From the NCBI GenBank assembly GCA_003693705.1, contig RBZT01000125.1, positions 248,001 to 312,000 on the forward strand: a stretch of 64,000 nucleotides of DNA, read 5' to 3'. Shown one piece after another: positions 1 to 64,000 of the stretch (position 1 is its first letter; every line of letters begins with the position of its first letter). The notes under the pieces were generated by a model that was not told where the DNA came from, searched no databases, and saw only the letters and a program-made list of their open reading frames with translations. The position numbers were made by a program, and so were the translations under genes. The DNA is from Polymyxa betae A26-41 (taxonomy: Eukaryota > Protista > Endomyxa: Phytomyxea).

Positions 1-3000
1 TGGTCGATCATCAATCCAGGATTGGAACGGCGTTGCGAAGTTTGTTGCGCTGCAGTCCCAAAGGTACGCATTGAATGCGATTAAATAGAAATAACGGATC
101 AGGTAGTCTTTGGCTCTTCGAGAAAAAGCCTCACGATTGGTGCTGGTCACTGCTGATGCCGAACGCTGTTTCATGTCCAGAATAGCAACGCGAAGATTCT
201 GCATAGTGCTAAAGAAGCAATCAGTATGCGAGTCAGAAACTCATCATTAAAATAATGGCAAACCTGCACAGATCAATGACGTGGTCAGTTTCTAATTTGA
301 TTTTCGGTCCATTCGGCAGCACACGAATAAGGTTCTGGATAATCTTGTAAAACCCATCGGCGAGAGCAGAGTCCTGTTCCAATCAGATTGTGGCAACAGC
401 GAATGATGGCTCACCAACCTCTCCATTATTAACAGTTCGAGGCAGTTCCTCCAGTTCAACTTTGGAATTTGGCCAATGCAATGCCAGCAAACAACAGATT
501 ACCATGCCTATAAGTTAGCAGGCTTAAGATCAGAAACTACAAAAAGGGAAAGCGGTTACCAGTTGAAGTCCGGCCTCGTCCCATCTGGCAATTCCAAGAG
601 ATACAATACTTACTGGAACTCGGTGGAGTATCTCTCAGAAGACTCAGGATCTGATCGAGTGTTTCTGTCGCCGGTAAGTACTTCCAAATTACAGAACGAA
701 CAGGGGAATATACCAGGTAAAGGAGCATGCTCGTCGCTGATTGGTATACGATGGTACATCTGTTCGCCAAGCAGCGACTGTGAAAACATTTCTCGAGAAC
801 TGAATTTCAATCTCAGCACCGATTCATACAGGACAATTGTCCATTACGTTAATACACTTTCTGCGCCTTCGATTTGCTCCCAGAAAGAAATCAGATTTCC
901 ATCTTCGCCCTCATCATGAAGCAGAATTTGGCCGCCATATTTCTTCGCTTCCTTTCCTTCGATCTGAGATTATGAACGATTGAAAGCAATGATGGTACCT
1001 CTAGGATGTCCCGCTTTAGCTGCTTTTCCATCGCTTCCACCCGACGAGTTGTAATTCCGGTATGAATCAAATTTTCATAGGGATTGTCAACGTCCCTTCA
1101 TTAAGCAGTTAGAGAAAGTAAATGAAGCATACCAGTTCAACCTCAAAACAAACGGAAAATCGTTGATATAGACCAACGGTTCTTCCCGTAAATTCATCCA
1201 AACAAAGTCCAGATTAGGCAGGTGCCGTTTTACTTCAGAAATCACGTTCTGAACCCCGATCTAAAAACTGGTTTACAACGAGGTTACAGAATACAGATAA
1301 TACCCACTTTAGTTGGGACAGCAACTCCAACGATTCTCATTGACTCTATGAAACGGAAATTCGGGGCACCTTCCAATATCGGCAAAAGATCTTGCCTTTG
1401 TGCTCCTGGGAAGTAGTCCCCTTTAAGTACCGATAATGGGACTAAAACGGAGCCTAAACAAGAATCACTTATGCGAAGGAAGGTACATTGAGCTTGAGAC
1501 TGTTAAACCTGTTCGATTTTCAAAAACTTGGGCATTCTGATCTGTCGCTAGAATGGCAGGAAGCTTAACAGCATCAAGCGGGGAATTTCGACAATTCTCC
1601 ATCCATAGACCGATCTCACCACGATCGGCCAGCCAAGTTGAAAATTTAGTATCAGCCTAATCAGCGAAGTTAAGTGAAAGACGTTTTACATCATCTATAA
1701 ACTCTTACAGGAAGCTTGCCTTTGAATCTGTCGTGGAGGTACGAATTGATACATACGATATAAGCATATCTATAAGGAGTCTTAAAACGAAAAGAATAAA
1801 TCAAATAAGCCATTAGACAGATACCGTTGCAAATACTGCACACATTTCACCAGATAAACATCTGATTGACCTTGAGATACACGTTCTGTTTCCCAACGCA
1901 TTCTGGCGTCAAAAATCACGTCACGAAGATGATATATCTTCCCACACATTGCAATAGCACAATCGACCTCACGAACAATCTGGCGCCCATTTTTTAGGAT
2001 TCGAGTTAAGCTCAGGATAGCTTTGCATCCTGAAAATAATTAGCACAATTAGTCTGCAGAAAAGTATATAGAAAACCTAATTGAAGAGAATCCGGAGGGC
2101 ATTGATCAGAATCGGCAGCCACCAGTTCAGAAATCTCAGACGGCGATTTTAGATGTATCAAGCCCATATGCATCATAATAAGCAAAGAAATTCTGCCAAA
2201 ATTCAATTTGATGGGCTAAGCTGATAAACGTGACTTACGAGACAGCAACTGATGATCTCCCACGACCATGCTACAAATAAAGTGAACTTTTCATTTGAAG
2301 AACTTCCCAAATCCCTACTTGGCAGTTAAAGCAAATTGCGGAGCCTGGTACAAGGCTGCTAATAATCGTCTCAATAAGCAGATCAAACGATTGTGCTGTC
2401 GGTGCTCCAAATGCTTGAAGCGGAACGTGCTTATAAACGAGTCTAAGGAAAGACATCAATGTGAAGTTCATGACAACCACCGAATTCTAACTGGATATCG
2501 GATCGCTTATCTGCGACATTGGTGAAGACTTCCGAGGCAGTCTGAACCATACCGTTTGGTTCAGATACAGGGAACACAAAAGGCCGAATTCGAGAATTGG
2601 AGGCTTCAAAGTGCAAAAGAATAGAAGAATCATTTCGTTCAATTTCCTTTAACGTATCGTCCTAAATTAAATGTTAATCTGGGCATAACCATTAAGAACG
2701 TTCAGAAGTTCACAAAGAAAAAATGAGAGAAAGAAATTGGATTGGGGCGGTTTACTTTTAATCGATATTCGATCTCAGCAAGTCTGGATGAAGTCAACCC
2801 AACTTCGAATTCCTTCAATGTGCGGAATGAATGGAAATAGTCGCGAAGAACGAAAGGTGTCGAATCGATGAACAGAATGGGCTCTGATACGAGCGAAATC
2901 CACACAATTGTGGGAGTTGGTTGCACCGGAATGACTTGTCGTGACAGTCGGTCAATTGCAATCAGTAATCCATTAACGTCAGGCAACCCTGTTCAAGCGT

Positions 3001-5519
3001 TAGCGGAGTACACTAACGGAATCGTGAGCAATACCCAACGCAGCTAGTGCCAATCCTGGAACAATGAAAAAATTGGGAAAATTGCCAGAGATTGTGCTCA
3101 GAGAAGAAGGTTGTTCTTGATCCGATACAGACTCCAAAACATAAACAGATTTCAGCATCATGTTTTTCCCCAAAACCGAACCCTAATGGCGACTGTGTGA
3201 GAAAGGGATGGAGCATTATGGAGGATCACCTGTCGTTTGGAAACAATCAAATCGGATTCAGATGCGGGCTTTCCAATAGAGTCGCTGCTAAGGGGGACAA
3301 ATGTGGCCAGCTGTTCTTCCGAGACACATTGTTCTGCCAATCTTACCAACTCGTAGTTCTCCTTCATGAACATTTCGAACGCAACCGAAGGCAACTTGAT
3401 GTCTGGCCCTCCCTTAAGTGCAATTGGCGAAAGCAGATTTGACACATTTCAAGTGATAGTTTACCACGTATTGGCCAATGTCTCCCGGCTCGAAGAATTT
3501 CCTCAAATAGGCACCAAAACAGATTAGCAAAAAGTATCGTTGAATACGAAGAGCGGTGCTATTGTACATCATGTTATTCAGGCCAACGATTTGCAGACAA
3601 CGTCTTACTTTTTGGCGTAAAGATAGGCGGTGGTATCGTCAGATGCGATTTCCATTTGCATACGAGTTTCTAAAACTGCATTACGAACGTTGTGGACAGC
3701 ACCACATGCATTAATGGCAATGTCGATATCGTCTTTCGCTTCTTGTCCATGATAGAGCACCCGAAGCAATCTTCGTATAACAGGATATTCACTGCGAGCA
3801 GCAAGTCAAGAGACAGCCTGATGCAAATTTGACACACTGAAATACCCTCGCTGATATGCTGCGATATTTGCAGACTCTAGGTGAGTACTTCCGTTTTCGA
3901 TTTCGTCTCGATTTGAGTCAATCAATCCAAATCGCATAAACAGCAAGCGCATGACAATGGTGCCAAGGGTCGATCTTCCTCCGCCCATCTGGCATGAGAA
4001 AATGTGCACTCCTAACCGAATTCAAAGATGAGACAGCCAAACACGCGACAGTGATTACCCTCCGAATTTGAATGTAAAGAATAAAAGAATACACGAACCA
4101 AATGATCCTGTGCAAAAACGTCAGTCAGTTTTCGTTGCCAAAGATCCCATTAACTAAGCAGAAGGCATACAATATCTTTCGCGTCGAAAACGCTCTCTGG
4201 TGTGATAGGTATACGCGAATATGTAATCTTGTATCCCTTTTCGCTTAAATGTTCGAACACTTCACGAGACGTCATTACAGATGACGACGTGACACTTTCC
4301 CAACATGGTCGAACGTGATGTTTGGATACTTCATCATGAACTAAAATATTACCCCTACGAAAAGGTTTCACTAAGTTCTCGATTGCGATTGAATGGAGCG
4401 AACCGATTCTTTTGGGCTTCAATCAAGATATCTTCTTTCAGACGAGCCTCAATTTGTTCCAAACGCTGGTAATCGATACCAGCAAAGTCCTTCATATTTC
4501 GAAAAGGATGTGCAAGTTCTCTTAAAACGAAAGGACGATTATTTAGATACACAATCGGCTCTTATCGACATAGTGAATACGAGCAGTCGTTGTGAACTTT
4601 ACCGCATACCTTCTCTAAGGGAAATCCAACGAACGGTCTTCCCTTTTAACAAATTGAGTATGGTTCGAATAGAATGCCGAGACGGCTGCCCAACAGCAAA
4701 TATGGGCTCGTCTCCAATTTGTCGAAAATTAGGGGCATCAGTGACATGGACATCGAGATCTGGCAAGGAATCCACTTCTGTTGGAAACCTATCCGTTTTC
4801 AGCACTGAAAAATGAATAAAAAGGCCGATTGCGGGTAAGCGGAATCAGATACCCATAGATTTGCCCAGGACTTGACCATCGCGCTCCTGAACTATCATAT
4901 TTAATGGTAACAGTTCACTGAACGCCTGTGTATGGGCACTATTCGTCAAAGCCTTGGACCTGCAGAGATGATCATCAGTTAAGCTACCATCAAATTCTCG
5001 ATCATTCTAGGTGAGAAATTCGCAAAACGTTGTGCAATCAGCATACACTGTGGCATTTGGAGATTTTGAGCTTCTTCTACTAGAACACATCCGTTCAGCA
5101 TGGGCAGTAACTGACCGGGTCCTCCTGATCCCTTGCGGTTGAAGGGACTGCATATCCGGCTGCGACCGTGTGTAATGCATGGGCTGTTATTTGTATCGGC
5201 CAAAGGCCCAGGTTCGCGCCGCTTCTCTTAAATGAATTATCAGACGAATGAATCGCTAACAATCAATACACCGTTAATGATGAAGGACACAAAGAACAGT
5301 AGGCTATGGCTGTATTGATCGTTACCCGTGGATGTTGGAACCCCCGCCCAGTAGCCGCACAATACAATCCGCCTTTATTATGCTCTGTGGTCTTATATAG
5401 TCTTCATGGGCTTGAAGATTATTAGCTGGGAGCACAAGTATCTGTGATGAAGTAAATAACCCTGATATTGAGCTTACGGTTTGTTTGCACATACCGAGTT
5501 CCAAATTGGGCATGTACAT
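1..5519 (-). CDS. Paladin-like protein with three PTP-like (inositol-phosphate phosphatase/phytase-like) domains; multi-exon, 3' end runs off the window, start uncertain
   Basis: Exon fragments carry repeated paladin motifs (LKTDRFP..DAPNFR, WISLRE, NNRPFVLR, YSRIPIT, YHRIPISDEHAP). Three CX5R loops are present: FSCQMGGGRST (~3990), FNCQ|HGRGRSS across an intron (~2255-2325), and WNCQMGRGRTST (~580). Confidence 0.8.
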
Positions 5520-5732
5520 TTTTTATCCTCTGGGATAATCACAAACAAGACAGAAGTAGTCTCAAGGATAACATTTCATCGCAATTATCAAAAGCTGTAT
5601 GTTTTGACAAATGACTCAGTTTATTGCTGGGAAAAATGTTTGCATAAATAGACTAACTTCGCAGTAGCGGGCAATAAGAATGAGAATTATCGGAAACAAC
5701 GTATTTTACAACTCTGCTGCAAGTATCAACCT

Positions 5733-7024
5733 TTAGGCAATTTCTGCCGGGTGACGATGATCTTCCTCAACTGTCACATTCAAAGGAGCATGTCCTTTTC
5801 CTGAATTTTTCAAATGCGGGAACCGATACAATCCCATTCGCATCTTAATATACGCCACGGTCGCCGAAGCTACGTCAAACCCGGTTGCCTCTTCCAGGCC
5901 TTCGAAACCCGGTGAAGAGTTGATTTCGCAAATCTTGTACGTATCCTTGTCGATCAAAAGGTCAATTCCAGCAATATCTAATCCAGTCAGACGTGTAGCT
6001 TCAAGAACTAGCCATTCGATTTGTGGTGAAATTTTGACAGAACGAACGCTTCCTCCTTGATGCACATTAGCTTTGAAACCTTTCGAAGCAACTCGCATCA
6101 TCGATGCTACCACTCGCCCACCGACAACAAGAACTCGAAGATCTCGCCCCTTACTGTGCTCGAGAAACTCCTGAAATATGAGAGGCTCAGTTGGGTCGAG
6201 AAGATCAACCAGATCTTCAAGATTCTCATGATCTTTAACTAAAAGTATCCCTTTTCCTTGACTTCCAGAGCTTTTCTTAACAATGATAGGGTACTTGAAG
6301 TGATTTTCGACAACGTTAAAGTTGATGGGAAATTTTGCCAATAAGGTCTTTGCAATTGGAAGCCCATGGGCGGCCATCACTTGCATTGTCTGCAGCTTAT
6401 CACGAGAAATTTCAATGCTTTGGCAGCCATTTAGAACGGTGACACCCATCTTTTCAATCTGGCGAACAACCGCCAGCCCGAAATAATCAATGCTCGCTCC
6501 CGTGCGAACCAGAACGATATCGGGTAATTCGACCTTTTTACCGTTATAAAGAATATCTTCAAGTCCACCTTTGCTTGCCAAAAGATCAAAGCGATACGTT
6601 GCCATAAATCGCATGCAGATATTGCGAGCAAACGAGGCTTCCCAAAGGCGGCGCTTTACATAACCGTCAATCTGCTCACATCGAACGAGACACCAAACAA
6701 TAAGAGCTGGGTTTGATAAAGTCTGCTGGTAAAAACTAACATCTTGAGCGTTTAGATAGATTACGCTTGGACCATAATGCAGCGGCTGTACCAGGAGTAG
6801 TCAGCAACGAAAATTGTAAACACAAACATTTATACCTGTATATTATAGCGAGTAAAATTTTCTGGTACAGTGACAGAGACAGAATGCTCTTGGTATTTAT
6901 CGAGGTGAGCAGGCCTGCATGGCAGCGTAACCTGGGTTCCATTTGCTTCAGGAATATCCTGTATTTTGAACCAAGTGACATTTTTTGGAATCGATCCCTC
7001 ATCTTCGCCCACAGCGGCGACCAT
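5733..7024 (-). CDS. RimK-family ATP-grasp amino-acid (glutamate) ligase with an N-terminal extension
   Basis: ORF 5733-6614 has RimK motifs VRTGASIDYFG, SRDKL, GSQGKG, QEF, GRDLRVLVVGG, FKANVHQGG, EINSSPGFEG. The frame is open upstream to ~6735. The probable first exon is 6836-7024, and how it splices is uncertain. Confidence 0.88.
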
Positions 7025-7387
7025 AGTCTCAAAAATACAGCTTAGATGCTGTGAACAGCCACAGCCACAATATGGACAGAGAAAGCGTTATGGAGGTAAA
7101 ACCACTGATAAACAAACAGGGTTGGTTAAACCATTCGAAAATCGCCAGTGCTATCTACCAGTACAGTGCAATCCAGTAAGTAACGTTCGCTCAACTAAAA
7201 AGTGAAAAATCCACGATGACTCTGTGAGCCGAGCAACCTACGGGTCTGCGACCTGCAAAGCGCTTTTCATTATTTTCACTTAGGGGCGGATAAAATATGT
7301 GCGTGCTGGACCGATTTTCCGTGACCGTCGCGTTACCGCTCAATCAAGAGCAATCTCATCCACGAGCTGAATATTGGCGAGCATTCC

Positions 7388-7435
7388 TGTCAACTGGCAA
7401 CAGTAAAATATTGTCAGCTGGCAACTGCAAAATAT
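7388..7435 (+). repeat. Two-copy 24-bp tandem repeat
   Basis: TGTCAACTGGCAACAGTAAAATAT followed by TGTCAGCTGGCAACTGCAAAATAT (3 mismatches). Confidence 0.7.
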
Positions 7436-7737
7436 TTCTAATGTCCCCAGTTTTAGCGAGTTCAGGATATTGGTTTTAATAAGCAATTGTATGCTCAGTT
7501 GACGACAGCTTCTCTTAACAAAATTACAGCTAGCGTTGCCTGCGTTGCCGTAAACTGTGCTTATGTAAACACCAGTAATGCATGTTTGACAACACTCAAG
7601 CGAACAATACAGAACAAAGCTACCTAAATGCCAAAGTTGGCCTTTGATTGCTATTTCAGATCAAATCGATCATACTTTGATAAATAATTTTTAATGCTCT
7701 ATAAAACTCCAACAATTTCATATATATCCTCGTATTA

Positions 7738-9321
7738 TTAAAGATGTCGTATCTTAAAGAAGAGGACGTAAGCGGCGGTTGAGCAGACGACCGATGCAGA
7801 AATCTTTTTAGCAGCACAATCATTGAATTCTGCCCATGTGACAGGAGATATCATGCCCATGGCTGTATAATGTCCTCCTGACGTACTCCCATAATGGTTG
7901 CTAACAGCCTTCAGGTCGTATATCGGAGGTGGTTTTAAACGGGCCGTTTCGCTTGCAAACTTTGAAAGATCAAGGCCCAGTAACGGGAACGATATCAATG
8001 TATCCAGTTTCCGAGGAAACACGGATGAAAACTCGAACCGCTTGAGATGAACCACGAGTATCTCTGGGAACCTATGTATGGACATTCTCCTTTTAGCGAA
8101 TACCTGACTCTTACATTTTGAGCAATAGTAATCAGAAATCGATTCCTCAGCTGTGAAAATCTTGAAGCAATCGTCAAGTGAAGAAGCCGCTACAGATCCT
8201 GTTTTAATCTGCAGAGAGAGATCCCAAAATGGGTCAAACGTCCGAGATCTATGTGAGCATTCGGTGCAGACAACCTCGTTTTTAAGTTGGCCGGAAAACA
8301 AACTTGAGATAAACGAACGATTACGTTCGGTGTAATTGTTCCACCATAACTCTGATACGAAATCATCGGTGTCGCCTATTTTTTCAGTAATTTCTGAATA
8401 AGGAGGCGCTTTTCGAATCTCGTTAATGTCATCATGAATTCCGGAAAGTAGAGTTCTGAGAAAAATCAATCAACAAACACATAATGCCCTTCTGTAGTAT
8501 TGTTTCTACCTGAGAAATTCTTGGCTATCTTGTTGAGCATAGCCCGAAAACCTGCGGCAGATACTGCCCAAAACATCTTTAATATCGCTAGGACGAACAA
8601 CCTGCCCATCAGGACCTCTACGAAGTTTCGCCATCAGTGTTGAGAATGATTGCACTAGACGGCCTCTCGAGGGAGATTTCGTGTTAATGTCCGACGCATG
8701 CTTGTTCTCAGCAAAATACCCGATGATTTCAGATAAGCAGGCAAGCGATTGCAGCTGAGAAGCCATAAAACAAGTGTTCCCCAGGTTGGCCAATCCAACT
8801 AGGCACCTGTAATTCGTAACATTCTGTACCGCTGTGGATTGTGAGGACACAGTTGACTGCAGGGATGCCTGGGCGGAATGTATTCCATTATGAATCGGCT
8901 TTGCAGATGCTACAGAATTGGTATCCTGTTCCGATGGTGAAAGCCGCGAATGATTGACGAGTGGCCGTTGCACTGATGGTTCTGGTAGAGGCTTTCGAGA
9001 GACGGGAGTATCCAAAACGGAGACGTCGCTTTTCGAATAGTCAGATATCGATAGTCGGCTTAAAGGAAGGGAATCAGAAAATCGAAGTGTAGAATCCAGC
9101 TGCGAACGCTTTACTGGCGATAGCTGAAATTTCGGTGATAGAGACGAAATTCTCTTCGTTATAGGTTGCACTTTGCCATTTTCCAATGATATCGGATCCG
9201 ACAATGCTCGAAAGTTGGTAATATTAGGTCTAATCACAGAACTGGTGGTGTTTAATGACGTTGATATCGATTTTGATGGGCGTAGCTCAGGGAGATCATA
9301 GAGCCGGTTCCTATTGGACAT
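7738..9321 (-). CDS. Ubiquitin-specific protease (C19, USP2/USP8/USP21-like), 2 exons
   Basis: Cys box GLANLGNTCFMASQLQ, QQDSQEFL, HLKRF, His box NHYGSTSGGHY, FND, AYVLF. A GT-AG intron near 8456-8509 joins the two ORFs in frame. Confidence 0.93.
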
Positions 9322-9759
9322 GGCAGGAACGACTCATTAAGCCTGGTTTCTGAAGCCCATCATATCTAAGCTTGGAATCTGTAGGTAAAACTAGTACAGA
9401 AGATTTAGATATGGGACGGCTGGCGATCGCCATGAGATGTGACGATCGAGTCATCACATTCACATTTCTCTGCAAATTGTGTTCAAACAGTTTACAAGCA
9501 ACGCCACACTGTTCACGGACATTTTTTCAGCATTTGTGTGTAAAAATAAGTGCTTGATTATGTGGAAAAGCCATTGGAAATTGCCCGGGTTAAAATTGTG
9601 CGTCATCGACGGACGTCTCTCACGTTTCCAGAGGCGGAAACAGGAGCGAGGAGTAGAAGTTCCTGGTGGTTAGTTCCATTCCGCCTTTCGCAGCTGCCAA
9701 GGAATCCTTGATTTGTCGTCATTGGGCGACGTATTGGCCGTTGACGGTGTCATTCCATT

Positions 9760-14406
<4,647 letters not shown>

Positions 14407-14656
14407 CATCGAGCTCCTAAGTTACACATTGCCTATATATCTACATCTATAAAATCTGTTTCAGACAATCGTTTCTCATCGCCCAGTTGCCATCGATTTA
14501 TTCTATCAACTTGTCTCACATTATATGATTGCAAAGTAGCGAAACATTTTCACCTTGCGAGTTATTAATTCAGGTACAACTAGGGCATTGATCGCACGAC
14601 AATGTTGATTGAGTGGAGAATTTTTGTTGATTTTTTGAAGAAAAAAACTGCGATCC

Positions 14657-17216
14657 ATGACCCGAGGTTCGTTACATAGATGTCCCAGGGTTCTGTTACA
14701 GATCTGCATTGCTCCATCTAATAATGCAGATTCGTAATTGTCGTCTATTGAATGGATACATACTTCGATGTCAGAGCTATGGTGAGCTATACAAAATAAT
14801 CAATGATGATCTCGATCAGTTCAATGCTGTTAATTGCTCCACCGCACTGTACCGCTCAGCTTTGTTGGGAGCTACTGGGGATTGCTCGTCGATTTTATCG
14901 TCATTGATTGCGAGAACGCTGGCAGTTATTACTGACTCTTCCGAACAACTTAATTCTAAAACCTTGTCCAGCATTGCCTGGGCTGTCGCTAAATTATCGT
15001 CGTCTCATTCCATTTTGTTAAATCGCGATTCCTTGTCTACTTTGTATGGCGTTTGCATTCAATCTATCAAATGCTTTGATGCTCGAGGTATCGCTCAGCT
15101 CGTCTGGTCAATGGCAACAACCGGATTTCAAGACTCCAAATCTATCAAATCCCTGCTTCCTTCGGCGATGATATTTGCTCAACAGCGAGCATACAAAAGC
15201 CAAGAAATCTCGATGTAAATTGCTCACAGTTTCTATTGGACTTTGGTTTTCTTATTCCTGATAATTGCAGGCTTGCTTGGGGGTTCTGCACCCTGAATGC
15301 AGATATCAGTCGGTCATTTCTAACAGAAATCGCTAAGTCGTGCCTTGCATCTATCGATCACTTCACCGGTCAAGGCCTGGCTCATGTTGCTTGGACACTC
15401 GCACGATACAATCTTCATCATCCAAAGCTAATGTCCGCCATTGCTCATCGGCTTCACCGGATTGAATTTGATCTTCAAGCGCTTGCTTCCATTGCATGGT
15501 CGTTTAACAGATTGGAACTGGCTAATGATCAGATTTTAGCGACCTTGTCAGATCTCGTGCTGAAATCCAGTCTCTCTGGTATCTCCTCAAAGACAGCTGG
15601 GCAGTTGCTTGATGCATTCTCATCTTGGAATGTCACTAGCGATGTTATTAAGCAGATACTGGAGAGTTTGACATCGGAATCCATCGCTTCGATGAATTCA
15701 TCTGAAGCTGTACATATGCTGGGATGCATTTCAAAATTACCTGCTCCATTTGGATGTGCCTTAGATGATGTCGTGATGAAAGTTTCGGATTCTCTTCATG
15801 AATTGCAAGCAGAGGAGCTTGGGATTGCAGCGGCCGCGTTGAACCGCTTATTCAGACAGGGAAGAATCAAAGAGCTTAAGGATTGCATTCGTCAGCCTTT
15901 TGTGAAAGCTTCCAAGAAGGTGATCAATCAGCTTAATTGGAGATCAATTGGACATATTGAATTACTTCAACGAATTACGTGTGGCGAAGAATTCAGATGG
16001 CAGCGATCAGAGACTAAATTAGCCTCGAAACTTACAAATCGAATGCAGAATCTTTATGAGGAACTGGAATCGAATGCGAAAAATCGTAACGCGTCCCCTT
16101 TGGTCGCATTTACGGGTCTGAACTCTCCTATCTCAAAGCCTGCCTCTGTCCTGCTGATGGGCAATGACCCGGAAAATATTCTCGATGCCTTCTGCCGAGA
16201 TAATGATCTGCAATGTATTCATTGGTGCCGAAACATATCATCGACACAAAGATCCATCCATTGCTGGGATTCGATTGCAGAGAAATCCTTCGATGCTTGC
16301 ATCATCCGATTCGCTCCATCCATTGGTACGCTTTTTGTGTCGGTAGTTATCATGTTCTCCCATTGAGATTATTACAGTTGAATTTAAGATGATGATAGAT
16401 TTAGCTGCTTCAAAATTGTCCAGTGGTGATCCACTCTGGGTCTGTGGCCTACCAGAAGAGGGAATTTCTGGCATGCTGGCTGACAAAGCTTTCATTCCTA
16501 TGTTTACCAAGCCGGATTCAATTCTACAAACGAGCAACGCTGTGATTCTATCTGCAAAGCGATCCCAAATTCCACACACGAAATCCTTTGGACATTGGTT
16601 TCAGACTCGCAATGTTGAACGACACGAAATCAATGCTCCTGAATGGCATACCGCCCCTGGTCTCTTTGCTGGCGGCCTTGTGGATGTAATGACGGCGGAA
16701 TTACTAAGGGCAATCGAGCATATCAAACCGAAATGTCGTATTCTCGACTTTGGCTGTGGGTCTGGTGTCATTTCTGCATCGCTTTTAAGGCGGTTTCCTT
16801 CTACCAGGATTGTTATGACTGATTGTGACAGCATCGCGTTGACTGTCGCCAAACGTAATGTCCCTGATGCTGATCACGTGTTAGCGGATGGCTGGCATAA
16901 CTATCCCAAGCTGTTTCATATGATCGTCTCTAATCCGCCATATCACTCTGGACAAATGGACAGTTTCACTGTTGTACAGAATCTGATCGACGGTGCTGTA
17001 TCGAGGTTGAAGCCCGGCGGCTCGCTATATATTGTCAGCCAAGAGCAAGTTCCGATTGGCCGCCTGTTCGCTTGTTCTCCAGCCAAATACGAACTTATTT
17101 CATTATGTCCAACAGCTGATCCTCGATTCGTCGTTTGGAAAGCAGTCACTTACAACAAGCCAACTCGAATCGAATTGCCGTCTTCAGAGAAGCCAGTAAA
17201 GAGACGCAGGAGATGA
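14657..17216 (+). CDS. Helical-repeat (OPR/HPR/FASTK-like) protein fused to an RsmC-like class I SAM methyltransferase
   Basis: Repeats of the type 'F..Q.LA..AW...L' in 14709-16000. Introns at ~15215-15270 and ~16327-16377 join three ORFs in frame (ISM|LAW and APSI|VEFKMM). The C-terminal MTS domain has PGLFAGGLVD, LDFGCGSG and NPPYH. Confidence 0.8.
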
Positions 17217-17323
17217 GTGACATGTGAGCCTCTGTGTATCGTTAATCAGGATAACATAAACAATGATGTATGGTGGGGAATGTCATTGAATGGGCTCATT
17301 ATATCATAGACCTTCCTCTAGCT

Positions 17324-18199
17324 ATGGATAAACTGTCATCCGGCGCCCAGGTAGACCAGCGACCGGCGCCCCAATTGCTGCAACATACCCTAGATAGTAA
17401 AGTATGGAATCGTACAACCATTGACAGACCTCTCAAATCCAGCGGCAGCTATGGATAGATCAGGTCGACAACGAAGACGATTTTTATGATAATCTGGGCC
17501 ATTCGTTCGACTACCAGCCTGATCCAATTGCTGAGAGGAAGATTGAGGCAGCACTTTTTTGTGATGAGAAAATGCCCGGTCAATTGATTGCAGATCCTGC
17601 GAGGAACAACGCCCATCTGACAAGAAATCAGGTCAAGCTCTTATATGGTCATGTCTCTTTCGCTCAGTTTTTCTTTTTCAGATACAGACCGGATTAACAC
17701 CAGTTGAGGAAGGCTGTGTCCAAGTTGCTGAAAATTCAGGACATAAACTTCTGCGTTCACAAAAAACGATTTCCTCCGCAGAGCAGGGCCATGTAAGCGC
17801 TGAATATCCCGCTCCTGATGAGAAGGAAGATTCTGTTGCTAATACTCTTTATGAAAGCGAACTTGCGTATCAAAAATGGAACCAGAAGGTGTCACAGTGT
17901 GACGAAAACTTTGGAAGATTGCAGCAAGAAATTCAAGCTGGACTTGAAAGTAACATGAGTTTTAGTTTGAATTATCGTCATTCATTGTTGTGATAGATTT
18001 TCAAAAATCTATCGAATCGTTAGCAGAAACATTTTCAAAAATGGTGCCACAAATGGTCGAGCAACTTCGCATAAAGGCGCAATCGGCCATCGAAGAAGGC
18101 GAGGCTAAAATTCAGGTTGGGCAGAACTTAAAGGCAATGTTGGTGCATGCACATAAGATTGCAAGATCGTTCGAAGAAAGCATGAACATTGAACGTTAA
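17324..18199 (+). CDS. Hypothetical protein with a C-terminal coiled coil, about 4 exons
   Basis: Open frames are linked by plausible GT-AG introns and end in ORF 17990-18199. No family recognised. Confidence 0.5.
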
Positions 18200-18357
18200 C
18201 CAGCAAGGAAGTTCACCCAGATCAAAATAAAAAAATTCCTGATGATGGTCCCTGGCCAAACCCGATCGTTGTTTCTGTGACTGAATCACGGTTTGTTCGG
18301 CATCCCAAACGACCCCGGTTTTCTGTTCGGTCTGCGCATATCATGATTTGTTGAGAG

Positions 18358-19092
18358 ATGCAATCCGGAAGGGCACTGGTTCCGACATGCAAACTGGTGC
18401 CGAGCATCCGAATTAAAGTCTTGACAATGGGAGACGCCGGTGTCGGTAAAAGTTGCTTAATCAAGCGGTACTGTGAAAGGAAGGTCATTGCAGACAAACT
18501 TTCTGGTTGAGCCTGTTTAATGAAACCCCAGCTGCGTAGTTCGTTGATCGGTATATTAGCACGATCGGTGTCGATTACGGCGTGAAATCAGTCAAGCTGA
18601 GGTCTCGAAACATCAGCGTCAATTTCTGGGACCTTGCAGGCCAGGCTGAATATCTTGAGATTCGAAACGAATTCTACAAAGATACGCAAGCAGTATAAAT
18701 TGGTTGAAATCCTGTTCCAATCATTCAGCTGGTTAGCATAGGCAATATTGATATTCGATGTTTGCTCGAGACCATCTTTCGAGAAACTGAACACATGGCT
18801 TAAAGAATCAGCACAATTCGGAGCCAAGCCAAAGGTGATTGTGGTTTGTGGCAATAAGACCGACCTACCAGGACGTGCTGTTTCGAGACTGGAGGCCTCG
18901 GCATGGGCTGCATCGAAGGGATTCAAGTACGAATGCTGTGGTTCATTGCTCCAGTTTCTGATGTTGGTGTAAATCTGCAGGTACTACGAAACATCAGCTC
19001 AGAACGGCGAAAATGTTGACAATGTATTCGAGCACGTTTTCGAAGTAGCTTCTGCAGATCAGCCAGGGTCCCAAGCCATATCTCGAGCCTAA
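18358..19092 (+). CDS. RJL-family Rab-like small GTPase (DNAJC27-like, lacking the J domain)
   Basis: Spliced translation gives GDAGVGKSCLIKRYCE, STIGVDYG, FWDLAG, RNEFYKDTQ, GNKTD, YYETSA. The KRYCE and RNEFYKD motifs are typical of RJL/DNAJC27, and there is no C-terminal prenylation motif. Confidence 0.85.
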
Positions 19093-19354
19093 GTTTTGGT
19101 GGAGAACGCGCTGGGCTCCGGGGCCGGCGTTCCTTCCACCTTCAACCGATCTCTCATCTTCTCATAAGCCTGTAGTTTACAGATATATTTATCCCAGTAA
19201 AACTGCAATTTTTGTGTCGACTTGGTACCTCGAGCTTATCGGGTCTGTGAGCGTACATCTGGGCGAGCTGCGTGACAACGACGCCAACGACAACCGGCGA
19301 TCCGAAGTATAACAATGCAGTAGATAAGCGCTTTGAGAGAGGGACAAACGACAT
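19089..19354 (-). CDS. Small (~68 aa) single-TM protein, 2 exons
   Basis: MSFVPLSKRLSTALLYFGSPVVVGVVVTQLAQMYAHRPDKLE|AYEKMRDRLKVEGTPAPEPSAFSTKT*, using a 59-nt GT-AG intron at 19170-19228. Confidence 0.6.
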
Positions 19355-19768
19355 GATAGTGTGATGCTAATCGATCATTATATGGGAGTATTGTCCGCAA
19401 TGATCCCTACATGGTGAGATTTCGTCTACATGTTGACAGCTGGTCGGTAGTTGTGAGCAGAATATCATCTTTGAATACTGGTAAAACAGCATGTCTCGCG
19501 TAGGTTGATTTGGGAAATAGGAATCTGACAGAATGCGATTCCCTCGTTTGAATGTTTATTTTCACCGATCAGCTGGTCTGTGGGTAATCACAGGGTTCCG
19601 CCCTCATCCCAGCATAGCAGATGAATGGTGCCTACCGTAAGCATCTTTATCTTGAAGACCGATACCCGTCCTTATTGCTGACAACTCAGAATCCGATTAG
19701 AGTGATCTTATACAACAGTCATTTTGTTCGGCTGTCTGTAACATATCAGTAACATGTTAATCTATTAC

Positions 19769-22700
19769 ATGAGTAGGCGCCATTTCAGTCGTGATCAAAA
19801 TAGACGCCGTGGTGGGTCTTCATTTCCGTTCTCGTCTCACATTTGTCACATGTTGTCGTCGTCGTTGTCAACTTCGCCGATTACAGTCACCGGCACCGCT
19901 GTCAATGCGACCGCATTCACCATTTCCGACGAGGACGAGCGTCAGTATCGCATCATCACATTACCGAATCGATTGCGATGCATTCTCGTCTCCGACCCAG
20001 ATACTGATAAGGTCTGTTGACCTCTTCAGGATCTTCTAATGGCTTAATCGAAGACAGGAAGCCGCTGCTTTAGAAGTGGCTGTAGGACACTTTTCTGATC
20101 CGGATGATCTCCCTGGATTAGCTCATTTCTTAGGTATTTACATATGAGCGTTTCACTTGTCTCTCCTAAACTGGTTGCTCATAGAGCATATGCTGTTCCT
20201 CGGGACGAAAAAGTATCCTGGCGAGAACTCGTTCTCGAGTTTCTTGAGTCAACATTGTGGCTTCAGCAACGCGTAACGCTCATTATTGTTTCAGAATAGT
20301 TCTGAAACTTGCCATCAGGTATACCTCCAGCGAACACACATTGTATCATTTCGAGCTGAACAAAGGTCATCTGTCCGAAGCCCTTGATCGGTAAATTTAT
20401 GATTTACACCAATTTCACAATAATCATGTGCTAACGAAGATTTGCTCAATTCTTTGCTGCTCCCTTATTTACTGAAAGTGCCACTGATCGTGAGCTGAAA
20501 GCTGTTGATAACGAGCACAAGAAAAATTGTCAAAACGATATCTGGCGTTCGTTCCAGTTGCTGAAGACGACGGCCAATGCCAATGGCACTCCTTTCACGA
20601 AATTCGGCACAGGAAGCTATGAGACGCTCTTTGAGAAACCCAGAGTATTGGGAATCGACGTGCGAAAGGCTCTTTTGAAATTCCATTCCGATTATTATTC
20701 TGCTAACGTGATGTGTCTGTGTGTGATTGGACATGGTAAATTCATCTACATTCACGGTCACACTCTCACCAGCGTTGATCACGTTCATGTTTAGAGTCGC
20801 TGGATATCATGCAACAGTATGTGGAAAACTGCTCCTCAGAAATTGAAGACCGCAATCTCACTGAACCCCATTTCGATGGCCCGGTTTTTGACGACATCAG
20901 TTTGATGGTATCGATGTACTATTATTGCTAAAAGCTGCTGACATCCGTGTTTTGAGTAGAAATTATTCCATGTCGTTCCAGTAAAAGACAGCCACTCTCT
21001 TCGTATCATCTGGGAGCTCCCTCCGACGGAAAATCTGTACCGCACCAATCCGGCTGGTTTTATTGCTCAGTATGTTTCTCAAACTGCATAGTCGTTCATG
21101 GGATATGAATTTTCGTCCTCAGCTTGTTGGGACATGAATCAGAAGGCTCGGTGCTCTCTGCGCTTAAAGCCCGGGGATTAGCGAATGCTCTTTCAGCAGG
21201 TGACAGCATTTTTTTCGTTTCCGATCGAACAATAAATTTTGGCAATGAATAGGAGAGTCCTTTTTGGCAACTGGGTTCACATTGTTCACTGTCACGATTA
21301 CGCTTTCTCCTGAAGGTTTAAGTTGCATCGATGATATCTTAGGAATTGTGTTCCAGTATATTCGCTTGATACAAACAGCGAATAGCGATGAGTTTACCAG
21401 GCTTTATGTAGAAAAACAAAGAATCGCCGAACTCAATTTTCGGTTCAAAGGCAAGGAACGTCCTGGATCGTATTGTAATGAATTAGCTCGCAATCTGCAC
21501 AAATCGCAGATCGAGGATGTCCTTTCCGCTCACTATCTATATCGTCATTATGACGAGTCAATGGTCTGAGCCGATTGGTTTTCGGCTGGCCCAATGATAA
21601 ATTGTCCTGCAGATTCGTCGTTTTGCGTCGTATTTAGTTCCTGAACGAGCTCGTTTCGAAGCTCAATCACAAGCATTTGCAGATATTTGCACTTCAAATG
21701 AGAAGTGGTATGAAACTGCTTACAGTGTCCAGTCTCTTCCAGATTCAGCTCGGCAGAAAATTGAAAATGGTATTTTCGGTGCATGTTCCACTTCAATGCA
21801 TAATATCTTTGTTTCAGACGTTCTAAGCGTTGAATTGCTTCATCTTCCGCTGCCGAATACCTTCATTGCGTCTGATTTCTCGCTGAAGTCGCAGATACGG
21901 CATGCTATTGCGCTGGACGAAGTTCGCCATCGTCTTCGCTGTTACTTGCTGCTGATTTCCATATTTAGGCTCCCATTCTATTAAAGGATGATCCAGATTT
22001 GAAACTTTGGTTTAGGAATGACAGCATCTTCGGGAAACCGAAATTGAATATCACCGCAGAATACGCTTGCTGGGAGGCATATTGCAGTCCTCGATCATCG
22101 GTACTATGCCCCCGTACTTCCGGGTTGTGTATATTTATTCAGTCGATTGTTGTGCTAGATAAACTGTCAATTGTTCACTCGGCTGCTTGCAGACAGTTTA
22201 AACGAATTCGCTTACAATGCTGAAATCGCAGGTAAACAAATACGATCAGTATTTCTGGAGAACCAAGACATGTTTCTTCAGGTTTGACGTACAACTTCGA
22301 CCCTAAGCCGGCAGGAATTGAATTATATATTCGTGGGTATAATGAGAAGCTGCACTTTTTGCTCGAAAATATTATGGAACATATGGCGAACTGTAAATTC
22401 GATCAGGCTCGATTCGAATTGATTCGAGAATCAATCGAGCGGACCCTGGTTAATTTTTCAATGGAGCAGCCATATCATCATTCGTTATATCACCAGGCTC
22501 TGGCAGTCGAGGTTCCGAAATGGAGTGTTGCTCTACGTTTGCAAGAGATCCGGAAGACTACTTTGAACGATGTTTTGCAATTCGCCCAGCGAATGCTTGG
22601 CCGGGGTCGTTGGCATGTTCTGGTGCACGGCAACGCGGTCGAGGAACAAGCTCGTTTGCTAGCAGAAACGTTTACTCGCTTTGTGCCAATGCAAAACCCG

Positions 22701-23557
22701 CTACTTGCTCGACCCGACCTTCGTCTCGCCAAATTCACACCAGGTTCCGAATCGACGTTCACAGATGCAGTCCAAAACCCCGAGGAAGTGAATTCTTCTG
22801 CCCTGGTTTACTACCAATTGGGCGCAGATGAATTCAAGACGCGAGCTAGGCTTCGTCTGCTTGCCCATATTGCACAAGAGCCATGTTTCCATCGTCTTCG
22901 AACCGTGGAGCAACTTGGTTATCTTGTCTTCTCGAGGTGAACGACAATGCGTTCTTTTTCAAGTTTGCGTTTCTGAGACATCATTTAGTATGCAAGAGCA
23001 ACGTGGCGTTCTGGGATTTCGAATCCTTGTCCAGTCGTCGGAATTCTCTCCACTTCATTTGCGCTCCAGAATTCTTTGCTTTGTCGATGAGCTGCGGGTA
23101 TCTCGCTAGAGCCATAGTGCAGCTCTCGGATTGATCTTTAAACTTTAGGACATCATCAGCAAAATGGGAGACGACGAATTCCATAAAATTTTGGCTGCCG
23201 TTATAGACTCCCGAACTCAGAAGGATAAGACGTTGACTGAAGAGACAAAACGACTCTGGGTTTGTCTGTTTTATAATCATTCGATTAGAGTCTAACCTGT
23301 AGTAGTCTCAAATTAGTCGTCATCGCTACGAGTTTGATGCGCGCCTCAAAGAAGCAACTGAACTTGGGTCTATCACTAAAGACGATTTGTTGGCGTTCTT
23401 CGACAAGTTCTTAGCTCAAAATGGCGATCAGATGCGCCGCTTCTCATCACTCGTTTTCGGTGCGAATCATGAAGTCACTGTCCCAGAAGGCGTCCAGCAC
23501 ATAGTGAACCTGGAAAACTTCAAGAGAACTTTGGAGCTATATCCAGCTTCTGATTAG
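19769..23557 (+). CDS. IDE: Insulysin / insulin-degrading enzyme (M16A metallopeptidase), multi-exon
   Basis: [20 protein letters not shown]|[12 protein letters not shown] (inverted zinc motif HxxEH), [32 protein letters not shown]. Confidence 0.93.
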
Positions 23558-23736
23558 TGGTTATTTATTTGAGAATGTACATAAATATACGAAATACGCC
23601 ATTATTGCGTCTGACATCTTTCTCTGATAAGACAGCATAGGTTCCAGCCAACCATGAAAGCAAAGCTTTCCTTTTCATGATGCAACTTACATTCAGTAGC
23701 CGTTGGCACAGAAACAGGAACGATAATCAACAAAAC

Positions 23737-25101
23737 TTAAGTGCCAGAATCCGGAACAGCAAACTCTTTGAGATGCGATCCTGCAGGGGTCACAATCTTG
23801 ATCAGCTTCTCAATTCGATTGCGCTCCATGTCGAGTTCACTTTGCTGTGCTTGAATAGTTTCCAGTTGCTGGGCGACATGACTCCGAGATATCCCACTCA
23901 TAAACTGGTCCAGAGCGTCTTCACCTGCAGCGGCGGCCGCCGTGTCTTGTTTCTGCAACGTTTCGATCTGCTTCGTAAATTCGGCGTCACGCTGATTGAG
24001 CGATGCCAATTTCTTTTTAAGCGAATCGAAAGTTTCAATGGCGGGACGTTTCTTGACAGATTTCTTTTCAGTGGTCGTGTCTTGTACAATCGTCCGATTG
24101 TAGAATTCGTCGTCCTCGTCACTATCGACATATCGCCGACGTTTCATGGTTGTTTTGCCGGTATCGGGCTGTTCTGCACGTCTCTTGCTTTTACGCTTCT
24201 CTTTCACTCGCGCGATGAGATCTTCCGTCTGTTCATCGACTTCGGCTTGCAGCACCGTCAACTGCTCACGACATCGTGTTAGCTGTTTCTCCTGGCCGGA
24301 CGTCAACGACCCGTTAATGCTCTCCTTATTCTGCAGCGTTTCAGTCTCCTTCAGTATATGCTACCAGTAAAATTGAGTTGGACAAAACTAATGACTTCGA
24401 AGCTGCCTACCGCCAATCTCGAACGCTTTTTGTTTAGATCAGCAACAAATTTCTGCTGTTTCTGTGATAATGTCGAATACTGTAATGTACCCTGGACCAG
24501 ATATTGGTCGAGGTCGTCGATCTCCTCATCATCGTCATCGTCATCGTCAGCAGCATCCGAATCCGATTCTTCTGGTTGGGGAGGCGGTGGAGGCGGCACT
24601 GCCCTGGGCGCCAGCGGTCCATGCAACGACTGCCATTCGGCCGGACGAAGACGTTCAGGACCTTCAACACAATACAGACGCGTGCTGAGACCGAACTGAA
24701 CAACATCACCGACCCGAAGAGGAACGAACTGACCAGCTGGTAGAGGCGTCTTGTTCACTTTAGTGCCATGTGTGCTACCCATATCATAGATGAAGACGGC
24801 GCCCTGAGGACCATGCTGAATAACAGCATGCTGCCGACTGTATTAGATGAGCTATGATAGAGATCGTTAGGAATGTAATTTACCTGATTGATGGATGTAG
24901 TAAGGTGTAATGACAAACATCAGGCTGGCGGCCGACGATGGTGAAGGCGCCTCGGTCCAGAGCGACATTCTGATCGGCTCCCAGGGGGACGCCCTCGCGA
25001 ACCACTTCGAATCTCAGATCCAAGACATCTTCAGGGACCGGATCGGATGACCAACGCGGTGCCAAATACGCCCCAAGACGGTTCGTCTGCGATTCAGACA
25101 T
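23737..25101 (-). CDS. Kanadaptin (SLC4A1AP)-like FHA-domain protein with a coiled coil; 3' end uncertain
   Basis: Y.AP.WS, VGRQPDVC, HPSI|SRQHA, DMGSTHGTKVNK, FGLSTRLY; downstream DSDEDDEFYNRT and EDALDQFM. Confidence 0.8.
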
Positions 25102-25430
25102 CTGAAATCGCTCCAAACGCAGTGGCGAAACAGATCGCAACTTTTATCCAAAACTTTATCAAAACTTTTCATAAAAATTTCGATCAAAGTTTGTTGCTTT
25201 TTTTCTAATAGGACTCGATCTAAGCTGATGACAGACCTGCTATTTCAGTTGGAATTTCAATGTGAAAATGTCATATCAGCCTATCAATTGGTTACATGCT
25301 AGCTATGACATCTAGCTATGTGTCTGAATACATCGTCTGATAGAGTTTAGAAATTAACGAACGCCGGCTTTCTGCAGCGACTTTTTCAATGATGGAAAGA
25401 AACCCAACTTGACAAATCTCGCGACAGATT

Positions 25431-26771
25431 CTATTTCTTCTTCTTTTTCGATCCTTTCTTTCCCTTCTTCCCCTTCGTCGATGCCTTGGCAGCTGCTTGC
25501 TGTGCAGCCAATACCTCCATCGCCTTCTTCTTTTCCTGGTCACGTTCCGCAGCCCTCCTGCTATGAAATCGTTCGATCGTCTCCAGATCGTATCTACGTC
25601 CAGCAATCAGCTCGTCATCCCCAATCCACCCGCTACAACCTTCTGATGGCTCCTTCTGCATCACACGATATTAATGATGTCCCCATCACCACGAGATTAG
25701 TTATTGGTTGACGATGTCCACCTAACTTATCAATAGATACACCATTATTGATATCAAATAATCGAATCTATCCCTATCTGAGTTCGACATCTACAAACCC
25801 TAAACCCTAACTCACCTCGATATCATCCCCAGCTGATATCAATCTCTCGCCTGCCAATACGATCCGGTTCACAACATCGCTATGCCCGAAATAACGTCTC
25901 AGTATCTTCCCCGTTCTGAGATCAATTGCAGCGATTTTTCCATGCCCATGTGACATATAAAGAGTCTGTCCATTTCCCATCGTTAAACATCGTATTGGTG
26001 ATCCAGCACCTTCATCACTTCGTAATACTTGAACACAATCCTTCACACGAATATCCTATGACAATCTATTCGTTATTGATAGTCGACAAATCACCCAACG
26101 AATCTTACAAGTAGACGAGCACGACCATCAGCAGCTGCTGTCCATATCTGTGTTAATGATGGAACTAGAAGATATTCAACAGGGCAACAACATGGCTGAT
26201 AATGATGTGAGATATCGAATTGATTGTTATCGATGACATTAACAGCACCATCCCATGATGATGTGAATATAGAGCTGGATAGAGAGGTCGTATAGCTGAT
26301 CAGATCATCATGACATTGGACGAGATCACCACGAATCTCTCCGAACTCATTCGTTAGAAATAGGCGTCCTTTGATATCACCAATCGCCCAATGATCCTGA
26401 ACGAACGTGACGGCCGAGATGGGCGTCTTCGATTGCAGTTTCAGGTCGCGTTCGGCGGTTCCTTGAGAGGACCAGGAGCGAATCACGCCCTGAGCTGTTC
26501 CAACCCAGATAGAATCCTGATCAATGATACCAGCTGATATAATCGGTCCAGAGACATAATCGATTTCACGTCCGAGATAATATTCCTGAACATCTGTAGA
26601 GACATCTTCGTATTGATTCAGCTCAGGGGACATCGTTGCGCGGAACAGCTCCGATGGACCCAGATCATCATCATCATCAACATCGCTGAGGACGACGATA
26701 GGGTCGCCATCTAGTACCTCTGACATAATGTACAATGAATCACGATCGCCATCCTGCTCCTGTATTTCCAT
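25431..26771 (-). CDS. WD40-repeat protein with an acidic N-terminus and a lysine-rich C-terminus
   Basis: WD-like segments (HDDLIS..SSWDGAV, AAADG, GHSDVVN..SAGDD); ends KKGKKGSKKKKK*. Confidence 0.7.
25795..25810 (+). repeat. Short telomere-like (AAACCCT)2 tract inside an intron
   Basis: AAACCCTAAACCCTAA directly after the GTGAG donor of a WD40-gene intron. Confidence 0.6.
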
Positions 26772-27051
26772 CCAGTAACAAACCAGCAGAAAGTCGTTGG
26801 AATAAAACCTGATTCTACTATGAGCCAATGCTACCTTTCATATTGGTTCTGCATTGTCCTCAGTTGAGCCCAATAATCATCAAGTCACAATACGACGAAA
26901 ACGGAGCGAAACACGCTGAGCTGAAAAACTTGATATCATGGATTAGTTTGTAATTGTTAAGGCAGTTCGCGTCAATTAAAGAATATATATTGGGATCAGG
27001 GTTTCGAGGGAAATCTTGGTGAACGATCGCTCCATAAGGTACTGCTGGCCC

Positions 27052-28493
27052 ATGGATATAACGAACTGCAACATGACCATGATAAGATCGAATCCAATCG
27101 ATGATGCATCAAGTCCCGGCCTAGCCCATACAAACAGTATGGTTGAAAATTAGTAGCACGATGTTGATTGGGACTTAGTTGGTTATAATAGAGATGGTTA
27201 GATCAGCATGGACCATTGAACAACCAGCTCGATCGTTAGACGAACTACAACAGAAACGTCGTCATTTGCAACTACCAGATCCATCATACGAACTCAATGG
27301 CGATGGCGTCGTCGATAATTCCGATCTCTTCTTTGCCAGCATGTTCGATGAAGATCGCGATGGTCGTCTCAATCACGATGAACTCGAACGATGCCAGGAG
27401 GCACTCCGCGCCGGTCTCAATAAGCAATGGAGACTGAGCAGTGCCGGGCCAGTACGGGTGGCGGATCTCGACCGGGACCAGCAATGGATGCAGCACGCCG
27501 TACCCGAGCCTGGGTCGCGAACCGCCTCGACGATGCGGCAGCAGCGGCGCCAGGATCTGAAATCCGCGGGCGAATCCGTATTGGGACGTCTGCCGCAACC
27601 AGTCCGGCGGGCGGCGGTCGTGCTGGCCCGCCGCCCCGGATCGGATCATCTCCCGCTGGATCTCTCGCATCCAGATGCCGAGAGTATCACAACCAGATGT
27701 TCTTCATCATCAACAGCAGCAACGAGATCGGATCTGATACAGCAACGACATAGTGCATTATCCAGATCTGCTATCAAGCATCTAGATCAAGTTAGTAATA
27801 AGAGACCAGCTGAATCTCTATGTTTGGGTAAAGATCCACCCGATTATTCCAACGATAAACTCACCGGATCCAATCGGTATCCGGCCTGGCATCGGACGTG
27901 CTGGACCCCGGCATCAGATCCAGCCAAATCCCAGCATGTACTGAATCGAAGACGGCAATGTCTAGCTGGTACGATTGGTAAGATGGCAGCCCCGGAGTTC
28001 GAGCCGAGATCATCAATGCTACAAGATTTAGCAGTACGACATGGTATTAAGGTCAGTGATTTATGTCGTGAAGTACGAGGGCGTTCTATGTATGAGGCCA
28101 ATGAACGTGCTCGTCTAAGTGAGATTCAACGTGCTGATCTATTACCAATGTATAGCAGCTTCACATCGGATCATATCTTTCGAGAGCCTCATTATATGCA
28201 GTTGAAGCAGAAGACCCGCCCAGCTGAACATACCTGTGATCATGTAGAGAATATGTTTACAAGCTGGATGGAGAAGACAGGTGCAGGTCTAAGAACACGA
28301 CCATATCCTGGTCTACCTATAAAATATGCAGGAGGTGATAGACATCAGATGGTATCGATTCTATTATCCAGGACCAAGACCAGATGTCAGGCAGCTATTC
28401 GATCACGAGCGTTCCCGGCTGCCATTCGCACCCAATAATCTTGAATCAATCAAGCGAACGAATTCACGAGCTACAACAGCAATATGTGAATAA
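27052..28493 (+). CDS. Hypothetical protein with an EF-hand pair
   Basis: ELNGDGVVDNSD and DEDRDGRLNHDE loops in ORF 27179-28438. A short upstream exon and a last exon are inferred from GT-AG sites. Confidence 0.65.
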
Positions 28494-29117
28494 ATTCCTG
28501 ATAATATATGAATCTACATCCAGCCTATATGGTGACATCCATTGGATTAGCGTAATCCAAAAGCGACCCCTTGAAACAAAAAAATCCAAGGCAGATGGCA
28601 TGAACGCTTAATGCAGCTTGACAGATTGCGATGAATCGAGATGACAAAACGGTCGCTGGAGAAGGCAGCATTAACTTACAGCGCAGGATACTTTTGGTGG
28701 AGATTATCGACCAGCTCGAGCAGCAGGATCCTGGACACGACTATGAAATTCGGTCTACTCTTCGGGCCGTAATCGCTCCAGTTCTAGATGAATGGGGATT
28801 CGCCAGCCATGTGATTGAAAACGGGACAGGTTGTCATGATCGTAACGATGCCAGCTAGCAGACACCATTACCTGATGATAAGACATTCATTAACATAGTG
28901 AACGAATGAATCATAGAGATGGTTGCGCACCCCCTAAATGTATCACACTCTTCAAAACGGTTCCGATATAAATCATTCTCTGCTACTAAAAGTCGTGGCA
29001 ACAATGTTTTTACATCAATGCTATTAACAATGTTCTTACAACATTGCTATTTCAGTCCAGTTTAGAAGTGGTATTATTTGGAGATTCTCGATGCAATTTG
29101 CGTCATTTGGAATTGCA

Positions 29118-30092
29118 ATGGCATCGTACGCAGCCAAGCTCATACAGAATGTCGACAAAGGCTTATGCGGCGACCCGGAATTCCACGACCCGGCCGAAGT
29201 CGTCGGCGCCCAGGTTCGGCGCCTGGCCGACCTGATTCGTTCCAGTCATCATTGTATCATTCATACAGGCGCCGGAATCTCAACTGCTGCTGGTATCCCG
29301 GATTTCCGAGGGCCTCATGGTTAGACGAATCAGCAGGAAAGTCTCTTCAATCACTGATTACTGTATTCAGGGGTTTGGACACGAGAAAAACAAGGCCTGG
29401 ATCCATTACCTGCAACGTCGTTTGAAGATGCTTTACCGAGTTTCACTCGTATGAAGCATGCCGTCGTTATTCGGAATGATAAATGTGTGATTATGCTTTA
29501 GATAAGGCTATTGCATGTCTTGTTGAACGAGGACACGTGAAGCATGTTGTCAGCCAAAATGTTGATGGGCTGCATATTCGGTCCGGTCTAGCTCGATCAT
29601 GTTTATCGGAGGTTCATGGGACTGCATTTGCTGAATGGTGCGATCGAGTAAGAACCATGTTGTGTTGTTGGTTTGAAATTCCGATATCGGGCTTTACAGT
29701 GCAATCGTGAGTTTCGTACCAATATTCCTGTAGATACTATAGGTCTAAGGAAGACTGGAAACAAGTGCACTGAATGTAGAAATGATCTAAGGGATATGCT
29801 CTGTGATTGGGATAGCGACCTTCCAGAACACGAAGTTGCTACTGCAATCGAGCATCATCGGCAAGCCGATCTATGTATATGTGTGGGTTCAAGCATGAGA
29901 ATACGACCAGCTGGGCTGTGGCCTGAACGAACCATTCGTCGAAATGGGAAATCTGCACCAGGAAAGGTGGTCGTTATCAACCTGCAAAAGACGCACCTTG
30001 ATACGAAGTGCCATTTGCGGTTATTTGCTAAAGCGGACGACGTCTTCACATTGCTGGCAAATGAACTTCAACTGGAAGTTGAACATACATGA
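29118..30092 (+). CDS. Class IV sirtuin (SIRT6/7-like) NAD-dependent deacylase
   Basis: HTGAGISTAAGIPDFRGPHG, SQNVDGLH, EVHG, zinc CxxC pairs, LCDW..DLP, GSSMRI, VINLQKT. Confidence 0.93.
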
Positions 30093-30262
30093 CCTAAGCC
30101 TTATCGCGAATTTGCTGATCTTGCCACTGAAGCTCACTATTATGCAAAATTATACTTATTCTAAGACGGGAGGAATTCCATATAATGTATATATTCACAT
30201 AATAAAAATGTAAATTGTAGATAAGTTATGGTAGAGCTGCATCAACTTTCAACACTCCAGGT

Positions 30263-31301
30263 TTAGGCCAGCGCGTACGAGGAATAGAATTTTCCACATT
30301 TTGCAGACGACGGGACCCTGAATAGTTCCAGGCGTTGGAAAGGGTTTGAGTTTGGATCCGCATATAGACCCTCAATGTTGCCAGTAACCCGATCAAACAC
30401 GATATAATAAAACCCATCGCTAACATTGTAGTCCACGTCACTGTCAAATTGCAGATCAGCAATCACAATCTTACATTGTTAAGCCACAATCTGACGTTGT
30501 GACATTGACGAAATTGGTTTCTTTCCATCGCATGAAGATATATTGAGACTGTGATAAGAAGTTATTAAGAGCGAGTCGCGAGCGTCTCACTTGCTCGACG
30601 GTACTTTCGCAAGACTGTTCTGCAGAAAATGATTGGAATTTTGTCAACTCATTTAGCTCCGAAGAGAACTCAGAGAGCCTGGTCCAGTGTTCCACTAAAA
30701 ACGGGATGAGGTTGTAATAAACACTTTCAGTGAGTGCATACTATCCGACTTATAAGTGCTGCCCCATTTTCTCGTGATGAAGGAATTATTGATTCCGTCA
30801 ATAATATCCCCTTCCCAGCGACTCAGGACCTGATCTTGTTGCGCTGAAGGAATATCCATCGCCTAAAATGCATACTCATCAAACGAAGCGTGCGCGATTG
30901 TATTCTTTTACCTCCATGGAGCCCGAAATTTTTCCCTTACATAAATCTATATATTCAACTATCTGTTTCAAACAGTTACAAATCAAGATTGGTAAATTTC
31001 GATCATTGTACCACGCGAACTCCCCATGAATGCATCGTTCTGCTGTTGTTATTTACAGTTTGCCGTCCACTATTCAGGCCTAATCAGCGTGGATTCTTGA
31101 AAGCTGACAATCCAACCGAAAATTCGCTCCTGGATGCAGCATGGAGATGAATGTGCCATATCGGCATCTGCCACAGGCGCAAAGGCCAGCTGGTGACGCC
31201 GGATTAGCTCCCGTGGTTACCGATGGAAAGGCTTCCTCTGCTGTCGTCATCACTTTCGAAATGACATTCGAAACTGGAAGAGGAAAGGCCGCATCCTCCA
31301 C
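30263..31301 (-). CDS. GID4: GID4/VID24 substrate receptor of the GID/CTLH ubiquitin ligase; start uncertain
   Basis: LHPGANF, WEGDIID, EHWTRL, YIFMRWKETNFVN, GLT, GFYYIVFDRVTGNIEGLYADPNSNPFQRLEL. Confidence 0.88.
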
Positions 31302-31432
31302 TTAATGTTACATGTTGATGATCACTGATCAGCCTGCTGACAATGCAGAGGAGAGCCACAGCTCTCCACTCTGCTAGTGATCTTTACATGGACTGATAAA
31401 GTGTCGATGATTTTGTTTTATTTCACTTAGAC

Positions 31433-32400
31433 ATGTTCACCAGACCACAGCGGAATCGCGTGAGAAATTACTCGGAATGCTTCATCGAAGGCATCGAGAG
31501 CATCGGTCAAATAGATATGGACCTGAATGAGGTTCGTTTTGTTCAAGCACGAGCATTTGTCTTTGTAATGGAGCGAATGGAGCAGACCATCTAGCCGTTG
31601 CAAAAGCTCAATAATCTACCGACTGGTTAATCACTCATTCGATTAATCAGTGAATCGCATTACAGCAAATAACAAGTATAATATGGACGATAAAGCCTCG
31701 TCCACAGATGAAGGAGGAAATGGACATATAGAGCCTTCTTGGATCGAATTTCCGTCTCGTAGCTCCCAGCGTAGGATACTGACAGTTTGCGATAGGCATT
31801 TCCATATGCCTGATTAATGGCTAGGATGTTAAAATTGTTTTGAATCGGTAAACAATCGACTTACGTGTCAAATGACGATTTAACGCTCGACTTTGCCTTC
31901 CATACTTGTTAGCGTTTATCCTAGTACGCAAGCCTACGCCAACCGGGTAAGAACCGATGCTGTAATGGAAATCGCCAACCTCCGAGGCGCTCCTGAAGGA
32001 TTACTATTGTTCGTGGAACGACTCGTACAAGTTCTTCAGCAACAGCAAATACGGTTGTTTTGTCATGTTTGAGTACATCGATTGTCAGTGAAATACTGTC
32101 AGTGAATTGGAATCATGTTCCTCAGCATAATCCATAAACAAATCACACCTGTTCCGTCGCTGATACTGGCATGAGCATTGCGACAACAATGAGACGCGAT
32201 CTTCAATATCGGCAACAGGACTTTCACCTTTTGCCGAAGCTTCCTATGAATTCCCGAGTTACATTATGCCTTAAGAGAGACAAGTTTCTACATTCAACAA
32301 CAGCAATCCGGTGGCAGACATTCTGCGCTTATGGTAGAGGACGGGTTCAATAATTTGAGGTGGGGTAGTAAGAGCTTCATGGTTCATATTTGCAGCGGAA
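31433..32400 (+). CDS. Possible multi-exon hypothetical gene
   Basis: Several short open frames are bounded by GT/AG sites (e.g. MFTRPQRNRVRNYSECF..., TQAYANRVRTDAVMEIANL...). No family recognised. Confidence 0.3.
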
Positions 32401-32506
32401 GATATTGCAGATTGGTACCGACCAGGTTTTTCATCTCAGATATGATTGTAAAATAATTGCATGCAAAATATTTAATTTTGATTCAAGATTAGTGAAATAA
32501 CTTAAA

Positions 32507-34312
32507 TCACATTATCAAACAAGAGCCGCCGTCCGGGCGGCGGTCTCCTCCTGCAACGGTTTCGACTTCTAACTGATCGATGGCATTGCCTTTAGAGTCA
32601 TACAGCTTCATAGGTTCGGACGTCTAGTAGCAATAATCAGGTTAATACTATGACGATATGCCCATCATTCTCACCAAATCCTCTGGAGTGACTTTGTCCC
32701 ATGATACATGTTGCGTTACCCCGTCTCTTTCTTCTCTTTCTTCCGGCATTCCTTCTCCAATCCATACATGAACCTCTCCGTACGCTGCTAGTTTCAATTC
32801 ACTTGGAAAACGGAACTCGAATGCGCCACTTTTGAGAATGAACCCATCCATAGCCACTGTATCTCCACAAGAATTTTTGACCAGCAAACAATTGTCAAGT
32901 TGTTCGTTGACACCAAGTTGCAAACTGGGACCCTCAGGTGTCCGTTTAGATCTTTTACGCTTGCGACCCGGCGTTTCAAGACCAAGACGATGTTCTTCTT
33001 CAGAAAGAAGTTCCCTATACTTTTCAATAGTAAGGGCAAGTTGAATCTTGATATCCATCAGATCGTCAAAATCACGTTCCAATCGTTGACATTCTTGACG
33101 TAAACGCTCAATCTCTTTGTCTTTGGCGACAATGATATCCGAATGAGTGAAGTTACGTTCTCGATCGAGTTCTTCGGTGAGCTCTTGGATACGTTTCTCT
33201 TGAACCGCTTTGATATCGCAGAAATTCTGCATTTCTTTTTTCATTTGAGTAACTTGATCCGTCAAAGCCGTTTTCAATTCCCGCAATTCGTCTTCACGAC
33301 GTAAAGCCTCGTCTAGAGACTGCCTCAATTCTGTCAGTTTCGGCATGTAATGCGCTTTGAGCTCTTTGGTGACACGGGTCTTTGAACATCGTAAGAACGA
33401 ATGTTAATAGGGAACGAGATTGCAATCACCTTATCGTCATTACACTGTTTGCGATATTCTTCAACGATTTTACTCAATTGAGTAGAGAACCTGGACTATA
33501 TGAGATTGTATGCAAACATATAATGGGATCGTACTCGCTGCGACAATTATCCTCCGTAATCGCGATTTGAGCTTGGAGCTTGTCGATTGTCTCCTTGAGC
33601 TTCTTGATCTCAGTTTCACTCGCACTGCCAGAAATTGTAAAATCCTGTTCAAGACTTTTACATTTAGCCCGCAATGCAGAAGCTTCATGAGAGGATTTGT
33701 CAGCGCCTTCACGAGCTTCTGCAAGCTGCTCTTCAGCCGATCTCCCTGCAGATTCAGCAACTGAAATTGTTCAGGATCGGAAAGAAGCAAATGAAAACCA
33801 GAAAAACCTTTCAAAGCATGAACAGTTTTTCGAAGCTGATCTTGCAGCTTAGAGTTTTGACCGCGTGCTTCTTCAAGCTGGGACTTCAAACCAGAAACTT
33901 GCTGGTTAAGATCGTTCTGGTATTTCTTTTCATCAGTAAGCTGATCCTTAAGGCGAGTTATGACAGCTTCTTGACGTGACACGCGAATCTGAAGCTCCTC
34001 ACGGGCTGATGCATGCTCGTCTCTTTGCTGACGCATCAGGCGAAGCTGCTCCTCATACTTTTTAGTCTATAAAAACTATCAATACTTCAATACCCACAAG
34101 CAATTTAGAATTTCTACATTGGCATGAATAGCCTGACGTGCTTGCTGTTGGATCTTAGCAAGATCTTTTTCAAAAGCCTCGCGACTGGCATCTTTCGCGC
34201 GCTGTTTCAAGATGTATTTCTCCAACCGGGCATTCAGCTCCTCAAGATTCTTTTGTTCGACGTCGCGCTGCAATCGCACGGGCGACTCGCCGACGACATC
34301 CGCTGCCGTCAT
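32507..34312 (-). CDS. Nuclear lamin (intermediate-filament rod, NLS, lamin tail domain, CaaX)
   Basis: Head ESPVRLQRDVEQKNLEELNARLEKYI; rod end FDDLMDIKIQLALTIEKYRELLSEEEHRL; NLS RKRKRSKR; tail-domain-like LLVKN..MDGFILK..FRFP..VHVW; last exon ends GGSCLIM*. Confidence 0.9.
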
Positions 34313-34755
34313 GTCAGAGATGAGAGAACGAGGCCGGACGCTACAACGGATGAATGCCGACGATTTAAGACAGTGACTAAAATTTTTGAACAAAAACGAA
34401 ACGACTCTGACACCGCACTTTTGGGGGTATAGACACACAGAGACGGAAACTCTGGAGGGAACCGCATTTTGCTAAAAACGACATATCAACTGTAGTGAAA
34501 GGCGCCAAAACTCAACTTACCATCAGTGTAGAAAAACCGTTTATGCAGTCTTACTCTACATGCATCAGTTCTTCATCCGATTCAGGCGCTGGCTTTCATT
34601 ACCTATGAGAGGATTTCAGCATATCTATTTATCATTTACCAAGCTGGATGGCTGTTGCTTGCTGGGACCGCTAATCTAGACCATTCATCGTTTCGAAACC
34701 CAATCGATCTGACATCACAGATTGCTTAGATCCTTGCCACTTCTGCAGGCGATGT

Positions 34756-34803
34756 AGGAAGCCTGCTAAAGCAGGAAGCCTGCTCAATGAAGGAAGCCTA
34801 CCT
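34756..34803 (+). repeat. Three AGGAAGCCTRC direct repeats in the lamin/ADA3 divergent intergenic region
   Basis: AGGAAGCCTGCT at 34756 and 34773, and AGGAAGCCTACCT at 34791. Confidence 0.65.
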
Positions 34804-35239
34804 AACTTCTATCAGCTGTTAAACTCTTTCGTAAATCTTAACGAGCCCTCAATTGAACTTCCACTTTAAGTATTTACAGCACAAGCTTAGGTTGAAATCT
34901 TGTCTGCAAACTACAATAAAAACGTTGACCAAATGGTCATTAATCTGAGCGTAGTAATGTCCAGCATTTTTCATGAGAATTTATGTCGTTATTTTGGGAA
35001 CTCACAATTTCCCAAGAGCGATTGTAAAAAGCACTTTTAACTTGAAAGAATAATGCGATATTGAAGAGGTACCCACCATGGAAAAAGTAGAGGATGATAT
35101 GCGACTTGAAGTTCCATAATCAATGACTCGGTCGGGTCGCGCTCCGCCCGCTGTCTGGCATTGACGTTGTCTTCGCCTAGACCGATTTTATCACCATTTT
35201 GTACTCTGGTGAGGTGCTTGCAGGCGTCCTGGGTCTATC

Positions 35240-37027
35240 ATGCCGCTTCTCGATCTGGTTGATGATTCTGGCGATGATGCCGATTCGGCTATGGATGTTG
35301 TTTCCATGTCACAGCAGTTGTCGGAACCTCAATTCCCATCTGCATCAACATCACTGTTCGAACTTCATCACCCCCTTCCTGTTCCCAATCTGGAACGAGC
35401 ATGGCAGGCGCCACTGAACGCTCTGGAGTCTGACAAATTCAGGCTGTATATTGAGGAGTTGACTGCTCTTCAGCGATATGCCAGGGCTAGGGCTGCGAAA
35501 CTTCATAAGTATTTAGTAGAAGTTGCCAATGTAACCAACTTTCCTCTGCAGCTTGGTAATTTGATTTGGTATAATTATACGTAAAGATAATCCGGGTTTA
35601 TAGATAAAAGGTATGAGGAGTGGATGGACGTCCTCAGAAACACAGATGTCACTGTTTTAACTGAAGAAGTCAATATGAGTAATCATATCAATTGTCTAAG
35701 ATTCATGTTTAATTTACCTCAGCGCTAGGCGATGCGAATAATATTCTATCGAATGATGACAGTAATTGAGTATCCTATCGCTTTCTATTTGTATTCAATT
35801 GGATGCTCAGATGCCAGTAAAAGGAAACGAGATGAAAAGCGCAGAAGAGATCGTGACAAAAAGAAGTAAAGCCGAACATATTTTTTTCAATATTGCCTCT
35901 GATCGATATCCTCAGGAAAAAGAAAAAGCGCCCAGGAGAAGACGGAAGCGATGCTGCTGTGAAACCGCCAGATTCGCTATGGACATCAACCACTGATTAT
36001 TTTCGCTTCCCTAATGCCGAGGATTTGGAGTTGGTTACCCCGAAAGTGGGATCAGACAGTTCGCTACCACGAAAATCGCTAATTTTGTTGCACTCAGGTC
36101 GATGACTCGCTTTTTGAAGTGCCTCCTTTGGGCCGGCATTTCCCTGATGAATGGAAGATGATCGATGAGACCAGAATACCTCAGAAAAAGAAAAAGAAGA
36201 GCTATCAAACTATCTCCAGGAGATTCCGTCCGAAATCTGATATCATGGCCGTCACTGATATCAATATCCGCAAAGAGATCATTGAGCTCGACAAGCATTT
36301 AAAATCGCAGAAAAGCCTGCAGCAATTGACTCTGTCACGACGCTGTATCGCGGCGATATTTCCTCTGAAGAAGGATATTCGGATTTCGAATCCACTCGAT
36401 TCAAGTTTATGCCCTATAAATTCAGGTGGACAATCTCCTCGCGCAGCAGCGCCCAACTCTGAAGAACCTGTCCCCCCAATGGACACTGTTCCTGATTTCG
36501 CCGAATCGCCCTTTGCTCTTGCTGATAGGTCTCCTGGTCCTGGTACTCCAAAGCAGGTTCCTATCATCAAATCTTTTTTCGAAGAACGTATTCGAATGGA
36601 GTTGAAGTATATTGGGCTTCTTCCCGCTAACAAGGCCAAATGCGCTGACCTCACGAAACCTGAAAATCGACTCGACGATGAGGTTACCATTTATCTTCGG
36701 CATTTGCAAGAACGACTTAAGAACATCAACGCCATCAACGCTAAGAGATGCGCTGCTATACTCCCTAAGGCATCGATAATGGTTGGCCTTGATCGTCTTC
36801 GCGATAGACTCGTTGCATCAGAGAAGAATCTTGAGCAATTGTACAAAACAATGGATACTTCGAGCTGGGATCCTCAGGCGGCTACTGCTGCAATGGAGGA
36901 GCACGAAAAGATTCTACGCGAATGGAAAAGACAAACTGCAGAATGTGGCAACTGTGGAACGTTTTATGTTGCAAAGCCAGAAGCCTTCTCTGGAACCATC
37001 CAGGTACCCAAAAAAGAAACCATATAG
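35240..37027 (+). CDS. ADA3/NGG1 (TADA3) SAGA complex subunit, multi-exon
   Basis: LWTSTTDYFRFPNAEDL, PPLGRHF, FEERIRMELKYIGLL and DDEVTIYLRHLQERL match conserved Ada3 blocks. Confidence 0.75.
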
Positions 37028-37171
37028 AGGCAGATCACTTGTACAGACATGAATGGGACAATCCAAACCTGAATACCATGCAGTAATGCTGGAAAAGCTA
37101 TTTAGGACTAATTTATAATATAATATTACACTAGGGTAAACAATACAGTGAATAGATTGAACCTGAAAGAG

Positions 37172-38259
37172 TTACGATGAGGATTGCTGGGGATTTGTTG
37201 ACCCATTGGGAATCCACTTCGAAAGAACACTTGTGTTAAATGAACTACATGACGAGCATTTGTGGTAGTAGAAATGGAAGTCAGTCTCTGTTCTGGCCAG
37301 ACAATCATTGCAGAGAAGCTGGGCCCGCATACCCTTGTATTCCGGCGGAATCTCGATGGAATTCACGTAGCTATCAAACATTTCGAAGTGATCCCTTGTG
37401 TCGATAATAGATTTAAGACAAACAGGACATGTGTAGTCGGTAGCAGTATATCTCTTGAAGCAATCCGAATGCATAGCATGACCACACGTCATGAAAATCA
37501 CGGGCTCGACTGAAGTAAACATGAACTCGTGACAGATTGGGCAATTCGATTCCAGTGATCTTTCAATGCATTTGTGGGTATCGAATACGCGCATACTGAT
37601 ACAAGCATTGCAAGCTTGACAGTGTCGAAAGTCCTGCTCAAGCCCTTTCCCTCGTCTACAAAGACCACAATGCTCGCAATGATAGATATCTTTGCTGTCA
37701 TCGTCATCAAAGAATTTGCAATGGTGACAATAGTACTGGGCCAGATTCTGTTCATAGCGATCACAGCTGGAGTTTGAGCAGACAGCCCCGATAGGCATTA
37801 GCGTATTGCAATGCATGCATATCATAGACTGAATGGCATGTCTGTCGATGTTGTGGTCGGATTCCTCGTCATGACAAAGCCTGCAGGTGAAAACCTGCTG
37901 ACAGCACGGCGAAACAATTCTAACCTGTCGAGCATAATGTTTACAGCCTAAGACATCGTCCTTCTGTGAAAAAAACATCAGTAAATAGACTAGCTCCAGT
38001 GAGGGATGACATACATGATAGGATTTCTCTCTAAGGATGTCGACAGAAGAAATACAGCAATCGGCGCCTGTTGATTCATGGGACGGCCCCGTTCTACGAC
38101 CAGTTGCCGATCCCTGAGTGAGCAGCTCCTGCACCAAAATGTTCTTATCTTTGCTGCTCAGCTTCGAGTCGGTCAGGATAGCTCGAATCCTAGCCCGTAA
38201 AGCAGCCTGCTGGTCGATGTCGCTTATGGGCATCGCCGAGCTAGGATCAACGTTATGCA
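37172..38259 (-). CDS. RCHY1: RCHY1/Pirh2-like CHY zinc finger + RING-H2 + zinc ribbon E3 ligase
   Basis: GCKHYAR..PCC..CRLCHDE, YYCHHCKFFDD, CPICHEFMFTS..CGHAMH..C, CPVCLKS, LCNDC, FH...KC..C.SFNT. Confidence 0.93.
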
Positions 38260-39041
38260 TGGAGGGCGAGCTTGGCAACCGGTCTGAATAAATAGGTCCG
38301 GATGGAGACCACTATCAATAGATGTAACGGATAGGATTAGAAAAGGACAATGTCCTTGGGCCTCTCTCTGGCCCTTCGCTCTCTATCAGGTCAGACCATG
38401 CCATAGAGACTGCGTAGACCGGATCAGACTAATTGACTCGGCCTCGACTTTCACAAAGCACAGCCCTGGCCTAAGCAAGAATGGATCCTTTCGACCAATC
38501 CCACTTAGCGAATTGGTATCTGCAAGGTCACGTCCGCTTTAACTACACCACATGTCAATTACTGGACCAATGACCTATAGTCATGTCGCTTGGTTCGATA
38601 CCGGCGTGGATGCCCACTCAAGCGTGAATTAGGGCCATTCTCGTTTCCATAATTTTACCGCCGTATGTACTTTATCTTCACCAGACCGCCATTTGATATT
38701 GCCATTACGTTATCTTTATGCACAATTAAACTTCTTCGGACTGTAAAATCCCGTTCAAGCGGAAAATGCTATTTGCTTGCGTCGAAACTGTTTCTATAAT
38801 GAAGGAACTGTGGATTCCGCCTTGTAGTCTCAGCTAAGTTGATATGGCCAGTGGAAACCTCAATTTTCATAGAGCGTGTGTCCGATCGGAATTCGCAAAA
38901 ATCACGCAGAATTATCGGACTTTTCTCGGAAAATTGCCGGTGACCCGAGGGAAAATTTCCGGCAAATTTGCATTTCGAATCCTGGACTCCAGTTCCGATC
39001 CTGAAAAATTAACAATCAGAGCAAGTTTTAGCACATTCTAG

Positions 39042-39796
39042 ATGTCGAACTTATCTGAGCCGTCTCTGATGCTGTCAGAAACCACTAAGGACATGCAGAA
39101 TCTGCCTAGTCAAAACGATGAATCTAACCTGAAATTTAATGGCAACGAAGGAGTCAAGAACCGAGAAGTCCCAGATATCTCGCCGCCAAATTCCAAGCGC
39201 GCGCGAGTTGTCGTAGATGGAGAAACCCTTCGCATACTCTCCGATAGTTATCGGATTCACTTTGCCGAATTCAGCAAAAACAAGAAGAAAGTGACGCAGC
39301 TTATCCCGAACAAAGTCTGGACAAAGGTAAACCCATCATATTGAAACAAATTCAGAGCTGATGGATGTCTCTTTAGGTCTGGGCCGATTATATTCGATCT
39401 TTGGGCGGGCGAGAGCCGGTGGATGAAAAAGCTCTAAAGGCTCGGTTCCGTTCTGTGTTGATAAGTCGTGAATCAAGAGAACACAAGGAAGGCGACGATA
39501 GCGCGAGTAGCGATGGTGACCCGACAATTGAGGAGATTGCTGTTCTGCATTCGATCGAATCCTATGCTGAGGCCATGTCCACCGCCAGCACCAAACTTGC
39601 TACTGAAATTGAAAAGATGAACACCTTGTTACAACGTCAACAAGCAGAGCTAAGCCTCAGATCGCAAGTCGAATCCATGTACGCAGCTGAGAAGTTGAAG
39701 AACGTCAAAATCAACAACTTGCACATCCTTGGGCAATTAGGCATCATCAGCCGCGAGGAAACTGTGGCAAGAGTTAAAGCTGTCATGAGTGAATAA
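39042..39796 (+). CDS. Hypothetical protein, paralog A (putative Myb/SANT-like helical domain, coiled coil, SHOCT-like tail), 2 exons
   Basis: A phase-0 intron after IPNKVWTK joins ORFs 39042-39344 and 39401-39796. Strong similarity to the adjacent paralog. Confidence 0.7.
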
Positions 39797-40141
39797 ACAC
39801 TTCTGCTTGTTATCATCCCTGCTATTATCAACATGACACAAACTACCGAGCCATCGCTCCGGGTCGTTAGAACAATAGCTACAACGAATCAGTCTTGTCG
39901 CTTGAATCATTATTTGACTACGCTGCTGATGAACGATATGACCAAATTGAATGTGAATCATTATGAAAGAAGACGAGACGCATTGTTGGCGACCCTCTCT
40001 CTCATTCAGCTGATGATCTCATGAACTGAATGACAGAATGAGCAATGCTAACGTTACTGAGAAGAGGCCGCACTTCGCGTCTACCTCAATCATAACTTCG
40101 TAGCCACATCATTCCGCATCATCCGTTTGATGCCCATCACG

Positions 40142-40832
40142 ATGTCGCATGCCTCCCCAGCCGTCTCTCGAACCGTGGATCAGCTAACATCCGAATTCAA
40201 ACAAACCCAGCCAAAACTCGACACGATCAGTGTTGATGATCGACGCCATGACGTCGACTTGTCACAGCCTACGCCGAAGCGGCTGCGTATCGTTGTAGAC
40301 GATCAGACATTGCGGTTCTTGTTTGAACGTTATCGGGTTCACTATGCCGAATTTAGCAAAAGCAAGAACAAGGTAACGCAGTTGATTCCCAATAAAGTCT
40401 GGACGAAGGTACTAAAATTCTGCTTTCCATAGTGTTTATCTCCTTTAAACATTCGTTTAGATCTGGGATGATTATGTCAAATCCGTAAACGGCGATGTAC
40501 AGTATGAAGAAAAGACTTTGAAGCTCCGTCTTCGTGCTTATCTGATGAACGAGACGAAAGACGCCCATGGTGACGATGATCAAAGCACAACTAGCGAGGG
40601 CAGACCTTCCGAAGCCGACGACAAGCCAACAAAGCTATATCTTCAGACTATGACACAAACACTTGTAGACATTTGCAAAACAGTCAAGAAATGGAGTAGC
40701 GAGGCAGAAAAGTACTACAAAGAGGAAACCAAATATGCTCAAATTCGGAATCTGCAGATCCTTGCGCAGATGAAAATGATTTCGGAGGAGGAACTGCACT
40801 CTAGAACCAAAACTATCTTACTCTCTGAATAA
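40142..40832 (+). CDS. Hypothetical protein, paralog B (tandem duplicate of the preceding gene), 2 exons
   Basis: YRVHYAEFSKSKNKVTQLIPNKVWTK, compared with YRIHFAEFSKNKKKVTQLIPNKVWTK in paralog A. Same intron position and a similar tail NL.IL.Q...IS.EE. Confidence 0.7.
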
Positions 40833-40935
40833 AATTTTATCATATATGCTTATAGCTAGAAACCAACCAGTCTGGACGGGAAAAATGTGGATAATTTCAC
40901 AAGATTTCTATTTCAAATTGTAAAGGCCATTTACA

Positions 40936-42093
40936 TTATCTGGATTCAATAATGACATCCGTGACATTGAATTTGATACAGGCGTCTCTTATTGCATCCG
41001 TAACCGCCTTCCGATCAGATTCCGAATCGATTTCGATAATGAAGCTGCCTGTTAGCTTCTCTGGGACATCGATCTGCCAGATCCGAGAATTCACAACGAA
41101 GACGACACCATCAAGGTCATTGATAGCAGCGAGTAAAGAGTCTAATGGAAAATCTAGTGGCGTGCCTTGTAGAAGGATGCGGCCGTTTTCTTTGATTAAC
41201 TTCACAGCAACTGCGACCATCACTGAGAAGATCATGCAACATCCAAGAATATTGATGAAAACAAATGTTCTATGAGAGACCAGTAATTGCATGACCGACG
41301 AAATAATCACGATTGAAGCAGTCGTCAGATCGGTGACAGCGTGCATCAAAGCGCCTACATTTACGTAGATCAGCCAGCAGCGGTTTCACAAAAGCAATCT
41401 TACGACCTTCTGTATTAGCATCGTCTTTCGAGCATTCTTTGTTTCCATGAGAATGACCATGAGAATGACCATGATCGTGGCCATGCCAGTGTAAGATTAA
41501 GACGATAGCGTTAAAACACAACTCAACGAAGCCGACTAGAATCGCCCAACTTGAGAGATCTTTGATGGCAGGATCGGGTTCGTTAACATCGAATAGCTGC
41601 CGAATATTCTCTAATGTGACAAACAGGATGCTTGTCGCAGTAAAACAACCGATGAAGAACCCGCCAAGGACAGTCAGGCGCCGAACTCCAAATGGCAGTA
41701 GCTTCTAGATACTATGATTCAGTATCCAGGACAATAACAATGACAACGACTTCTAACCTGATTCGAAATGCTCTGCCTAGATTTGACGTCGATGATCCAG
41801 GCGGTCAAATAACAAAGTGTATCAGTTAAGGAATGGATGCCTTCAGTAATTAATACAGGTAGATTGCCAATCGATCCAACCAGCAAAAGGAGCAACGAAA
41901 TGCAGCTGCTTCCTATAGTTAAACGAGCTAGAGTTCGACTCGGTAGAGTTTCTAATGGTTTTGCTGGATGGCAAGGCTCGCTCAGTGGAGAAAGCGGTAT
42001 CTTCTCATAATCTTCGATGTCGCTCATTTCTTGCTCCGTTTGGACGGTGATCGCAGCGGTCTGAAGAGCGACCTGACCGCCGAATACAGTCAT
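40936..42093 (-). CDS. Cation diffusion facilitator (ZnT1/Zrc1-like) zinc transporter, multi-exon
   Basis: EGIHSLTD (HxxxD), PFG.RRL, His-rich loop HGHDHGHSHGHSHG, MHAVTD, ILLQGTP. Confidence 0.88.
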
Positions 42094-42681
42094 AACCCGA
42101 GCCGATCAAAACTCGGTCTCATCAACAGGACAGAATTCTCATGATCGTCGTCAGTCGCTGTATCAGAAATAGATTGATTCGAACTTGAGACATCGTCAGA
42201 GACGATAGAAAGAGGCCTCCTGTACCGTTCAACCTTCTCGATTGTCTAAAGAGCAATGCGGCCTCCTCCTCCTACGATCAGATTCGATGGGAAATTCTCT
42301 GAATCTAACCCAAGGATGAATACTTTCAAAACCAAACGCGTCGCTTAGGCGTCGGTAGCGCCCGACTTGGGATTTAGTGACACCTTAGTCCTATGACATT
42401 GCCATTATAGGCGATACAAAAGGCGTGCAAAGACAAACGTTTTTTCTAGTCACTGCCATTTACACGTAGGCAAACTGAATAGGAAGTAAAAGAGAATCTG
42501 TCCAACCGGCAATCGAATCATCAGAAGTTGTCAGGAGAAAGTCGAAGAAGAGAAAATGCGAAGAACATTCCAGAGAGAGAATCCCCTTGTGTGTATAGAT
42601 GGACTTCATAGAGCACAGAGTACTGCTAGTATCGGGTACACTTTGTCACTCCCATCATCATCATTGTCAATCCCTTCCTTC

Positions 42682-43249
42682 ATGGTTCAAGAATCTCTGT
42701 CCGATAAGCCCGTCTCAGCCTTGCGTGATTCGGTCGCCCGCAAAGGCAATAACAGCTACGTAGGTGCCCGTCCTGATAGCATTCCTTTCGGCGGAATTGA
42801 CGCCCATTGCAGTATTACGCCTGGGATAAGCTCGATCTGTCCAAGCAAGACGAATACAAACCGAGATTAATTCGGACGGATGGTGCCGCTGTCGAGAAGC
42901 TCCCGGCTACTATTGATAAATATGCTTGGTCTGATGAAGGAAAAACAGTAAAGTAGCCATGTTCATGCTGATGTATTATCCATCACCGATAATGTTCTGT
43001 AGAGTTTATGTCGATCTGAAAGGAATCGGCCACCATCCACAGGAGAACGTCAAGTCGAACTTCGCTGAGCGATCATTGGTGGTAGACATCCTCGGATTCG
43101 ATGGCGTCGATTATCGCCTCGGCATCGTGAACTTAGATGGCGACGTCGTACCTGACAAATGCCAGACCCAGATCAAGCGTGATATGATCATTGTCGTACT
43201 GCACAAACATAATCCAGATCATAAATGGTTCAGTCTTAGTAAAAAATAA
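42682..43249 (+). CDS. CS-domain (p23/CacyBP-like) co-chaperone, 3 exons
   Basis: RKGNNSY|YYAW, IDKYAWSDEGKTV, VYVDLKGI, F.ERSL, LDGDVVPDKC, W.SL. Confidence 0.75.
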
Positions 43250-43770
43250 TTGGCTATGCTGGGCTTCTGTCAACGAACGCCTTGGTCGTCAGTTTAATGT
43301 CGGTTAATCGACGAGTTCTCGGAATGAAAGCAACTTTCGTAAATAGCAGCTGTGTGTAAAGTTAAAGCCGCGCTTTATAAAAACTCGGTTGAAAATCGAC
43401 TGGATTTCTTTCACGACACTATTACGGGTGTGCTCTCAAAGATGAACGTTGTCTGACATTATTACTGATCAAAAGTTCTTTCTCTGCCGACAAGAAATCG
43501 GACCTAAAAATCCAGAATCAACGACATACTGCGGCCGGATTCTAGGTATAGGCCGGCTATCAGATACCCTTAATCAGCGACCGCCTTCCCCGGAATGATC
43601 AATTATCAACATTCTGCTGACGAATCGAGACAAGAAATCAGACAAAACCAGGGAGAGGTTTATATGAGACAGCACTAATAGGTGTGTAGGGACGAGGTAC
43701 ATGGCACGGACTGCGTGACGGTCTTGGGATTAGTCAGATCTCGGGTTCAGTTTCTCCCTCCTTGTATATC

Positions 43771-44044
43771 ATGGTGAGTTGCCTAGTCGTTGTCGTCATC
43801 CCAGCAATGCTGATCTCATCGTTATGAATAGCCATCGCACAAGACGTTCCGTACCAAGGTGAAGCTGGCCAAGAAGGCCCGTCAGAACCGCCCTCTTCCT
43901 CAATGGATCCGTATGCGTACCGACAACTCCATCCGGTACGTTCGTTTGTTCATTGATGCTGGTCGTACTAGCCGCCCCTAACGTGTTCGTCTCAGATACA
44001 ACGCCAAGCGTCGTAACTGGCGTAGAACCAAACTTAACCTGTAA
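43771..44044 (+). CDS. RPL39: 60S ribosomal protein L39 (eL39), 3 exons with an ATG-only first exon
   Basis: Spliced translation M|[35 protein letters not shown]|[15 protein letters not shown]. Confidence 0.97.
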
Positions 44045-44203
44045 TCGGATCGAGCCGTGATGGTGCCCGAATAAACCCTCCTGTTTTCTAACGATGTTGT
44101 ATCGACATGTTATGTAATGCTCTATGAAGCTGTGATTGTAGATCATCTGCTCGTTGAGTCTCTATCACAATCATTATATACCTGGACGATATAAGCGTCC
44201 AGG

Positions 44204-45363
44204 TCACTTCATACCTTCAGCTCGTCGTGATCGTTCTTGGTCCAGCTGCGCCTTCAATCTAGGTTGAGAGTCAGTTTCGGTCGTATGTGAGATAGCGGTA
44301 TATGGTCGTACTTGTCAATATCATTGGTGAACTTGGTCTCCATAACGGCCTGATGCTCTTGATTCTGTTTCAATGCACGATGGAATTCGCATTTAACTAT
44401 GAAAGCGGAATGGGTTATATAGTGTTGATATCAAGTAGATATAATACAGACCTGATTGTAATGGTTTCATAGTTGTATATTGTGTATAAGTATTAGATAG
44501 ATCTGATATCAATAGATGTGGTGTTGTACATCCACATTCATCACATTGCAATACAACCTAAATCCACATAATCGGTGATCAATCGTCTCGGGGAAACCAA
44601 ACTCTATTAGAACTGTTCAAGAATTATTCCAAATAACAACCATGATCTGACCGTGGCGTTATCGTCTGCTGGTTCAGTGTCGACCTCGCCCTCGTCATCA
44701 TCTATCATTAGCGAGCTGGCTCCTAGTTCGACCCCAAACCTGATGCCCAGCTGACGCCAACGCTTTCCGCAGCAGGACATTCTCTTCGGTCAAGATCCTG
44801 TTCGCCAATACCAACGACGACCGCCGGGCGTCACGTTCATGATCCGTCGCCGGCGTTGTCGCATCCGTCGTGTGTATCCGAGGCGTGCACGACCCTAATC
44901 TGGACGCCATCGTCGGAGATAGATGGCGGGCCTCGAATCGCGCTCGTTCATGGACGTCGCATCGGCGTCGATCATGATGTCGGTCGGTGTCGCTGGCCAG
45001 TACCATGATCGGGTCCTGGCGGCGGGCCGGTACGGGCGGCGACCGCGGTTGCTGCTGCTGGGCGCCGCGCAGACGCAGACGCAGGGCGTTGGCCGCTGCA
45101 CAGACCGACGCCAGGCGCCGTTCGAGGCGCGATTGCTGGCGACGATGCGTGACGATCAGACGACGGTCGTACTGGCGCTGGGCCAGCAGCGCCTGGATCT
45201 CGGACTTGGCCTGGGACAGGGACAACTCCAGGCGATCGGTCTGCTGCTGGAGCTGGTCGTACCGCTCCCGACCCACCGCGTCTGTGATGACATCGGTCGC
45301 GTCCAGGTCGAACTGGCTCAGGTCGACGTCGAATCGGCCCCAATGCGGGGCGTCGTCGTCCAT
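44204..45363 (-). CDS. Hypothetical coiled-coil protein, multi-exon
   Basis: GC-rich first exon with heptad patterns (ORF 44698-45468, ATG at 45363). Later short exons end LKAQLDQERSRRAEGMK*. Confidence 0.55.
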
Positions 45364-45929
45364 CTGGTGGACCTCGGGAGGTCCAGTACGGCTGCGATCC
45401 TGAAACTGAGAGAAGATCCCGATCCGGTTACTTGATGATTGGACCCTGCATGTTATGGTCAATGTCACCTAACTACAGGTAGACAGAATCCAATCTGTCA
45501 CAATCCTGTCTGTCACATGTTCATGAAACTCTATGACAGTGCCCGCCCCAATCATACAGCAATTCTCTTCAATAAATGACTGAAATCGAGGAAATACATC
45601 AATATTGATTATATCTAGTTTGTGGGAAGTTTCTCGTCATGTCCGACAGATGACGAAGTCTGGATCTCTTTATCTGTGCTCATGCTTGTCGTAATACTTG
45701 ATCATGTATTGTTAACAATGATTCCAATTATGAATATATCCCGCTTATGAATTCTTCAGAGACGCAATGACGATTGAGAAGGCCATTCTACCCTGTATGT
45801 TTACTAAATCATAGAACTACCCCAATAATAACCTTGACTGTACATGTAATGTTACATGTTGTGTATCATGAGTGTATCATTGAGCGCTATATAATCTTGT
45901 ATAGTGATAGAGATCTATATTTAATATCA

Positions 45930-47680
<1,751 letters not shown>

Positions 47681-47788
47681 GTCGACATCCGTGGTCGTAC
47701 AGGCCGCCGGTCGCTCGTTTCGCAACTCCGTCAATAAACCCTTTCATTGAATTGCAGCACACTTGAGATCATAATAGTACAGCATCTG

Positions 47789-47803
47789 AAACCCTAAACC
47801 CTA
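47789..47803 (+). repeat. Short telomere-like (AAACCCT)2 tract
   Basis: AAACCCTAAACCCTA downstream of the AADAT stop codon. Confidence 0.6.
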
Positions 47804-48166
47804 CCTCATGACCCTGTGACTATTATACGACCACGACCCGTCATATATTATAACATCTCCAATGATGATATCAGATGTATTACAGAGTCTCTCATTAACA
47901 ACCTCATCTGATAGAAAGCTTACGAGCCAGTTCCTATCAATACCAACATGTACTAATACAACAATCATAGATCATGATCTACATGCAATCAAGGATGAAG
48001 GATCTCTAACAAAGATCGCCTGTAATCATGGATGGAATACCATACTCAATGGTAACGACAATCTTCTACAATTGCAGAGCAAGTACGACGACGCTATCGG
48101 TGAAAGCGGCGCCATTGAACCGAAACGTGAGAACGGCGTCGATCTCGACCTAATCTATAAATTTTA

Positions 48167-49088
48167 TTAATGACATTGTCGACGTCGAGATACAGCCTTT
48201 GACAGTGATCTGTTCAGTGTCTGGCAGCGGGCCAGTGCGACCTGGATGGCGTCGGACAGAATCGATTCCGGGATTGGTGCCCCTCCAGGTTTATGAACAG
48301 ATACGAGTTCATCATGTTCATTACATACAATAGTGATGAGACCAGATCCCAGACGTTCTTCATCGGCATTCGGATCGGCGATTAAATGTCCATCGATCTG
48401 TGTTAGCGATAGCGATAGCGTCCTTGGACCGATCTGGAGTGCGGCGAACTCGTCGTTCTGGACGCGAAGATCCCCTTTCAATACCGACCCGGATTCATCC
48501 CTCTAACAGAACAATCAATGAAGATGAGACGACGACGAGGTCGTGACGAACCTGAATGATAGGACGAGGAAGACGAAGATCTGCTAAAGCTCCATTAACA
48601 GCTAATAATGCAGCATCCATTGGATTTCCATCATAATTAAGAAATACGAGATCTACATACAGAACCCAGACATGGGTACCGGACTCAATACACAGGTCGT
48701 ACAGGTCCACGACACCGCCACGCTCCAAGAATCGGGAGACGGCGCCGGCCACGCTCAATGACAGCTGGTTGGGTTTGCCGAGCGCGAACGACGTGGAACA
48801 GAGCGGGCTGAGGTTGACGGCGACGTCGACGAAGCCGCGGTCGGGGGCGTCGAAGGCGGGCGTCGTGATCTCGGCCTGAACGGCGCAGAGGACGGTCGTG
48901 TCGCCCATCTTCACCGAACACGATCCATCGACGCAGGAGATGGCGCCCAACGTCGTACTGGTCTTGCGGCAGGACAGGAGCGGGCGACCATCAGGCCGGA
49001 TCCCTTCGGCCAGAAATCGACCGTGAAAATCCCTCGGGTTGATCACACGGAACGCCTGCAGGTCGGCCGTCGACATCGCCGACGCCAT
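48167..49088 (-). CDS. EXOSC8: Exosome complex component RRP43 (RNase PH family)
   Basis: FLAEGIRPDGR, GSCSVKMGDT, LCIESGTHVWVLYVD..LNYDGN..DA, DLRLP, ADPNADEE, HKPGG. Confidence 0.92.
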
Positions 49089-49192
49089 CGACAATCGACA
49101 CGCAGTAAAACAATTTGCAGTTTTTTTTCGAAATTTTTTTTATAAAAATTCTGATAAAGTCGCGGGATTATTTGAAAGTTTTTTCTCTCGAG
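49089..49192. promoter_or_regulatory. Putative ~100-bp bidirectional promoter between RRP43 and NDUFAF7
   Basis: Very short AT-rich spacer with poly-T tracts between two divergent ATGs flanked by GC-rich first exons. Confidence 0.5.
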
Positions 49193-50803
49193 ATGGGATT
49201 GGGCGTCATGAAGCGGGCGTGGCGATGCTGGACGACGATGCCGATGGCGACCTGGCACAGGCCCCGATTTCTTTCGGATCGTGTCGAGATCGATCGCGGT
49301 CGCCTGTTTGAGCAGGTCCCAGGTCGGCCCGATCGTTGATCTCAACATCATCTGGACGAACTGTTTTGCTCTACAGAATATGAAGGACAGTTTACCACAC
49401 CTTTACAGCAAGAAATTCATCGAACTCTATCTGTACGTTGAAGGAAAATTCAATTTGACGAATATGATGTCTATTCTGCCATTTAATCATGAACAGATAT
49501 TCGGTCCAATATCGATCGCTAATTACATGAAACGAGCTCTTCTACACCCGTCTATGGGATATTATACCAATAAGGACGCATTCGGCAGCAAAGGGGATTT
49601 CACAACATCGCCGGAAATCAGCCAGCTGTTCGGCGAGGTCTATCCGATTGATTGGCAGATGCTGTTGTCCTGATTTATCGTAGATGATTGGAGTCTGGAT
49701 GAAGACCGCCTTTGAAGCTTTAGGACGTGGAGATCGTTTATCTCTGGTTGAACTTGGACCAGGTCGTGGTACGATGATGTCTGATATTGTTCGGGTATGA
49801 TATTGCTCATTGTATTGATTATGATGTCATTGATGTTGTTAGACAATGATGAAATTAGGAGTGAAAGCTGATATACATCTGATTGAGCAGAGTCCTCTAT
49901 TAAGGCAGATACAAGCTAAAGCTCTGGATGGATTTATTCGTGATCATGATCTTCGTGTTCATTGGCATCATCATCTATCATCGTTCGAACCTCAACCCAA
50001 CGTACATTGTTTCTTTTTAGCGTTTTTTTCTAAACCTTTTATTTACACTTTTTTGAATCTTTTAGCAATATTGTCGTGTCGATTTTTGTTCCACCGATGA
50101 TTGAAGAGTTTTATGACAGGAAACGATCCTATTCGTGGCTCAAGAGTTCCTGGACGCCCTTCCCATCCATCAATTTCAATATACGGATCAGGGATGGCGA
50201 GAGCGTCTCGTGGCCGCCAACCAGCGCCCAGGCGCCTCCCACCCGCTCCAGGTCGTGCTGGCTCCGCAACCAACCCCGGCCTGCCAGCTGATCGAGCGAG
50301 CACCGCAACGCCCGACGTCGCCGCGCGTCGGTGACGTGCTGGAGATCTCTCCGGAATCGGTGGCGATCGTGGATCGGATCTGCGCTCGTCTGGCGACGAA
50401 TCGTGGCGCTGCCCTGATCATTGATTACGGCAGCGATCAGCCGGATGGTAATACACTTCGTGGTGTTGATCGGCATCAGTTCGTGCCGTTCTTGGAACGA
50501 CCTGGACGTGTTGATGTCACAGCTGATGTGGATTTTGGGTCGTTACGTGAAGCTGTTGAATGTTGGAGAGAAAGCGGTATCAGGGCGACAGCTACGGTTG
50601 AACAAGGAAGGTTCTTAACATCCCTGGGGATTATGGAAAGAGTTGAACGTCTTGTTGATCAATGTGAATCTGAAACAGATCAAGATATAATTATTGCTGG
50701 ATATGAGAGATTAGTAGATCCAGAACAGATGGGTGCTGTATATAAATGTATGGCAATTGTATCTGAGGATACATATGATCAGATACCAGGATTAAGTTCA
50801 TGA
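49193..50803 (+). CDS. NDUFAF7: NDUFAF7/MidA mitochondrial protein-arginine methyltransferase, multi-exon
   Basis: GPISIANYM..L.HP..GYY, GDFTTSPEISQLFGE, VELGPGRGT, AQEFLDALPIHQF, IDYG, DVTADVDF, QMGAVYK. Confidence 0.94.
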
Positions 50804-50817
50804 GCCAGTATTCCAGT

Positions 50818-51500
50818 TCAATACCACAACATCCCCGGACGACAAACCAACTCCTCGCCCTTCTCCAAGCAGTTCGATATTCGGCCTGCAATAAATTTCG
50901 TGTTGTGATCTCGAGGATCACCTGACATGTTGATAATCGCAATGACAAAAGGAAACTGTCTCAGAGCTCGGAACCTCTGTCGTGCCTTGAGTTGTAACTT
51001 ATGAGTTAAAACCGCTCTCAACAAGCAGCAGACAAGTCGGTGACATTCTGCATCCGCCTCCCGGATGGCCTACTAGCTTGATCGGCATCATCGTCGAAGG
51101 CTTGAAACAGGAGAGGCTAGAATAAAGCCTGGTTTTATAAAGTTCAATGCGATCAGATACAGAAACCAGCTCGCATCTGTCTCCATCGCGTGGATGCCTT
51201 TGTCTGTCAATGCCGCTGAAACAAGACTCATCATTCTATAAGCTCGCGTCGGTTTATGCATGAACTGGATTGCGGGTCTGGACCCAGAACATATTCGGCG
51301 GATCCCAAAGGGCGAGAACTTGCAACACGAGGCACGATACTGCCATCTTAGCAGCGCTTTTATAAAGCGCAGCTTAGGCCCAGGTCGCTATATGGCATCT
51401 CGTATCAACTTTATGCCAACGGCGAAATGGCCCGGACAAGCCTTTTCAAAGCGGAACAAAACTTACTGTATTTCGACAGTGAACTCCTCAATAACCTATT
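50818..51500 (-). CDS. Possible small multi-exon hypothetical gene
   Basis: Open frame 50818-~51070 with upstream candidate exons. No motif recognised. Confidence 0.25.
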
Positions 51501-51621
51501 CAATGATCGGGTAATTGTAGGGTGGAATGAAGGGCGAACTCTACAAATGAAAACGCTCATCAACTTTCTTAGCGAAACAATCTATTAAATATATCGTTTG
51601 GTACTAACATCACAATGATCC

Positions 51622-54600
51622 TTAAAGAAGACATTGATCTTCACGAATGGTCGATAAAGGCTCTGCAGACAGCTATTTACTAACTACGGCTCAGCTAGAG
51701 AAAGCAACACACCTTTCTTTTGATAATGCAGTATGAATGGGTGAACTAACACCTGGTTCATTGCGGGTCGCTTGGAGGGATCTTTACAAAGTAACTGCAA
51801 ATCACACTTTAGAACGACGAATAATATAACAACATTACCACGAACGCTCTCAATCAAAGATTGTGCCAAAGGATCGCTATGACTACTGAAAACCGGGGCC
51901 TCGTTCGCAACCTAAAGAAAGAACTAAAAAAACGCCTAATACAAAGCGAGATAAGTTCTCTTACAAGGTTCAAGTCTACGACATTATCGCTGACAGAGAA
52001 TGGAACTCTGCCAACTAGAAGAGTAAAAGCGAGAACACCCAAACTCCAGGCGTCAACAGCCCAAGTAAGGTTGTTGATCAGCGACCCGTCATTCAGACAT
52101 TCAGGCGGCCGAACAGGCAGATTAGTGATGCCAATTGTAGGACCAGCTAGTTTTGGAATACCATCTGGACGGAAATCACTCAGACACAATATAAGCGACA
52201 CTGAAGTGATTACTGGCAGTCAACAGAACTTTGTGAACTGCAACCTGGCAATGAACCATCCCCTTACTGTGGATGTAATCCAAAGCGTTTGCCAAGCATG
52301 ACATTAGGAAAGCCACATCCTATATCAAAACAGCTTAGCCAGGCGGAAAAAAACGGCCCAGCACTTTAAGCGGTACCGATGGAGGGAAAACATATTTTTT
52401 CGACAATAAGTCTTGCAGATGATTTGAAAGTGGTTTCGAGTTCGCAATGTACTCTTGTACGATGTAGATCCATCGATCATCTTCAAAAGAACCCAACATA
52501 CGGCGAAGATATGGGTGCCTATATAAAGCTCAATTCTGATGGATTAGACAGAACCTTTCTATTACATCAACTGCCCCAGCATCTCAATTCTCTGAATGAG
52601 AACATCAGACATCTTTGATTTTTCTATCTTTTTGCGAGAAATCTTATTAATGACATAACGAGTCGACGTCTGGTGTTCAACTAATGCCGATTTTAGACCG
52701 CATGAGCAAACAACAAGGAAGATGCCCCACTAGCTAAATAATGGATTCCGAAAGTGCCTTGCCCAAGCTCTGATCGAATCTGAAAGTCAGATGCTTTCCA
52801 GTATCTATGACCTTGACTATCGCGTCGAGACCTGCTGCGGCTACCTCGGGATGACACTGTTTTAACTGAATCTGAGCTCTGCCCCGGCATGTCAGCTTCA
52901 CCAGGAGCGTTTTCTTTAGCATCTTGCTTGTTGCGCTGCGAAGGTTCAAATTACAGAGCTAAACAACTTCAACAGGACTCACTTTAGATGCAGAACCGTT
53001 GGAACCTGTTCCTGGCCTGGATCCAGTAAGAGGATCACGTTCACCCAGAACCGCCTTCGATTTAGGCTTATGGAAGCGATCCTGCTATATGTCAGGGTGA
53101 TGCAAAGGAATTATAGGTCATTCTTACTAATTGATCGAGTTTGCTTTGTAACGATTCAACTAGTGAGCATTGCGAATCGAGTTTCATCTGCCATGCGCCG
53201 TCGACTTCTGCAATTCGAAGTTCATGGAGCTCTTGCAGCTCTTTCAATGCAGCTCGTTGTTGTTCCTGAGCGAGGTCTTTTTCATGCTGTATGGCATTCC
53301 GAACAACAGATTCGTTCTAAACATATTAGAATAACTGTAGGACTCCTTCCTAGACTTACTTCAACTTGCATCACAGATCTAGTAGCATCAACAGCAGCTT
53401 GCAACTGTTCCTGGAATATCGCTTCGGAAGATTCGACGATAGCTTGCCATTCTCTAGCCGTCTCGGTCTTTGCCTTTTCAACCATAACCAGTTGTTGGGC
53501 TCTACTCGCTTCCACAAACTGAGCGATCTGAAGTTCCTGCTCTAATTTCAACGCCTGAAGAACTTGCTCATGATCATCAGCCAACTGCTTTTTCTGGGAT
53601 TCGAACTGTTGAGTGATCTCGCAAATACCATCCTCAAGATTTCGGTGAAGAGCCTCGATCTCTTTCTGCTTTTCCGCAATTACCCCATGAAGACGCTCGA
53701 GCTCTGCAGTATTAGCAAGCAGAGTACTGGAGAGCTCATCCCTATTTGCAGTAATGATTTCCCTCTCTTTCTCGAAAGATTCTTTGATGGAAGCTATCTT
53801 GTCTGCAGATGCAATCTGGAGCGTGCTCAACGTCGCAGCAAATTCAGTCTGCTGATGCTCTATAGCTAATTGCAGCTCTTTCAATGCAGCTTGTTGTTGT
53901 TCCTGAGCGAGGTCTTTTTCATGCTGAATGGCATTCCGAACAACAGATTCGTTCTAAAAATATTTAGAATAACTGTAGGACTCCTTCCTAGACTTACTTC
54001 AACTTGATTCACAGATCTAGCAGCATCAACAGCAGCTTGCAACTTTTCTTGAAATATCGCTTCGGAAGATTCGATAATAGATTGCCATTCTCTAGCCGTC
54101 TCGGTTTTTGTTTTTTCAACCATAACCAGTTGCTGGGCTTCACTCGCTTCGACAAACTGAGCGATCTGAAGTTCCTGCTCTAATTTCATCGCCTGAAGAA
54201 CTTGTTCATGATCATCAGCCAACTGCTTTTTCTGGGATTCGAACTGCTGAGTGATTTCGCAAATACCATTCTCAAGATTTTGGTGAAGAGCCTCGATCTC
54301 TTTCTGCTTTTCCGCAATTACCCCATGAAGACGTTCGAGCTCTGCTGTATTAGCAAGCAGAGTACTGGAGAGCTCATCCCTATTTGCAGTAATGATTGCC
54401 CTTTCTTTCTCGAAAGATTCTTCGATTGAAGTTATCTTGTCTGCAGATGCAATCTGGAAAGCGTTCAACGTCGCGGCAAATTCAGCCTGCTGTTGCTCTA
54501 CAGCTAATTGCAGCTGTTCAATTTGCTCCCGCGGACTTTCCTCATTACTGATTTTCATCGCGATCTGCTGACTCCTGAATTGCTCCTCTGAGTGCTGATC

Positions 54601-56901
54601 AAGGCAAGTTTCTGTACATGAAATTAACATCACTGAATGAAATATACGAGATTTTCGTACCAAGATAGGCCACCTTTAAGCTATATGTGGAGTCAATAAG
54701 ATTCAGAGTTTCAACACGGTTCTAAAAATTGAGCATTTCAGTTCTAGAAGTTGTTAACGGAAACAGGTGCTTACCTTCAATTCGATTTCATATTCTCTGA
54801 TGAAGTATTCGAACTCTTGAATCACTAACTCTTGATCTTTGAGTTTCTCGTTAAGATTTCTGAGATCCTGACGTCTCACATTAGATACCTTCTGTGCAAT
54901 TTGTATAACTGAAGTACTTGGTCCCGGCTTTCCAAAGAATGCAGTAGTTCCGATTTCTCTTGATCTGAGAATACAAGCTGAGTCTTATAATTGTGAACTC
55001 GGTCCAGAAGCACCCCGGCACCATCCGCTTTGAACTTGGAGATCTTAACCTGAATACTTCTCAGATGCTAAAGACTGCAAAAACGAAAATATCACTTGGG
55101 CATTTAAGTCATTGATAACAGTTCGACAAAGCTGTAGCTCTTCCTGAAGCTTGCTAATTGTAAGTTCGGAAAATTCTAATCGCTTTGATGAACAGGCCAT
55201 CTGGGCATCGAGTTCAGCTTTAAGGCGTTCCTCGAATGATTTAGCCTGGAACCATATCAAAGAAAGGCAAGTTCGTAGCACAATCTTGTACCTGTTGTTC
55301 GAGAGCTTTGTTTGCAGAAGTTAGCTTCGACTGAAACTCCAAGCGAGCGGCGTCGAGTTCAGCTTCTTTGACTGCCAAAGTCTTCTTGTACTCTTGATGG
55401 ATGGCTGCAATTTCTGACTCCTTTGACTTATTCACAGCAGCCAGCGATTCTTGTAAAGTCTCGGCAAACGCTCTTTCCCGTTGCTCGGTGTCTTCATCCT
55501 ATAGACAAGTTAGCAACTAGCAAGACATCATGCTCACGAAACAACCATGCTCTTTTGAGAAGCTATCACTTCATTCAGTTCTGCAATCTGCGTTTCGTAG
55601 TTTTGGATCAACAAGCTGATTGTGGATTCAAACTCGGATGTCTTAAGTTGAATAGCTTCTTCAACTCGGGGAAACTCAGCTTGAACTTTGGCAGATTCAT
55701 TACTGGATTGTGTAGCATCTGCAATAACTTTCTTCTGATCATCATTCTCAGCCTTAAGAGTTTCAATTTCCAATTTGCTTTCTTTGAGTTGGTTTTGGAG
55801 TTCTGAAAATTGATGCATGTGGTCTGATCTGAGCTCTTCTAGAATCTTCATCTCATCCTCTTTTGCACTTATAATACTTTCAAATGCTGCCTTCTGAGTC
55901 ATCAGATCAAGGTCGAGGTTTTCTCGAGCAGTTTTTAATGCTGTCTCAATCGCCTCTGTAGCATCTGCAATAGCTTTTTTCTGATCACCATTCTCAGCCT
56001 TAAGAGTTTTAATTTCCAAATTGCTTTCTTTGAGTTGATTTTGGAGTTCTAAATATTGATGCATGTGGTCTGATCTGAGCTCCTCTAGAATCTTCATCTC
56101 ATCCTCTTTTGCACGAATGATACTTTCAAATGCTGCCTTCTGAGTCATCAGATCAAGGTCAAGGTTTTCTCGAGCAGTTTTTAGTGCGGTCTCAAGCGCC
56201 TCTGTAGCATCTGCAATAGCCTTTTTCTGATCACCACTCTCAGCCTTAAGAGTTTCAATTTCCAAATTGCTTTCTTTGAGTTGATTTTGGAGTTCTAAGA
56301 ATTGATGCATGTGGTCTGATCTGAACTCTTCTAGAATCTTCATTTCATCCTCTTTTGCACGAATGATACTTTCAAATTCTGCCTTCTGAGTCATCAGATT
56401 AAGATCCAGGTTTTCTCGAGCAGTATTTAGTGCGGTCTCAAGCGCCTCACATTTACTGCTGATTGCTTTAAGCTCTTTGTCATGAGAAACTGTCAGCGCC
56501 CATCGGCTACGAATCTCATTTTCAAGAAGCTTCTCGAGTTCACAGACGGCCGTTTCAGAGGACGCACTGAGATCGATTTCCTCGGCCAAAGCACTGACAC
56601 AATTCTCGACTTCTGAATGCAAGACCTGAGCGCCGTGTACTCCGGAGAACAGTGTTTGAACATTATCACGAACGTTATCAAGCGCATGAACGCCTTCGTT
56701 CAGGTTGCGCTGCAACTCGGAATAATCAAGCTCGGCAGTTGCAACATCGTTTTCGTTAAATTCGTAAACGACCTTCTCTCCAACATAGGTTTTGCTGGAC
56801 ACTTTTTTCTTCAACGCCAAAACGATCGTGGCAACCGCGATCATTACAGTCGCGATGACAGGAACTGCCCATTGCAGGACTGAGCCGTCCAGCGAGACCA
56901 T
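51622..56901 (-). CDS. Membrane-anchored long coiled-coil protein with a C-terminal Aurora-like pseudokinase domain, multi-exon
   Basis: N-terminal TM WAVPVIATVMIAVATIVLAL-KKK. Successive exons splice in frame through the rod to KENAPG and then WKASDFQIRSELGQGTFG, HPYL, YIVQEY, LDYIH, PPE, VDAWSLGV, GRVPF and LL.KDPSKRP..QVLVHPFI. Confidence 0.75.
53235..54515 (-). repeat. Two-copy ~638-bp intragenic tandem duplication including an intron
   Basis: Near-identical blocks offset by 637-638 nt; compare ORFs 53282-53884 and 53881-54663. Confidence 0.93.
55711..56448 (-). repeat. Three-copy 246-bp (82-aa) coding tandem repeat
   Basis: The unit EALETAL.TARENLDL.LMTQKA.FESII.AKEDEMKILEE.RSDHMHQ...KKAIADAT occurs three times. 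Confidence 0.95.
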
Positions 56902-59064
56902 TGGTAATCAGATCCGGCAAGACCCTCCGTCGAGGGGAATCTCTTTGATATTTAACTACCACAAGGGAGACAGACCAAAAGGCTGGTTCGTGGAAGCAGA
57001 AGTTTCGGGAGTGAGAGATAGAGAGCGCGCAAATTGAATGGGGAGCCCCCTGCACCATTCTGTAACAGATCTTATCACATATTTATACCCATAGCTAGAG
57101 ACATGTAGTATCTCAATCTTGTCCAGGACCGGGAGTCGAGCGTGCCAATGTTTCCCCAAAAACAATATTCTCGAGTCGATGGAGACATTCCGTGTTCCAT
57201 TGGTCAATGTTGGGGATCCCGCTTTCTCTATGACGAGATATTTGGGTGATTCTAGGCCTCTTTTAACGCGGAAAATATACAAGAGAAAATCGATGGTCAT
57301 AAAGATAGTTGCCCAGTATTCGTAGATAAAAAAATGATATTGAACATATCTCGGTTATAAGGTATGGGAGGTACCAAAATGTCCAAATTCTTAGACCTTG
57401 CGCTTTGAACGATGCTGTGTGATCTTTACATCAACAGAAATGAGTCAAATTCAATTTGATCCAAAAACTGAGACCGCAAAGGGGTATCTAGTGTTTATAA
57501 CGTAAAGTGATTCTGTGTGATAATAGGCTGTCTAATAAGCCCCGAACCCTGGACTAGTACCCACATTTTGAAGTAAGACCCTCGATTCTAGAAATGTATG
57601 CCCGAGGATTCGCGATTGAAAGACTTATATAAACCTTGGTATATCCAGTCGTTTACAGTAAGTACCAAGGAGTTGATAATGTTCTGCTTAGCAAATGGCT
57701 CGATATATTTTCAAGAGGCAGCCTATCAACTTCAGCTATACCTCATTTCGTGGTTCATTTGTCTTAGGGTTCAGGGTTCCTTCCAGCTAGAAAGCAGTTA
57801 TGCTCGTTATGATTCTCAATGCTGAGTAACCAAGAATGTTGATTAAAAACCCTGGACCCTGATTATAATTAGCATACTCTTATTACCAGAATTATTGTAC
57901 TTAGCTGGATTGGAGATTATCCACTCTACACAACTTCAGTTTTGCCTCTTTGCAACCAAGGGCCCGAAATTTTCACCTCTTTTTTAGCTGTCGGGCGTGA
58001 GAATGAAAGCCCATGTTATGACACTTGCAGCGCCTTGTTTCCTCAATTACGTCCAGGATTACTGAAAAATCCCAGAAGATATTTCGCAAAGGAAATATCT
58101 CTTGAAGGCAACTTTTCCGGATGCATTCACGTCTGGACCCTTCCAGGAGCGAATGAAGAAGTGGTTTACAGGACGACAAACCCATCTCGAACCATTCAAG
58201 CAAAACTGCTTATCTCCAGTCGTTTCAAGTGGTAATGATTATACTTGATGCCTCGAACACTTTTTTCATTGTCTAATCCACTGCAGACCCATCAGTTATT
58301 AATTTGCAATTATACCGGAAACTTCGGGAAGGTGAATTCTCTGACGATACCGCTTTCCAGGTATGTTGATGCTTCTGATGAGGAATCTTTCCTTAGAAAG
58401 ATATCTGCTTCCAGGTCAGAGAGCCTCGCGAAATCCCAGGATTAGCACAGAATTCAAGCAACCCACGTCTATTGTCTTCCACTGTCCCATCAAGTAGCAG
58501 ATGGGCGTCACAACGTTGTCAAATCATCGAGCAATGGATTGCAGAAAGGCTATCGAGCTCGAAAACCAGTCGCGTCCAGTTGGCCGTCCAGTTTTTTCTG
58601 AATGATAATGATTCAGGTTCATTAATTTAATTGAAAAACGTCGGGTCTGAAACTTTCCAGGTGCTAAAGACAGCAAAGAGACTTCAGCTACTTCGCCCTC
58701 GAAGCCAGCTATTACGCTGTAATTGTTTTGCCATTTCCCATTATATCTTCTGATGCCAGTTTGAAGCGGGAGTCTAGCAGTATCACGCCGCCATCTTCTT
58801 TCAGCTGGATTGACTCAAAGCCACATTGACCGAATTTATCGGGCGTCGGTTATCGTTGCATTGCCAGCGTGTAGTCAGTCTGACATCTCTTCAGCCTGTA
58901 CACGTACTCGGTCGGTATCAACGAGTTATTCGCCGACATTGCTGAGAAGGGTCGCCTTGGCAAGCACCATGATTTGGCCACAAATCTCTGGAGAGTCTAT
59001 ATATCACTAATCGAGACTGTGAACTCAACTGGACATCTGACCGCCTTCAGCAGACGTAACACGA

Positions 59065-61688
59065 TTGTTGAGGGGAGGCCACGCCCATAACTCACTTTGT
59101 CGTGATTTAGTCGAATCTCGATATCGAGATGATCTGCTGGCGGTGGTTTCGAAGTCGAGCTCCCAGTTTCGTCATGCTGTCAGTGCCCTCGAACAAGCGC
59201 AGAAGGATGTGATCGGGCTGAGGGAACAATATGACCAGGAGCATAACATGGTTTTAGAGCTGATTCAGCGAATCGACCAGCTCCAGCTGGATTCGTTGGC
59301 CGGCAGGAATCGGGCTGAGAACGATAGGCTCAGATTTGAAACTGCTGCTAGCCAGCTGGAAGGAACTCGTGCCCGCCTTGCTGCCGTTCAATGCAGAACA
59401 TTTCTTGATCGCTCGCAAATACGACGCTTAACAGCACAGCTTCGGTACGTTCAAAACTGTTGGCGAGTCTTTTTATATAACGTCTTTCTTTCAGAATGTC
59501 AACCACAGAAATCGCTGATTTAATGCGGCAATTGTTGGCGGTTATAGCAGAACGTAATGAATTCAAACGACGATTTGGTTTTGCTGAAGAACAACTGCGA
59601 GTTCTGACAGAGAGACATAACATGCAAGGTCAACAGTACAATGATATTCTCATTCGATACGGACATGTATCCGATGAGTTCCATGCACTGAGTAAGTCGC
59701 ACGACATATCTGAAGCAGAATTAGATCGCGAGAGGACATCAAACCGAGATTTTCGCCAGCGTCTCAATCAAGTACAGGTCGCGCTTGAAGAATCAGCGCG
59801 ACGGTTTGACGATGTGAATAATCGCCTCATGAATGTTTCGTCACAGCTCACAGAACGTTTACGGCAGCATGACCACGACATGACTTTAATCGCATCTTTG
59901 AAAGCCGATATTGGCAGCATCTCGCTTCAGAATTTGGTCGTTACCGCGCAAACAACCGACCTGACTTCCGAATTGGAACGTTGGCAACGACAGGCTGGCG
60001 AACAACAACTAGCTTTAACAGAAGCAAGTGGCAACAGTGTTCAACTTGTCGAACAGCTTCGCGGTTGTCAAGCTTCGAATGCGGATTTAGAACAGAATCT
60101 ATCGGAAGTAAAAGAGACTTTGGCCACAGTGCAACAAGAATTAGAGACATCGCAGAATGAAGGTCGCCGACAGCGCACCCGAGTTCTGGAACTCAAGACG
60201 TCGTTAGCGCGCGCTTCCGAACAAGTCAATGAAGCTGTGGCCACTCTACATACTACCCGACGTATTAAAGACGCCAAAATTGCCGATCTCGAACAGGAAT
60301 TGGCTATCATGCAGAAAGCTGACGATGAACATCGTCTGGAAGCCATATCATCAGAAAAAACCGTTTCTCAGTTGAGATCTGAACTACGATCGCTTAAAGC
60401 ATCGCTTGACGCAGCTCAGGCGGAATTGCTCTTACATTCAGCATCATTGATTGAAACGAAAAAAGACAGAGGGTTTCTCGAACACCTAGTGGAATCTCAG
60501 AAAAATAGCATCGCTAGTCTTGAAAGGCGATTACAAGCGGCTAATAGCGAAATGAAGACGCGGGATCTGGTTCAGCTTCAAACTCAGCAATACATCGCTG
60601 ATTTGAAAAACGAGATCGAGAAACTGAACAGCTCTATCATTGCGGAACGAGGTTTCCAGCATGATATTTCACAGAAGCGCCCTTTACGTTTAAAAAGACG
60701 GCACTCCACCGGAAACATTCACACTTCTGTAAAATCGATGCATCGTACAAATTCTCTGCAGAAAATCTCAATTACTGTGAAAGGCAAAGATGAAGCAAAC
60801 AAAGGTGTTGCTTGGCAAAGCGATTCATTGATGAACATCATGGTAAGAGCTTGTCAAGAGATGCAAAACCGCTTGGAGAAACAGCAAGATAGAATCAGGC
60901 ACCTGGAGGCATCCATCGCTGAACACGACCAAAACGTTGAAGCTCCAGAGCCCAGGAGTACCAGTACCTCCTCGACCAATTTTAGCATTCTGTCCAGCAT
61001 TGAGAACATTGAAAGATCTCAAAAGAACAGAGCAAGAGCTACGTCGTTAAGTTTTTCTCAATCTACTGAAGCCGTCGTTCATGCGGAAGAATCTCCCCCC
61101 TCTTCTGTTGACGACGAAATGGAAGAACTTGACAAACTGCTGCTGAGCAGAAACGAATCCATGATGCTTAGAGACGATGAGACCCGATTTCGAAGTGGTG
61201 CAGATTCAAAAGTACTGAATTCGGTTGATCCCTCCCAGAATCGTATCGCCATATCTCGTGAACGTGCCACGATGACTGGCCTCGAAACTTTGTCAGGATG
61301 GTCTCCAACATCTGCTTCAAGTTTCGACTCTTTTGATCAGTATTCTGTACCAAAACGGAAACCTCGACAGTCATCATCAGAACTGAAAGTGGTGATGCCA
61401 ACTGAAGCTATGTCAATGCATAATGGCAATCAGGCGCTTTCAGCATTAGAGGACGCTCTGCGGGCGGTTACAACGGAACGCGCGCGTCGTGACACTAGTG
61501 GACCAATTGGAGTAAATCATAGCCGAAGAAGACAAACTGAATGGTCAGTTCGTCCAGATCAGATTCCTTCAAACGCAACAGCATCAACATGGAGCATTAT
61601 GAGAGAATCAGAACGACTGGCTGAGAGAGACCGTCGACGTCAATCGCTCGAGAAATTGACATTGTATAGACAAAACAGCCTGAAATAA
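59065..61688 (+). CDS. Large coiled-coil protein with a Ser-rich disordered C-terminus; start uncertain
   Basis: A 730-aa heptad-rich ORF joined to upstream ORF 59065-59523 by an intron near 59444-59494. Confidence 0.75.
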
Positions 61689-61832
61689 TATAGAAACGAC
61701 TTCAAATGAACATGATATTAAGCAAGTTCGATCAAAAATTGTGCAGATTCAAGATTATTTGAAGCATTCGACCGTACTATTTGTTGGAACTCCATTTTGA
61801 AGGTTTGTGTTGGTCAATGTGCCAAGCATTTT

Positions 61833-62691
61833 ATGTCCAATATTAAGATCCAACGCTGCGAACCATCAGCAGCCAAAACCAATATTGTATTTGGCGATGC
61901 TCCTCGCATTTACTCGACGAACTCTCGTTCAAGCTTTACACCGTTATCAAGGCGATGTCCTTCACGAATCTCACCTATTCTTCAATCATCGAAATCTCAA
62001 ATACGTTTAGGCGATGCTGCGGCGGAATTTTGCACAGATTCGATCGCATCTTCACATCACCGATCCTTATCAGGCTCAGCATCGACTTCAACTCTTTGGT
62101 CGCCCGATAAATCTGCTGCTGCTGCTGCAAAACTCTCGAAAGAAAAACTTTTGGAATCACATTTGCCTTGGAAAGAACCGCCTTTGTACACTACTACAAG
62201 TCGAGCAATGCCGCCAAACTTCATTCATCGCCCAATTCAAGAAGTCCATATTCGCCAAGAGACTGTGAAGTCTGGGATTAAATTTGGGGACTACGCGCCT
62301 ACATATACTACTTCATCTAATACTGCTACTAGCTTTACTGAGGGTACCATTTGGCTTAAATTTAAAAAAGTAAATTGGATGCTAAATAGTCTCAGCAAAA
62401 GCGGAATTCGGGGCCCATAACTTTTTTCGCCGAGGTTCGCGTCGCCATCGAGGTGCTGAGGCAACAACTTCTATGACTTCTAATGAAATAGCCGAGACCT
62501 CGAAGTCATTGTCGAAGATTGCAGCAAATAATAACAGGACCGGATTCGTCTTAGGATACGATTCAACCGAGTATCAATGCACGAATAGTATGTCCCGGTA
62601 TTTCGATAGATCAAAATGGGATTCGAGCGTTTCTCACAAATCTCAATCTCGGCCCCGAGACGCAAACAAAACTAATATCTGGTTTGGATAA
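61833..62691 (+). CDS. Hypothetical protein with repeated [ST]xxx[FL]G(D)...Y.T motifs (possible axonemal microtubule-inner protein)
   Basis: TNIVFGD, SQIRLGD, SGIKFGD, TGFVLGYD and TNIWFG recur across two exons. Confidence 0.5.
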
Positions 62692-62709
62692 ATAAATAAA
62701 CAAGGTTTA

Positions 62710-63590
62710 TCGTCATTCCATAGGGCAAACCAATTCGGTATGGGCCAGTTTAAAAGCGCACCTCAGTTTGAGAGTTATGGGAGCAGTCGAATGAAGTAGA
62801 ATGATTATTGGCAATACGACGCTCATTTGACATGATCATGTAGTTTTTTCAGGGTCTCGTGAATTTTCGCAATTGATAACATCGCATCGCTAATCCGATT
62901 TTTCAGTTCGATGTCGTATATTGGCTGGTCGCCCTGTAATTCGCCGCATTGCTCTCTCTCAACTCGACGTAAAGTAAAACACCTGGGCAATTTAAGTTAA
63001 CTGCAATAAGTTCCGAAAAGGGACCACAGACCGGAGATTCCTAAGCCCAAAACTACTCCAGTTTGGCGATGGCTGTTCCAAACACAGCCTCAAAGCATAA
63101 ACAGGAACTGATGGGTTGAAGTTCTCGTTGAATCTGTTTGACGGAATAGTATGGAAATATTGAGCGTCATCTTCAAAATGGGGGTTTTCCATTAGTTTAT
63201 ACGATGATAGGACAATTGTCCATTTCGACTCATTTACATCACTGATATCTGTGGTTAAATGTCAGGCAACAGAATGCCAAGTATTTGATCCATTACCGTT
63301 GTCAATTGGAGACAGTAACTGCATAATCGATAGCGAAGCACAATAAAAATTTCGAAATTTGATATGGTCGATCTGGACGGAGTTAGCCAATCGCTCGAAG
63401 CTCGTTCGATTCAGTCAGCCCTACCAGAACAGGGGCGCTGAAGCGGATTTCCTGATAGACATGGCATGGACGGGTCGCGACAGTACCATTCTGGGCCAAG
63501 ACGGTGAACGGAACCTCACATGGTTCCGTTGCCATCGTCATCCCAAGCGGTGCCTTGACGTTGATGGTACACAACGACTACCTGCTCATT
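62710..63590 (-). CDS. NICN1: Nicolin-1-like protein (tubulin polyglutamylase complex subunit); ends uncertain
   Basis: IKFRNFYCASLSI, W..VL..YKLMENPHFEDDAQ and LRLCLEQPSPNWSSF resemble conserved NICN1 blocks as I recall them. Confidence 0.72.
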
Positions 63591-63862
63591 TAAATACAGT
63601 ATAATGATGGAAGCAGAAGGCTGCTCCGCCTAGAATGTTATGTTTACAAGTAACACAAACATGACGTAGAAGCGGTCGCCTGCTTTCAGAGATCCCATTC
63701 TCCATTCAGTCCATTGATTGACTGTTGAGCGTTCATGGAACAGGAGATGACCGAAACCAGTCGGAAGGGATCTTTCTTTCGAAGTCGCGGATCGTCAGAC
63801 GTCTCATGCAGTCATAGTTTCAGCCTGTACCAATTAGTCATTGTTCGCCTTGCTGGCTCCCA

Positions 63863-64000
63863 ATGCGCCTGAAATTACACCAGCTCGACAGGAATAAGCA
63901 TGATGATATAGTAACGGCTGTCGACTGGACAGTTAGCAATGAGGCTTTATCTGTCTCAGATGATCGCAGATTGGTTCGCTGGTCTATAGATGGCTCATGC
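63863..64000 (+). CDS. IFT80: IFT80 intraflagellar transport protein, N-terminus (truncated by the window edge)
   Basis: MRLKLHQLDRNKHDDIVTAVDWTVSNEALSVSDDRRLVRW matches the IFT80 start pattern MRLK...H...V..V.W....L.S.SDD....W. Confidence 0.8.
   Translation, partial: MRLKLHQLDRNKHDDIVTAVDWTVSNEALSVSDDRRLVRWSIDGSC

What the first reader, a model, noticed from the sequence alone, without database searches (positions are those of the whole stretch)
51622..56901. One gene joins a membrane anchor, a very long coiled-coil rod, a KEN box and a dead Aurora-like kinase
Seen: the ORF track shows about ten fragments, but hand-splicing at GT-AG sites keeps one frame (KSM|DEDT, EQQ|AKSF, ELK|NRVE, LDQL|QDRF, SASK|RNKQDAKENAPG) from an N-terminal TM helix to a kinase fold. 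The kinase begins WKASDFQIRSELGQGTFG, and its catalytic motifs are replaced: VAIK by YVINK, HRDIKPEN by HCQVAVHK, and DFG by AGP. Known: Aurora kinases start W...DF.IG..LG.G.FG, often follow a KEN box, and are small soluble proteins. Inference: this is a membrane-tethered spacer that presents an inactive Aurora-like domain far from the membrane, as a scaffold or decoy for Aurora partners (INCENP/TPX2-type) at the nuclear envelope, centrosome or Golgi. I know of no described protein with this architecture.
Basis: partly seen in the sequence, partly recalled or inferred. Interest (0 to 1): 0.8.

Follow-up and report, generated by a model that had tools for sequence, protein, structure and literature searches.

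The report
Membrane-anchored rod ending in dead Aurora
This is one real, expressed gene of the plant-root parasite Polymyxa betae that joins a membrane anchor, a very long helical rod and a catalytically dead copy of the cell-division kinase Aurora (with Aurora's own KEN degradation motif); it is conserved in at least three plasmodiophorid genera but has never been described.

Summary
Spliced RNA contigs give 15 GT..AG joints, and two more are inferred from loose ends. Together they define an 18-exon minus-strand gene, ATG 56901 to stop 51624-51622, 1,482 codons in one frame.

It encodes:
- an N-terminal signal anchor;
- a conserved orphan juxtamembrane block;
- a rod of about 1,000 helical residues, lengthened by two recent tandem duplications under purifying selection (omega 0.2-0.34);
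- a Ser/Arg linker with the protein's only KEN;
- a kinase domain lacking all four catalytic residues.

Full-length orthologues exist in Spongospora subterranea (1,665 aa, hypothetical protein) and Plasmodiophora brassicae (1,446 aa, syntenic). Both have the same layout and the same dead motifs (H.Q..., [AC]GP). A fourth taxon is known only from fragments.

The Aurora origin is well supported:
- PDB and Foldseek top hits are all Aurora A.
- In the tree, pseudokinase plus Aurora form one clade (94/97).
- Two introns share position and phase with the genome's canonical Aurora gene.
- Exon 11 mirrors Aurora's N-terminus (SKENVAPG against AKENAPGE).

The likeliest history is an Aurora duplicate fused to a membrane-rod gene before plasmodiophorids diverged. 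The scaffold or decoy function remains an inference. I found no literature on it. I ran no search or fold on a joined spliced model: exons were searched separately and orthologue proteins served as proxies.

The parts
51622..56901 (-). Coding region of the whole gene: 18 exons, 1,482 codons. Exons: 56901-55546, 55498-55292, 55245-55096, 55049-54918, 54867-54775, 54721-54661, 54611-53998, 53953-53360, 53316-53128, 53081-52983, 52935-52731, 52680-52566, 52518-52377, 52319-52214, 52164-51965, 51911-51846, 51794-51713, 51662-51622.
   Evidence: RNA joints, splice-site and phase check. Colinear with the full-length orthologue P0003, aa 2-1636.
56902..57074 (-). 5' untranslated region, minimum extent.
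   Evidence: The RNA contig 56348-57074 covers it. An in-frame stop lies 2 codons upstream of the ATG.
56803..56871 (-). N-terminal signal anchor (residues 11-30) plus a KKK cluster. The predicted topology puts the short N-terminus outside and the rod and kinase in the cytosol.
   Evidence: Kyte-Doolittle mean 2.63, and it is the only hydrophobic window in the protein. It is helical in the AlphaFold model. The same anchor followed by a basic cluster is present in P0003 and P0051. The topology is inferred from the positive-inside rule.
56422..56781 (-). Conserved juxtamembrane block (residues 41-160), an orphan module.
   Evidence: 59% identical to Spongospora and 46% to Plasmodiophora, as conserved as the kinase. 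No Pfam family and no paralogue in the genome.
55711..56448 (-). Rod repeat A: three tandem units of 246 bp (82 aa each) inside exon 1.
   Evidence: Tandem Repeats Finder: 94% matches. Omega 0.21-0.27 between units; Fisher p 0.0007.
54999..55034 (-). Conserved mid-rod motif FKADGAGVLLDR (exon 4).
   Evidence: Identical core in Spongospora (aa ~985) and Plasmodiophora (aa 850). Exon 4 is 52% identical to P0003.
53249..54522 (-). Rod repeat B: tandem duplication of about 637 bp that carries its own intron (exons 7/8 and the start of exon 9).
   Evidence: Alignment of the two copies. Omega 0.34, Fisher p 0.003. Both introns have intact splice sites.
52801..53081 (-). Ser/Arg/Gly/Pro-rich linker (exon 10 and the first 45 residues of exon 11). 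Exon 11 corresponds to the N-terminal tail of Aurora.
   Evidence: 17 Pro+Gly in the 101 residues of exons 10-11. No Pfam family. Compared with the true Aurora's N-terminus.
52909..52917 (-). KEN box (DAKENAPG), the only KEN in the protein.
   Evidence: Conserved as SKEN at the equivalent linker position in P0003 (aa 1335) and P0051 (aa 1114, its only KEN). The genome's canonical Aurora has TSKENVAPG at residues 8-10.
52816..52827 (-). Conserved basophilic phosphosite-like motif RRDS, 5 residues before the kinase start.
   Evidence: SRRDSQG / KRRDSTG / SRRQSDG in the three species. That it is phosphorylated is inferred.
51714..52800 (-). Aurora-derived pseudokinase domain (exons 11-17, seven exons).
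   Evidence: Colinear Pkinase hits per exon. Orthologue domain: Pfam E 1e-32, PDB top 60 all Aurora A, AlphaFold pLDDT 90, Foldseek top 50 all Aurora A, tree 94/97 with Aurora.
52643..52654 (-). VINK: Asn at the beta3 catalytic-Lys position. The orthologues have AIKK and AVKK.
   Evidence: Exon translation. Alignment positions read from A2 and the orthologue sequences.
52221..52253 (-). Catalytic loop HCQVAVHKVLL in place of HRDIKPENLLL. The catalytic Asp is Gln and the Mg-binding Asn is Lys.
   Evidence: The same D-to-Q and N-to-K changes occur in HGQVCLDKVLL (Spongospora), HRQVSLSKIIL (Plasmodiophora) and HCQVSAHKVLL (metagenome fragment P0001).
52100..52144 (-). GPT at the DFG position, an activation segment shortened by about 10 residues with no T-loop Thr, and the retained Aurora-type PPE.
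   Evidence: LAGPT / LCGPC / LAGPS in the three species, with PPPE invariant.
52519..52565 (-). Intron 12 (phase 2). Its position and phase are identical to an intron of the genome's canonical Aurora gene.
   Evidence: Window ...CAG TTG AT|gt..ag|G CAC CCA. Aurora ...CAT CTG AG|gt..ag|G CAT GAA.
51795..51845 (-). Intron 16 (phase 0). Its position and phase are shared with both Aurora-like genes of the genome and with the P. brassicae orthologue.
   Evidence: SLIES|LLCKDP (window), DLISK|LLVKNP (Aurora, L029), DFISK|LLQKD (L022), DLIQK|LLHKD (L027).
51663..51712 (-). Last intron, seen in one run only. If retained, the protein ends ...KKGVLLSLAEP instead of ...PLSTIREDQCLL.
   Evidence: The joint 51662/51713 appears in X2 only. 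Translations.

Best explanation
This is a single expressed gene of Polymyxa betae. It encodes a single-pass membrane protein of 1,482 residues.

Layout of the protein:
- A short N-terminus is followed by a signal anchor and a basic cluster. This predicts that everything downstream faces the cytosol.
- A conserved orphan juxtamembrane block of about 120 residues comes next.
- A helical rod of about 1,000 residues follows, up to about 150 nm long if it is extended.
- A flexible Ser/Arg linker follows the rod.
- The protein ends in a complete but catalytically dead Aurora kinase domain.

Origin. The linker and kinase are an Aurora paralogue captured from its first coding exon onward. That exon brought Aurora's N-terminal KEN box with it. 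It was fused to the 3' end of a membrane-rod gene before Polymyxa, Spongospora and Plasmodiophora diverged.

Loss of catalysis. The catalytic Asp became Gln, the Mg-binding Asn became Lys, DFG became [AC]GP, and the activation loop shortened. In P. betae the beta3 Lys was also lost. The fold, the Gly loop, the alphaC Glu, PPE and the structural residues were kept under selection.

Most likely mode of action (inferred, not shown). The protein is a non-catalytic tether. It holds an Aurora-shaped binding module at a set distance from a membrane, where it binds, sequesters or positions Aurora partners or substrates. Its abundance or engagement would be set through the cell cycle by the KEN box (APC/C recognition) and the adjacent RRxS site.
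For: One gene:
- There are 15 RNA joints plus 2 junctions from loose ends, all in one frame.
- The RNA contigs break only at the two internal repeats.
- One contig links the last rod exon through the linker to the kinase.
- The Spongospora orthologue P0003 comes from a set of de novo transcript models. It spans anchor to kinase.
- The P. brassicae annotated protein P0051 has the same layout.
- All three are colinear and syntenic.

Selection:
- Rod repeats have omega 0.21-0.34, with p 0.003 and 0.0007.
- The juxtamembrane block and the kinase exons are 46-64% identical between genera, against about 25-30% for the rest of the rod.
- The same pseudo-active-site substitutions occur in four taxa.

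Aurora origin:
- The PDB top 60 are all Aurora A, E 1e-28.
- The named word-search hits are all aurora kinases.
- Per-domain phmmer gives 56-90 bits for Aurora against 54 or less for PKG, MST, NEK, CaMK, MSK and the others.
- In the ML tree of 38 rows with none dropped, pseudokinase plus Aurora form one clade at 94 UFBoot / 97 SH-aLRT.
- Two introns are identical in position and phase to introns of the canonical Aurora gene of the same genome.
- The N-terminus of exon 11 parallels Aurora's N-terminus, including KEN and APG.

Fold intact: AlphaFold pLDDT 89.8 and pTM 0.88; Foldseek TM 0.8-0.87 to Aurora A.

Anchor.

A possible partner exists: an INCENP IN-box gene is in the genome.
Against: - No long read spans the whole mRNA. 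RNA contig depth rises 5' to 3' (21/44/104 and 12.6/20/95). This could be 3' bias or an additional internal start that yields a shorter soluble product.
- The Aurora grouping is just under the tool's star threshold. The panel has no labelled Polo-like kinase.
- With a single family member in the tree, the placement was unresolved.
- The AlphaFold alignment contained Auroras, so the Foldseek result is not independent.
- Localisation, topology, nucleotide binding, partner binding and KEN function are all untested.
- The kinase domain of the window's own gene was never analysed as one sequence. The joined spliced model was left out by rule.
Confidence: 0.6

Rival explanations
1. There are two products. 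Besides, or instead of, the full-length mRNA, an internal promoter in or after the rod gives a shorter soluble protein made of the rod end, the linker and the pseudokinase. In that case the membrane anchor and the kinase would often be uncoupled.
For: RNA contig depth is 2.4 to 4.7 times higher over the kinase end than over exons 2-7. It is lower again over the 5' end, and the ratio differs between the two runs.
Against: The kinase contig continues upstream through two spliced introns into rod exon 9. It stops only at the repeat boundary, and its loose end reads the end of exon 7/8. The frame stays open throughout. The Spongospora transcript model and the P. brassicae gene model are full length. 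A 3' bias in poly(A) libraries explains the gradient.
Confidence: 0.15
2. The domain is still an enzyme: an atypical kinase or nucleotide-dependent switch that uses migrated residues. One candidate is the conserved Lys that replaces the catalytic-loop Asn. This would resemble WNK, CASK or other 'pseudo' kinases later found to be active.
For: The Gly loop (GxGxxG) and the alphaC Glu are kept in all species. The beta3 Lys is kept in two of three genera. A Lys is invariant at the Asn position.
Against: The catalytic base Asp and the DFG Asp are missing in all four taxa. The activation loop is truncated and has no T-loop Thr. P. betae also lacks the beta3 Lys.
Confidence: 0.1
3. The kinase domain is not Aurora-derived. 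It is a fast-evolving member of another group (AGC, CAMK or PLK), drawn to Aurora by chance similarity or long-branch effects.
For: Single-exon PDB searches give mixed best families: Tribbles/MSK/PLK, PKA/ROCK and CK2. The first tree, with one family member, did not place it with Aurora. No labelled PLK is in the panel.
Against: Whole-domain searches give only Aurora at the top. The tree with two members gives 94/97, and the tree with long rows removed gives 89/96. Two introns are shared with the true Aurora gene. The N-terminal KEN-APG tail is shared. Aurora's PPE is retained.
Confidence: 0.06
4. It is a decaying or neutrally drifting fusion with no function, transcribed only incidentally.
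For: All catalytic residues are lost. The rod is variable and prone to repeats.
Against: The frame stays open across 18 exons. Orthologues are retained in three genera plus a fourth taxon, with conserved blocks and conserved replacement residues. Omega is well below 1 in the repeats. The gene is expressed and syntenic.
Confidence: 0.03

Closest known systems
Aurora kinases (Aurora A/B; Ipl1 family)
   Same: The kinase domain groups with Aurora (94/97) and has the best sequence and fold matches to Aurora A. It shares two intron positions with the genome's own Aurora gene. It also keeps the Aurora-type N-terminal SKEN tail, the GxGxFG..(Y/F)(L/H)A Gly loop, the ANAL.Y.HSK helix and PPE.
   Different: All catalytic residues are replaced, and the activation loop is about 10 residues shorter with no T-loop Thr. 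The domain sits at the C-terminus of a membrane-anchored rod of about 1,200 residues, whereas Auroras are small soluble proteins. It is not a functional member of the family.
BUBR1 / Mad3 (KEN boxes plus a degenerate C-terminal kinase domain)
   Same: The logic is the same. After duplication of a mitotic kinase, one copy keeps KEN motif(s) and an inactive kinase fold that serves structural or binding roles. The BUBR1 facts are from my own knowledge of the family.
   Different: The two are not homologous beyond the kinase fold. Pfam finds no Mad3/BUB1 domain on the orthologue, only Pkinase. The kinase is Aurora-derived, not Bub1-derived. BUBR1 has neither a membrane anchor nor a rod.
Kinectin / RRBP1 (p180)-type ER proteins and TM-anchored golgins
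   Same: A single membrane anchor is followed by a very long cytosolic coiled coil that works as a tether or spacer. In kinectin and p180 the anchor is N-terminal, as it is here (own knowledge).
   Different: There is no sequence similarity: no Pfam family for the anchor, the block or the rod. None of these proteins carries a kinase or pseudokinase head. Golgins are anchored at the C-terminus.
Scaffolding pseudokinases (Tribbles, SCYL1, ULK4, TEX14)
   Same: These are inactive kinase folds used as protein-binding modules. Tribbles was the best PDB hit for the C-lobe exon alone.
   Different: They come from different kinase lineages. None has this anchor, rod and KEN architecture.

Membership tests
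Aurora kinase family | The kinase domain groups phylogenetically with bona fide Auroras. | tested here: met
   ML tree of 38 rows: pseudokinase plus 4 Auroras form one clade at 94/97, and at 89/96 with long rows removed. The test used the orthologues' domains. The limits are that no labelled PLK is in the panel and the support is just under the star threshold.
Aurora kinase family | Catalytic residues present: beta3 Lys, HRD Asp, catalytic-loop Asn, DFG Asp. | tested here: not met
   VINK, HCQVAVHK and GPT in the window. The D-to-Q, N-to-K and DFG-to-[AC]GP changes occur in all orthologues.
Aurora kinase family | Activation loop of the form DFGWS...RRxT.CGTLDYLPPE, with a phosphorylatable Thr. 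| tested here: not met
   Only PPE is kept. The loop is about 10 residues shorter and has no RRxT. The canonical form is present in the genome's true Aurora.
Aurora kinase family | Gene-structure signature shared with the Aurora gene of the same genome. | tested here: met
   Two introns at identical codon position and phase. My estimate of the chance of two or more coincidences is about 0.002.
Aurora kinase family | Binds INCENP IN-box, TPX2 or Bora-type activators. | not testable with these tools
   An IN-box gene exists in the genome. The TPX2 Pfam family was not detected (uninformative). No complex prediction was available.
Pseudokinase | Intact bilobal protein-kinase fold. | tested here: met
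   Pfam Pkinase E 1e-32 on P0003. AlphaFold pLDDT 89.8 and pTM 0.88. Structural residues are invariant with Auroras, including the PPE Glu and the alphaI Arg. The window's own domain was tested only exon by exon.
Pseudokinase | Lacks at least one canonical catalytic residue, and the loss is evolutionarily conserved. | tested here: met
   four taxa.
Pseudokinase | No phosphotransfer activity. | not testable with these tools
   This needs a biochemical assay.
KEN-box APC/C degron | A KEN tripeptide in a disordered, accessible region, conserved among orthologues. | tested here: met
   There is a single KEN in the Pro/Gly/Ser-rich linker. SKEN lies at the equivalent position in both orthologues and at the N-terminus of the true Aurora.
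KEN-box APC/C degron | Cdh1/Cdc20-dependent recognition or degradation. | not testable with these tools
   This needs experiment.
Signal-anchored single-pass membrane protein | One N-terminal hydrophobic helix of about 20 residues, flanked on the C-terminal side by basic residues, and conserved. | tested here: met
   Kyte-Doolittle mean 2.63 for residues 12-30, followed by KKK. The same feature is in P0003 and P0051. Which membrane it enters, and its real topology, were not tested.
Coiled-coil rod | Long uninterrupted helices with heptad periodicity. | tested here: inconclusive
   Helices of 78-105 residues in the AlphaFold model of exon 1, at pLDDT of about 75. Pro and Gly are nearly absent, and a crude heptad contrast is 0.26-0.62. 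There are faint Ninein_long_CC and other coiled-coil Pfam hits. No dedicated coiled-coil predictor was available.
BUBR1/Mad3 | Mad3/BUB1 homology region (TPR) and GLEBS upstream of the pseudokinase. | tested here: not met
   Only Pkinase families are found on the full-length orthologue at E of 0.01 or better.

The most novel reading that the evidence does not exclude
The protein would be a lineage-specific part of the unusual closed ('cruciform') mitosis of plasmodiophorids. It would be a nuclear-envelope or other endomembrane tether. Its dead Aurora head would capture the chromosomal-passenger or spindle Aurora activators, or Aurora substrates, at a fixed distance of about 150 nm from the membrane. 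APC/C would clear it through the inherited Aurora KEN box at mitotic exit. It would then be the first pseudo-Aurora: a membrane-bound, cell-cycle-timed competitor or positioner of Aurora signalling.
Probability: 0.15. Interest if true: 0.85.

Novelty: new variant of a known kind. Interest (0 to 1): 0.62.

Why it matters
Aurora kinases are universal regulators of cell division. As far as I know, and in the literature searched here, no catalytically dead Aurora paralogue has been described. Nor has one mounted on a membrane-anchored rod.

The case gives a clean example, traceable exon by exon, of how a pseudokinase arises. An Aurora duplicate was fused from its first coding exon onto a tether gene. 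Its catalytic residues were then lost, while the fold and the degron were kept.

It also gives plasmodiophorid biology a concrete, testable candidate for lineage-specific control of their peculiar mitosis. Plasmodiophorids include the clubroot and powdery-scab agents and the rhizomania vector.

For pseudokinase research it offers a natural 'Aurora-shaped' binding module. Its partners could show which Aurora interactions do not depend on catalysis.

Tried and rejected
- Brute-force enumeration of GT/AG pairs was uninformative. The RNA joints replaced it.
- Raw RNA runs X9 and X12 ('same species label') gave no reads on the stretch, so they are no test.
- Single-exon PDB searches gave conflicting best families, and exon 12 matched no kinase. 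Exons are too short to classify.
- Searching the own genome with the orthologue's domain is confounded by exon size. Intronless PKG and MST outrank the multi-exon true Aurora.
- Whole-sequence phmmer scores were inflated by multi-kinase-domain proteins. Per-domain scores corrected this.
- The first tree, with one family member, was unresolved and showed long-branch joins.
- The ESM Atlas look-alike search returned only generic kinases.
- The word search with the juxtamembrane block found only the query itself and missed even the known P. brassicae orthologue. It therefore says nothing about relatives.
- The genome's PLK (Polo box on C162) is multi-exon and could not be used as a tree row.
- The metagenome contig of P0040 had no retrievable DNA. 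No kinase-domain dN/dS could be computed, because the other orthologues are too diverged for dS.
- The '(mitochondrion)' tag on P0051 was rejected as localisation evidence, because the protein lies on a 1.03-Mb contig.

Full report

- Exons were searched one at a time, by reference.
- Whole-domain work used the database proteins of orthologues (P0003, P0051) as proxies.
- Exon-wise results were only summed.

**1. The gene model**

The finding lies on the minus strand. The ORF list shows many stop-free pieces.

RNA evidence comes from four small 2022 runs of one study that hold about two thirds of the stretch's words.
- Two of these runs, laid on window 51300-57250, turned out to be spliced, RNA-derived contigs.
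- They give 15 joints, all CT..AC on the plus strand (GT..AG on the minus strand), skipping 46-57 nt.
- Every joint resolves to a canonical donor and acceptor.
- Two further junctions inside the duplicated part of the rod follow from contig loose ends. The 9 extra letters read the end of the upstream exon (CAAGTTGAA|GTAAGT). This places exon ends at 53998 and 53360 and exon starts at 53953 and 53316.

The result is 18 exons, with ATG at 56901 and stop at 51624-51622.
- There are 1,482 codons with consistent phases throughout.
- An in-frame stop lies two codons upstream of the ATG.
- Four of the five quoted junctions are exact. The fifth is 3 nt off at a NAGNAG acceptor.

Continuity of the transcript:
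- The contigs break only at the two internal repeats, where short-read assembly must collapse.
- One contig links rod exon 9 through the linker to the kinase exons.
- Depth rises from 5' to 3' (21/44/104 in one run and 12.6/20/95 in the other).
- I read this as 3' bias, but it leaves room for an additional internal start.

**2. The organism**

- The window's genome has 27,085,814 bases in 1,001 contigs.
- The Polymyxa betae draft is described as 1,001 contigs, 27,085,946 bp and GC 45.1% (PMC6328671).
- I take the genome to be P. betae, a plasmodiophorid (Rhizaria).
- The short introns fit plasmodiophorids, which average about 60 bp in P. brassicae (PMC4471660).

**3. Anatomy of the protein**

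- Residues 11-30 (WAVPVIATVMIAVATIVLAL) form the only strongly hydrophobic segment. The Kyte-Doolittle mean is 2.63 and KKK follows.
  - By the positive-inside rule, this is a signal anchor with the rest of the protein in the cytosol. That topology is an inference.
- Residues 41-160 form a block that is 59% identical to Spongospora and 46% to Plasmodiophora.
  - It has no Pfam family and no paralogue in the genome.
- Exons 1-9 then give about 1,000 residues with almost no Pro or Gly.
  - AlphaFold on exon 1 predicts helices of 78-105 residues.
  - No dedicated coiled-coil predictor was available, so 'coiled coil' is likely but not proven.
  - Fully extended, the rod would be about 150 nm long.
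- The rod holds two recent tandem duplications.
  - One is 3 x 246 bp inside exon 1.
  - The other is 2 x about 637 bp and carries its own intron.
  - The copies differ mostly at synonymous sites: omega 0.21-0.34, Fisher p 0.0007 and 0.003.
  - The rod is therefore under purifying selection.
- A mid-rod motif, FKADGAGVLLDR, is identical in all three genera.
- Exons 10-11 form a Ser/Arg/Gly/Pro-rich linker.
  - It holds the protein's only KEN, against 0.53 expected by chance.
  - It also holds a conserved RRxS five residues before the kinase start.

**4. The kinase**

Exon by exon, Pfam gives only weak but colinear Pkinase matches.

Reading the exons against the orthologues and against Aurora shows what is kept and what is lost.
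- Kept:
  - the Gly loop, intact as GQGTFG;
  - the alphaC Glu.
- Lost:
  - the beta3 Lys position, which is Asn in P. betae (VINK); the orthologues keep Lys;
  - HRDIKPEN, which is now HCQVAVHK, with Asp changed to Gln and Asn to Lys;
  - DFG, which is now GPT.
- The activation segment is about 10 residues shorter and has no T-loop Thr.
- The Aurora-type PPE, the following DxWSLG...G.PF and the C-terminal HPF are retained.

**5. Relatives**

- The gene is single-copy in its genome.
- The one exhaustive HMMER job used exon 15 (66 aa). It found three proteins that cover the whole exon at 52-65% identity.
- P0003 is Spongospora subterranea CRZ09267.1, 1,665 aa, labelled 'hypothetical protein'.
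  - It comes from a species whose public protein models derive from de novo assembled transcripts.
- P0002 and P0041 lie on a genomic contig with GC 59%. The annotated Plasmodiophora brassicae protein P0051, 1,446 aa, matches it.
- P0001 and P0040 are fragments from a metagenome. They carry the same HCQ motif as the window and represent a fourth taxon.
- P0003 aligns colinearly from residue 2 to residue 1636 with the window, and from 8 to 1612 with the P. brassicae contig.
- All three species share these features:
  - the anchor followed by a basic cluster;
  - the juxtamembrane block;
  - the FKADGAG motif;
  - [SA]KEN in the linker; in P. brassicae this is the only KEN in the protein;
  - RRxS;
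  - the same dead motifs (H.QV...K[VI][IL]L and L[AC]GP).
- The genes divergently upstream are the same in P. betae and P. brassicae, so orthology is secure.
- A word search restricted to long proteins found nothing comparable outside plasmodiophorids. The next best hits are fungal kinases at 24-25% identity.
  - The sensitivity of that search is limited.

**6. Is it Aurora?**

Single exons are too short to classify.
- Exon 11 hits only Aurora A.
- Exon 15 hits Tribbles, MSK, PLK and Aurora.
- Exon 13 hits PKA and ROCK, and exon 14 hits CK2.
- Exon 12 hits nothing.

Whole-domain results with the Spongospora orthologue:
- The best 60 PDB sequences are all Aurora A, at E 1e-28.
- The named word-search hits are all aurora kinases.
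- Per-domain phmmer gives 56-90 bits for four Auroras. It gives 54 or less for PKG and MST of the same genome and for 36 other kinases, including NEK, CaMKI and MSK.

Trees:
- A first tree with one family member was unresolved and had long-branch joins.
- I then dropped eight long rows: L033, L016, L014, P0013, P0012, P0037, L031 and P0016. I also added the P. brassicae fragments. The family then became sister to Aurora at 89/96.
- With both full-length orthologues and no row dropped, pseudokinase plus Aurora form one clade at 94 UFBoot / 97 SH-aLRT.
- No labelled PLK could be included, because the genome's PLK is multi-exon.

Independent of any alignment score, gene structure points the same way.
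- The genome's canonical Aurora (contig C841; HRD, DFGWS, RRTTLCGTLDYLPPE) shares two introns with the window's gene, at the same codon and phase:
  - ...HL-x|H[PE][YN]... at phase 2;
  - ...LI[SE][KS]|LL.K[ND]P at phase 0.
- The second intron is also present in a second Aurora-like gene on the same contig and in the P. brassicae orthologue.
- With about 6 and about 8 introns over about 800 possible sites, I estimate the chance of two coincidences at about 0.002.
- The true Aurora begins MSAFTTSKENVAPG...QRWTLKDFDIG. Exon 11 begins RNKQDAKENAPGE...HRYWKASDFQIR.
- Exon 11 therefore looks like Aurora's first coding exon turned into an internal exon. The KEN box is Aurora's own. From memory, human Aurora A also starts with ...SKEN.

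Fold:
- AlphaFold folds the Spongospora domain confidently (pLDDT 89.8).
- Foldseek returns only Aurora A in its top 50.
- The small input alignment contained Auroras, so this result is not independent.

**7. Explanation**

Shown:
- It is one expressed gene, conserved across plasmodiophorid genera.
- It has an anchor, an orphan block, a selected rod, a KEN and RRxS linker, and an intact kinase fold without catalytic residues.
- It descends from Aurora.

Inferred:
- An Aurora duplicate fused to the 3' end of a membrane-rod gene in the plasmodiophorid ancestor.
- The bulk of the protein faces the cytosol.
- It acts as a non-catalytic tether, presenting an Aurora-shaped binding surface far from a membrane.
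- It is timed by APC/C through the KEN box and by a basophilic kinase through RRxS.

An INCENP IN-box gene is present in the genome. The TPX2 Pfam family was not detected, which is uninformative. Which membrane the protein sits in is unknown. The '(mitochondrion)' tag on P0051 sits on a 1.03-Mb contig and is an annotation artefact.

**8. Rivals**

- A second, shorter transcript: about 0.15.
- Residual atypical activity: about 0.10.
- A non-Aurora origin: about 0.06.
- A decaying gene: about 0.03.

**9. Novelty**

- The library holds no paper with any 'Aurora pseudokinase' phrasing.
- It holds nothing that links Aurora, pseudokinase and Plasmodiophora.
- The orthologues are unannotated.
- I rate this a new variant of a known kind: a pseudokinase derived from a well-known family, in a new architecture.
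- It is interesting for pseudokinase evolution and for plasmodiophorid mitosis. It is lineage-restricted and functionally untested.

Noticed in passing
G000:C839:~172,900-174,400 (+), locus L022:1300-2930; outside the window, about 75 kb before its start: This is a second Aurora-like kinase on the same contig. HRD and DFG are intact, it has no PPE, and a roughly 200-aa acidic repeat-rich insert sits in the C-lobe. It shares the ...ISK|LL.KD phase-0 intron with the true Aurora and with the pseudokinase.
   Followed up: partly
window 58893-62688 (+), 37178-37963, 18375-19071 against L027:135-4476, 14965-15837, 17320-18140: There is microsynteny between P. betae and the P. brassicae contig. The divergently transcribed upstream neighbours of the gene are conserved. 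A zf-CHY/RING gene and a Ras gene of the P. brassicae contig lie elsewhere in the same 64-kb window.
   Followed up: partly
P0051 (P. brassicae orthologue): Its NCBI name carries '(mitochondrion)' although the gene lies on a 1.03-Mb contig. This is an annotation artefact that could mislead about localisation.
   Followed up: no
window 51663-51712: The last intron is spliced in run X2 only. Retention would change the last ~12 residues of the protein.
   Followed up: no
window 51300-57250: RNA contig depth climbs 5' to 3' along the gene (21/44/104 and 12.6/20/95). This may be 3' bias or an internal transcription start, and it is unresolved.
   Followed up: no
window 53081-53084: The acceptor of intron 9 is a NAGNAG site (TAG CAG|GAT). 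The RNA contigs use the downstream AG. Use of the upstream AG would add one Gln.
   Followed up: no
G000:C1001:33808-33963 (+), locus L040: An INCENP IN-box (Aurora-binding) match at 50 bits lies here. It marks the chromosomal-passenger scaffold gene of this genome.
   Followed up: no
P0004, P0008, P0011, P0019 and others: Many of the kinases most similar to the C-lobe exon are proteins with three to six tandem kinase domains, from stramenopiles and metagenomes. They inflate whole-sequence scores.
   Followed up: partly
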